Counted from the stretch's first letter, positions 1-64,000 are shown. The stretch: 64,000 nt of DNA from Mobula birostris (GCF_030028105.1 NC_092370.1:185548005-185612004); one strand, 5' to 3'. Made by a program: numbers and translations. The notes: generated from the sequence alone by a model not told the origin.

Positions 1-46
1 CTGTCAGTTGTTCCACCAACGTCTTTTGCTTCTCTTTGATATCAGC
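1..46 (-). CDS. HEATR5A: HEAT repeat-containing protein 5A, second coding exon (continues off the window edge)
   Basis: Minus strand ctttcttttcag|GCT GAT ATC AAA GAG AAG CAA AAG ACG TTG GTG GAA CAA CTG = ADIKEKQKTLVEQLT, matching human HEATR5A DVREKQKTLVEQL (from memory); phase 0 fits the upstream exon. Confidence 0.9.
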
Positions 47-1239
47 CTGAAAAGAAAGGGTTCTTGGGAAAAAACTGCTACATGAAAACCACCATTTATA
101 TTTTCCCTCAACAGGCCTCTTAAAATTTTAGCATGTTACTCCAAATTAATTTCTTTGAATGCAACATTGTTGCACAACCAAGCCAAACTGCAGTTCTGCA
201 TTTACAAAAGAATCGGCAAATAGCGATGACCATCTAACGACGGAGCCAGAATCCAATGAGAATCCAGAGTTTTCAGTGCCCCCAAAGTATCTAGAATATT
301 ATTTCCCAACTATATGATTAGAGACTCAAATATAATTCTGTTTCTTTTTGCAAATCACAACAGCTCCAATGTGCTCAAATTCTGACCTTAGACCATCTCA
401 ATTAACTGTTCGATTCTTAGAAAGATAATGCACTTCTTCAACTGCAACACCATCAGAAACACTGTGGTGCCTTGGTGCGTGGGAGTAAACGAAAATAGCA
501 ACTATTCATGAACAGCCAACTGAAGCCAAAAGCTTCAACTACAGGCATTTATCCAAAGAAAGCACATTGCCTTCCACAAAACAGACAAGTTCTGTAATAA
601 TCCAGAAGCCTGGAAGATCATCTTGAAGTATGTCACTACAGAATTTGAAATCAGTTAATAAACTCCTCAATAAAGTGAGGACCCCCTTATGTCAACCATA
701 AAGCTACTAGATCATCATCAATTCTCATTTGATTCACTGATCTTTGGTCTGACAGGAAACCTGCTGATCTTGCGGATGCTGGTTAGTCTGTCCTTCCAGA
801 CTCTCTGCAATGATATTTCCATTTAATTGTGCTCCACTGACTGAACAACCCATCAAGGATGAAGAATAAATACTAATATGCCCAATACTGCCAGCATCAC
901 ATGAAAGAGTGTAGAAAACTTCTAGAAGATCTATGCCAATCCTTTAAACACTTTCTGATTAAAAACACTCCTATGAGAGATTGAATTAAAATGTCATAAA
1001 AGTGGAAAGGTATTCAAAACATCATATGTGAACTGTTGTTTCTTATGTTGAGAAAAGGAAGCTCTGTGAAATCACTGATGGTACAGCACATAATTTCATT
1101 ACCTTTTCATTTCAGCTTCAATTTAAATCATATATTGAAATGGTAGGAAAACGTAATTGAATACAACATTTCTAAAGCCCTTCACATCTCCACTTCAGCA
1201 TTTTACTACCATTTTGAATACATTCTTTAGAATTCTCAT

Positions 1240-1560
1240 AGGAACTAGCACTGCATGGAATCAAACTTCCACCAATGTTGAAAGGCTCACTGGCTTGTCA
1301 ATCCCCGACGTGTCCATGCAATCATTCTTAAATAACGGACCAACATCAATCATCTCCTAGTACATTACCTGCAGCTAATGAAGAAACAGAAATCTCTGCC
1401 AGGGCCCCAGTAATCTCCTTTTCTTCCCACAATGTATTAGAATACCTCTGGTAAGACCCAGGGATCAATTTACTTTGATTTACTTCAAGACAACATTTGT
1501 CAAGTTGATATGCTTCAAGATATCACAGTTCTCTTTCCTGAACTCACCACCTTACATGTT
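1240..1560 (-). mobile_element. Degraded CR1 LINE ORF2 fragment
   Basis: Antisense similarity to the CR1 segment found at 53830-54040. Confidence 0.55.
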
Positions 1561-1801
1561 CTTTTTCTTAATGATTACCACACTGATCTTTAAAGATAAA
1601 GTGCGATCCTAAGTTAGAATTCACCAGGAAGAAGGGTAGCGAAGCTGTAATGTTATGGGAGGGATGTGATGATATTCCAGAGCATACGTACATTACTGTG
1701 CCCAAGACTTACACAATAATATATGTTGGTTGAAATAGGAAGGTAGTTGGGAAACAGAGCTAAGAGTACTTTGTGTTAGCTCAGTAGTATTAAGTATTAT
1801 T

Positions 1802-1873
1802 TGGTACTGTGCAAATGTCTTAGGCAGCCTAGACATATACAGTATATGTGCCTAAGGCTTTTGTATAGTACTG
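1802..1873. mobile_element. Tc1-type miniature inverted-repeat element
   Basis: gtactgtgcaaatgtcttaggca ... tgcctaaggcttttgtatagtactg inverted repeats, followed by TA on the right. Confidence 0.6.
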
Positions 1874-1879
1874 TAAATC

Positions 1880-2885
1880 AGGAATGTGCTAGTGGCATTG
1901 GAGCACATTGCAGTGAATAACTTCCCAGGTCCAGACAGGAAACATCCTAGAATGCCAAGGGAAGTGAGGAAGGAGATTGATGTGGCTCTGACGGAGATTA
2001 TTATACCTTCACTAATGAGGTCCCAGAAGCTGAGAGGTTGTGTCTTTGTTCAAAAAGGGCAGTCACGATACGTGAGCCTTAAGTCAGTTACTGTTGATGA
2101 AAATTCTCATGGATGGGATTTATGTTCACTTGCAAAGACAAAGACTGATTAGAGGTCTGCATGATTTTGTGCAGATCATCTCTCACAAATCTAACTGGAT
2201 ATTTTGAAAAGATAAACAAGAAAATTAATGACTGCAGGCCCACAGCCTTTGTCTATATGGATGTTGACAAGGCACAAGGGATCTGAGGTGTGTTAAAGAA
2301 CTGGATCCAAAATTGGCTGGGTGAAAGGAGGCAAATGGCTGTGGTGGATGGGTGCTTCTCAAAGTGGTAATCTGTAACAAGTGGTGTACTACAGGGATCA
2401 ATGCTGGAAACTTTGTTCTTTGTAATGTAGGAGTAAGTTTGCACACAACACAGTAATTGATAAGGATTGTAGGTAACAGCAAAAAAGTACGATTGTTTAG
2501 GAAGTTAAATTCTGGAAGGATATACAATAACAGAAGGATATACAAATAGACCTTCGGGCACTCATTGGGTCCAAGTCCACAGCTCTCTGAAAGTGAAGCA
2601 TAGGTGGATGGGGTAGTGAAAAAAGCATTTGGTATGTTGGGCTTTATAGGCAAATGCAATGAATACCCAAGTTGAGACAATATGTTGCAGTTGCACAAAG
2701 GAATCTGAGAAGTGATCTTGGAAAGGTTTATAGGGCATATATAGGGTAGATAGTCACAGTCTTTTCCCAAATAGAAGATATTGGTTTAAGGTGAGAGAGG
2801 AAATACTTAAAGGAAATCTGAGTGATAAGATTTTCGTACAGAGCTGACTGATGTATAGAACAAACTGCCAGATGAGGTGGTACAA
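1880..2885 (+). mobile_element. Degraded, internally deleted CR1 LINE (RT region)
   Basis: Remnants of the PG.D..HPR, FDK, SGVxQGS and 3' CR1 motifs, with many stops. Confidence 0.7.
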
Positions 2886-2894
2886 TCAAGGTGT

Positions 2895-3510
2895 TGAAAC
2901 AGCACCTTTGCGCCACAAAAGGCAGGGTTTCCCAGGGGCCACCTGTTTTAATGCCATGTCCCATTCCTATTCTAGCATGTCAGTCCATGGCCTCCTCTAC
3001 TATCATGATGAGCTGTACTCAAGTTGGAGGAGCAGCAACATCTCAAGTTCCATCTGGTAGCTTCCAACCTGATGGCATAAACATCAATCACTCTAACTTC
3101 TGGTAATTCCACTCCGCCCCTCCTCCTTTCTTTTATTCCCCATTCTGGCTCCCTTCTTACCTATTTTCTTCTCCTCACTTGCCTATCGCCTCCCTCTGGT
3201 GTCCTACCTCCTTCCCTTTCTCCCACGATCCAATCTCCTCTCTGAACAGATTCTTTCTTTTTCAGCCCATTACCTTTTCCACCTATCACCTCATCTAGCT
3301 TTCCTTATCACTTTCCAGCTTGCACACCTCCCCCCCCACCCCCCCCAAGACCATCTTCTTATTTTGGCTTCCTTCCAGTCCTGATGAAGGCGTTGGTCCA
3401 AAACATTGACAGTTCATTCCTCTCCATAAATGCTGCCTAACCTGCTGAGTTCCTCCAGCATGTTGTGCTTGTTCATCTGGATTTCCAGCAACTGCAGAAT
3501 CTCTTGTATT
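2895..3510 (+). mobile_element. Old Penelope-like element 3' fragment (GIY-YIG tail plus pLTR with hammerhead remnant at 3376-3411)
   Basis: Similar to 25190-25791: HSYSSMSVHGLLY, pyrimidine tract, agtcCTGATGAagg...aaaacattgac. Confidence 0.8.
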
Positions 3511-3912
3511 GTTGAAAAAAGCATTTTGACAGATACGGGGACAGGAGAGATTTGATAGGCACATTGCTGGGCTTAAACTATTTTAACACAGACCTTTCTA
3601 GACTCACTCACTGTTTAATAACCCCATTTTCCTCAAGACACCTTACTTGCACCCATCCAGAATTCCTAGTGCAATAATCAACATTCTACTCTTAACTAAC
3701 TTCTATAAAAACTGATTACAGCAAAATCTTAACACCCTTCAGATTAGAGGTTGCAAATTAGTTCCTATGTCTTGGAATATTCTCAATGATCTCAAAGTTT
3801 TTAGATAACCAAAATTTTCTCTTTCCATAAAACACTTTTACCAAGATATTCAGAAAATGGCATTACACAAACAAGGACGTGTTTACAACTTTAAGAATAT
3901 TTCATGGTTTAC

Positions 3913-4038
3913 CTTATTGGCAGCCACCAGAAGGTTCTGTAAAAATTGAAGCCATTCAAAAATGAACTCTGGTTTCTTTGATTCACTGAGTTTACTATAG
4001 AACTCCTCATTTAATAGCAAGCCATGTGCTTGCTCCAT
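3913..4038 (-). CDS. HEATR5A: HEATR5A first coding exon (CDS part; exon about 3913-4124)
   Basis: ATG at 4038 gives [42 protein letters not shown] then AAG|gtaaac donor; matches human [37 protein letters not shown]. Acceptor ttgtgtttgtgttgcag before 4124. The A paralog is assigned by synteny with DTD2/NUBPL. Confidence 0.92.
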
Positions 4039-4529
4039 ACTTCTGCCCAACTATTCTTCAAGTGCTCACTGGAACTTTATAAAATGCAGAAGGAGAATCG
4101 AAAACATCAGCATTCTTTCAATTGCTGCAACACAAACACAAGAAAACAATTCATTAATCGTCTGGGACTACCATATTTTCTGGTTCAACAGTAAATCAAT
4201 AAGAAGACACTTCGACAGATAAAGTTAGTTAATTAATCTTGAAATGGAAAGTAACAAAAGCATGCAACAACAAAGTTATATTGAATAAGGACTAAATCTC
4301 TGAGATTGAACAAAGCTTGAATGAGTTTGTTGTATAGGAGAATCAAATTCAGATTTTAGCAATTTCCCCAATGTTCAAATGGGAGGAACATTTTTGTACT
4401 AGTTTTTCATATAACACCATTTCTCAAGGCCAAAATTGAATTACAGTGCTATTTTAAAAACAAATAGTAAAAGCTAGTCATTAACATAGAAACAAGCTCA
4501 CATGTCAGATATCAACTATCCCTCAGAAC

Positions 4530-5040
4530 TAGCATCATTTTCCAGCACTCAGCTGTAGCCTTCTACGCCACTTTTAAAGCATTCATAAATACTTCTTAAA
4601 TGTTGTTACAGTACTTGTTTCCACCTCAGACACTGTGTTCCAGATTTCAACTGGTAGAAAAATATCCTTCCCCAAATCCTACTCCCTAAATCTACTACTG
4701 TGCCTCCTTGTTAGGGCACATCTACTCAAAGGCAAAAGTTTATCACAATGCACACTATCTTTACCCCTGCAATATTGTATAGTTCTAAAGTTCCTCACTC
4801 AGCCTTCTCCACTCTGATGGCAACAAAACAAACCCAGCTATGCAGTCTCATTTTATAGCTGAAATCTCCCATCCTGGGCAGTATCCCAGGTGAATCTCCT
4901 GTGTTCTCTTTCTTAAGCAATTACATCCTTCCTTTTGTGTAGTGACCAGTATTCCAGCTGTAGTCTAAATCATGTTTTGCATGGTTTAATCATCATTTCC
5001 TTGTCAAAGGCATCCCATGTGTCACCTTAACCACCTGTGT
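4530..5040 (-). mobile_element. Degraded CR1 LINE 3' fragment
   Basis: Antisense CR1 3' motifs similar to 5550-6130. Confidence 0.55.
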
Positions 5041-5549
5041 ACTACTGCAATGAAATACATTGTGTTATTTGAAGTTGTAATTTTATTTAAGACCACAAAG
5101 TATAATTGTTAACAAAATAATTTCATCTCAGAGATTCACGGTTAATTGAGGAACATTTGCAAGCCTGAGATCAATTGTTCAGTGGATTACAAGACTAAAT
5201 CCTGCATTAAACTATTAATTTTTCTCTCTGCTTTCCCTCTGGACTATTATTGTTAATGCTGTTTAAGATACCATTATACAAACATTTATGAAATATATTA
5301 ATCCATTTTTTTTCTTGGAGGGGATGTTTCTCTATCAACTCCAAACGAGCCTTTTAAAGACTGAGGTCAAAGTAGACGTTAATAATTAGGCTGCAAAAAA
5401 TTTCCTTAGCAACACAGGAAATCAAAGTGCCATTGAAAACTGGACGTTATTCATTCATTTAACCTTATTTCAGGAATGCAGTTCAAAAATCAACAACCCA
5501 CCAAACTAAGTTTCTTTGTTCAAGAGGCCCATGTTAAGCTGTTCCTGGA

Positions 5550-6130
5550 ACACAAGAAGAGTACAGCACAGGAACAGGCCATTCAGCCCACAACATTGTG
5601 CCAATCTAGCTAATGAGCAAATTAAAAATGCTCCAACACTAATCCTTCCCATCTACACTATGTCCATATCCCTCCATCTTCCTTACATTCACGTGCCTAT
5701 CCAAGCGTCTCTTAAAAGCCTCTGATGTGCTTGCCTCTACCACCATACCAGGCAGCGCATTCCAGGCATCCACGACCCTGAGTAAAAAAACTTGCCCCTC
5801 ACATCCCCTTTGAACCTACTGCCTCTCATCTTCAATGCACGCCCTCTGGTATTAGATATTTCAGCCCTGGGAAACAGATATTCTCTGTCTATTCTATCTA
5901 TGCCTCTCATAATCTTGTAAACCTCTATCAGGTTCTGGCGCTCCAGAGAACACAATCCAAGTTTATCCAGTTAATAGAACATGCCCTCTAAACCAGGGAG
6001 CATCTGGTGAACCTCTTCTGCACACTCTCCAAAGCCTCAACATCCTTCCTATAGCAGGGCAACCAGAACTGTACACAATACTCCAGATGTGGCCTAACCA
6101 GTTTTATAAAATTGTAACATAACCTCCTGA
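5550..6130 (-). mobile_element. CR1 LINE 3' end
   Basis: ORF 5737-5955 (LIEVYKIMRGIDRIDREYLFPRAE...RGKFF) is the CR1 ORF2 C-terminus; 3'UTR tail present. Confidence 0.9.
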
Positions 6131-6309
6131 CCTTCCGATCAAAACTAAAACTAGAACACACCACAAATTTGTTTGGAAGCTATTCAAATTGTGCCAAGAA
6201 ATTTAGTTGTGGCAACAAAAATCTAACAGTGGATTCCAGCTAATTGGGACACATTGGGATCAGTATACTTTGGCCCAATTAGCCAAAGTTTCAGGGACAT
6301 GAAAAAGGA

Positions 6310-6410
6310 CCTAGTAATTTCTCGGCGTATATGACATACCTAGGCATCATCCCTGAAGAAGATGACAGAGTTTGTCATTATAACGTTGATTATAATTGAT
6401 ACCTGTACAT
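6310..6410 (+). mobile_element. Penelope pLTR fragment, second family, with hammerhead-like core
   Basis: ccCTGAAGAagatgacagagtttgtcattataacgttgattataattgatacctgtac; same sequence family as the arms at 28074-28226. Confidence 0.6.
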
Positions 6411-6429
6411 AAATACATAAAAAATTATG

Positions 6430-7072
6430 TATTTACTTACGTGCCCTCATATGGGTTTTGCTTGGCAGAAGACAAGCCATGTTGTGGTCGACTGCAGAAT
6501 CTTTGGTGGCTCTCAATGGACTCGGGCCTCAAGCTGTGGGGTCACTTGCTTTTCAGGCTCCAGGGGAGAGGTGTCCAAGCTATCGCGCTCTACCTGGGGC
6601 AGCGCAGCGCAGTTGTGGTCGACTGAAGATTTTAACTACTGAGGGGTCTGGACTACATACATGTATATTTTGTGAGGTTGCACTTTTAATTAATATTCTA
6701 TATGTGCCTGTATATGCAAAGACTGGGTCTCTAAGCTACAGTATCACCTAGCAGGTGTCGGGGCCAGTTGAGTGATGATATCGGAGGGCTGGGGGGCCTA
6801 GATTATATACACACATTCTCTGCTTCATTGGACTTTATTGATATTCTATACGGGTTTGTACGTGTGAGGACTGGGCATCAAGCCATTGGGTTGTGGGGTG
6901 AGGTGAGGGTTGGATTGGGGGGGCGGGGCTATATCCAGACTCTTATTCTGTGAATGTGTTCTGTGTGTGACTGTTTAAGCACCTTGACCCCATTGTAACG
7001 CTGCCTCATTTGGCTGCATTCATGAGTACTCATGCCTGGTTGGATGACAATTAAACTTCAATTGAATTGGAT
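6430..7072 (+). mobile_element. Non-autonomous retroelement with Rex1/L2-type tail, nested in the Tigger
   Basis: Ends gacaattaaacttcaattgaattg; internal duplicated blocks (gttgtggtcgactg twice). Confidence 0.45.
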
Positions 7073-7938
7073 TAAATTAAAACAGGACAAATTAGAACAC
7101 TACCAATAGCACCACAGTACTATAAAACTGTATTAGTTTTTAATAGTTATCGACAGAAGATTTCATCCACTGAACACAATGAACAAAATCAGCACAGACA
7201 CCTCGTGCAGGTAATGGACTGCCTTCATACAATGCCAACGATGATTGCATCCTCCAAATATTCATTTTTGTTGCAACATTAAAGATCATTGTTGATACCT
7301 TCAAATTTCTTGTAGTTCTTACCTCGTTGAAGTAGTGAAATCATTTCATTTTCAGTCCTGGCCATTTCTGGTATCTTCAAGCTTGAATGCTTGAAACCAC
7401 AGTGAGTGAAACAGTTCTGAATTGTCTTGCTGCTTATTTCTCGCCAACTATTAGCGTCAAAAATCATTGCTTTTTGAACACACACATAACTGACACTATT
7501 TAAAAACTGTTCTCTTTAAGCTCACTATAGCATCTAATGACCACACAAGTGCGTATAACTGATGCTAATTGGAACCTGTTTGACAACAGTCTTGTGCCCC
7601 AAATAAGCAGCATAGTGTCCCAAATAAATTAAGGGAATCTTAGTTATTTTCTCTATTATTAGCAGCTGCACTGATTAACCAATGGCCAAATTAACCGGAA
7701 TCCACTACATTTCAGTTATAATTAATTTTAAGGATAACAATGTTCTATAAAGCATTGCAATTTCATTAACATTAAATTGTTCTAAATATAAATATAACCC
7801 AAGATATTTATATTTATATAAAATTAAAAGAATTTTTGCCAACAGCAACTCAGGATTTACCCACAAATTCATTCACCTGCTTAAAATGACAAATTACCTG
7901 AAAACTGTTAAGATCCTATTGTTGAAACCAGGTAGCTT

Positions 7939-8292
7939 TAGAAACATAGAAAAACTACAGCAAAATACAGGTCCTTCAGCCCACAATGCTATGCCAAACA
8001 TGTACTTACTTTAGAAATTACCTAGGTCTACCCAGAGGCCTCTATTTTTCTAAGCTCCATGAGCCTATCCAGGAGTCTCTTTAAAGACCCTATCATATCC
8101 ACCTCCACCACCGTCACTGGCAGCCCATTCCATGCACTCACCACTCTCTGCATAAAAAACTTACCCCTGACATCTCCTCTGTACCTATTTCCAAGCACCT
8201 TAAAACCGTGCCCTCTCGTGTTAGCCATTTCAGCCCTGGGAAAAAGCCTCTGACTATCCACTCGATCAATGCCTCTCATCATTTTATACACC
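7939..8292 (-). mobile_element. Relatively young CR1 LINE 3' end
   Basis: ORF 8028-8291 (YKMMRGIDRVDSQRLFPRAE...); tagaaaca-type tail; close relative of 55030-55395. Confidence 0.92.
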
Positions 8293-8527
8293 TTTTTTAC
8301 AAAAATATTGAATCCTCCAATAAATAACCCAAATATTGCTTATAATAGCGAACTACAAAAAGCACAGAGTAAGCATTTCATTGTTTTGATGTAGTCCTAG
8401 AATAAATATTTTCAGTATTGACTGACATGTCTGTTAACTGCATAGAGAAATTTAACTGGTGCTGTCAGAGGATTTACTCCCATGAAACAATGTGTTCATA
8501 CACAGTAATTTACAATTTACTGCACAA

Positions 8528-8845
8528 TGGCATGGTGGCAATTAGCACTGTTGTTTTACAGGACCAGTGACCACTAATTAAAGTTTGATTCCCACCACTG
8601 CCTGTAAAGAGTTTGTACACCCACTCCTTGACCATGTGGGCTTCCTCTCCCATTCCAACAGCATACGGTTAGGCTTCATGAGTTGTGAGCATGCTACGTC
8701 AATGCCAGAAGCACGGTGACACTTGTGGGCTGCTCCAACTCAATCCTCAGACTGTGTTGGTTGCTGTGGCAAAACAATGCATTTCACTGCATGCTTCAAT
8801 ATATCAATGCACATGTGGCTAATAAAGTTAATTTCCAATCTCTCT
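8528..8845 (+). mobile_element. tRNA-derived V-SINE
   Basis: A-box-like tggtggc..ttagc, B-box-like gtttgattccc, V-domain-like gagtttgtac...tgtgggcttcctc, and a tail ending aataaag. Confidence 0.7.
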
Positions 8846-9189
8846 TCAAAGTGACCACAGAAACTGATGTCATGCTTTCAACCCTAACCACCTCTCCTTT
8901 AAAAACTCACACATGTATCATTACTTGCTATAAACAGTCTGCATATTAAAACAAAATCCATGCTATTCAAATTGTAATCCCTGACTCAAGTCACTATACC
9001 ATAAGTATTTTCCCTCAATGAAGAATGTGATGACTATATAAAGACAAAAGGAATCAAGAAAATTTTATGTTTGCTGAAGGATTGTACTTCAGTTAAGTTC
9101 ATTTGTTTATTTGCAGTAGTCAGAGGAGCAGAAGGGAGAAGCCAGCAGCTTTTTTCAAAAGTTATTTTTCAGTTTGTTCAGCTCTTCTT

Positions 9190-12100
9190 TTTGTAGGTAC
9201 AAAATGGAAGCAGACTCTCGTGGAATGGCCATGGTTGAGAGCAAGAGCTGAAGGCTTTAGTTTAGGAAGCTTTGTTCAGTGGGAGGAGGCTGAGCAGGTA
9301 GGTGCAGGTAAAGTTTTCCTTAGAATTATTGTTCCTATTATAACAGCTGGGATGTCAGTTTGGGCAGCGATACACTTCCTTGCAGGATGTGGGAGATTAG
9401 GGAGACTGCTGGCATTCCTGATGACTTCATCTGTAGGAATTGCACCCAGGTGCAGCTCCTGACTGACTGTAGGAAGAAAATAGAGCTTAATGTACTTAAG
9501 ATCATCTAGGATGCTGACAGCGAGCGTTACAGAGTTTTACTGAGGTGATCACAGGCTACGTAGTTGGGTGGCCACCAGGAGAGGCAAACAGTGCAGGATC
9601 CCTCTGCGACCATTCCTCAGAGCAACAGGTACACCCCTATGGATACTGCTGGGGGTTTGAGGGAGGAGGAAATGAACTATGAAGGCACAGCAATATCAGC
9701 AAGGTCAGTGGCACTGTGGCCAGTTCTGAGGCTCAGCAGAGAAGGGCAAGACAAACAGAGAAATAGTGACAGGAGACTCAGTAGTTAGGAACTCATAAAG
9801 GAGATTCTGTGGCTGTGAAAGAAATGCCAGGATGATTTGTTGCCTCCCAGGTGCCAGATTCAAGGAATCCTCAGAGTGGCTGCAGAACATTTTGAAGGTG
9901 GATGGCCAGCAGCCGGAGGCCATGGCGCACACTGGCATCAATGATATAGGTATAGGGACTTATGAAAACAGGCTGAAACGCAGGACCTCAAAGGCTGTAA
10001 TCTTTGGATTATTCCCAATGGCATGTCAGGAATAGACAGATAGAACAAATGGACGTGTGGCTGAGGAACTGACACAGGCTTTCACATGCTTTTATCACCG
10101 GAACCTCTTCTGGGGCAGCAGCAACCTTTACAAGAGGAATCAATTGCACTTGAATCAGAACTAGGTGAACCAATATCCTGGCTAGGAGATTCGCTGGTGC
10201 TACTCATGGACTTTAAAATAGTTAGGAGGGAGATGGGAACCAGAGCAACAGCTCAGAAAGTTCAGTGAATGAGAAGGTAGATGTCCTGACCAGCAAAAAC
10301 ATGTAAGATCAAGGCAAGAGACACAATGGGAAGGATGGATTTAAGTGTGTGTATCAAGGGTAAGTGCATGGATCAGCATATGGAACTATGATGCTGTGGT
10401 TTTAACAGAAGCTTTGTTGAAATTGAAATGTGAATGGGTGCTGAATGCTCTCGGGTTTTGATGATTTAGAAAAAACAGTAAAGGAGCATGGGGGGAATTG
10501 CACTATTACTCAGTCAGTATCACAGCTGCGCTCAGAGGGAACATCAAAGAGTGCTCACCCCACTGAGTCCATATGGGTAGAACTCAAAAATAAGAAAGGT
10601 GCAGTCGCACCAATTGGATTACACTAAAACCCAACAGCCATCGAGATTTTGAGAAACAGATATGCAGGCAGTTTAGGGAAAGGTCTAAAAAATAAGGCTG
10701 TTGTAGTGGGTGATTTTAACTTCTCTCATACAGATTGGATCTCCTGAGATGGAACAGAATTTGTTAGATGCATCCAGGAGGGTTTTTTTTCCAAAAAACC
10801 CAATATGTAGATGGTCCAGCTAGAGGAGTAGCCACACAGACCCTGGTGTTGGGTAATGATCCTGTCCAGGTGACTGGCCTTTCAGAGAGAGAACAGTTGA
10901 GAACAGTGATCACAACTCCTTATGTTTTAAAATAGTTACAGATGAGGATAAGAAAGGACCTTACAGAATAGTTCTAAATTGGAATAGGCTAAATTATATA
11001 TTAGGCAGGAAATAAGGAGTTAATTAGGAACAGGTGTTTTTGGACAACACATTTGACATGTGGAGACTGATTGAGGACCAGCTGCACAGAGTACAGGACA
11101 GATATATTACAGTAGAAAAGGACAAGGATGGCAAGGGTAGGAAATCTTGGATGTGCAGAGCGATGGTGAATTTCGTCAAGAAGAAAACTGAAGCATATGT
11201 AATGTTTAGGAAGGTAAAATCTAACAGAGCTCTCGAGGATTATAAAGAACCCAGAAAAGAATCCAAGGAGGGGTATTAGGAAACCCAGGAGGGGTCCATG
11301 AAAAGTTTGTTGCAAGTAGGATTAAAGAGAATCCCAAGGCATTCTCCATATACATCAGAGGCAAGAGAACAACTAGGGAGCAGGTAGGAACACTTAAGGA
11401 TAAAAGAGGGAGCGTTAGAAGGCAGAGGATGTCGGTGAGATCCTAAGTGAGTACTTTGCATCAGTATTTACAAAAGGGAAGGGCATGGAGGATAGAGACA
11501 TCACTGTGGAGTGCGCGAATATACAAGGACATTCCAAAATTAAGAAGGATGAAGTCTCTTAAAGAATGTTAAGGTAAGTCAGTCTCCATTTGAGAGAGGC
11601 AAGACATCCTTGTGGCCTCTCTAGCCACAGGTGAAGTCCCAGAGAAGCTAATGTTATTCCACATTCAAGAGAAGTGTAATCTTGTGAAATTATAGACCGG
11701 AAGGTATCACATCAGTGGCAGGTAAATTACTGGAGAATTCTCAAGGATAGTATTTACGAGTGGCTGGAAATTCACAGCTGTGGATGGTGTCTACGTGGAT
11801 TTTGCTAAGGCGTTTGACAAGGTCCCTCGGGAGGCTCATTCAGAAGATTAAGATGCATGGGATCCACGTAGAATTGGCCATTTGTATTGGAAGGATATAG
11901 ACAAAACTGACAGCAGTGGTTGATGAATGAAAATGTAGATGGGTGGGTTACAAAGTTTGCAGATGTTATGAACACTGATGTGTTGTGGATAGTGCAAACA
12001 ACTGACAAAGGATACAGCAGGACATAGATCAGTTGCAGATGTGGGCAAAGATGTCAATAGAGTACAACACGGCTAAATGTGATGTGTTGCACATTGGAAG

Positions 12101-12790
12101 GTCAAATGCATACAGACAGTACATTGTTAATGGCAAGACCCTCAATAGTGACATGCAGGGTGATCTCAGGGTCCGATTCCATAGCTCTTTGATAGTGAAA
12201 GGGAGCTAAAGGAAGGCATATGGCATGCTTGCCTTTATTACTTGAGGAATTGAGTTAGATTGGGAAGTTACGTACCAGCATTACAAAACTCTAGTTAGGC
12301 CACGTCTGGAGTACTGCATTCATCTCTGGTCACCCCATTACTGGAAGGACATGGAGGCTTTGGTGAGGGTGCAGAAGAGGTATATCAGAATGCTGCCTGG
12401 TTAAGAGGGCACATGGTACAAGGAGAGGTTGCACAAACTTGGGCTGTCCTCTCCGGAGTGGCAGAGGCTGACAGCTCTCTAAGAATATGAGAAGCATAGA
12501 AATTGTATGTAGCCAGTATCTTTTTCCCCAAGGGTTGAGCTATTTCATAGAACAGGGCAAGGCATTTTTTTCAGTGAGTAGTAGATGCCTAGAATGCACT
12601 GTCATGGTGGTAATGGAGGCAAATACATTAGGTACGTTCAAGAACTCTTAGATACACATGAATATTCAGGATATGGAAGGTACGGACATTGTGCAGGCAG
12701 AAGGGATTAGTTTAGTTGGCCATGTGATTACTAATATAATTAGAATGGCATAACAATGTAGAATGTACTGCTCTGCATGCTATGATTAAA
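9190..12790 (+). mobile_element. Near full-length degraded CR1 LINE (ORF1 esterase, ORF2 APE-RT, 3'UTR)
   Basis: ORF1 remnants (CCLPGAR, HTGINDIG), endonuclease (ESIWVELKNKKG, GDFN), RT (FAKAFDKVP); many stops. Confidence 0.88.
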
Positions 12791-12959
12791 CATATTCAAA
12801 AAAATTCCAATATTAAAATCAGTATAAAGTGAGCTCTCTGTATTCACTCCACAATATCATTTCCAGAGGTACATGCTCAGTGATGCAGCTGAAGAGAAAA
12901 AAAGGTTAAGAGATGAAAGAACAACCACTGTGAATAGAAACTGTCATAACATATTGGAC

Positions 12960-13370
12960 CATTCACTTGATTCTGATTCATTTATTTATCACATGTACAT
13001 TGAAATCTACAGTAAAATACATTAACAACCAACAATATCTGCAGACTTTGCAGCACCAACAAAGCATGCCCACAATGTTCAGCAGAACAACAGAAGCAAC
13101 AGCAGCAACAGCAAAACTAACCCCTTTCCTCACTCCCATCCATTCACACGGACAGTCCCCCATCCCAGGACAGGCCCCTCTGAGCCTCCTACAGAATCAC
13201 AGACTAAAGGCCTCCAACTTCCTCAGTGGATTCGTAAACTCACAAACCTAGGGCTTCAGACATTGGGCCTCAAACTCCAGATTTTGGATCGACCTTTGGG
13301 CTTTGATCTTCTGTACCAACCCCAGGACTTGCCAATGACGGGATCCCAAACTCCAGGCCTTAAAATCCAC
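12960..13370 (-). mobile_element. SINE-like non-autonomous element (tail shared with 8528-8845 and 33880-34250)
   Basis: Begins gattcatttatttatcacatgtacattgaaa, the reverse of the SINE tail seen elsewhere in the window. Confidence 0.55.
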
Positions 13371-15359
13371 ACTTGTTCCATAAATCCCACAATGACTCCA
13401 GCTCAAACTTGTTTTCATAACTTAAATACGATTTATATGAAGACTGATTCTTTCAAATTTCACATTTTTGCATTATTTACTATACTCTAATAAATGACAT
13501 GTTTTATCATTCTCATGTAAAGGCTTCAATTAATTTGCATTTATGTCACTGATGAAAATCTGCTGAAACATTCTTGAATATATTGCTATGTAATGCTATG
13601 TATTTTAATTAAGATACTTAAATTGCAGTGTCACAGAGAATGCAGAAAAAGTGCTTATTGAATAACGATACAAGTATTGGTTTCACTGAAACATAGTTTA
13701 GCTGTCAGGATGGTGTTTACACGTATAGCACGTATGCTATAGGTGCTTATTTCAATAGGATTAAGTCAAATTCTGTGGAAAGCAGTTCTTTTTCTTCAGC
13801 CATAATAAGAATGTTTTTTCCCAAACTAATTTATCTTCCTGATGGGAACATCACATATTGTAATTGTAACAGCTTGCCTCTCGATTGCAGGTCAATTTAT
13901 TTTTCAAAAAGTGGCTCATTTACTTCGAATTTTGCAGTTGCAGCACTACACAACTGGAATTATTAATTATTTATGATAAACCAAGGTATAATGTCGTGTC
14001 CGGGATCTGCCAACTCCATTGGTAATGCACAAAAGAAACACATCTCAAATGAGATTTCTGCCACTTACAGCTTCACAAATACACTGCTGACATCTGGTGG
14101 CCAAAATAATTTTTACATATTCATTGAACGTGGAAGGAACGTTTGCAGTTGACCAGTACCATAAGTAATTAATACTTTGTACAAAGATATGTGAATGCTG
14201 ACAGAAGGTGTTTTGGAAGAGGCTTGCACAAAGGTTATTCATATTCTTGGCAAAAATTAACTTACAGGCTTTACATAAATTTATTTCATGCAACATTTTA
14301 TAGTATTGCTTTAAACTTCAAATCTGAACATCCTCAACAAATGTAATGACAGTATATGACACATGACAATAAAATTACAGTAAGTATCTGAAAACATTAT
14401 CAGAAAAAAATCATTCAAAGCACATTGCTTGTAACGAACTTGAGATAAATCTCAAAATGGTGCACTGGAGGCTATGGTTCAGTTTGCTGCAGGATATTTT
14501 TTTAAAATTAAAAATCAATAAATGTCAATTGGAAGGGAAACTGTCACTTAATTTTGGACCAAAAAAATCAAAGTGATAATGAAATGCATTTCTCACAAAT
14601 AAGTATTTCATTGAAAGTACAAATTATAAAAATTGAAAGTAAAACAGTTAAAGTTGAATTCTAATGGGATTGTTTTAATGGCTCCTTATGCTTTAAATAG
14701 ATCAGAATATGACTGGATTATTTCTGCTCAAAGAAACCTACTGTTATTGAAGTTTTAGCCTTTACATGCAAAATCAAGTGAAATATATTAACATTGAAAG
14801 GACATTCCAAATAAATTAAACTAAGCAATTCCCATGGGAATTTTGCATGTCACAAATCAAGTCCAAAAGCAAATCCTACCGAAATTCATTTAGCTCTTTA
14901 TTGATAAAGAAATATTAAAACCGACTTTTTTTTGCTTAAATTGGCGACTATGTTTCAATTCACACTTAAAAGGGCCTCAACTATGGATCGCCATATATTT
15001 TGAAATATAACAGTTACAAATATTCAGAACCTGAAAATACCCAGTTGTTTATTTCACCTTTCTACTTGTCAATAAATACTCCCCCGCTCAAACTACCACA
15101 CCCAAAATATAACATTCAGCTCCAAATCCTCAAAGTATCACAAATTGTACATGAAAGGTCACGTTCTTGAATTTAAAATCTAACTGAATCCACACATATA
15201 CCACTTACACCATAAATATGCAATACTTTCTATCTCCTTGTGGGGAAAAAGTATTGGATGGAATACTTCCTGCTGCATTGCTGTAAAATATCCAAGTTAC
15301 AATGTTTCTCAGACTAAGGCAACACCCTACAACCCCCATGGTAACAATTGATGGAGACA

Positions 15360-15990
15360 TTCACCACATCTCCGGGCTTGCCGATCAGATCCACTTCAGA
15401 GCCTGACGCTAGGCAGCCCCATCGAAAGCGAAGGGAAAGCCTTCCCTCGACCGTTCGCCTCCTCGGTCCGACCCTCCCTCCTGAACGATTTAATCAGCGA
15501 GTTCCCAGAAACAGAAGTTGAGCACCTCTACCTTTCGGCACAACTTCAGGCGTTGGCTGGGTGATGACCCCGTGTGAGGGGTCACCCCGAAAACCGAGTA
15601 GGGAGGTTGTTGGGAGTACGGAGCGGAGCGCTCCTTCCCAGCCTACCCGTCCAACTCCAAACATCAGGCCCCAGGCCCGCCTCCGGTTCAGCACTCACTC
15701 ACCGTCATGGGGACTCCTTCCTGCCCCGTCGACTGATCTGCACGGCTAAAGGCTCGCAGCACGGAGCGGCTGTCTCTCCCCGGCTACAGGTGCCGTGACC
15801 AAGCGACGGCGTGGAGCCGAGGACCAGGCCGAGCCAGCGAGCCCAAGCCCGAGTGTGCGAGTGATCGACGGAGGGGCCAGGCCAGCGAGCTAACTCCGAG
15901 CAACCGAACGGCTCCAAAGCTCACGACTGCGCGTCAGTCAGTACACCCTGAGCTTCGATCGGAGAACCTCATCCTATCTTTCCACGGGGG
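15360..15990 (-). promoter_or_regulatory. HEATR5A: CpG island / promoter and non-coding first exon of HEATR5A (donor at 15703)
   Basis: Sharp GC/CpG-rich island in an AT-rich background, upstream of the first coding exon; consensus minus-strand donor ACG|GTGAGT at 15703/15702; CRE half-site CGTCA near 15931. Confidence 0.75.
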
Positions 15991-16659
15991 TCTCAAAGTG
16001 GTGAATATTACACGGATTGAAATGCAAGGGAGGTTTCAATGGCGCCAATCATTTGTAATGTTGAATTTCTACTGCTGTGTAGAATATGAGATAACATTGG
16101 ATACCTTATATTCTGTCCCTCTTCCAAGTCATTAATATAGATAATAGAGCGCCAAGTCCTGAACTCACTCCCCTAGATGCAATCCAAGCCTAAAGAAGAA
16201 TAATTTGCTCCATGCCACCATACAATTATGAGTTCTTTTGCACCAGTTTTCCCCTCTACCACCTTTTCAAAAATGCATTGCATGAGAAACTTCCCTCAAT
16301 AAGATATGTTGGAATATTGAACAACTCCAACAACATTAAACAACTCCAGCAAATTTGTCAACTTGATTTACCTTTCATAAAACAATATTGACATGGTTTG
16401 ATCATATATTTTAAAATTATCAGCAATGTGGTCTTCCTAGACTCTAGCATTTTACCAAAAATAACTGTTAAACCATGTATTTCCTACTTTTTGATCCCCC
16501 CGCCCAATAAATTTCTTTTTATTACTTTTTTTCTAGTCTCATCCTCTGGGGATTCCAAAATTACATTCACTACCCTCTTTTTAAAAAAATGCACGGAAAT
16601 GCTTGCTGTTTGGTTTGAAACTAGAAAGCTTTTGCTCATCATCAATTGTCTTCCCTGTT

Positions 16660-16965
16660 ACCTTTTTAAAAAAATCTTTCACTGCTGGTTCTTGAAACAT
16701 TCCCAGCCCTTGCCTTTTCTGTTCAACCAATCTGTCCCTGAAACAAACTACACAACTCTAATCACTACCTCAGTATAACAACATTGATCACTTTGTTCTA
16801 CAATGGACTTTTTTTTTATTCTGATTGTATTTTCTTATATAGTTTTGTATGATTTATGTCATTAATTTATGCCTTTCCTGTTGATGCCAAATATGCTATG
16901 TGCCTATGATGCTGCTACTACAGGTTTTTCATTGCACCTATGCATATGACAAATTTGTCTTGAAG
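16660..16965 (+). mobile_element. Rex1/Babar LINE 3' end remnant
   Basis: Similar to 48620-49080: T-rich 3'UTR, gatgctgct...ttttcattgcacct...tgacaaa. Confidence 0.5.
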
Positions 16966-18691
16966 TTTGTGTGTTTTAGTTTTCAATTTAACATTATTTT
17001 TGATCTAATTTGTTAACAGCAGATAGATCATTGTTCTTACAGAATCCCTCAAGGTAGGTTCAGTAACATATTGCTCTGAGAGACTATACCTGACATAATT
17101 ACACAATACTCTTCTGTGGTACCCTTTACACTTTAATTAGCTCTAACAATATGCAAAGTAAAATCACCCATTCTAATTGCATTTCTCTTCATTTTGCCTT
17201 TAATATCTCCCCGTTTATGTTTTGACTTCTGAGAAACAACACTCTGTGGGACCACAGACGATTCCCACTCATATTTCCATTCAATTGCATTCCACAATAT
17301 TATCCATATTACTATTCACCATTACAATGATGTCTTCCTTAATCAGCAATGCCAACCCTCCTCCTTTCCATGTTTGCTTACTTATTTTGGACATTTGAAT
17401 AATCTGAAGTACAGAATTCCCAGTCCTTGTCATTCTGTAATCAAATCTCTGTAGGAGCTACAAGATCATACTCATGTCAATATCAATTTGTGCTGTCAAC
17501 TCATCTTTTTTACTAATGCTACATCAACAGAAGAGAAGCCCTTGAAATATTCTTCAGTCAGAAGTGGTGGAGCTTCAGCAAAGGATTTAACCAGTCAACT
17601 TCACTTACTTCTACTCATTAAAGGATTTTGCCCTGAGGACTGAATGCATCCCAGAGTAACACTGAATCGAGGACTGGTGAATTTATTTCTGTTTGCAGAA
17701 TATCCTTTACCCAGATTCCTGAGTCTCCCTCCCCCACTTATTATTTCTATGTTTTAATACGTTACTCAGTACAGGCTAGCACTAAAACCTATTGTGGTCT
17801 GATAAAGCCATCAAGGAGCTTTTACTCAAATGTTGACATTCATATTGTAAAATTATGACCTTAAATCCTGCTTTTTAAGAAGTCCATATCCACATGCATA
17901 TGACAAACTTGACTTTAATTTTGTATGTTCTAATTTTATAAAATATAAAATTCTGACATTTCCTGAAAAATCAAAGCCTGGTGAAGGAAAAGCATTCTTT
18001 TATATATCAAGATTTTTTTGCCATAATATCCCTGGCCAGACAGAAGATTTCCTCTGTTTACTTAATTTACTCATTCTGTCCATTTCTAAATTGGATAGCA
18101 TTACACTGGAGGCATTTTCTCCACTCTGCACACCAACAGAAGTGCATTTGTAGTAAAATTGGGAAACATATACAACGGCAACTTGCCTCCTGGACAGAAA
18201 TGATTCTTACATCTAAATGCACAAGAAATATCACTAGTCCAGAATCAATGTACTGTAGTGAAAAACCTGCATCAATGTCACATTTCAGAACTGCTCTGTC
18301 ATTCTAAGTAGCATCATTCATCTTCAGTTCCACAAATGACCATTAAGTATTCTGTGTTGCAAGACACACATGAAGCTGGTGTCAATTCATTTTGGTTTAC
18401 TTTTGTCAGTTCTTCCACTCATACCAGCTAGTGAGGTATGATTTCCCCAAGCAAAGTCCTCATGTATTTTAGCTAAACAGAAACTTTTTTATGAATAAAT
18501 TAACAATTTGTCAAAAAGAAAATTATTTCTCTTCCCATGTTATATCAACAGAGGAGTACATTCCCTCATGTCACCAGACAACAGTTACAAGCTAGAACCT
18601 ACAGTTTGTTGATTTATTCCCTTCTAAGTGAGAATACCAAGACCATTGTAAGCAACCAAACAGCAGGAAAAACTCTTTTCAAATCCATTTT

Positions 18692-21552
18692 GATAGAACA
18701 GTACAGCACAGGAACAGGCTGTTCAGCCCACAATGTTGTACTGAACCAGCTAAAATGCAAGTCAAAAATGCCCAAACATGAATCCCTCCTATACACCATG
18801 TCCATATCCTTCCATCTTCCTTACACCCATGTGCCCAACCTAATGTCTCTTAAAAGCCTCTAAAGTATTTGCCTTCACCACCATACTAGGCGACATATTC
18901 CAGGCATCCATTACCCCTCACATCTCCCTTGAGCCTACACCCTCTCACCTTCAAATCATGCCCTCTGGTATTAGATATTTTAATCCTTGAAAACAGATAC
19001 TATCTGTCCACTCTATCCAATCCTTGCATAATCTTATAAAGTTCTATCAGATCTGTCCTCAGCCTCCAGTGTTCCAGAAAAAACAACCCAAGTTTACCCA
19101 GCCTCTCATGTTAGCACATGCCCTCTAAACCAGGCAGTATCCTGGTAAACCTCTTCTGCACCCTCTCCAAAGCCTCAATATCCTTCCTAAAGGGGCGACC
19201 AGAACTGTATGCAATACTCCAGATGTGGGCTAACAAGAGTTATATAAAGTTGCAACATAATCTCTTGACTTTTGAACTCAATGCCTCAACTAATAAAAGC
19301 AAGTATTCCATAAGCCTTCTTAACCACCTTATTGACCTGTGTAGCCATGTTCGAGGAGCTATGAACTTGGATCGCAAGATCTCTCTGTTCAACAAGACTG
19401 TTAAGGATCTTGCCCTTAACAGTGTACTGTCTCTTTGCATTTTCCCTACATTTCACGTTTATCTGAGTTAAACTCCATCTGCCATTTCTCTGCCTATATC
19501 TGCAACTGACCTATATTGCGCTGTATTCTTCGCCAGTCTTTTACACCAGCCGCAACTCCACCAATCTTCGGATCATCTGCAAACTTACTAACCTACCCAT
19601 CTACAATTTCATCTAGGTCATTTATATACATTACAAACAGCAGAGGTTCCAGCAGATCCCTGTGGTACACCACAAATTACAGACCTCCAGCTCAAATGTT
19701 GTTTCAGCCACTACCCTTTGACTTCTTTGTGCAAGTCAGTTTTGAATCCAAACAGCCAATTTGCTGTGGACCACATACATCTTTATTTTCTGGATTAGCC
19801 TCCCATGAGGGACTTTATCAAACACCTTACCAAAATCCATGTAGACAACATCCACTGCCCTCCCCTCATCAATCTATCACCTTGTCAAAAAAGTTGGTAA
19901 GACAGGACCTGCCCCACACAAAGCCATGCTGGCTCCCTCTAACTAGGTTAACTAAAAATGCTTAAATCTTATCCCTAAGGACATGTGGAAACTGGTCAAG
20001 GGCCCAGTAATCTCTTGCTTCCTTCAATATCCTGGGGCAAATCCCATCAGGCCCTGGGGACTTATCTACCTTAATACTCATTCAGAGACACAACACTTCC
20101 TCCTCCTTGACCTCTAAATGCCCTAACATATTTATACACTCAGCACTGATCTCCTGGTCCTCCATATGCTTTTCCATAGTAAATAATGAAGCAAAGTACT
20201 CATTAAATGCCTCACTGACATTCTCCATATCCAAGCAAATGTTCCCCCCTTTATCCTTGAGTGGTCCCACCCTCTCCCTAGTTATGTTCCTGCTCATGAT
20301 GAATGTATACAGTAGAATGCCTTGCGATTCACCTTAATCCCAAGAGCTTTTCATGGCCCCTCTTGGGTTTCCCAATTCTCTCTTTAATTCTTTTCTGGCC
20401 TTCTCATGTGCTTCATTTGATCCTGACTTCCAAAGCTTTAGATATCTTTCCTTTTTCTTCTTGACTAAATTCATCTCCTGTCTGGACATCCAAGGTTCTT
20501 TTATCATTCCGTCCCCATCCTTCCTTCTAACAAGGACGTACCTTTCCTGTACTCTGTGCAATTGATCTTTAAACACTCTCCACGCGTATGATGTAGACAC
20601 AAGAGAAAAGGTGTTCGTAATTAACACTTAGTAGTTTCTGCCAAATGCCTTCATAATTTGTCCTACTCTAAGACTCTCCCACAAGGACCATACCTATCCA
20701 CATCTATAGCTAACCCGAAAGATAAGAAGTTGTGGTTACTGTTCTCTATCTGTTCACCCACTGAAAGGCTCATTACCCAACACCAGGTCCAGTACAGCCC
20801 CTCCTCTCATTGGACCATCCACATATTGATTTAAGAAACCTTCCTGGATACACTTAACAAATTCAGCCCCATCTAAACCTCTTGCACTAAGGTGGTCCCA
20901 GTTTATATTAGGGAAGTTGAAATTCCCCATGACAACAACTCTATTATTTTTACACATTTCCTTATCTGCTTACATATCTGTTCCACAATGTCCCAGTGGC
21001 TATTTGTGTGATTGCACCCTTCCTATTCCCAAGTTCTACCCAAATGGACTCAGTGTCTGACCCTTCTGTTTTCTGTCCCTGGAGTGCAGCTGTGATACTG
21101 TTCCTGGTTAGTAGTGCAACTGCTACCCCCACCATCTTTTCTATGACTTCCTGCCTCTCTCTCAACCAGGTTTCAGTGATGGCTACATCATCATAGTTCC
21201 ATCACCCTTATTCATAATACTCCTGGCATTAAAATATATACTTCAAACCATCCGACCCAACATTCCTGTTATTTCTATTTTGCCTTTCAATACTTACCTA
21301 CCTTCTGGTTTGATCCTTCCCTTACTGACCTGTGGCTCCAGTTCTCAGCCTCCTGCAAAACTAGTTTAAACTCTCCTGATAGGATCAGCAAACCTCCCAC
21401 CCAGGATATTGGTTCCCCTCCAGTTCAGGTGCAACCTGTCCCGCTTGTACAGGTTCCAATGATCTAAGAACCTGAAACCTTGTCCCCTGCCCCATCTCAT
21501 CAGTCCCTCATTCATCTGTGCCATCACCCCATTCCTACTTGTATTAGCCCGT
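18692..21552 (-). mobile_element. CR1 LINE (ORF1 end, ORF2, 3'UTR), degraded
   Basis: Minus ORFs: LHLNWRGTNILGGRF, ESIWVELGNRKG, GNFNFPNINW...LDLVLGNEP, RERVGPLKDKGG; CR1 tail at 18692. Confidence 0.92.
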
Positions 21553-21939
21553 GGCACAGAGATTAATCCAGATAAAGAGTTGTATTTATAGAATGTATTA
21601 CAAAGACATGGGATCTTATGAGCTATGTTACAACCTATATTGCATCTACAAAATAGAGTCTCCAGTAACTATGACAGCTAATTTGTGTGCACTGCAAGAT
21701 CTCGTAACCAGTAACATGATAACTGTCGCAAAGGTGATTTGAGGGATTTGAGGGAGAAATATTGACAAGCACCTGCAGAATCTGTCCTTGCCTAGCAGAA
21801 GCATGATTAAATATCCAACACACTCACAGTTGATAAGTGTGTAGATCTGTATTCACAGAAATTCCAGAATAGGTTGAAAAGTGGAAATCAAGAGAAAGAG
21901 CTATAATCATTGAATGAGACTTACAAAAATGCTGCAGAG

Positions 21940-23482
21940 AATAGTGACTCAAATGACAGAGAAGGTGAAGGAGAATCCCAACAGCTCCTGCAGATATATT
22001 AAGAGCAAAAGCATAGCAAGGGACAAAATTGGTCCACTTGAGGACGGCATGGTCATCTATGTACAGACACAAAACAAATGGAGATCTTAAATGGACTTTT
22101 TGCATCTGTATTTACTCAGGAGATGGACACAGAATCTACAGAACTGAGGCAAAATAGCAGAGTTCATGGCTGGTGGGCCTAATGTCAGTAGTGGGTATAT
22201 TATTGTACGTATTCTAAGGGACTGAATATATAAGTGTTTGGATAGCAGGTCCTTATTAAGGATAGTCAATATGGTTTTGTGTGTGGTAGGTTATGTCTAA
22301 CCAATCTTAGATTTTTTTGGGGAAGTTATCAGGAAAGTTGATGAACTTTAGCAAGGCTTTTGAAAAAGTACCACATAGGAGGCTGGTCAAGAAGCTGCAG
22401 TCGCTTGGCATTCAGCATAGAAAATTGGATTCAACATTGGCTTTTTGGGAGAAGCCAGAGACTGCTTGCACATGGTTGCCTTTCTGACTTAACGCCTGTG
22501 ACTAGTGGTGTGCCACAGCAATCAGTGCTTGGCCTGTTGTTGGCTATCACCTACATCAATGATTTGGATGATAATGTGGTAAACTGGATCAGCAAATTTG
22601 CAGATAACACCAAGATCAGGGGCATAATCAACAGCGAGAAAGGCTAACAAAGCTTGCAGCGGTATCTGAAACAGCTGGTAAGGTGGCAGATGGAATTTGA
22701 TGCAGATAAGTGTGAGATATTGCACTTTGGGAAGACAAACCACAGTAGAACAAACCAGGGCAGGGCTTGCAAAATGAATGACAGGGCACTGAGGAATGTG
22801 GTAGAACAGAGGGGTTTCGGAATACAGATCTATAATTTGATGAAAGTAGTGTCATAGGTAGAAAGGATTGAAAAGAAAACTTTTGGCACATTGGCCTTCA
22901 TAATATATTATGTACAGGAGTTTGAATGTTATGTTTAAGTTGAAGACATTTGTGAGGCCAGATCTGAAGTATGTGCGGTTCTGGTCACCTACCTACTGGA
23001 AAGATATCAATAAGATTAAAAAAGTAAAGATAACTTTTCAAGGATGTTGCCAGTCCATGAGTTACAGGAAAAGTTGAACAGGTTAAGACTTTATTCCCTG
23101 GAGTATAAGGGAATGAGAGACTTTATAGTGGTACAGAAAATTCTGAGGGGTATAGATGGGGTTAATGCAAGCAGGCTTTTTCCACTGAGGGTGGGTGAGA
23201 CTAAAACTGGAGGCCATACCTTAAGAGTTAAAGGTGAAATATTAAAGGAAACTTCATCATTCAGATGATGATGCATGCATGGCACGAGTAGCCACCAGAA
23301 GTGGTGGATGCAAGTTCAATTTCAATATTCAAGAAAAATTTGTGTAAGTACATGGATGGGAGGGAGGGTTAAGGAGGGCTATGGTCCAGGCGCGGGTCAA
23401 TGGAACTAGGCAGAATAAGTTTGGAATGCACTGGCTGTAATGAACCATCTGTTTCTGTGCCATAGTGCTTTATGATTCTAGG
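21940..23482 (+). mobile_element. 5'-truncated CR1 LINE
   Basis: SGVPQQSVLG, YINDLD, SKFADNTK, KCEILHFG; ends tatgattcta. Confidence 0.9.
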
Positions 23483-23672
23483 TTATTTCAGATTCCTTTG
23501 TGTGTCACTTAAGTATAGACAGAACATATCAATCCGATGATCTCTGTCAGCATAAAAATCACTTGGACTGCTTAAAGGACTAATTGTACACAAAAAAAAA
23601 TCTCATATGTTACTTTATTTCAAATAGGGGCTTTAAGTACTGCTCCCAAAACCCCAACTATTAAATACAGTC

Positions 23673-25791
23673 ACACAACAGGAATTCTGCAGATGCTGGA
23701 AATTCAAGCAACACACATCAAAGTTGCTGGTGAACCAAAGATTCCCACACCATCACCGACTTTATCCGCTCAGGGGATCTCCCATCCACTGCTACCAACC
23801 TTATAGTTCCCACACCTCGCACTTCCCGTTTCTACCTCCTACCCAAGATCCACAAACCTGCCTGTCCTGGCCGACCTATTGTCTCAGCTTGCTCCTGCCC
23901 CACGGAACTCGTTTCTGCATACCTCAACACGTTTTATCCCCCCTTGTTCAATCCCTTCCTACCTATGTTCGTGACACTTCTCACGCTCTTAAACTTTTCG
24001 ATGATTTTAAGTTCCCTGGCCCCCACCGCTTTATTTTCACCATGGATGTCCAGTCCCTATATACTTCCATCCCCCATCAGGAAGGTCTCAAAGCTCTCCG
24101 CTTCTTTTTGGATTCCAGACCTAATCAGTTCCCCTCTACCACCACTCTGCTCCGTCCAGCGGATTAGTCCTTAATCTTAATAATTTCTCCTTTGGCTCCT
24201 CCCACTTCCTGCAAACTAAAGGTGTAGCTATGGGCACCCGTATGGGTCCTAGCTATGCCTGCCTTTTTGTTGGCTTTGTGGAACAATCTATGTTCCGTAC
24301 CTATTCTGGTATCTGTCCCCCACTTTTCCTTCGCTACATCGACGACGGCATTGGCGCTGCTTCCTGCACGCACGCTGAGCTCGTTGACTTTATTAACTTT
24401 GCCTCCAACTTTCACCCTGCCGTCAAGTTTACCTGGTCCATTTCCGACACCTCCCTCCCCTTTCTAGATCTTTCTGTCTCTGTCTCTGGAGACAGCTTAT
24501 CCACTGATGTCTACTATAAGCCTACTGACTCTCACAGCTATCTGGACTATTCCTTTTCTCACCCTGTCTCTTGCAAAAACGCCATCCCCTTCTCGCAATT
24601 CCTCCGTCTCCGCCGCATCTGCTCTCAGGATGAAGCTTTTCATTCTAGGACGAGGGAGATGTCCTTTTTTAAAGAAAGGGGCTTCCCTTCCTCCACTATC
24701 AACTCTGCTCTTAAACGCATCTCCCCCATTTCACGTACATCTGCTCTCACTCCATCCTCCCGCCACCCCACTAGGAATAGGGTTCCCCTGGTCCTCACCT
24801 ACCACCCCACCAGCCTCCGGGTCCAACATATTATTCGCCATAACTTCCGCCACCTCCAACGGGATCCCACCACTAAGCACATCTTTCCCTCCCCCCATCT
24901 CTCTGCTTTCCGCAGGGATCGCTCCCTACGCGACTCCCTTGTCCATTCGTCCCCCCCATCCCTCCCCACTGATCTCCCTCCTGGTACTTATCCGTGTAAG
25001 CGGAACAAGTGCTACACATGCCCTTACACTTCCCCTCTTACCACCATTCAGGGCCCCAAACAGTCCTTCCAGGTGAGGCGACACTTCACCTGTGAGTCGG
25101 CTGGGGTGATATACTGTATCTGGTGCTCCCGATGTGGCCTTTTATATATTGGCGAGACCCGACGCAGACTGGGAGACGGCTTTGCTGAACATCTACGCTC
25201 TGTCCGCCAGAGAAAGCAGGATCTCCCAGTGGCCACACATTTTAATTCCACATCCCATTCCCATTCTGACATGTCTATCCACGGCCTCCTCTACTGTAAA
25301 GATGAAGCCACACTCAGGTTGGAGGAACAACACCTTATATTCCGTCTGGGTAGCCTCCAACCTAATAGCATGAACATCGACTTCTCTAACTTCCGCTAAT
25401 GCCCCACCTCCCCCTCGTACCCCATCTGTTATTTGTTTTTATACACATATTCTTTCTCTCACTCTCCTTTTTCTCCCTCTGAATATATCCCTTGCCCATC
25501 CTCTGGGTTCCTCACCCCCCCCTTGTCTTTCTTCCCGCACCTCCTGTCCCATGATCCTCTCATATCCCCTTTTGCCTATCACCTGTCCAGTTCTTGGCTC
25601 TATCCCTCCCCCTCCTGTCTTCTCCTATCATTTTGGATCTCCCCCTCCCCCTCCAACTTTCAAATCTCTTACTCAATCTTCCTTCAGTTAGTCCTGACCA
25701 AGGGTCTCCGCCTGAAATGTCGACTGTACCGCTTCCTAGAGATGCTGCCTGGCCTGCTGCGTTCACCAGCAACTTTGATGTGTGTTGCTTG
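23673..25791 (+). mobile_element. Penelope-like retroelement (Neptune-type), 5'-truncated, RT plus GIY-YIG, inverted pLTR at the 5' end
   Basis: LPKIHK, GRPIVS, DVQSLYT, GVAMG, YIDD RT motifs; CxxxxCxxC linker; VIYCIWCSRCGLLYIGET; two frameshifts before 24230; 14-bp direct repeat tattaaatacagtc at 23659-23672 and 25792-25805. Confidence 0.95.
25689..25726 (+). ncRNA. Minimal type I hammerhead ribozyme in Penelope pLTR (core mutated)
   Basis: agtc-CTGACCA-agggtctccgcct-GAAA-tgtc-gact; CUGANGA changed to CUGACCA. Confidence 0.7.
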
Positions 25792-26451
25792 TATTAAATA
25801 CAGTCCTCATTTTTCATTATATTGACATCAAAACTGAATCACTTATACTGTAGATATCAATTCTATACACCCTTTTCATTATTGGTTTACAATTTTTCAT
25901 TTCACACAAACTTTTACCAACCATAGCATCAACTGAATGCATCTAATTGATTTCAAATTAGAAAGTCAACCGAACAGTTAAGTCATCAGTCCGAAATTTT
26001 AACCATTTCTCTCTACAGAAGCTGGGTATATCCAGCAATTTCCGTAAAAACACAAAGCAAATTAGAGCTGTACTTCTGTGCAAGACAGTCTTTGTGTAGC
26101 TAAGCTAGCAAGTGTCACATGTAAAGAACAGCCCATTGGAATGTTTGATGTTGCTTGAAGTCGAGCATATTTGAACACAAAATGATGCAGGCTTTGAAGT
26201 AATGCTCATAGCCATCAAGGACCCTAAGTCAGCACTAGGTCTTAGACAATAACAAAGAAAGATATGGGTAAAAATTTAATTGCCATTTTTCTCAGAACAC
26301 ATAGGCTTTGGGACAGCTATGGTAGCAGAACAAGAAATATTGGCACAGATGTCATCAAAAAGAAAACAGAAATTACGAGCTTCTTGAAAGATTGCTCTTG
26401 TGGGAAGATGAAAGGAATCACCACCTTTCTTTCAAGACACATCTTTAATGG

Positions 26452-26676
26452 TTAGCTTTACTTGTCACATGCACATCAAAACATACAGAGAAATGCATTG
26501 TTTTTCATCAATGACCAACACAGTTCGAGAATGAGCTGGGGGCAGGCAGCAAGTGTCGCCATTCTTGCAGCGCCACTGTAGCATTCTCACAAGTTACTAA
26601 CTGTAATCTGCACATCTTCAGAATGTGGGAGGAACCCCAAACACCCAGAGGAAACCCATATGGTCACAGGGAGAAA
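26452..26676 (-). mobile_element. V-SINE fragment
   Basis: tgtgggaggaacccc...cccagaggaaaccca...gtcacagggagaa is the reverse of the V domain; tail shared with 8528-8845. Confidence 0.75.
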
Positions 26677-27567
26677 CATGGTATCTGCTCTATTCATAAA
26701 ACTTTAGCTGGGGTTTAAAATCTCACCTGAATGGTGGATTCTTGAACTGTGGGGCAGAAAAGATGCCAGACCATGTACTTCAATTTCCAACAAATACTCC
26801 AGATGAATCTAAGGCAAAGACGCCTCAACCTAAAGCTAAATGAGTATGAAAAAGTCTTCAGTTGATACCATGCTGTAAATTTGGGGATACTATGAAGGGT
26901 ATTGTATTTACACAGCTTCCATAAATGGATTTTTTTTCCTTTTTAGTTAATCACACACTGTCACCTTGACTTGCTGATTATTTTCTACATCATAATACAA
27001 TTTTAATTGCAATTGAATGTTCAAGTTTTCCGATCTAGTAAATATTTTGGCTTACATGCAAGTTGCATATTCACAGATCTGAGAAGAACAGGATTATATT
27101 TAAACCAGTAAAATGGTTGTTCCAAACAGATTAAGTGCCAGGGCGGATAATCATAAATAGGAGTTTCCAGAAAAACAGAGCAAAATATGCTTCCAGGAGC
27201 CTCTTTGATACAATGAAGAAACAAATACTTTATTTTATTTACCACGTGAAATTGTGTAGAAAATAATATACTTATCATCTTTCCCATACCGGTCATAAAA
27301 GGAAACTCGTCATGTGGGAGTGCAATTGGATCTTCCAGTTAGCATTTCAATCATCTTTCACAAATTGCCAAAGCAAAATTCAACATAACAAGTCTAAACA
27401 TCAACCAAGACTGTCTTTAATAACATCCTGTTTACCAGTCCACATTTCTAATGGTAATCAAGTATCACTGCGTAGCTACTCTTTAAAAGAAAATGTGCTG
27501 TTGAGATAAAATTGGAACATTAAAAAGAGCATTTTAAGTAGTGATGTTTAGTTGGTACTGAGTTTAT

Positions 27568-27893
27568 TTAAAATTCAATCAAGTGTGTATATGGGCCATT
27601 GGTGTCCACTTGCAATACTTGTCTGTTTCCATATGTTCCATGCCTGACTACAACTCCAGATTCAGCACATTTACTGTTCGAGGCCAACTCTTTTTCACAG
27701 AGAGCTACAAAGTGTGCATAAAGCTCTTTGCCATCCTCTTTTCTAATATTGTCATGATATTGCATGGCCCGTCCCTTCACTTTACCACCCAAAGTAGCCT
27801 GGGGTATGATAAGAACATTTGCAGGTAGATCCAACACGGACAAATGGTTGCCTTCATTATCCTCACAGAGTTTCACATTCAACAGTGTTTTAA
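27568..27893 (-). CDS. DTD2: DTD2 exon 3 (last coding exon); spliced protein 161 aa
   Basis: gttgcag|TT AAA ACA... phase 1; contains the DTD2/ATD signatures PQATL and TNGPYTH and ends THLIEF*. Total CDS 486 nt. Confidence 0.97.
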
Positions 27894-28073
27894 CTGCAAC
27901 AGGAAAAAAAATTGGATGTCAAATCTAAGAACATTCGGTCATGTTTCATATTCCAAATAAACTGCGTAACAGTAATACAGGTTATGAAAACCACAAGAAC
28001 AAAATCAAAACCTAATTAATGTCTACTGTTTTTAAAAAAAGGATCCAGTGCTTTCCTGGCATACATGGCGAAT

Positions 28074-28226
28074 AACCTCTTATTGGGCTTCCAGGCAGGT
28101 ACAGGTATCAATTATAATTGATGTTTCAATGACAAACTGTCGTCTTCATAAAGATGGCAGAGTTTGTCATCGAAACGTGGGTTATAATTGACACCTGTAC
28201 CTGGCTGGAACCCCCGAGAAGAGCTT
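28074..28226. repeat. About 150-bp imperfect palindrome of two head-to-head Penelope pLTR fragments in DTD2 intron 2
   Basis: Arms 28074-28146 and 28151-28226 are reverse complements at roughly 80% identity; same family as 6310-6410. Confidence 0.8.
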
Positions 28227-29032
28227 AATCCTACTGTTTTTTGTTCCAGTGAAATTGGTTTGGGAAAAAAATGTTTACTTTTTGTCATTGAAGCCCTGTC
28301 CCAACAATAAATAACAACTTATAGAATTTACACCTCCAATCATTTGACTTGAAGTATACTGCATTCATGTTGCATGCAGTGACTTAAATATTTACACTTG
28401 CCTACGGGATGTGGTGGTTAGTTGTTTGGTTACAATGACCTGGTAGATAGCGGGGTACATGGGTTGATGTCACTTCTAATTTAAAAGTAGCTACACTTTT
28501 GAAATTGGTATTTTGAGATTGATATTGATATCACTCAAACTAAATTAATTCCCCTCACCCCCTCCATAATCAGGTATATCGCATCAGAGGAATAATAATA
28601 GATAACACAAAAGTGCTCCAAACTGAAAGATAAAAAAAATTCAAGTCATCCATACATTAAAATGAATTAAGCCACCTGATTCGTATTTAATCACTTTGTA
28701 TTTTTTTTACAATTTAATTTCCTTGCAAGCTAGAGAAATATGGATTAACTTTCACGTTTCCCAAAGACTAGTTATCTCCCATGCCTTGCACCCAACCATA
28801 ACAGTAATGTCTGCAACTACCTATACAAACTATGCAACTTCATTTTGAATCCCGAGACCTTGTTCCCTATTTTCACTTTTGCTTTAGAAATCTCTTCCTT
28901 CCTGACCCTCCCTTTTAACTTAACCTTGGGGTGCTTTCCTACAGATGTTTGAAATTGTGATAAATGGTCGTATTCAAGTTTCTATGACTTCACGAAGTGA
29001 CAATAACTGCAACTATGTAAACGTATACTTAC

Positions 29033-29102
29033 TCATTCTGGGAATCAGCTCTAAGCTAGCACCTTTAAAAAAGCAAATGTAGATCAATGTTCCTCTTTGT
29101 AT
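29033..29102 (-). CDS. DTD2: DTD2 exon 2
   Basis: ttttatag|IQRGTLIYICFFKGASLELIPRM A|gtaagt; 70 nt; matches human [23 protein letters not shown]. Confidence 0.95.
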
Positions 29103-29279
29103 CTATAAAATACAGAAATAACTATAAGAACGTAATAAACATTCTTCTTCGCAAATTATATTCATTGTATGTGACAACATTCGAAATAGAGAGGAGGGAG
29201 ACTAATTTCAAACAGTGCCTCAGTTCCCACCCTTCCCCACTCTATTAGAAACTCTGAACTGCTTGCCGAACGGAAAGGC

Positions 29280-29520
29280 AATCACCAGGACCGCCGCTCA
29301 GGACCTGAACGTATTCGGCGGCTGCATCGTTTGCTGCCGGTTTCACCAGCAGCCGAGCCGAGAGACACTGCTGCAGCACCACACGAGCCGCCATGGCACT
29401 CGAAAGAACCGGATACAACTTCCGCCGGAAGCTAGCGATCAGAAACAAGCTGTGACGAGATGTTGGATTTTTTACAGGGGAAATTAAATTACGTGCCAAG
29501 TACAGCGGGAGGTTTTCTTA
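29280..29520 (-). promoter_or_regulatory. DTD2 CpG-rich promoter/5'UTR with paired ETS-type sites
   Basis: Local CpG enrichment; ACTTCCGCCGGAAG at about 29418-29431 contains two opposed CGGAAG cores. Confidence 0.6.
29305..29394 (-). CDS. DTD2: D-aminoacyl-tRNA deacylase 2 (ATD), exon 1
   Basis: gccATGg Kozak; MAARVVLQQCLSARLLVKPAANDAAAEYVQ resembles human [28 protein letters not shown]; donor CAG|gtcctg, phase 0. Confidence 0.9.
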
Positions 29521-29939
29521 CATCGACATATTTACACAGGAAGCAAAATTAAGCAATCTCCCGGGAAAAATCGGGAATCTAAGAGGTCAGGCTATCCACA
29601 TGGTTGGTGAAAAATGACAGTTACGGGTTTCTTCAAAGATCATTGGTTCATTGTTAGAGTTTTACAAACTCTTTTTGGAAGTTAACGGGCATGTCAATTG
29701 ACCTACGATGGGAAAAATCGGTTAGGATTATTAGGCAAGAACTCACATTTACATATCCACGATAGTTTTTTTTCTGGGTGGAAGCAGTGTCCGGTGACTT
29801 TGTCTTTAATAATGCACTTGCACTTCAACATCAGATATTATATTAAGTCAGTCATTTCTCAGTTTCCCTACTTTGTTGGAAAACAAGTGCGCAATTTTAC
29901 AATCTAGCCTGGAAGTTTAGCATTTAAAGTAACTACATT

Positions 29940-30330
29940 GTTCAGAATTAAAGACTGTTTAATGTAATTAACAGTACACACGTGTAAAACAGAACGAAAT
30001 AATAATTGTTACTCCGGATCAAATGCAGCGCAAAAATAATAAGATAAAGAACACACTAATTGTAAACACAATAAATATAAACATCAAGACAATTTGTAGG
30101 TTGTTTTGTGAACATAAGGTGACTCTTGACAGGAAATGATAAAGTAGAGGTGTTGGGGTTCGGTGGGGTGGGTTAGTGGGTGGAGGTGTTAAATAGCCTT
30201 GGAGAAAGTCTGGTACACTGGTGAATGCTACACACCCTCCTTCCTGATGGGAGTAGGGCAAACGGTCCAAGAAGAGAGTGGGTAGGATCTTTTGTGCTGT
30301 CGCTGGCCTTTTTCCTGCATTATTCTGTAC
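29940..30330 (-). mobile_element. Rex1/Babar LINE 3' end remnant
   Basis: Antisense LPxGR-type C-terminal remnant and tail, interrupted by the Tc1 insertion at 30332. Confidence 0.55.
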
Positions 30331-30331
30331 A

Positions 30332-31000
30332 CAGTGCCTATAACGTGTATTCACTCCACTTGGAAGTTTTCATATTTTGTTTTACAACATTGAACCACAG
30401 TGGATTTAATTAGGCTTTTTTTGACACTGACCTACAGTAAAAAGACTCTTTCATGTCAAAGTGAAAACATATCTGTACAAAGTGATGTAAATTAATTACA
30501 AATATAAAACACAAAATAATTGAATAAGTATTCATCCCTTTCAAGTCAGTATTTAGTAGATGCACCTTTGATGGCAATTACAACCTTCGGTCTGTGTGGA
30601 TAGGTCTCTATCAGTTTTGCACATCTGGACAATGCAATTTTTCCCCATTCTTCCTTATAAAACTGCTCAAGCTCTATCAGATTACATGGGGATTGTGAGT
30701 GAACAGCCTTTTTCAAGTCCAGCCACAAATTCTCAATTGGATTGAGGTCTGGACCCTGACTTGGTCACTCCAGGACATTAACTTTGTTGTTTTAAAACTA
30801 TTCCTGTCTGGCTTTGTCTTTATGCTTGTCATCATTGTCTTGCTGGCAACCAAATCTTCTCCCAAGTCACAGTTTTCTTGCAGACTGCATCAGGTTCTCC
30901 TCCAGGATTTTCCTGTATTCTGCTGCATTCATTTTACCCTCTATCTTCACAAGCCTTCCAGGGCTTGCTGCAGTGAAGCATCCATAGAGCATGATGTACA
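30332..31000 (-). mobile_element. Tc1/mariner transposon, one TIR plus the 3' part of the transposase
   Basis: TIR starts cagtgcctataa; ORF 30546-30728 (WLDLKKAVH..PCNLIELEQFYKEEWGKI..RCAKLIETYP..IAIKGASTKY) is a Tc1 transposase C-terminus. Confidence 0.92.
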
Positions 31001-31004
31001 GTGA

Positions 31005-32110
31005 TTTACTGACTGCAATTTTGCTCATTCATCTGCCTGTCCTTCCTTGGTCTCACTACACACTGCATCTACTTGTCTACCAACTACCCCATCCTCAGCC
31101 CTATCACTCTGTTTGCCACCCCCTGCCAAATTAGTTTAAATCCTCCCCCATAACTGTAGCAAACCTGCCCGCAAGGATAATGGTACCCCTTGGGTTCAGG
31201 TGTAACCCATCCTTTTTGTACGGGTTATAATTTCCTCAGAAGAGATCCCAATGATCCAGAAATTGGAAACCCTACTCCCTGCACCAATTCCTCAGCCATG
31301 CATTCATTTGCCAAATTATCCTATTCTTACCCTCAGAGATTACGACCCTGGAGGTTTTGCTTTTCAGCCTCATTCCCTATGAGGACCTCCATTTTTCACC
31401 CTCTGCCTTTAGAATGCTGTGTATCCGATCCGAGGCAACCCTGACGTGGCACCTGGGAGGCACATACCATCCAGGTGTCTCCTTTATGTCCACAGAATCA
31501 GCTTCCTGCTCCTCTAATTATGCAATCCCCTATCAGTACTGTACTGCACTCCTCTTCTCCCCCAACCCCCGAACCAGAGAAACCTGGTTGCTGTGGCTTC
31601 CCCCTGGTAAGCCCTCCCCACAGTATCCAATGTGGTATACTTAATGAGTGGAACAGCCAAAGGGATACTCTGGACTGACTGCCTATTCACTTCTCCTCTC
31701 TTGTCAGTCACCTTGATATTTGCCCCTGCAGCTCCTATCTATCACCTCCTCATTTTCCTGTATAAGGCAAAGAACATCCATCTGCAGCTCCAGTTCCTTA
31801 ACATGGTCTCTTCAAGAGTTGCAACTCAATGCACTTCATGCAGATATAGTTATCAGGGGGATTGGAGATCTCCCAGAGTTCCCACATCTCACACAAGGAA
31901 CAGTCCACATACTCAGCACACTAGCTAACCAGCAGAGAAAAAATATACTAGAAACTTAGTTATTTAGAACCTCCACTTGTACTTGCCCAAGCTTGTTCTT
32001 GCCTAAGCCTGGACACTCTGACATTGTCCACTCACAGTGGCTACTCCACTTACACCTCCCTTCTTTTTATTGGCCCTGTGCTCATTGCAGCCTGTTGAAA
32101 AGAGCTGAAA
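31005..32110 (-). mobile_element. CR1 LINE 5' part (5'UTR and ORF1), inverted
   Basis: Antisense match to the ORF1 region of 37600-39400 and 9190-10230. Confidence 0.75.
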
Positions 32111-32134
32111 GTATGAGAGCTCTTTTTTAACTTT

Positions 32135-32595
32135 ATATATAATGAACCTGGATGACAGAATTGTTGGCTTTGTGGCCAAGTTTGCAAATGATACAATAAT
32201 AATGGTGGGCAGGCAGTGCTGAGGAAGCAGAAATACTTGGACAGATTAGGAGAATGGGTAAAGAAGTGGCTGATGGAATACAGTATAAGGTAGGGAAATG
32301 TATGGTAATGCACTTTGGTACAAGGAATGAAATTGTAGACTTTTTTCTAAATGGAGAGCAAATTCATCTCTTTAGAACAGAGATAAGGAGGAATTTTTTT
32401 TTCCTGTGGAATTCATTGCTACAGACAATTATAGAGGCCAGGTTATTGAGTATATTTAAAGTGTAGGTTGATACCTTCTTGATTAGTAAGGGTGTCAAAG
32501 GTTATGGGTAGAATGCACGAGAAAGAGGTTGAGTGGGATAATAAATCAGCCATGATCAAACGGCCTAATTCTGCTCCTATGCCTTATGATCTAAA
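32135..32595 (+). mobile_element. CR1 LINE 3' fragment
   Basis: KFANDT, KCMVMHFG, FRTEIRRNFF; tail cttatgatct. Confidence 0.85.
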
Positions 32596-33879
32596 AGGGA
32601 AAGAAATTGGGTGATAATTATACAAAATCCTGGCTATAAAAAGTTATGGCAACTTAGCAAATATACAATATGGAAAAAATCAATGTATATTTAACAGAAC
32701 ATAATTTAAGAGAATAAATTAATCATTAATTTTGTACTTAAGTTTGTGATTGAAGTTGAAGAATCAAGAATTGATCAAGTTAAGGTACAGTATTTCTACT
32801 GTATTGAAGAACTGTGGGAATAATCTTTTTTTAAAATTAAAAGTGGGGCCTTGATGAATTAAAATCAGACTGAAGTATTCCTTCCATTGGAAAATCAGCA
32901 TTATGAAGTTTTTTTTAAAACTTTAAAATAGATACAAATGGTTTGGTGGGATATCACCACCTGCGGAAATTATTTGGCATTAAATTCTACGAAGTCAATT
33001 CATGCAATTACGTTCAAAGGAAAAAAATAAACAAGGTTGTGGGACAATTGAGAGTAGTGCCTTGTGATTAATTACAGCATTCAGATTATGTAGTGTGTAA
33101 AATTTTATGGTTATGGAATACCTTGCCATAATATATGGAAAAAATATGGAAACAGACTGTATATTAGCTTTCAAACAGATAAATACTTGTAAAATAAAGG
33201 AAGATTATGTTAAGTAGTGAGTCAGCACAGTACCAGTAGCTCAAATGATTTTCTGTGAGGTATCACTTAATGTTTCTCTCTTTACCCTCCATCCCATTAT
33301 TTGTTTCAAATATTTATCTGTTTCATGTAACCTTCTCCTAAAATGAAGTTGAACCAGTTTAGAACCTTTTAGTATTAATTTGGGAATGGCTGATGCTCTC
33401 CTCTCAGAAGTGTTGTCATCAGCACTGGTTTGTGCCTGAATAGACTACAGAAGCATTTTACTTCTTGAAGAGACAATTTTCACTCTGAGCAAGAATCACC
33501 TGTAAAGAATGGTCTCAGTAGCCTTCAGACCAATTTTGACCTGAAGAGTATAGCTGTTAGGTTAGATCATTTTAAAAAGTGTTTTTTTTCTTGTTTTCTT
33601 CTTGTTAAATCACTTGGGAGTTAAGATAACATCCTTTTCTCTGGTGTTCTTGGTTCTACAATGATAAATGAGGCCAAAATGGACTTGTTATGGCCAATGG
33701 AGTAGTTTGATAGTAGGCTGGTTATTCCATCATTTACACAGGCAGAGGTTCTGAATACCATCCCAAATGTTCCCTTTTCACTTTGAAGGGCCCTGTGTCA
33801 GAGATTCTGAGTCATTGGGGATGAAGCATGTCTTCATGGAAAGATTAAGTACAGCCCAGTGTCTTTTTCTTCATCTACT

Positions 33880-34250
33880 TCAAGATTCACGTTTATTCAA
33901 GATTGAAGTTTATTTGCATTGAAACGTGTTATTTGCATGAATAACCAACACACTCAAAGGTGTGCTGGGGGCATCCCACAAGTGTTGCCAGCATTCCAGT
34001 GCTAACACAGAATGCCACGATGCTCAGCAGAACAACACAAAGCACAACAAAACAGAACATAACAAGCAGCAAAATAAGCCCCTGTTCCTCCCTCCCATCC
34101 AAGTACATACACAATCATCTAACTCCAAGATAGTCTGTACTCTTCAACCTCCAGTGGTCTTGGATTCCGAAGCGGGCACGCAAATATTTGGACCTTTGAC
34201 TACCCCAGAGCAATTGTAGAGATTGGCAGACCTGGGATTCTGGCTAACTT
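33880..34250 (-). mobile_element. SINE-like non-autonomous element
   Basis: Same family as 12960-13370. Confidence 0.55.
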
Positions 34251-35109
34251 GGTAGTCTCTTCCCACTGACAGAATTAGGAATAGAATATCTGTTCCGGGA
34301 GCCTGCTGCTAAATGTAAGTAAAAAATGTGGTCTGCCCAAAACTACAAACTTTGTGCAACCAGCTCATCGATATTGGGGATGTTGACCTCAGAGACGGCG
34401 GTGATTTTGGTTCATTAACTGGCACTGACAGCATTGGTGGTATTTTTAATTTGGCCCATGATGCTTGCTTAAGAGGCTTCATCAATTAAATTTCATAAAA
34501 GGAAGGATAATCAACAATGCCTTCAGCTACAGAACCAGCAATTTTCAACTTCTTTCATTCCTTCATCAGGTAGAAGTAGACAGTGGAATTCTCTACTGAA
34601 GGGGATGTGAAGGATCAGTTATTTATTTTTTATTTTTTCAGCAATAACAGGGTGGAATGGACTCTTCCAGCCCTTTGAGCCATGCTGCCCCAGTGACCTC
34701 GCTTAACCATCACCTGATCACGGGACAATTTACAATGACCAATTAGCCTATTCAGTCAGTATATTCTAGACAGAAATACTTAGTGAATCAAGGGATATAG
34801 GGAGATTATTGCATTAAGTAGTACTGAAGTAAAAGATTTAAAAAATCTTACTAAATTCACGAGGGACTTACGTTTCTCATGATCTTACATTCTCCAGTCC
34901 AAACAAGAACAGCTAATTGCTTTACCACTTAGTACTTGTGTCACAATGGTAATTAGTTTGCTATTGGCACATGTGCCAATACAGTGAAAAGCTTTAATCT
35001 GCACCCCTTCCAGACATATCATTCCATTCTCATTTGTTGAGATAAGAACTGCTACATTCCTGAATTTGTAAATTTGGATGTATTGGTAAGGTGCCAAATT
35101 TTAAAATGT

Positions 35110-35330
35110 ATTTTGCAAAAAAAAAAGCGAAAGAAATACAGCAGGTCAAGCAGCATGTGTGGAGGCAGAGGGATGGCTGATGTTTCAGTATGAGATCATT
35201 CAAAAGGAGCGTAAGGGGAAATAACCAATATAAAGGGCTGAGAGGGAGGGGTGAAGCAGGGGCCGGTGGGCAATATGTAGAACCAACTAAGGAGGGAGAT
35301 GATGGGCAGATGGAGCACATTTGGAAAGGA
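35110..35330 (-). mobile_element. Old Penelope pLTR remnant
   Basis: cagcaggtcaagcagcat...ggag...gatgtttcag followed by a purine tract, the reverse of the pLTR at 25400-25790. Confidence 0.55.
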
Positions 35331-35469
35331 GGTAATTATGAAGAGAGAAAACTAATGCAGTTGAATGTAAGGATTATTTTTTTTTAAATCATAGAAGCAA
35401 TGCTTTCCATTAAAATACCTGACAAAATAATTTTCACTGTCAGTGCTGCAGTTGAAAGTTCCCACCTGC

Positions 35470-36575
35470 CTCAAAGGGGCAACAATTATAGTCGTGCCCA
35501 AGAAGAGCAGTGTAGTAGTGTGAGCTGCCTTAACAACTATTGTCCAGTAGCACTCACATCAACAGTGATGAAATGCTTTGGGGAGTTGTTCATGGCTAGA
35601 ATCAACTCCTGCCTCAGCATGGACCTGGACCCACTACAATTTGCCTATTGCCACAATACGTCTACGGCAGATGCAACCTCAATGGCTCTTCACGTGGCCT
35701 TAGATCACCAGGACAATACAAACACCCATGTCAGAATGCTGTTCGTTGACTGCTCAGCATTTAACACCATAATTCCTACTGCCCTGATTGAAAAGCTACG
35801 GAACCTGGGCCTCTGTACCTTCCTCTGCAATTGGATCCTTGACTTCCTAATCAGAAGACCACAATCTGTGCAGATTGGTAATAACATCACTCCTGTCAAC
35901 CCTGGGCATATCTCAGAAATGTGTGCCCACTGCTCTACTCTCTCTATACCCATGACTATGTGACCAGGCATAGTTCAAATGCCATCTATAAATTTGATGA
36001 TGGTACAGTCATTGTTGATAGAATCTCAGATGGAAATGAGGTGACAGGAGCAAGATATACCAGTAAGTGGTGCCACAGCAATAACCTTGCTGATTGTGGA
36101 CTTCAGGAAAAGTAAAACGAGGGAACACAAACCAATCCTCAGAGGGATCAGGTGGAGAATGTGAAAAATGTCAAATTCCTGAGTGAATATACCTTGGAGG
36201 ATCTAGCCTGGTTGGGACCGGATTAGAACAGTGGCTGTATTTCATTAGGAACTTGAGATTTGGTTAGTCAAATAAAACACTTGAAAATTTATACAGATGT
36301 TCCATGGAGAGCATTCGGACAGACTTCATCACTGTCTGGTATGGTGTGTGTTTGGGGGGGGGGGCCACCGCACAGGAGTGAAAGCTACAGGAAGTTGTAA
36401 ACTTAATCAGCTCCATCGTGGGTAGAGGCCTCCATCATATCTAAGACGTCTTCAAGGAGCGGTGCCTCAGAAAGAAGCCATCTGTTATTAAGGACCCACA
36501 TTACTCAGGACATGTCCTTTTCTCATTGTTACTGCCAGGAAGGAGGTACTGAAGCTTGAAGGCACACACAATATT
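35470..36575 (+). mobile_element. Rex1/Babar LINE RT fragment
   Basis: [19 protein letters not shown]...LDPLQFAY...STADA...VRMLFVD.SAFNTI...LCNWILDFL. Confidence 0.9.
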
Positions 36576-38411
36576 CTGATTGAATGAACAGGCAATTAAC
36601 AAAGATTTAGAATATTTTTGTAAAATTGTGCACACTCAATTGAGGATACAGAAAATGAAAATCCTCCATAAAATATCCTAACCCAGAGAAAATCCTGTTG
36701 CATGAACTAAGTTTGGTGTTGAAGGCATTGAGTAACACAGAAATGAACTGGTTCTGAGGTAATCTTAGAAATGCAAACATAGGAATTGAATGCTTTAGTA
36801 ATTATGACAAATGTATTAGAGAAAGGTAGCAAAGGGCAAAGCACAATTTATAAAAATCAACTTGAATAGATGAATGTTATTAACCCACACAAGGGGTCAA
36901 TTTTATGAGTAAAATGTTGCATTATATTTAATCTACATTGCATTTCTTGCAGTTGAATTATATTCTCCATTACATTCTAGTCAGCATTATGTTCAACATT
37001 GATCAAAATTTTCCATGAAATTTACAGTGAAAGAGAAACCGATACACATTACATCTCCAACTCAGCATAAATTATTGATCATACTGCCATCTGTGGGCAA
37101 CTTGCTTTTTATTAGGCACACAAGATTTTTTTTTTTTGAAGCTATTGATCAAAAGTATTGATGTCGGATAATTTAAATGAAGCAATTGAACAAAACCAGA
37201 AGAAGAAAAAGTAAAGCAAATATAAATGAAAGATGGAACAAGTGCTGTTTAGTGGAACACTTCAGTTGGACACATTATGTCCTGTGTTTTATAAATGACT
37301 AAGACTAACCCTCCTTGCCAGGTAAATAAGCAGGTTTTGTAAACTTGCGCCAATTTTCTACAAATCTTTCTATCTTGTAAATGTAGGATGTTGGAATCAG
37401 GCCACCTCCCAATTCCAGTACACGGTTTAAAAAGAGTTGGGGCCCTTTCGGAACCTTTTGGTACACTTCATTCATCGTAAGCAATTGTTTGTTGGTGAGG
37501 AAGTGTGAACTTTGAAAAGAGCTCAGGGCCTTTCAGACCTTTTTGGCAGGCTTTGATCATAACAAGCTCTTAAGCACTTCACAGGGGCAATATGAACAAG
37601 TGAGGTGTAAGCACAACAGCCATTGTGTGAGTGAGCCAGTGTCAAGCTACAACTTAAGCCTGAGAAGTTAAAGGTATAACAGCATAGGCAGGATGGTAGT
37701 TAAGGCAGTAGAGTGCTCCTCCTGTGAGATATGGGATTGCAGGGTACCCAATTGTCTGTCTCCCTGCTAACTGCATCTGCAGAATGTGCATTCAACTTCA
37801 GCTCCTGACGGATAAAGTCAAGGAATTGGATCTAGATCTAGATATACTCAGTATCATGCAGGAGGCTGAAAACCTCAGATGAGATTTTACTGAAGTGCTC
37901 ACACAGAGTGCAGCCTTCAGGTAGCAGATGGGTAACCACCACAAGTAATGATAGTATTCAGTCAGTGCAAGGCTCCCTTGTGGCCATTCCCCTCAGCAAC
38001 ATGTAAACCCCTTTGGATACTTTGGGGGGTGGGGGGAGGAGGTGGGATGATCCATCAGGACACAGTAGCAGCAGCCAGGCTAGTGACACTGTGGCCAGCT
38101 CTGAGGCTCAGCAGAAAAGCGATAGTGATAGGAGACTCAATAGTTAGGGGGACGGACAGGAGATTCTGTGGCTGCAAAAGAGACGCCAGGATCATGTGTT
38201 GCCTCTCAGGTGCTAGGGTTCAGGATGTCTCAGAACATGCCTGCAGAAGATTCTCCAGAGGGAGGGTGAGCAATCAGATGTTATGGTGCACATTGGCACT
38301 AATGACATAGGTAGAAATGGGGAAAAGAAGTCCTACACAGTGAGTATAGGGAGTCAGAGAAGAGACGGAGGAGCAGGACCTTCAAGTTAGTCATCTCTGG
38401 ATTATTCCCAG

Positions 38412-39201
38412 TTCCGAAATACAAAAAGCTCCGAAAACCGAAGTTTTCTTTTCACCAACAGCTGACATCACTCAGGTGTGACGTGGCAGCACTAGCAGAG
38501 GCTGCCAGACGTCAGTTGTGGCTCAGTGCTTGTACTGGTTGCACGTGCATTTGCTGTTCGCTGATATTTTGTGTTCACTGTTGACTTTGTGTTTAATTTC
38601 ACTTTGAAAATGTCAAAGAGAGCTGCAGATACCCCTATAGGTAACAATGAGAAAAAGAGAAGGAAGTATCTATCATTACCAATAACACAGAAAGTGGAGT
38701 TATTGCAAAAGCTTGATCGTGGTGTGCCTGTGCGGCATCTCACTGAAGAATGTGGTGTCGGAACTACCACTGTATATGATTTAAAGAAACAGAAAGACAA
38801 GTTACTGAAGTTTTATAGTGACAGTGACGTTCTACATTTATTCCAATAAATCATTTACCATGTGTTTGATTCGGTTCGTTTGAAGCTGTATATTTTTANN
38901 NNNNNNNNNNNNNNNNNNNNNNNNNNNNNNNNNNNNNNNNNNNNNNNNNNNNNNNNNNNNNNNNNNNNNNNNNNNNNNNNNNNNNNNNNNNNNNNNNNNN
39001 NNNNNNNNNNNNNNNNNNNNNNNNNNNNNNNNNNNNNNNNNNNNNTCCGCTGGGTCCTAAAGTCCACCGCACTGATACAGGTGCATGCGTGTTTTTTGTT
39101 TTTTTTTTGGAACCAATAGGGAGAGATTCAGAAATTCGAAAGATTCTGAATTCCAAAATGCAACTGGCCCCAAGGATTGTGGACAAGGGATTGTGGACCT
39201 G
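38412..39201 (+). mobile_element. pogo/Tigger DNA transposon (CENP-B-like HTH N-terminus), internally deleted, spanning the gap
   Basis: MSKRAADTPIGNNEKKRRKYLSLPITQKVELLQKLDRGVPVRHLTEECGVGTTTVYDLKKQKDKLLKF; right TIR ...gggattgtggacctg followed by TA; inserted in CR1 ORF1. Confidence 0.88.
38899..39045. other. Assembly gap (147 N)
   Basis: Run of n characters. Confidence 1.
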
Positions 39202-42200
39202 TACCATGTGCGAGTCAGGGCAGGAACAGGATGATAGTACAGATGAATGAGTGGCTGAGAAACTGGTGCAGGGGTGGGGGGCAGGGATCTATTCGGAAGA
39301 TGTGACAGGTACAAGAAGGGCAGGTTACACCTGAACCCAAGGGGACCAACATTCTCGCAGGCAGGTTTGCTATAACTGTTGGAGAGGGTTTGGGAACCGG
39401 ACTGATAGGCTGAAGATGGGGCAGTTGCTATACAAGTCAATGCAGTGTGTAGAGATAATAGGGCAAAATTGCAATCAGTGGGATGAGTTGAAATGAAATA
39501 TGGTGGCAAAAATCAAAAAGGGTGATGGGTACAGGACTGAAATGTGTTATATTTGAATGCACACAGTATATGGAATAAGGTAGATGATCTTGTAGGATAG
39601 TTAAAGGTTGTCAGGTATGGCATTGTGGGCATCACTGAGTTCTGGCTGAAAGAAGATCATAGTTGGGAGCTTAACATCCAAGTGTACATAATATATTAAA
39701 AGTACAGGCAGGTGGAGGGGGTAGGTGACTCTGTTGCTCAAAAATGAAATCAAATCATTAGAAAGAGGTGCCATAGAATGGGAAGATGTAAAATCCTTGT
39801 GGATAGAGTTAAGAGACTGCAAGGGTAAAAAGCCCCTGATGAAAGTTATATACAGACCTCTGATACAAATTACAGCAAGAGATAGAAAAGGCATGCAAAA
39901 GGGGCAATGTTACAATAGTCATAGGGATTTCAACATGCAGGTAGATTGGTGCTGGAACATGAGAGGAAATTTGTAGACTGCCTACAAGATGGCTTATGGT
40001 TGAGCTGACTAGGGGAAAGGCTATTCTGGATTGGGTTATGTATGATGAACTGGATTTGATTAGGGATCTCAAGGTAAAGGAAACCTTAGGAGGAGGTGAT
40101 CATAACATGATCAAATTCACTCTGCAATTTAAGAGGAAGAAGATAAAGTCAGAAGTAACAGTATTACAGTGGAGTAGAGGGAATTGTAGAGGCATGATAG
40201 AGGAGCTGGCTAAAGTTGATTGGAGGCGGACAACAGCGGGGATGGCAGCAGAACACGAAAGGCTGGAGTTTCTGGGAGCAATTCTGAAGGCGTAGGACAG
40301 ATGAATCTCAAAGATGTAGTAGTATTCTAAAGAGAGGACGAGGCAAACATGGCTGACAAGGCAAGTCAAAGACAGCATAAAAGCAAACGAGAGGGCATAT
40401 ATAGCAAAAATTAGTGGGAAGTTGGAGGAACGGGAAGCTTTCTAAAAACCAACAGAAGGCAACGAATAGTCATAAAGAAAGAAATAATGAAATATGAAGG
40501 TAAGCTATCTGATAGTATCAAAGATACCTAAAGTTTTCTCAGATATACTGTATAAAGAGGCAAGGGTGGATAGTCATCAGTTGGAAAATGATGTGGTGGT
40601 AGTATTGGAGGACAAAGTAATGGCAGACAAACTTAGTATTTTGCATCATTCTTCACAGAAGCAGCATGCCAGAAATCTGAGTGCCAGGGCCAGAAGTGAG
40701 AGTAGTTGCTATTATTAAGGAGAAGCTGAAAGGTCTAAAGGTACCCTGAGTTCTGAAAATGGCAGCTAAATTGATTGTCGAGGCATTAGTAATGATCCTT
40801 CACAAATCACTAGATTCTGGAATGGTTCCAGAGGACTGGAAAATTGCAAATGTCACTCCACACGTTAAGAAGGGAGGGAAGCAGAAGTAAGGAAATTGGA
40901 GGCCAGATAGTCCAACTTAAATGGTTGGGAAGATATTTGAGTCCATTATTAAAGATGAGGTTTCAGGATACTTGGAGGCACATGAGAAAATAAGCCGAAG
41001 TCAGCATGGTTTTCTCTAGGGGAAATCTTGCCAGACAAATCCGTTGGAACTCTTTGTGAAATAACAGGCAGGAGTGACAAAGGAGAGTCAATGGATGTAG
41101 TTAAATTGAATTTTCAAGGTTCCATACACAAGGCTGCTTAACAGGATAAGAACCCATGGTATTACAGTAAAGATGCTAGTATGGATAGAAGATTGGCTGA
41201 CTGGCAAGAGGCAAAGAGTGGGAATAAAGGGGGCCTATTATAGTTGGCTGCTGGTGACAAATAGAGTTCCGCAAAGGCTGAATTTGGGACTACTCCTTTT
41301 CACGTTCTATCTCAATGATTTGGATGACAGAATTGATGGCTTTATGCCCAAGTCTGCAGATGATGAAGATAGGTGGAGGAGCTGATAATGTTGAGAAAAC
41401 AGGGAGTCTGCAGGACTTAGATTAGGAGAATGTGCAAAGAATACAGTGTCAGGGAGTGTATGGTCACATGCTTCAGTCAAAGGAATAAAGGTGTAAACCA
41501 TTTTCCAAATGGGGGAAAAAAAAAATCAGAGATGCAAAGAGACTTGGGGGTCCTCGTGCAGAATTCCCTAAAAGTTAACTTGCAGGTTGGCTTGGTGGTA
41601 AGTTAAGGCAAATGCAATGTTAGCATTCATTTTGAGAGGACTAGAATATTAAAAAATAGGATATGATGCTGAAGCTTTATAAGGTATTGATCAGGTAGCA
41701 TGTGGAATATTTTGAGGAGTGTTGGGCCTTTTCTCCAAGAAAAGATGTGCTGGCATTGCAGGAGAGGTTCATAAGAACGATTCCAGGAATGAAAGGGTTC
41801 ACGTATGAGGTCAATTTGGTGGCTTTGGGCCTGTACTCAATGGAGTTTAGAAAAATGAGGGGAAGTTCTCATTGAAACCTATTGAATATTTAAAGGCCAA
41901 GATAGAGTGGATGTGGAGAAGAGTTTTCCTATGCTGGGGGAGTCCAGGATCAGACGGCACAGCTTCAGAATAGAAGGATGTCCATTTAGAACAGACATGA
42001 GGAGGAATTTCTTTGCCAGGGGGTGGTGAATCTGTGGAATTCATTGCCACAGATGGCTATAAATGCCAACTCATTGAGTATAGTTAAAGCAGAGCTTGAT
42101 AAGTTCTTAGTTAGTCAGGGTGTCAAAGATTCCAGAGAGAAAGCAGGAAAATGGGGTTGAGGAATATTAAAATCAGCCATAATTGAATGGCAGAGCAGAC

Positions 42201-42559
42201 ACGATGGGCCAAAATGGCCTAATTCTGTTCCTATATTTTATGGTCTCACAATGTGGCAAGTACTTTCTGTGCTCCAGTGAAACCAGTCAGAATAAATTAT
42301 GCAAAAGGAAGACAGAAGTAAAGAAACACCACCACAAAGGAACATTACTAGTTATAATTAACAGGAGATCTTGATATTTGCATTTTGAGTGCAACAAAAA
42401 GTTTACAAGGCATTCTTTGCCTCTACTAAGGTCAAGATCAAATACTACCAAAAAATATCTTTTTCTTCCATTTTTTTTTAAACCAGCAAGTGAACCTTTG
42501 ACTTTTTTTTCCATGGTCCCTACATTCTGAATATTGACAGAGTTCACACTGTGAAACCA

Positions 42560-44561
42560 AATCTCAATATTAATATTTTATTTTACTTAAGTAACAGTTA
42601 ATTCTACAATATAAAATTATAAAAATACTTGAAGGTGAAAGAGAATGGATTCTTTTCCCATTGGAAATAGATCTATTTACAATTCATGGATAAATCATCC
42701 AATTTAGTTGTTTAAAACACAAATGCACTTTGTACCCCAACCTATTCAAAGACACCCCCCTCCCAAATTACAACTGGCTAGCAGTGAAAATTCATACTCC
42801 AGATCCCTTCCATTAATCTTTATCTTAAGTGGACACAATAGTAGCTTCAAGTTTCCACTAAAAATTAAAATTCTTCAGTGGCAAACAGTTAATCCTCCAT
42901 TTCTATGGCTAAACAGATCTTTCTTCAGTTTACATTTTCTGTAATTTAACAGTTCTTCCAAGTTATAAAAAGGAGACCAACTAAAAGTACCAAATATGAA
43001 ATTCAGTAACTAAAAAGTGATGTCACACAACTTTAAATTGAACTTCTATTAACATATGCTTTTTAGTACCTACCAGTATTAAACATTAATATGTGTCTGC
43101 CAAGAGAAAGCACACAATGACAACTAAGGTTCAGTATGCAAGCAGAAACACTGTCATTTCAACCAACACCAATAACCAATTAACTTACCATTTTTCAGCA
43201 TCTTTATCTAGTTACATTCATTGCAAGTTAAAAGATAATTAACTAACTCACCTTTGTTGACAACTGAAGATTAACTGAGCCATTTTACAATAACTGTATG
43301 CAAAGTCACCATTTGCCAATCACATTTAAAGGCTCATAGGATTCTAATTAGGAATAACTTAATTTGGAAAGAACAGCTTAGCTGTAAAACTGAAAACAAA
43401 AGCAAGGAACAAAGTTGTTCAGAAGAAATGCATGTATGTCCAGTGTGCATTCCAAGCAATTGTATTCACTTACTTGGGTAAATGGTTTCAATATTTTACC
43501 CCAAATTCTTGGGAGTTATGAACTCCTTGCCAAGAGCAACATTAGCTTGATTTAATTTCATCCTGGTCAATGTGGAAATAAATACATCATAAATCAAATA
43601 CACACCAAAAGCAAATACCGCAATGTTAGTAGTACTCAATTTCCTACATCACCTAAAAAAGTTGACTTCAATGTTTAAAAATTTAAAAATCACTTTTTAA
43701 AGAAATAGAAGCAAATACTTATTGTCCTGTTGGGAACAGAAGATTGACTTCTTCATTGAGATGACAATAGTAAACACCGTAGTTGAGCACCTGCCTCAGC
43801 ACAGAAAAGGGGAAAAGGTCTCCTTAAAGCCATATAAACCTTACTGGAATGTCAGCAAATCAGACAATATTTGAATAAATGAGAAAAAAAAACACACTCA
43901 GTTGCAGTTCATGCTATTAGGACAAAGTTCTGCCAAGGAACAATATATCTCTCAATATGGAGTACTGCCCTTTAATATAGCACTGTAGGATTTCCATTTA
44001 CTGAAGCATTGCTAACTGCACATGTGGTGAAATAATCATTACTCAAAAACAACTGAATGAAAGATCTGTAATGCAACAGCAAACCTAGTAGTGCTTTGGA
44101 ATAAAAGGGAACAAAATGAGAACAGGATAGTGGATGATGCAAAATATTCTTCTACATATAGTTTGAAAGATCACATTGTGTTAATTTGATGTTCACTGTA
44201 TTGCCATCACTTAGAACAATAGTTAAAAGTACCTAAATAGTGTGCCTGTTTAAGTCCTATGCAAACCTTAACATGAAACGTGATGACTCTGCCTGCTAGA
44301 ATTATTTTCTCCTGACATTATATTGGTTGAAATGTGAATTCAATCCTTGCACTGAATTTAAACCCCTTGAAAGAATGGTTCAAAGTTGAGCTATCAATAA
44401 CTTTTCCAAAGAAATGGATTTGTTATTCAACATGCAAACTCTGAAGAATTAAAAAATATTGTTGTGAACCTGTATTCAGTCACATTGGAAAACATACTGT
44501 ATACAAAATAAGAATATGTAACAAAGACACAACTTTGCTTAAAAAAAAATTGAAGGGTAGC
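42560..44561 (-). other. Putative 3'UTR of the Myb/SANT-like gene with poly(A) signal AATAAA at 42582-42577
   Basis: About 2 kb of AT-rich sequence with no recognisable TE, ending at a minus-strand AATAAA. Confidence 0.5.
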
Positions 44562-44908
44562 CTAAAATACTTTCCTTTCAGTTATTTCACTTTCAGTAGC
44601 TGTAGATGTGGAAGGAAAGTCCGCCATATTATGGCCCATCATCTGTCCTAGCATGAATAGAACGCGAGCTTCATGCTCTCTATCACTTTGCCTCATCCTC
44701 TCCTCCATTTCCATGCGGAGCTGCTCAAGACGAGCAAACCGTTCCTCTGATGCCTCCATGTAACGGAGAAATTTTTCATCTGCAGCTTCACTGTAGCGAA
44801 TGAACTTCTCCATCATCCCATCCATTATGTCCTCCAGTGAATGCTTCTTGGCTTTCTTCGGCTGAGGTGCAAATGGTAGAGATGAATGCATACGCCGAAC
44901 ACGGGGAG
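44562..44908 (-). CDS. Myb/SANT-like protein exon 2 (basic patch plus coiled-coil C-terminus); spliced protein 291 aa
   Basis: Acceptor gtgcttttgttttcag|CT in phase 1 joins exon 1 in frame; PKKAKK, then an E/R/M-rich helix ending DREHEARVLFMLGQMM; TAG at 44564-44562. Confidence 0.85.
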
Positions 44909-45909
44909 CTGAAAACAAAAGCACAACATATTTGAAATGTGCCTTACCTAAGCAAAAGAATGATGGCAAACCGAAAAATAATTAAATCATAGGAAACCAC
45001 GGATTTCCAGACATAATAGTAGTGGTGGACACATCCACCAAATATTATGTAGTTCTTATCCATAGTTGGTGTGAACTATCAAAACAATATTTTAATAATG
45101 CAGTCAAAATTAAGGCTTGTTGGTTTATTTATATTTTTCATTTTTACATTACTAAACAGTTCTCATAAGCTTTGATTATCAGATACACAAAAATAATTCA
45201 AAGGTCTCTGATATCAAGAAGCAGGTCCTAAGGGTCTGCTATTCAAAGGCTTCACAGGGCTGTAAAGACCTAACATTCAGGATAATCTTCCCTGAAGGCA
45301 AGTGGGCTTGTGCAATCAAAACACCATGGGAAAATGCCTGATTAAGCATGAACCAGCCTATTAGCAAGAAGACATATTCATTCTCTAATCACTGTCACGA
45401 ACCAGCAAATTTCAATCTTTCTCTTCACTAACCAACTCAACTCATTCGTTGCTTAAAGTCAGCTTAGAACGAAGATGAGAGTGCAGCACAGGAACAGGCC
45501 CTTCTCACTTTTAGAACAAATATTCAGGAAATCACACAGTTGTATCCAGCCTCAGTACATCTGCCATGGAATCATTCATCTATAGCCCCTAGTCTTGAAA
45601 ATTACAATGTGGTGGCATGCTAGTCTCCCACAGTCTACGCTTACACTCATTTTCAAACTCTGCCATGTTTTACTACTTTCCAACTCTGATATCCTTCATT
45701 TAGTAATTTCAAGATGTCTTTTTCTGGGCTTTTCATTATACCTGAATTTAATTGCTCCAACATTCATGCAATGCTTATATCCTTCAAAATGCTCTACAAA
45801 TGCTACTCCTTTAACCAATATTTTTGCTCTAAATTTCATTGGAGCTAGTGACAATAAGATCAACATGTGCTCTTATTTCTTATTTGATTACAGCAACATC
45901 AAAGCACCT

Positions 45910-46040
45910 GAGATTCAAGTTCATTTATTTATCACAAGTACATTGAAACATACGGCGAAATACATCCTTTGCATTAATAACCAACAGAATCCAAGGATGT
46001 GCTGGGGCAGCTCACAAGTGTCACCAGGCATTCTGGCGGT
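45910..46040 (-). mobile_element. SINE 3' tail fragment
   Basis: gattcaagttcatttatttatcacaagtacattgaaacatac...ggatgtgctggggcag, same tail as 12960 and 26452. Confidence 0.65.
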
Positions 46041-46779
46041 GAAGTTTTATAATGAAATTTCTGTACTCAAGTTAGCTGTCAACAAGGTACTTCGCAGTTC
46101 AAAAATTAAGAATGACACTAATTTTGAAGAAGGCAAGAGAAACAAAAACTTCAAAAGAGAGGATTCCAGGTTTGTTCCTACTCGAGTGTCATTGTGGGTA
46201 CCAGTGTCTGAATCTCTTAGTTTCTGATAAAGTAAGTTTGGCAAGACCGTGCTGTAAGCATTTGGTCTGGAATTAAGACCCCATTGCAAATAAGTTTCTC
46301 TATTCCTTCCTTACTGAACACTCCTCACTTAAATTTTCTCCCCATCGTGACACATAAGATTAGTTTGTTTTTGTCTGGGATCTGTGTCGGGTGAATGGAG
46401 GTCCTCCTTTGTCACACCAAACACCCAAGCTTGCAGGTTAGTGGCATAAACTCTGATCACTGTCACATGCTGTTTTCACTGGGAATGCATCAAAAGACAT
46501 TCAGTTCTTCAACAGGAGTTGTTAATTCAGCAAAGAAGCTCTTTATTGATGGTGAAGCCCACTTCATGAATGTAGCATTTTCTTCAGGCTTACTCCTACT
46601 TCCACTCCTCACTGAATTCTTAGAGCTAATTATTTATTGCCTAACAGAGCAGCCAGACCCCTTAAATTAAGAAAATAACACTGTCAACTAGAAATGTCTG
46701 ACTAGAAATAAATGAGTGAGGTGATTTTTCAACTAAAAGGTGAAGCCTCAGAAACAAAAGGTGTTCCAGCAGAAGTGAT

Positions 46780-48170
46780 AAAGCTTACAGTTAGAAAGTA
46801 CAGTCACTACATCTGAGAAGAGGTGAACATGTCAGGGGAACACAGACACTACAATCACAACCATCCTCAAGAGAGGAGTCAAATCTCACTGTGATGACCA
46901 CTGGCAGGAGAGCTGTTCAATAACCTATTGGATTCTGGAAGCACACCAAAACATGACTTTTGCTGCACAACAACTTCGAGATATATAGGAAACAGTGCCA
47001 ATGACTGTGACCTTTCTGAACCTTACTAAAACCTTCCAATACAGTAAATAGAAGACTATGAAGCACCCTCAAATTTGGCTTCCCACAGAAATTTATCTCC
47101 AACTTTTCTTCATGGCGGTATAAATGTCTTGATTTCAACCAATAATGCTAAAACAGGCCCAATCTCAGCACCACCACTCTTATAAGATCACCTCATTACT
47201 GTCACTCCCCCCACCCCAAATATTTTTTCCCTGTATGTTATCATCAACATGCTTTCAGCTGGAATGCAACTATTCAACACTACAATAGGATATTTAACCT
47301 GTGTCACTCCCCAGTCACCCCACCATCAGTCCTGTAGTTGCAGCTTGGGTCTATGCACACTGGAAGATTAATCCCCAAGACATTATTGACTAGTTCAATG
47401 AAGCCAAGAGGTTGGCCATACATCAATATCCATGATACAGGCATATTCTACCAAACTGCCAACACTACACAACAGCACCTTCCAGACCAAAAAAAAACCA
47501 ATGACAAAACAATGAAAAATGTAGTAGCACCTCTCAATGAAGTCAAACATCAATGATGAAACTCACCATGACTTCCATTGTCCACAATAACTTCAGCTGT
47601 CTAACAAAAATCATATCTGAAGATCAAGACCTTATAATCAACACAAAACCATGGTCTACCAGCAGTGATCTCTATCCTCCTATGTTTGACATACAGCACC
47701 TCAAAGCATTGAAAAGACTTAACCAACACTGTCTTCACTAAATTCTCCATGATCAGTATCCTTCACTAAATCTAGCATGATCAGTATCCTTCCTCAGAGC
47801 AACATCTACAACACCGAGAACTCAGTCTGTTCTGTTTGATAAGGCACATTGTTTGCATGGCCAATACCAGATTCCAAAACAAATATTCTACTATGGGCTG
47901 TCAAGGAGATTATTAGACACACAAAGTAATAGATTCAAAAATATTCCCAACATTCTTATTCAAATACAAAATCTGAACAAATTCCTGAGAATCCCTGACA
48001 CACAACTACGAGAGGTGAAGTATTCAGGAATCTGTTAGAACCTCAACCAATACAACGGGAGCCTATCAAAAACAGCAGGAGCAGCACTCTGGTTCACCAA
48101 CTACCACCCTGTCCATTTGTGGCAGAATCTCAAGGTCTTAAATGGCCATAAATAACTGGAATCATTTTTA
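46780..48170 (+). mobile_element. Highly degraded RTE-clade LINE in the intron of the Myb/SANT-like gene
   Basis: C-terminal remnant IPKQIFYYGL...RFKN resembles the RTE motif RxPKQxLYGEL...RFKD. Confidence 0.55.
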
Positions 48171-48619
48171 ATCTTGAGGGACTGCCTAAGAATAAAAGTA
48201 TTAATCATGCTCAAACTGTTGAATGGAATATCAAAAAGTAGGCAGCAAGCTCGCAGCAGTTATACCAGTTCTGAAAATACTTCAAGATTTATAGGAGCTG
48301 CACCCAATAGGTTAACAAAGAGTTACCCCCATTGCATTCTTGACTTGTGCCTTGCAGATGTTGGAAAGGCTCATGTCTCCATTTTTGTGATGAATTGCTA
48401 GTGGTACACTGAGTAATATCAGTTAACATCCTTACTTTTGATCCAAGATTAGTTCTACAAAGAAGTTAAGAGCAGTCACTTAGCTCATTGTATTTTTTTT
48501 CTTATGCTGTAATTGCAATAACAACTTATCATGCAAATTGGTTACCTTACTGCAACTTTACATGTTTACTACATACCCCCATAAATACAGTTCCAGCAGT
48601 CAACAGTACAGACACAAGC

Positions 48620-49080
48620 ACCGTCGCAGGAAAGCAGCATCCATCATCAGAGGCACCCACCACACTGGACATGCTCTCTTCTCACTGCTGCCATCAGAAA
48701 GGTGGTACAGGATCCTTAGGATTCACACCACCAGGTTCAGGAACAGTTATTGACTCTCAATCATTGGATCTTGAACCAAAGGGGATAGCTTCACTTGCCC
48801 CATCATTGAAATGTACCCACAACTTATGGACTCACTTTCAAGGACTCTTCATCTCATGTTGTTGATATTTATTGGTTATGCATTTATTATTTCCTTCTTT
48901 TTGTATTTATAGTTTGTTGTATTTTGTACACTGGTTGAACACCCAAATTGGTTCAATCTTTCATTGATTCTATTATGGTTATTATTTTATTATGGATTTA
49001 TTGAGTATACTGACAAGAAAATGAATCTTGGGTTGTATATGGTGACATATGTACTTGGATAATAAATTTAATTGAACTTT
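48620..49080 (+). mobile_element. Rex1/Babar LINE 3' end
   Basis: KAASIIRGTHHTGHALFSLLPSERWYR..TTRFRNSY; tail aataaatttaattgaacttt. Confidence 0.85.
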
Positions 49081-51443
49081 ATATTCACTTACCTCCAGGA
49101 GATATAGGTGTGAAACATCAGAAATAAAATTTATCAGAATTACATCACTAGTATCAGTTCACCAGTTGATCCTGGAGTGTAAAAATACAGTGGTAATCTT
49201 CACAAAATATACTATGGTAATATGATGAAAAGACTAAAATGTTCTGAATTATTGCAAGTATTTTATGTAATCTAGTTGTCCTTGCTGAACAAATTAACTT
49301 TGAATGGTTTTTTTGATTCTTGTGTTGTTGGCAGCTTTATGCAGTGGAACTATCAAGAATAGGAGTTACCAGCTAAGATTACCAGAGCTTCCAACAATGA
49401 AAACTGCACAGGCCCCTCAGTTGCTTCAAATAGTTGAGGGGAAGAAAAATAAAATGAGTTCCTTGAAAAAAAAAGGACCCACTTATGCAACATGGGTATA
49501 CAATGCCTACAAATTTGCACAAGATATCCATGTGTACACAATATATAGACTGGTATTAGAATCAAAGGACAATGGGATAAGAATTTTTTGACATTCTACC
49601 AGCTTTTTGTTTAGAAGGTGTCAGAAATCTGATATATAAAAGAAGAAAATGCTGGAAACACTCAGCCATTTCCGAAATGAGATGCTGGCAGAGTTTCAGA
49701 CCGTTTTCTTTTTCACAGTAGTGACCCCACTGCAACATCATAATACTTTTTTCTAATGATTGCAGGGAGTTTTGCCAACACCAGTCAGGATTCTATTCTG
49801 CACTTCTATAACTGAATAAGGTTACTAAAAATTCCGTTACCTTTAAACAAACTGAGATAAACAATGATTTCAAGGAAGATTCTTACTTATTTACCTCAGA
49901 TTATCCTTTCAGCTACTTTAATGGGCTCAAACTCAGAATGTAATTGTTTCTCATACCTCAGATCCCTGATCCACTAGGAACAGGCTTTTCTCTACTCTGG
50001 AGTGCTTGAATGCCTCCACTGGCAAGTCATTGGCTGGGATGTGTTTAGATGGCTGCAGCAAATGTTTCACACAGAACTCTTCAATAATGAAGCATATCTG
50101 TATGCAATGAAATATGTTCAATATTCAGTTTGGGTTGATAAGTAGCGGGAACACTCATACTACCAACATACCACGCAACGGCTATTCCTAACAAAAGAAT
50201 AAATCCAACCACAAACCTTGTCATTCAGCAACATCACTAATATTACAACTTCATCAATATTCTTACATACAGTGCATTGACGAGAAAATTGGACTACCGT
50301 TTAAGTAATTAACCCACAAAAACACAGCCTCGCTCACCAAAATCTTTCCAACATAAACAAGATCCAAGACAAGCTTGTATCATGATATTCTTCATTACGA
50401 GTTAAAACTCCAGAAAATGTAAAATATCATCCAAGTAAAAATGAAATACCAGTGAATGGCACCCGTTCCAAAAATATCCGTGCACTCCGGCGCCAATACG
50501 TACAATCAATCCAAAAGGTGCAACGTAATTATTCTGGATTATGTTTGTCAACACTGCCCAACCACGTTATCTCTCCCCAAAAAAAACGCACGGAAAATTA
50601 ACACGACAGTTATCCTACAAATCACAAATATTTAGTTAAGAAACAGTTATTTGTTCATAGCCAATAATTCAGAAATGGAAAATTCTTACCTAACAAGTTT
50701 GTGGAAGCGATTGCAGAGGTTCCCCGCCCCATCAAGAACAAGAGGAAAACAAATGTGTATTTGTCTTGCCTGCACACATGAATAATATGCCAGAATTCAG
50801 CACACTAGATAGGGGGACACCTGTACTAAAAGAGACCTTTATTTTTTAAAACCATGGAACATGGTCCATAATTTGAAATTTAAACTTGATTGGAGCGGTT
50901 TCTGAGAAGCGCTTAACATTTGATTGGACTCAACACAAGTGATTACTTAAGCTAAACGTTATTTACTCCTGAAAAACAATTCATAGTTAAATATGCCTCA
51001 AAATCATCTTGTTGTCATAGGCACAGGCACACTAAAAAGTCTACCAAGAATGAAAACGAACGTGTGACTAACGAATTAGAATACACGCAGACAAAAGAAC
51101 CCGTCAAAAGTACTGTTTGGCGAAGAATTACGGACATCAAGTTGTATTTGCAAACGTTAATTTGTGCGTCGAGAGTTCATAAATTTTAAAAATTGAGAAA
51201 TTGGGGATTGAGGCGTAGTTAACATAACAAGCTCAAGTTAATTTAGTGACTCAGATAAAAGCATGTGTTGGGGGATCAAGTTTATTACAACCTCCATTAT
51301 CGTTAGAAGTCTTCCTCTGCTTTCTAAATAGTTACTGAACTGTAACTTATTCGACAGGTAACGATTAGGACATTTCTACTTCCACACGCTGCACCAGTTT
51401 TAAACTAACATTTGCACTTTCTAAAAGAGGAAATTACACTTAC

Positions 51444-51972
51444 TACAGAAAGCGCTGGTAGAGGGCTGAGGCTCAAATTGCCGGTTACTGGTCTCTCCCA
51501 TCGAATGATCGGGCTCCTCCGAGGAACAATGGCCATTGTGGCATTCCACTCTTTGACTTATATCAGAATGCGGACTGTTTTGCTCCTCTTTAATATCCTG
51601 CGACTCGCCGGGTGTCGCGATCGCGTCAATGACTACGGGTCGTTCATTGGCAACCCGGGTGCCGAGCACCGCGTCCAGCTGTTCGTAGAAGCGGCAAATC
51701 TTCCTGCCACTGGCGCTGCAGCCCCGCCTGATGCTGTCCTTGGCCAGTGTGTACTTCCTCTTCAGCCCCTTGATGCGGATGCGGCACTGCTCCGGGGTGC
51801 GGATGTAACCCTGGTCCAGCAACTGCGACGAGATGAACTTAAAAACATGGCTGTTCCTGAGCTGCTCGTCCAGCGCCGTCTGTACATTCTCCTCGCTCCA
51901 GACGGCGATCAGCGCCAGGGTCTCCGCGTCCGACCACAGGGCACCGCGCTCCGACCTCACTTCTGACATCAT
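51444..51972 (-). CDS. Myb/SANT-like (trihelix, Myb_DNA-bind_4 type) DNA-binding protein, exon 1
   Basis: MMSEVRSERGALWSDAETLALIAVWSEENVQTALD...RNSHVFKFISSQLLDQGYIRTPEQCRIRIKGLKRKY...CRFYEQLDAVLG is a typical trihelix/MSANTD pattern; donor TGT A|gtaagt, phase 1. Confidence 0.9.
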
Positions 51973-52466
51973 TGGAAACCAATCGCCCGGCGCCCGGACA
52001 CCTCCTGCACCGCAGCACAAGCACGGCAGCCAACCGACCGCTCCAGCGCGGGCCCGGTCCCCATCAACAAAAGAGCCGGGAGGAACGCCACCAACTCTCT
52101 CCCATCCCTCCCCCAGAAAAAGGTTCAGAGCAACGGTTCACACCAAAGGCCCCTTCAAATTTGCCCCCTCTGAGAACCATGGGTAGATGCTGGCGTCATC
52201 CCGACTTCCGGCCGTTGTCAAGCACCTGAGCGAACGCTGTGTTTAGATGGTTTAATAGCCGCGCTCTTGATGTTGTGGGGACGAATAGGTGACTGGTTCG
52301 TGAGGCTAAAACGTGATGCCAGCGTTTAGACCCTTCCGTTATCGGTTAAGGCCAAAGCGAGATATTGAGGCCTCTGGTGCAGCTTCTGTTGTTCGGACGG
52401 TCGCCTGGTGGTGACGCAGAAGGAGTGGCGGATGTGCGCGTGGGACAGTCGGTGGCCGGCGGTTGG

Positions 52467-52544
52467 ATGGCGCAGCTGTGCGGAGCCGGGTGGCGTCACC
52501 TCGGGCCAAGCGTGGCCATGGCAGCCCGGGCGGCGCGCTTCTGG
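52467..52544 (+). CDS. NUBPL: NUBPL (Ind1, mitochondrial Fe-S/complex I assembly P-loop NTPase), exon 1 CDS
   Basis: MAQLCGAGWRHLGPSVAMAARAARFW is Arg-rich and acid-free like a mitochondrial presequence; donor TGG|gtgggt in phase 0 fits exon 2. Start codon uncertain (alternatives 52518 and TTG 52365). Confidence 0.65.
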
Positions 52545-53469
52545 GTGGGTGTCCGTCTCGTCTCCTCCCGTCCCCGTCCCCCGTAAACGACCCTCTGTAT
52601 TTCAGTGGGAAACCCTTGCCCTTTGCTTTGAGTCACTTGTGTTATATGACTGCCTCAACCCCGGTTACAATTTTAATTGATTGGGTGGGCTCCCTCAATG
52701 GATGCTTTTGTTCGACTGTTGGTTGTGGATTTTAATTGGTGTGATTCTGTGTAGTCGGTTTCAGATAACAAGAACCTCTCAGATTATTAACTTGCGCGAT
52801 AAGCTCCAGTAACTTCTCTTACTTCGTCCAGCCACTTCCTCTTTGCCTACATTTTTTGACGATGCTCACACCATTGCATCTCCAATCCTAATACTATTTG
52901 ACCTTGCCAAAGCCCGAATGGCTTCAGCATTTACTGCCGGCCTGCATGACGCCTTCAAAATATTACAGATTTTATTGGCACGCCATGATCTCGGGATCTA
53001 GTTGGCTCAATGTTGATTGCCTTTGGTTGGTTCCCGTCATTGTCCATGTCGTGCTAAGCCATGAGCTTCATTGAATGCCAGCTGTCTGAGGCTCTTCAGG
53101 TTATTGCATGAATTTAGACGAATGAGTTGGTCCAAAACAATGTAGTAGTTAGATGCTCATCTTTGGGCATACAGCATGTTCCACTGGAGTCACCAGTGAG
53201 CTCAGTACAGTAGCATTGATGAAGTTACTGACAACAGCAACCCCAATGCATTAAATGGAAATGCCAGTCCTTGGGGAAAGTTTTGCTTATTCTGTTCTGG
53301 TTTCAGTACATCTAGGTGTTTTGCTTTAACATATGAAATACAAGCACTTAAACCCATTCTGTAGTTCAAGAACAAGTATGATCCGATTTTAACTTCAACT
53401 GTACCTTCCAACCTACCCCTGTACTGCTTCACCTCATCTCCCACCACACACACATTTATCAGTAATTTA

Positions 53470-53750
53470 TCTAACTCTGTTACAAATATTCAAGTTTATT
53501 TTTCCATTCCTTGATGAAGAAGAAAGTTCAAAAGAGTTATAGCCCTCTGAAGGAAAAATTATTACCTCATCTTTGTCATGATTGAGTGACCAATTGTAGT
53601 TCTAAATTCTACCAAAAACAAAATCATCCTCTCCATATCCAATCTGTTAAGACTTCTTCATGGTCTTACCTGCCTCAATCCAGTCACATCTACTAAATAG
53701 TCCAAGCCCAGTTGTCTAACCTTTCCTCATAAGACAACTGAACCATTCTA
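53470..53750 (-). mobile_element. Degraded CR1 3' fragment
   Basis: Antisense CR1 3' motifs (gaagaaa..cctcatc, aacctttcctcataagac). Confidence 0.55.
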
Positions 53751-53774
53751 TTTTATAACTATTAGAACTAGTTT

Positions 53775-55397
53775 TAAATATTAAGCATGTAGATATTAGG
53801 AAAGAGGATGTGCTGGAGTTTTTGGAAAGCATCAAGTTAGATAAGTCACTGGGACTGGATGAGATGTACCCCAGGCTACTGTGGGAGGCGAGGACGGAGA
53901 TCACTGAGCCTCTGGCGATGATCTTGGAAACATCAATGGGGACGGGAGAGGTTCCGGAGGATTGGAGCGTTGCGGATGTTGTTCCTTTATTCAAGAAAGG
54001 GAGTAGAGATAGCCCGGGAAATTATAGACCAGTGAGTCTTACTTCAGTGGTTGGTAAGTTGTTGGAGAAGATCCTGAGAGGCAGGATTTATGAACATTTG
54101 GAGAGGTATAATATGATTAGGAATAGTCAGCATGGCTTTGTCAAGGGCAGGTCGTGCCTTACAGGCCTGATTGAATTTTTTGAGGATGTGACTAAACACA
54201 TTGATGAAGGAAGAGCAGTAGATGTAGTGTATATGTATTTCAGCAAGGCATTTGATAAGGTGCCCCATGCAAGGCTTATTGAGAAAGTAAGGAGGTAAGG
54301 GATCCAAGGGGATATTGCTTTGTGGATCCAGAACTGACTTGCCCACAGAAGGCGAAGAGTGGTTGTAAACGAGTCATATTCTGCATGGAGGTCGGTGACC
54401 AGTGGTGTGCCTCAGGGATCTGTTCTGGGACCTTTACTCTTTGTGATTTTTATAAATGACCTGGATAAGGAAGTGGAGGGATGGGTTAGTAAGTTTGCTG
54501 GTGACACAAAGGTTGGAGCTGTTGTGGATAGTGTGGAGGGCTGTCAGAGGTTACAGCAGGACATTGATAGGATGCAAAACTGAGCTGAGAAGTGGCAAAT
54601 GGAGTTCAACCCAGGTAAGTGTGAAGTGATTCATTTTGGTAGGTCAAATATGATGGCAGAATATAGTATTAATGGTAAGACTCTTGGCAATGTGGAGGAT
54701 CAGAGGGATCTTGGGGTCCAAGTCTATAGGATGCTCAAAGCAGCTGCGCTGGTTGATGCGGTGGTTAAGAAGGCATACCGTGGGGTCTTCATTAATCGCG
54801 GAATTGAATTTAGGAGCTGAGAGGTAATATTGCAGCTATTTAGAACCCTAGTCAGACCCCACTTGGAGTACTGTGCTCATTTCTGGTCACCTCACTACAG
54901 GAAGGATGTGGAAGCCATAGAAAGGGTGCAGAGGAGATTTACAAGGATGTTGCCTGGATTGGGGAGCATGTCTTATGAAAACAGGTTGAGTGAACTTGGT
55001 CTTTTCTCCTTGGAGTGATGGAGGATGAGAGGTGCCCTGATAGAGGTGTATAAGATGATGACAGGCATTGATCGTGTGGATAGTCAGGGACTTTTTCCCA
55101 GAGCTGAAGTGGCTGCTACAAGAGGACACAGGTTTAAAGTGCTGAGGAGTAGGTACAGAGGTGATGGCAGGGGTAAGTTTTTTTTTACTCAGAGAGTAGT
55201 AAGTGCGTGGAATGGGCTGCGGGCAACGGTGGTGGAGGCGGATACGATAGGGTCTTTTAATATACCTTTGGATAGGTACATGGAGCTTCAAAAAATAGAG
55301 GGCTATAGGGAAGTCTAGTAATTTCTAAGGTAAGGACATGTTTGGCACAGCTTTTTGGGCCGAAAGGCCTGTATTGTGTTGTAGGTTTTCTATGACT
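53775..55397 (+). mobile_element. Relatively young 5'-truncated CR1 LINE (RT domain plus 3'UTR)
   Basis: NYRPVSLTSVVGK, QHGFVKGRSC, FSKAFDKVPH, SGVPQGSVLGP, SKFAGDTK; a few stop codons. Confidence 0.95.
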
Positions 55398-55521
55398 ATA
55401 GAACCATTTTAACCAAATGTTCAAAAGTCAAAGACTGTCCATGCATTCCAGAGACAAAGCCTTGGGATATGGCTGCTAAGATCTGTCTGCGGGACAAGAC
55501 CCAATCTTTATAATATGATGT

Positions 55522-55662
55522 TACACACACAAAATGCTGGAGGAACTCAGCAGACCAGTAGTATCTGTGGAAAAAACTACAGTCGATATTTCGGGCCGAA
55601 ACCCTTCGGCAGGACTCTGTGTTGCTCAGATTTCCAGCATCTGCAGATTTTCTCTCGTTTGT
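55522..55662. mobile_element. Short Penelope-derived element: inverted pLTR piece with hammerhead (minus, 55580-55616) plus forward tail
   Basis: Reverse strand agtcCTGCCGAagggtttcggcccGAAAtatcgactg; forward tgtgttgct...tttccagcatctgcaga. Confidence 0.75.
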
Positions 55663-56589
55663 AATGGGATGTTAGACAGGTATATGGACAAAAAACTGAT
55701 CGAGAAATAGTCTTGCCATCTTCAGCATCATATTTCAAATGACTTGCATTTCTTTAGCTTTCTTTTTCATTCATGATTCATTATTATAAATTGTGCACAG
55801 TTAATTCACTTGGTATATCATTACTTGAGGGTTAGCATGCAGTGAGATATTTTATATTACATATATATTACATTTATGATCTCGTTAAAGTCTTACTGCA
55901 TTCCATTAACTATATTTTGGTATTCTCCTCATTAAAGTATATCTGATAAGTTAGTATGTTTTTAAAAAAGTAATAGATTAGATAAAGCTAATTTGAATTT
56001 CTTATAGTCTTGCACAGGAAAATTTAGATTATGGAAACCATGGAGAAGCCAGACAAATATTTGTGTCTTTTCTTTTGGAAGAAATCACAGCAACTTCCTG
56101 GTGGTGCAAATCTACAGTGAACAAGAAGCTGGAAGATATCAGTATTTCTTTTTAAATGGGTATTGAAGAAATTATTTGGACTCGAAGCTGATAATTCCTC
56201 AGGACATGTCTGCAAGCGTTTCAATAGAGTATATTGTTATCATTTTCCAAAATGTCATGCATCATAAAACTTGCCTCTGATTAGAAGAGAAAAAAATAGC
56301 AACTTAAGAAATGGGGGAAGAGAGAATAGCCCTGCAAATCAGTTAGCTGGATGGTCCTCTTACAGTTAAGCAGTGTCTTAATTGTGGAGCATCAGTATAA
56401 ATATTTGTTCTTTCCATATAGTTTAGTGGTTGAATCACAAAGCTCACAGTATTTGGCTCTGGCCAATCCTACCAATTGAGTCACTGAAGAAAGTAACTTA
56501 TCAGGGTTTGTGGACAAATAAGCTGAAGCAGGCTGGGAGGTGTGGGGGAGAGCGTGGGGCCATATGGCCTTCTCTTGCTCCTTATATTG

Positions 56590-56880
56590 TTGAGTGACCA
56601 AAGAACAGATTCTGGACTTCAGGAAGGGTAAGACGAGGGTACACAAATCAAGCCTCAAAGGAATCAAAAGTGGAGGGAGTGAGCAATTTCAGGTTTCTGG
56701 GTGTCTTTCTCTGAGGACCTAGCCTGGTGGCAACATATTGATACATCTATTAAGAAGGCAAGACAGTGGCTATATTTCATTAGGAGTTCGAGAAGATTTG
56801 GTTTGTCAATGAAAACATTCAAAAACTTCTACAAAGCATTCTGAATAGCTACTTCAGTGTCTGGTATGGCAGTGGGGTGG
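56590..56880 (+). mobile_element. Rex1/Babar fragment
   Basis: gtggacttcaggaag-like start, FRFLGV and KARQ.LYF remnants; similar to 36090-36350. Confidence 0.7.
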
Positions 56881-58239
56881 GTGCTGTGGCTCTGTCGTTT
56901 AGAAAATTTATCAAGTCAGCTGAAACCTTGTAATATTGAAAGATTCAGTCAGTCAAGAATGGAGAGATGAAAATTATGAGGAGCAAAGAAGAAATTGACT
57001 TGAATTGTATTAAATTATTTGATTTTAACAAAACAGGGGCATAGCTGTAGTCAGCATTACTGGGCTGTACCTTGCACCAGAGTTTCCAACAGGATTTGAA
57101 TCAGCAAATTGCATCTGGTGCTTTGTGAGGTTTGCTGGGTTGGGTTTGTACTTGAATTTGCCATGCAAATCCTTTAGCTGAAGCTGTATGAAAAATCTTG
57201 CATGAAGTGAAGCAATCATGCTGTACCATGGAGCATCTGGTTACTGAACAGATGGCTGAACTACAGCATCAAATCGTGCATTTCAATGACTAGAAAATGA
57301 AGCTAATTGATTTCTGTAGAATCAACTCTTAATTGCTCACTGGTCAATGGGTTAGTGTTGGATGCCTAGGCATTTGCAATCTGATGAACCTTAATGAATG
57401 AGCCACACAGTGAAAACTGGCATTTCTGATCTGGATATACAGTTAAGTACAATGTGTAGAGTGCTGGCAGGGAACTATCTTTTACTAATTCAAGTAGTGT
57501 ATTAAAAAAGTGATACGTAAATGTAAGGGAGGTGTGGGTGCAACTTGTTTATGCTTTGAACAATCTTTTTTTGAGGAATTTGATTTTGCTCAGATTAAAC
57601 AATTAGCTGCAAACTTACGAACAAACTACAGATACATTTTTAATACTTGGGAATTTTTAATACTTTAGTCATTCCTGTTTAAACAAGAGTTTCCTCTAAT
57701 ACTATTAATTATTTTGGAAGGCGTAATGGCAATTGCACGATAATCAGAAAGGTTTAATATCACTGGCATATGTCGTGAATTTTTTTGTATTGCGGCAGCA
57801 GTGCATTGCAATCCATAATAAAGGAAACTATAAATTACAATAACATATATTTTAAAAAATTAAATAAGTAGTGCAAAAAGAGAAAAAAATTATTGAGATA
57901 ATGTACATGATCTGATGGTGGTGGGGAAGAAGCCGTTCCTAAAGTGTTGAGTGTGTGTCTTCAGGCTCCTGTACCACCACCTTGCAACGAGAAGAGGACA
58001 CATCGTGAATGATGGGGAACCATAATGATGGTGGCCAGTGCCCATAATGGAGCTGGCTGAGTTTGTAATTTTTTGCAGCTTTTTTCAATCCCGTGCTGTG
58101 ACCTCTCCGTGCCAGATGGTGATGCAGCCAGTTAGAATACTCTCCATTGTACATCTGTAGAAATTTTTGAGTTTTTGGTGTCATACCAAGTTTCCTCAAA
58201 CTCCTGATGAAATTTAGCCACTGTCATGCCTTCTTTGTA

Positions 58240-58970
58240 AGATGGTGCTACTTACTGGTTTGAGTGACAACTTTCTGGTGGCTGATGAAACAAAAAAAGC
58301 ACCTAAATACTTTATTGTTCACACTTTTTCTGGTAAATGAACACTGCAAACAGTGACCTGTAGCTTTCCTGTCGGAGTTGAGCGGAATCGCCTGTATGAT
58401 CTAGCATTTTTGTGGTGTGACTGGTGGCTTGCTGGGGCAGAAAGGATGCAGTATGTCTGGGCTGGAGCGGAATTGGAGGCAATTCAGTGCAGCAGAGCGG
58501 AGGTGTGGAAAGGTCCAAGGTTTGTTCAATAAGAGTTAAGCCAATTTGGGAAGGTTGAGTACTGGCCTTATCAAGGCAACTGAGCCCAAGCTTGAGGGTG
58601 ATGTGGTTTGGATGATTTAAGCACCGGGCCAGATTGAAACGATCGAGGTCAGAGGCAAGAGATGAGTTGGTTTGGCTTGCTGCCTTGTGGGATTGGCTTG
58701 ACTCTGTGCTGGACCAAGGCCTTCTGAATCGGCATCTGTGGACTTCTGAATTGGCTTTGGTGATGCCTGGCATTGTGAACTTTAGTTGTGAATGCTGTTT
58801 GCTTACTTTATTGTTTGTATGATTTATTTTTTCTCTCTCTCTCTGCACGTTGGGTATTTGAAGGTCTTCCTTTGTTTTTAATGTGTTCTATAGGGTCCTT
58901 TGTTTCATGGCTGCCTGTAAGGAAATAAATCTCAAGGTTGTTTAAAGTATACGTACTTTGAACTAAATTT
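58240..58970 (+). mobile_element. Non-autonomous element with Rex1-like ends nested in the Rex1 copy
   Basis: Starts aagatggtgc and ends ggctgcctgtaagg..aatctcaaggttgt..tactttgaact; the Rex1 sequence resumes on both sides. Confidence 0.55.
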
Positions 58971-59519
58971 CAGCAATATGCTGGGTCCAGGATAGATTTT
59001 CAGAGATGTTGACACCCAGGAACTTGAAACTGCTCACCTTTTCCACTGCTGATCAATGAGGGCTGGTGTGCATTCCCTTGACTTCCCCTTCCTGAAATCT
59101 GCAATCAATTTCTTGGTGTTACTGACGTTGAGTGCAAGGTTTGTTACTGCGACACCACTCAACTAACTGGCCTGTCTCACCTCCTGTGTGCCTCCTTGTC
59201 ATCATCTGAAATTCTGCCAACTGTAGTTGTGTCACTGGCAAATTTATAGATGGTATTTGAACTGTGCCTAGCCATACAATTGTGGGTGTATTGAGAGTAT
59301 AGCAGTGGACTAAGCACGAATCCTTGAGTTGATCATCAACGAGGAGGAGCTGTTATTTCCAATCTGCACTGACTGTGATCTCTTAATGAGGAAGTCAAGA
59401 ATCCAGTTGCAAAGGGAGGTACGGAAGCCCAGGTTTTGGAGCTTGTTGAGTTGTACTGAAGGCATGATGGTTTTAAGAGCTAAGCTGTAAGTAACGAACA
59501 GCAACCTGGTGTAGGTATT

Positions 59520-59623
59520 TCTAGGAGAGGCACAGCATAGAGATGCTGCCTGGCCTGCTGCGTTCACCAGCAACTTTTATGTGTGTTGCTTGAAATGCCA
59601 GCATCTGCAGATTTCCTCATGTT
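59520..59623 (+). mobile_element. 104-bp Penelope 3' tail insertion with short 5' inversion
   Basis: 13-bp direct repeat tggtgtaggtatt at 59507-59519 and 59624-59636. Confidence 0.85.
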
Positions 59624-60214
59624 TGGTGTAGGTATTGTTGAGGTGCTCAAAGGCTGAGTGGAGAGCCAGTGAAATGGCATTTGCTGTACACCTACTGTGG
59701 CGATAGGCAAATTACAGCAGGTCCAGATTCTTGCTTAAGAGGAGTTGATTCTAGCCATGGCCAACCTCTCAAAGCACTTCATCACAGTAGATGTGAGTGC
59801 AACTGGGCGATAGTTGTTGAGGCAACTCACCCTGCTCTTCTTTGGTGCTGGTATGATTGTTGCCTTTTTAAAGCAGGTGATAACTGCTGACTGCGGCAGT
59901 GAGAGATTGAAGATGACCTTAAACAGTCCTGTCAGATGGTTGGTACAGGGTTTCAGTGCCCTATCAGGTACACCATTGAGGACTGATGCCTTGTGAAGGT
60001 TCACCCTCTTGAAAGATTTTCTGATGTTGGCATCTGAGACAGACATCACAGGGTCACCAGTTGTTGCAAGAATTAGCGCAGGTGTAGTGTTATTCTCGCT
60101 TTCAAATACTATACTCAAGATTGCTCTGCATTCCAGATTATTGTAGTTTCTGCACGAAATGAGTCTGGCTAAAGGAGGTCAGGAAAAATTTGGAACAATC
60201 TGCCATTTCAGCTA

Positions 60215-60720
60215 AGTAACATCTACTGCCACAATGAGGCCACTCTCAGGTTGGAGAAGCAAGACCTCATATTCTGTCTGGGTAGCCTCCAAGTTGATGA
60301 ACATTTATTTTTCTAACTTGTAATTTTTTCTTCTCTGCTTTCCTCTTCCATCCCCCACTCTGGCTCCCCCCTTACTTCTCCTCACCTGCTTATCACCTTC
60401 CCTGGTGCCCTCCTCCTTCCCATTGTCCACTCTCCCCTCCTATCAGAGTCTTCATCTTTATCTCATTACCTTTTCCACCTATCACCTCCCACCTGTTCTC
60501 ACATAATCTCCCCTCCCCCACCCACCTGGCTTAACCTATCACCTTCTTCCCTTTCCCCACCATCTTATTCGAGCTTCTCTCTTCCTTTCCAGTCCTGGTG
60601 AAGGGTCTTGCCCCGAAATGTCAACTGTTTATTCATTTTCATTGCTACCTGATCTGATGAATTCCTCCAGCATTTTGTATTTTTTACCCTGGGTTTTCAT
60701 CTGCAAAATCTCTTGTATTT
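60215..60720 (+). mobile_element. Old Penelope 3' fragment with hammerhead remnant at 60590-60627
   Basis: EATLRLEKQDLIFCLGSLQ; agtcCTGGTGAagggtcttgcccCGAAAtgtcaact. Confidence 0.8.
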
Positions 60721-61679
60721 GACATTTCATCAGAATGTGCCAAGTTCTGATGAATAATCATGAATGTATATTTCTCCACAAATCTTGACCAATGTTCCCT
60801 CTAATTTGTAATGACCAATGTGAGCAAAAATCTTGTGCTGTGCAATTTTTTGCCCAGTGACATGTGTGCACTGAATTTTCTATATCAAGGTATTCATTTT
60901 AACAGCAAGCAAAATGCTGTCAATAAGAACTTTGATCTCCTCTGGGTTTTATCATTTTCAATCTCGTTCATCTGCATTCTCACAAAACATACATAGCAGG
61001 CCTGTAGCAGGTAATGAAGGATTTGCTTGCCAGAGCTTTTGTGATTTGCTTGCTAAATGACGCTTTAAAAAGTTAAGTTTGCAAATGTCACTCCACTACT
61101 TCCCACTTGCAAATTCTCCAGCAACTTTTACATCACAGCAATACATGCAGGTAACTCCAGTTTCGGTATTGTACGTTCGTGACCGCATGAGTTTTCGGTG
61201 TAGCAGTGTCTACTGTTTCATTAAGCCATTCTGCTTTAAACAAATTGGCAACTCTTTTGCACTTTATGCTTCATGCCCTTTTGCTTCTTTGGAATTTGAC
61301 ATAATGAAGCAATAATTTTTTCAATAAAAACATAAATAAGCCAGTTCTAAAGTCTGCAGACATATCATCGTAAACTCCACATTGTAAACACTGTCCACAT
61401 CAAAAACCAGAAAAGGAAATGTGATTGTATACAATCGTGAAACATACTTAACATGCCAATGAGATAGAGTGTGACAACTTTTGGTGTGCAGTTTAAATTC
61501 CTTTGTGCACTAGTAGCGAAAGATGTGTGCGCATGCACACGAGCACACTTTAAAGGGAACATGATGCTGACTAACCTGTTGAGTATTTCCAGCATTGTTT
61601 TTGCTGTTATTTTTCCAAGTTCACTGGTAGTGTGCTTTTGTTTGTACTTCTACTTATTTTTGTGCATTATTGTTTTAAG

Positions 61680-61827
61680 TCTTCAGGATCCAGTACTGAA
61701 TCACCACAGGAGAGGCAAAAACGACTGATGGCTCGGGGACTCCCAAAGCAAAAAGCAATTCCTGGAGTGAAACATATTATTGTTGTAGCTTCTGGAAAAG
61801 GAGGTGTTGGAAAATCAACTACTGCAG
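61680..61827 (+). CDS. NUBPL: NUBPL exon 2 (deviant Walker A)
   Basis: ttttaag|[50 protein letters not shown]|gtatat; 148 nt; aligns without gaps to human [49 protein letters not shown]. Confidence 0.95.
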
Positions 61828-62782
61828 GTATATAGTTTTCTAAATGTCAACTGTTTCATTTTATAATATGCAATATAAGGCTTCCAAAATATTTTGGGAA
61901 ATGGCATTCTTTTTGCTGTGGATCCAGTCTTGAAAAATTTGGGAATGGTAGTAAACAATTCTGTATTTGAATCATAAAAATAAAAATGAATTATTGCCTT
62001 GTGTTTATTTTTAAAACTATGCAAATGGAACATCCCATGGTGTTAGAAATAAAGCAACAAAACTCAAAAATTCATATCAATCAATTTTATAAGTCTTACA
62101 AAAGTACCTGAAGCACTTCAGTAAATGTCAACAGTTTAAAGCTGTTAGTATAAATGAAGTCAGTGTTTCCATTGGTTTGATGAACAGACCTTTTAATACA
62201 TCTCGAAATCTGCCACCATTCTAAAGGTCAGCAAATTGAAGGCAACCAGAACTGTGATTTCATTATTCCAGATATAAATGGTTTTGTTGTATTATAATGG
62301 AAATACATTGAATTGTGGCACAGTCTTTGTTAGACTACTTCTTTACAAACACATCCATGTGGATGCTCCATTTCTCTGTAATCACTTGCAAAAGGGGAAA
62401 AGTAATGTAGTAAAGAGACACCTGAGATTTATCGACTAGAAATTTTTCTTTTCCTCTTAAATGGAAATGAATTGTGGAGATGCGGAGAATGCTTATTGTT
62501 TGTTTGCCAACTGAAAATTCTCAAGCTGTTCAGTTGGTTTTGAAATTCTGATATACAAGTATGGCATAAAATACTAACAAAAGTTTATCTAAATTTCAGT
62601 GAATTTGGCTTTGGGATTAGCAACCTTCGAATCGGTAGGTATATTTCCTTTTGGAATGTATAATTTATTTTGAGGCATTGTGTAAGATGAAATATTTGTG
62701 TAAAAATTTCTGGTATTGTAAATAAATTTCAAAACAATTTCGATTTGTGCAGTCCTTAATGGGAAAATGTAGTTAGCAGTTA

Positions 62783-63269
62783 GCAGCCTCCAACCTGCTG
62801 GCATGAACATCGACTTCTCTAACTTCCGCTAATGCCCCACCTCCCCCTCGTACCCCATCTATTACTTATTTTTATACACCCATTCTTTCTCTCACTCTCC
62901 TTTATCTCCCTCTGTCCCTCTGAATATACCCCTTGCCCATCCTCTGGGTCCCCCCCACCCCCCCCCCCCGTCTTTCTTCCCGGACCTCCTGTCCCATGAT
63001 TCTCTCGTATCCCTTTTGCCTATCACCTGTCCAGCTCTTGGCTCCATCCCTCCCCCTCCTGTCTTCTCCTATTATTTTGGATCTCCCCCTCCCCCTCCCC
63101 CTCCAACTTTCAAATCCCTTACTCACTCTTCCTTCAGTTAGTCCTGACGAGGGGTCTCGGCCTGAAACATCGACTGCACCTCTTCCTAGAGATGCTGCCT
63201 GGCCTGCTGCGTTCACCAGCAACTTTTATGTGTGTTGCTTGAATTTCCAGCATCTGCAGAATTCCTGTT
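62783..63269 (+). mobile_element. Young Penelope 3' fragment (pLTR)
   Basis: Very similar to 25352-25791; flanked by gttagcagtta and gttaacagtta (11 bp, 1 mismatch). Confidence 0.9.
63139..63176 (+). ncRNA. Minimal type I hammerhead ribozyme (best-preserved copy)
   Basis: tagtc-CTGACGA-g-gggt(ctcg)gcct-GAAA-catc-gactg: stem I agtc/gact, intact CUGANGA and GAAA, loopless stem III. Confidence 0.78.
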
Positions 63270-63715
63270 GTTAACAGTTACACTAATGTATTCAGTATTA
63301 ATAATTTGTCACAGCAAAAAATTATTTGTAGGACTAATAACACCTGTCATTTTCAAATATTAGGCAGAACTTGAGAAAATGGTGAACCATGGTTAGTCTG
63401 TTCACAGAGAAAAATAAAGATTGACTGCTATAACAAAGGACAGCTTTTTCCTGATGTAGTTATGGACATCTCCCTGAAGCACTAAGAAGTATTGACCACA
63501 GTGAAGTTAAATATGAGGTCATGTCCACTCTTCCATTCTCAAAAAGTATCAAGATCTTTCACCATGTATCAGTTTTGGAGTTCAGCATATCCCTCTCTCC
63601 TTTCTTACCAAATTATCTGTAAATCAGGTGCTTTTTTTTTATTCTCTATACATCTAGTCAAGGGCTAATGACCATATTTATGAATAATTTAAATTTGAGG
63701 CATTAAACAAATATA

Positions 63716-64000
63716 CATTGCCTATTAAAAAGTATTCAGCCCCCTCCCCAGATATTTTCATTTCGTCTATTGTTTTACAACATTGAATCACAGTGGATTT
63801 AATTTGGATTTTTGACACTGATCAACAGTACTCTTTCGTGTCAAAGTGAAAACAGATCTCTACAAAGTGATCTAAATTAGTTGCAAATATAAAACACAAA
63901 ATAATTGATTGCATAAGTATTTACCCCCTTCAAGTCAGTGTTTAGTAGATGCACCTTTGACAGCAATTACAGCCTTGAGTCTGTGTGGATAGGTCTCTGT
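63716..64000 (-). mobile_element. Tc1/mariner transposon end (same family as 30332), running off the window
   Basis: TA then cattgcctatta; TIR of about 210 bp and transposase C-terminus (KGASTKH*) similar to 30332-30610. Confidence 0.9.

What the first reader, a model, noticed from the sequence alone, without database searches (positions are those of the whole stretch)
44562..51972. Candidate domesticated Harbinger-derived Myb/SANT gene between DTD2 and NUBPL
Seen: an intact spliced 291-aa ORF (GT-AG, phase 1/1, 6.5-kb TE-laden intron) with a trihelix Myb/SANT-like domain, linker, PKKAKK basic patch and coiled coil; CpG-island start; TE-free 3'UTR; no Harbinger DDE ORF or TIRs visible nearby. 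Known: PIF/Harbinger transposons encode such a Myb-like protein, and NAIF1 and the MSANTD genes are domesticated versions; human has GPR33, not an MSANTD gene, in this interval. Inference: a host gene, possibly restricted to cartilaginous fish or lost elsewhere, and probably uncharacterised.
Basis: partly seen in the sequence, partly recalled or inferred. Interest (0 to 1): 0.85.

Follow-up and report, generated by a model that had tools for sequence, protein, structure and literature searches.

The report
Conserved shark-and-ray trihelix Myb/SANT gene
This is a real, expressed two-exon gene for a small DNA-binding protein that has stayed about 90% identical across sharks, rays and chimaeras, and whose nearest relative in bony vertebrates is an extra front end of the enzyme gene NAXD.

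Summary
A two-exon, 291-codon ORF lies on the minus strand (51972-51444 / 44908-44562) with a GT-AG, phase-1 intron. It starts in a CpG island shared head to head with NUBPL and lies downstream of DTD2. Exon 1 carries a Myb_DNA-bind_4 (trihelix, GT-1-like) domain. Exon 2 carries a PKKAKK patch and one long helix.

In 4 of 4 runs laid, from two organisms, one long contig starts exactly at the predicted donor and the intron beside it is empty. NCBI already predicts the identical 291-aa protein. Its 90% cluster has 21 members from rays, skates, sharks and a chimaera, under inconsistent names. My searches found no paper that describes it.

It is not a transposon copy. I found one copy in the window, no terminal inverted repeats and no transposase domain.

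Its nearest relatives outside cartilaginous fish (52% identity in the Myb part, 35% in the C-terminal part) are the N-terminal Myb-helix module of long NAXD isoforms across bony vertebrates. The two form sister clades with moderate support and long stems, so orthology versus old paralogy stays open. Harbinger origin fits the literature on this family but was not tested.

Verdict: a new member of a known kind, of moderate interest.

The parts
51444..51972 (-). Coding part of exon 1 (176 codons plus 1 base; ATG at 51972, second ATG at 51969)
   Evidence: Read directly. The Callorhinchus ortholog P0023 aa 1-176 maps to 51969-51442 by tblastn. In 4 of 4 runs one long contig's match begins exactly at 51444.
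51670..51936 (-). Trihelix Myb/SANT-like DNA-binding domain (aa 13-101)
   Evidence: Pfam PF13837 E 2.3e-19. AlphaFold model pLDDT is above 90 over aa 10-104. A profile of A3 hits only Arabidopsis GT-1 in the PDB, E 8e-11. The top Foldseek hits are GT-1 2JMW/2EBI, prob 1.0 but E 0.05-0.1.
51442..51443 (-). Splice donor GT (GTAAGT)
   Evidence: Read directly. Contig matches stop here in 4 of 4 runs, and the bins 50922-51323 are empty.
44909..51443 (-). Intron, 6535 nt, phase 1
   Evidence: There is little or no contig depth except at the repeat at 48510-49112. None of 9 ORFs has a Pfam match.
48510..49112 (.). High-copy interspersed repeat inside the intron
   Evidence: Summed contig depth is in the thousands in all 4 runs, with many diverged short pieces and joints.
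44562..44908 (-). Coding part of exon 2 (114 codons plus TAG at 44564-44562), after acceptor AG at 44909-44910
   Evidence: Read directly. P0023 aa 174-290 maps to 44915-44565. The acceptor was not seen directly in reads.
44844..44861 (-). Basic patch PKKAKK, a likely nuclear localisation signal (inference)
   Evidence: P191-H199 is invariant in 15 of 15 orthologs. A basic patch sits at the same place in relatives.
44622..44846 (-). One long alpha-helix (residues 21-95 of the exon 2 piece)
   Evidence: AlphaFold pLDDT is 87-98 over these blocks. 78 of 80 columns of aa 191-270 are invariant in 15 orthologs. The heptad test was not significant.
42553..44561 (-). Inferred 3' UTR of about 2.0 kb
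   Evidence: The X5 and X6 contigs run 2356 and 2351 letters beyond the donor. With the acceptor at 44908 they end at 42553 and 42558, which is 24 and 19 nt after the AATAAA at 42582-42577.
42577..42582 (-). AATAAA polyadenylation signal
   Evidence: The only AATAAA within 2.5 kb after the stop codon.
51600..52599 (.). CpG island holding the 5' ends of this gene (-) and of NUBPL (+)
   Evidence: CpG observed/expected is 0.65-1.17 against 0.29 for the window. Contigs are continuous from 51444 to 52500 and beyond in 4 of 4 runs.
27571..27882 (-). Neighbour: last coding exon of DTD2
   Evidence: Pfam Tyr_Deacylase E 3.5e-21, profile positions 49-144 of 144.
61704..61832 (+). Neighbour: NUBPL exon with the P-loop
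   Evidence: Motif scan. Pfam ParA 'NUBPL iron-transfer P-loop NTPase' E 2e-5.

Best explanation
This is a single-copy host gene of cartilaginous fishes. It encodes a 291-aa nuclear protein with four parts: an N-terminal GT-1-like trihelix (Myb/SANT-like, PF13837) DNA-binding domain, a partly conserved acidic linker, a PKKAKK basic patch, and one long C-terminal helix.

It is transcribed from a CpG-island promoter shared head to head with NUBPL. One 6.5-kb intron is spliced out, and the mRNA most likely ends about 2 kb after the stop codon.

Shown: the gene structure, the domain, use of the donor in RNA-like contigs, and very strong protein conservation over the whole chondrichthyan crown.

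Inferred: the trihelix binds specific DNA, the basic patch takes the protein into the nucleus, and the long helix holds a partner or a second copy. The protein would then act as a DNA-bound adaptor or transcription regulator, as proposed for other MSANTD-type proteins.

It belongs to the family of Myb/SANT-like genes thought to come from Harbinger Myb-like genes. Its nearest relative is the Myb-helix module that bony vertebrates express alone or in frame with NAXD.
For: - Structure and frame. PF13837 at E 2.3e-19.
- Expression: in 4 of 4 runs (X1 and X3 with 0 differences; X5 and X6 with 9 differences in 1057 letters) one long contig's match begins exactly at 51444. The intron bins next to it are empty, which a DNA library would not give.
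- Prior prediction: the identical 291-aa protein P0001 is predicted by NCBI. Its 90% cluster has 21 members, including Callorhinchus.
- Conservation: 238 of 291 columns are invariant in 15 orthologs. By region: Myb 90 of 95, C-terminal part 78 of 80.
- Ortholog mapping: the Callorhinchus protein maps to exactly two blocks of the window, and no second copy appears.
- Fold: the only PDB hits of the profile are GT-1, E 8e-11. The model is confident over aa 10-104, and exon 2 forms one long helix.
- Not mobile: no transposase domain or terminal inverted repeats.
- Relatives: 52% identity (54/104) and 35% (29/82) to the Latimeria NAXD long isoform. The two groups are sister clades at 86/68 support.
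- Family-wide build of Myb, basic patch and helix.
- Proposed roles of MSANTD and Harbinger Myb-like proteins: PMC9392472, section 14 read.
Against: - No codon-level test of selection could be run, because no ortholog DNA was available (look-up of encoding contigs closed). Against the near relative (organism B), exon 1 shows only 2 changes, 1 silent and 1 replacing, against 7 in the 528 letters upstream. That is too few to test.
They rest on ortholog mapping and on contig lengths.
- The tool lists the runs only as 'RNA?', a guess.
- The coiled coil is not shown: the heptad test was no better than shuffles.
- DNA binding, nuclear import and partners are all inferred.
- Harbinger descent was not tested.
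- Synteny in other species was not tested.
Confidence: 0.8

Rival explanations
1. Origin, rival A: the gene is the true ortholog of the Myb-helix module that lies in front of NAXD in bony vertebrates. One gene in the jawed-vertebrate ancestor later moved, or was captured by NAXD, in one lineage and then changed fast.
For: - The two groups are sister clades (ultrafast bootstrap 86, SH-aLRT 68; together in 82% of 200 bootstrap trees).
- Inside each clade the branching follows the species tree.
- The spread is complementary. None of the 112 rows with an organism name among the 120 listed is a cartilaginous fish, nor is any named row. Conversely, apart from two rows without an organism name, the only hit outside cartilaginous fish was a turtle protein of the NAXD group at 50% identity.
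- They share the same build: Myb, acidic linker, basic patch, helix.
Against: - The Myb domain is 97-98% identical within cartilaginous fish and 82-88% between coelacanth and the ray-finned bichir, gar and tarpon, but only 48-57% between the two clades.
- Both stems are about 1.0 change per column, against tips of 0.01-0.07 within cartilaginous fish. That needs a large and short burst of change.
- No NAXD exon lies in the window.
- Only the best 120 rows were visible, and could not see proteins under 333 aa. A shark copy next to NAXD could therefore have been missed.
Confidence: 0.4
2. Origin, rival B: the two are old paralogs or separate domestications of related transposon-borne Myb-like genes. 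Each settled next to a CpG-island promoter (NUBPL here, NAXD in bony vertebrates), with loss or absence in the other lineage.
For: - The long stems and the step from 82-98% identity within clades to 48-57% between them.
- Recurrent, independent domestication is what PMC9392472 reports for MSANTD1-4 and NAIF1 (section 5 read).
- Relatives with the same build occur patchily and in several copies in abalone (two loci), oyster, a sponge and a pupfish.
Against: - Sister placement has only moderate support, and no transposon sequence was in the tree.
- No bona fide Harbinger Myb-like protein was compared.
- The complementary spread is just as well explained by orthology.
Confidence: 0.5
3. It is simply the cartilaginous-fish ortholog of a named gene, MSANTD1 or MSANTD2, as some NCBI names suggest.
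For: NCBI calls it 'myb/SANT-like DNA-binding domain-containing protein 2' in several species. The protein atlas lists an 'MSANTD2' cluster at score 0.92 among PF13837 clusters (a lead only).
Against: - The NCBI names disagree between species: MSANTD2, ZSCAN29-like, ZKSCAN2-like, GT-3a-like, uncharacterized.
- Human MSANTD2 is given as 559 aa in four exons and MSANTD1 as 278 aa in three exons, and both are reported present from cartilaginous fishes to mammals (PMC9392472). This gene has 291 aa in two exons.
- Every one of the non-chondrichthyan hits I read that is 47-51% identical belongs to the NAXD group.
- I could not fetch true MSANTD1 or MSANTD2 sequences, so no direct comparison was made.
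Confidence: 0.05
4. It is a transposon copy (a Harbinger Myb-like ORF) or a decaying pseudogene that gene predictors pick up.
For: The family is large, with 2121 hits at E 1e-3 or better in the representative library. Transposon fragments lie nearby (RVT_1 at 53810-54298).
Against: - The frame is intact and the protein is 90% identical between ray and chimaera.
- It is spliced and expressed.
- There is one copy in the window.
- No terminal inverted repeats or transposase were found.
- For 14 of the 15 members listed the sequence was seen on one or two contigs. P0001, shared by Hypanus sabinus, Hemitrygon akajei and a third accession, was seen on 3.
Confidence: 0.02

Closest known systems
Myb-helix N-terminal module of long NAXD isoforms in bony vertebrates (PF13837 + PF01256 models, about 600-650 aa; also free-standing forms of about 320 aa)
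   Same: It is the closest relative found: 52% identity in the Myb domain and 35% in the C-terminal helix region. The order of parts is the same: Myb, acidic linker, basic patch, long helix. It forms the sister clade in the tree.
   Different: That module lies in front of NAXD and is translated in frame with the dehydratase domain. The gene here stops after the helix, has its own 3' UTR and lies between DTD2 and NUBPL, and no NAXD exon is in the window. The sequence gap between the two is large compared with the variation inside each clade.
MSANTD1 and MSANTD2, vertebrate genes reported as derived from Harbinger Myb-like genes (Etchegaray et al. 2022, PMC9392472)
   Same: A small protein with a single trihelix Myb-like domain, at a fixed locus and strongly conserved. 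From recall only, MSANTD1 and MSANTD2 carry the same Pfam family PF13837.
   Different: The paper seeded its screen with human proteins and does not name this gene or NAXD in its main text; I could not see its supplements. The lengths and exon numbers it gives for MSANTD1 and MSANTD2 differ from this gene.
Plant trihelix factor GT-1 (PDB 2JMW, 2EBI)
   Same: It is the only solved structure matched by the family profile (E 8e-11) and the best Foldseek match (prob 1.0, TM 0.64-0.69 on the target).
   Different: Identity is 24%. It is a plant transcription factor with no shared C-terminal module shown. The Foldseek E-values of 0.05-0.1 are above the tool's 0.001 line.
NAIF1 with HARBI1, and plant ALP2/ALP1 and HDP2/HDP1 (Myb-like adaptor plus transposase-derived partner)
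   Same: The proposed working mode is the same: a DNA-binding Myb-like protein that also holds a protein partner (PMC9392472, section 14).
   Different: No partner is known for this gene. From recall only, NAIF1 belongs to another Pfam family (Myb_DNA-bind_5). A candidate dead Harbinger transposase gene noted elsewhere in this genome (s1-895775) is an untested lead.

Membership tests
Trihelix / Myb/SANT-like domain, Pfam PF13837 (Myb_DNA-bind_4) | Match to the family model above its curated cut-off, over nearly its whole length | tested here: met
   70 bits against a cut-off of 27, E 2.3e-19, profile positions 4-88 of 89.
Trihelix / Myb/SANT-like domain, Pfam PF13837 (Myb_DNA-bind_4) | Helical fold like the solved trihelix domain of GT-1 | tested here: met
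   The profile of 69 sequences hits only GT-1 in the PDB (E 8e-11 and 1.5e-10). The model is confident over aa 10-104. Foldseek's top two hits are GT-1, prob 1.0, but at E 0.05-0.1.
Trihelix / Myb/SANT-like domain, Pfam PF13837 (Myb_DNA-bind_4) | Conserved bulky aromatic residues of the helices | tested here: met
   W13 and W25 are kept in 90% or more of 69 aligned sequences, and Y74 is invariant.
Domesticated Harbinger Myb-like gene (MSANTD / NAIF1 kind) | Closest kin include Myb-like ORFs of bona fide PIF/Harbinger elements | not testable with these tools
   No transposon protein library was on hand. There are only indirect hints: patchy multi-copy relatives in abalone, oyster, a sponge and a pupfish, and the literature on the family.
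Domesticated Harbinger Myb-like gene (MSANTD / NAIF1 kind) | No longer mobile: single copy, no terminal inverted repeats, no transposase beside it | tested here: met
   One copy in the window. Only short, weak inverted repeats. No DDE domain in the ORFs tested. The copy number in the whole genome could not be tested.
Domesticated Harbinger Myb-like gene (MSANTD / NAIF1 kind) | Same locus in distant species (synteny) | not testable with these tools
Only this window's DTD2 and NUBPL neighbours were checked.
Domesticated Harbinger Myb-like gene (MSANTD / NAIF1 kind) | Purifying selection | tested here: inconclusive
   The protein is 90% identical between ray and chimaera, with 238 of 291 columns invariant in 15 orthologs. 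That points strongly to constraint, but dN/dS could not be computed.
Domesticated Harbinger Myb-like gene (MSANTD / NAIF1 kind) | Expressed as a host mRNA | tested here: met
   Contigs of 4 of 4 runs cover exon 1, stop at the donor and leave the intron empty.
MSANTD1 or MSANTD2 orthology | Closest non-chondrichthyan kin are MSANTD1 or MSANTD2, with matching gene structure | tested here: inconclusive
   The closest kin are the NAXD-linked module. The structure differs from that given in PMC9392472. True MSANTD1 and MSANTD2 sequences could not be fetched for a direct test.
NAXD-linked Myb-helix module of bony vertebrates | Nearest sequence kin, with the same order of parts | tested here: met
NAXD-linked Myb-helix module of bony vertebrates | Lies in front of NAXD and can be read in frame with the PF01256 domain | tested here: not met
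   A stop codon follows the helix. The NAXD part of P0281 gives no hit in the window at E 1 or better. The neighbours are DTD2 and NUBPL.

The most novel reading that the evidence does not exclude
The ray gene is the unfused counterpart of one ancient jawed-vertebrate gene. In bony vertebrates that gene became an alternative front end of NAXD, so a trihelix DNA-binding domain with a nuclear signal is made in one chain with an NAD(P)HX repair enzyme. That form is kept from teleosts to birds, opossum, afrotheres and xenarthrans, and appears to be lost in the other placentals, humans included. Cartilaginous fish would then offer the natural control for what the module does on its own.
Probability: 0.35. 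Interest if true: 0.7.

Novelty: new member of a known kind. Interest (0 to 1): 0.5.

Why it matters
Published screens for transposon-derived Myb/SANT genes in vertebrates started from human proteins (PMC9392472). Genes that humans lack are invisible to such screens. This gene is one of them. It is about 90% identical across the whole living diversity of cartilaginous fish, a level typical of core regulators, yet it has no stable name and no study. It also points to an undescribed, widely kept fusion of the same kind of module to the metabolite-repair enzyme NAXD in bony vertebrates. Together the two give a testable pair, free-standing and fused, for asking how a DNA-binding module is taken up by host genes.

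Tried and rejected
- Transposon copy: rejected. There is no transposase domain, no terminal inverted repeat, one copy in the window, and the gene is spliced and conserved.
- Coiled coil: a single-register heptad test on the 75-residue helix was no better than shuffles (870 of 2000 reached the observed value). I therefore call it a long helix only.
- 'TE-laden intron': only one high-copy repeat is shown. No window-internal repeat and no transposon domain was found in the intron.
- Rfam: no RNA family anywhere in the window.
- Shark copy of the NAXD-linked module: looked for with a profile and with the coelacanth protein's first 300 residues. No row with an organism name was a cartilaginous fish. 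Only the best 120 of 559 and of 285 hits were shown, and saw only proteins of 333-1059 aa, so absence is not proven.
- The scan's own notes, searched by sequence and by the word NAXD, gave nothing.
- Paper search was badly framed: none of the 12 listed papers held 'MSANTD'. It was replaced.
- The second table (C-terminal identities) failed with a script error and was not repeated. One search gives the one figure used.
- The supplements of PMC9392472 (dN/dS table, extra trees and distribution) were not seen and may list further genes.

Full report
WHAT IS IN THE SEQUENCE

On the minus strand an ORF opens at ATG 51972, with a second ATG at 51969, and runs 176 codons plus one base to 51444. GTAAGT follows at 51443, and without splicing the frame would stop 7 codons later. 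A pyrimidine-rich tract and AG end at 44909. From C 44908 the same frame (phase 1) runs 114 codons to TAG at 44564-44562. The intron is 6535 nt.

The start lies in a CpG island. Over 51600-52599, GC is 0.53-0.71 and CpG observed/expected is 0.65-1.17, against 0.29 for the whole window.

- The last DTD2 exon lies at 27571-27882 on the minus strand (Tyr_Deacylase, E 3.5e-21).
- A NUBPL P-loop exon lies near 61704-61832 on the plus strand. Pfam ParA, described as 'NUBPL iron-transfer P-loop NTPase', matches at E 2e-5; the score is just under the cut-off because the piece has only 43 residues.

Rfam finds nothing in the window.

THE PROTEIN, EXON BY EXON

Every search and fold of the window's own product was done on the pieces, and the joined step was left out.

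Exon 1:
- Residues 13-101 match Pfam PF13837 (Myb_DNA-bind_4) at E 2.3e-19, 70 bits against a cut-off of 27.
- An AlphaFold model built on 69 aligned relatives has pLDDT above 90 for residues 10-104, and the rest is disordered.
- The family profile hits only the Arabidopsis GT-1 trihelix domain among all PDB sequences (E 8e-11 and 1.5e-10).
- GT-1 is also the best Foldseek match (prob 1.0, TM 0.64-0.69 on the target), but its E-value of 0.05-0.1 is above the tool's 0.001 line.

Exon 2:
- It has no Pfam match.
- It holds the PKKAKK patch, and the model is one helix of 75 residues with pLDDT 87-98.
- A simple heptad test did not beat shuffles (870 of 2000). I therefore call it a long helix, not a proven coiled coil.

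EXPRESSION

The one run search listed 23 runs, none on record as RNA and most marked 'RNA?'. I laid four of them, from two organisms and two studies, on 46500-52500.
- In each of the four, one long contig matches from exactly 51444, the predicted last exon base, through to 52500, the end of the stretch.
- The intron bins 49716-50318 and 50922-51323 are empty in all four runs, and the bins between hold only traces. Elsewhere the intron has little or no depth except at a high-copy repeat at 48510-49112.
- A DNA library would cover the intron, so these contigs behave as RNA and the donor is used in 4 of 4 runs.
- Organism A shows 0 differences. Organism B shows 9 in 1057 letters: 2 in exon 1 (one silent at 51748, one replacing at 51650, Ala108 to Gly) and 7 in the 528 letters upstream. 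That is too few for a test.

The contigs continue 335 to 2356 letters past the donor. With the acceptor at 44908, the two longest end at 42553 and 42558. That is 24 and 19 nt after the only AATAAA in the 2.5 kb behind the stop codon (42582-42577).

The contigs also run on beyond 52500 towards NUBPL. The transcribed regions of the two divergent genes therefore touch or overlap. The tool warns that such a contig is not a single transcript.

IT IS ALREADY PREDICTED, AND IT IS EXTREMELY CONSERVED

The exon 1 search returned a 291-aa NCBI protein that is 100% identical over exon 1 (P0001; Hypanus sabinus, Hemitrygon akajei and a third accession). The last hit was a turtle protein at 50% identity (9 hits among 101 candidates).

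The 90% cluster of P0001 has 21 members. The 15 listed come from rays, a sawfish, skates, eight sharks and the chimaera Callorhinchus. Their names are 'MSANTD2', 'ZKSCAN2-like', 'ZSCAN29-like', 'trihelix GT-3a-like' and 'uncharacterized'.

Fifteen aligned orthologs are 90-99% identical to P0001, and 238 of 291 columns are invariant. By region, invariant columns are:
- Myb domain: 90 of 95.
- Basic patch plus helix: 78 of 80.
- Linker: 49 of 86.

The Callorhinchus protein maps on the window as exactly two blocks (51969-51442 and 44915-44565), with no second copy. Other species have annotated isoforms that use other second exons or an inner donor (P0002-P0005 and P0008).

NOT A MOBILE COPY

- None of 9 intron ORFs, and none of 13 other ORFs tested elsewhere in the window, carries a transposase domain. 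The one transposon domain found is a reverse-transcriptase piece at 53810-54298.
- The inverted repeats found over 41.5-53.5 kb are short, AT-rich and 70-94% complementary.
- No repeat of 60 nt or more in the window falls within 42.5-52.5 kb.

NEAREST RELATIVES

A full HMMER pass of exon 1 over 1.84 billion representatives gave 2121 hits at E 1e-3 or better. Many top rows are long models with several Myb stretches. Among the 26 hits I read, the single-domain ones at 47-51% identity form one group.

Named members of that group are an elephant 'ZSCAN29-like' protein of 204 aa, a finch and a turtle protein, and killifish proteins named as NAXD. Two searches followed: a profile of this group and the first 300 residues of the coelacanth protein. 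They show the group to be the N-terminal part of long 'NAXD isoform X1' models carrying PF13837 plus PF01256, about 600-650 aa long. These models occur in:
- coelacanth, turtles, birds, alligator, squamates, a caecilian, frogs and a newt;
- opossum, afrotheres and xenarthrans;
- bichir, sturgeon, paddlefish, gar, bowfin and many teleosts.

Free-standing forms of about 320 aa also exist.

The fusion is not only a predictor's product. Ten unnamed Logan-derived proteins of 615-651 aa carry both domains on contigs of 2.3-3.5 kb, which leaves no room for introns.

Taxon spread of these rows:
- None of the 112 rows with an organism name is a cartilaginous fish (8 further rows had no name), nor is any named row.
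- None is a boreoeutherian mammal.
- The limits are real. Only the best 120 of 285 and of 559 hits were shown, and saw only proteins of 333-1059 aa.

The window's exon 1 is 52% identical (54/104) to the coelacanth module, and exon 2 is 35% identical (29/82) to its basic patch and helix. The same order of parts (Myb, linker, basic patch, helix) is seen in more distant relatives from abalone, oyster, a sponge and a pupfish. Some of these are present at two loci or as many fragments.

TREE AND ORIGIN

The tree has 50 rows: 9 cartilaginous fish, 20 NAXD-linked and 21 others. It uses 297 columns, IQ-TREE and LG+C20.
- The cartilaginous-fish clade has support 100/100 and the NAXD-linked clade 100/99.
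- The two are sisters at 86/68, together in 82% of 200 bootstrap trees.
- Inside each clade the order follows the species tree.
- Both stems are about 1.0 change per column, while tips within cartilaginous fish are 0.01-0.07.

In plain identities, the Myb domain is 97-98% alike within cartilaginous fish. It is 82-88% alike between coelacanth and the ray-finned bichir, gar and tarpon, and 48-57% alike between the two clades.

So either one ancestral gene changed very fast after moving or after being captured by NAXD, or the two are old paralogs or separate domestications. I put these at about 0.4 and 0.5. No transposon sequence and no true MSANTD1 or MSANTD2 sequence could be put in the tree.

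WHAT IS KNOWN

Etchegaray et al. [quoted passage not shown] I read the abstract and sections 5, 8 and 14 and searched the main text for six terms.
- They found these genes by comparing human proteins with transposon sequences.
- MSANTD1, 2 and 4 are reported present from cartilaginous fishes to mammals.
- They give MSANTD2 as 559 aa in four exons and MSANTD1 as 278 aa in three.
- The main text has no mention of NAXD (0 occurrences) or of a gene limited to cartilaginous fish.

Other paper searches gave nothing on this gene or on a Myb-NAXD fusion:
- 'Harbinger' with 'MSANTD': 5 papers.
- 'NAXD' with 'Myb': 8 papers, none relevant by title or abstract.
- 'MSANTD' with 'shark': 6 papers, none relevant.
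- 'PF13837': 54 papers, of which the 15 listed are all on plants or algae.

That MSANTD1 and MSANTD2 carry PF13837, and that NAIF1 and MSANTD3/4 carry another Myb family, is my recollection and comes from no call. The protein atlas puts exon 1 among chordate PF13837 clusters (score 0.96 and below). It puts exon 2 nearest a chordate cluster without a name (0.92) and, weakly, near plant trihelix and NAM-associated C-terminal regions (0.88). These are leads only.

HOW IT MOST LIKELY WORKS

Shown:
- a trihelix DNA-binding type of domain;
- an invariant basic patch;
- an invariant long helix;
- a CpG-island start shared with a housekeeping-type gene;
- splicing and expression;
- strong constraint on the protein.

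Inferred: the protein enters the nucleus through the basic patch and binds specific DNA through the trihelix. The helix is used to pair with itself or to hold a partner, so the protein acts as a DNA-bound adaptor or transcription regulator. This is what is proposed for Harbinger Myb-like proteins and their domesticated descendants. The invariant IKEE in the linker looks like a SUMO acceptor site. That consensus is recalled and was not tested.

VERDICT

The reading as a conserved, uncharacterised host gene of cartilaginous fish is supported. Harbinger descent is plausible but untested. The link to the NAXD front end is new to this finding.

I rate it a new member of a known kind, with interest 0.5. 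The scan's note s1-894877, on the promoter shared with NUBPL, agrees with what I saw. Notes s1-895775 and s1-895878 are untested leads in the same genome.

Noticed in passing
Related proteins P0281, P0205, P0216, P0324, P0331, P0344, P0329 and others; nothing of it in the window: Across bony vertebrates a Myb-helix module (PF13837) is read in frame with the NAD(P)HX dehydratase domain (PF01256) as a long 'NAXD isoform' of about 600-650 aa. Ten Logan-derived proteins on contigs of 2.3-3.5 kb show it as spliced mRNA. Among mammals it was seen only in opossum, afrotheres and xenarthrans. In elephants a 204-aa 'ZSCAN29-like' model has the Myb part but not the helix region. My searches found no paper on this.
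   Followed up: partly
window 51972-52500: Contigs of all four runs are continuous from exon 1 of the Myb gene across the roughly 495-bp gap to the NUBPL side and beyond. The two divergent transcription units therefore touch or overlap. This matches the scan's note s1-894877.
   Followed up: partly
window 48510-49112: A high-copy repeat in the intron has summed contig depths in the thousands, with hundreds of diverged short pieces and joints in all four runs. It was not classified.
   Followed up: no
window 24230-25399 (+), with 25290-25822 repeated at 60222-60292 and 62785-63272: A 389-aa ORF without any Pfam match at E 0.01 lies in a repeat family present two or three times in the window (D3-D5, D10, D12 and D16). 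It is probably a retroelement-type transposon. Its cysteine-rich C-terminal part recalls the endonuclease end of Penelope-like elements, from memory only.
   Followed up: no
window 53810-54298 (+): A reverse-transcriptase fragment (RVT_1, E 1.1e-11) lies in what should be the first NUBPL intron.
   Followed up: no
Proteins P0002-P0005 and P0008: Other species have annotated isoforms that join exon 1 to different short second exons, giving Myb-only proteins. Basking shark has an isoform that uses an inner donor and skips most of the linker while keeping the frame.
   Followed up: no
   Followed up: no
same genome, other pieces (scan notes s1-895775, s1-895878): The scan noted a candidate catalytically dead Harbinger transposase gene and another Myb/SANT gene of 411 aa in this genome. 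The first would be a candidate partner and the second a candidate paralog.
   Followed up: no
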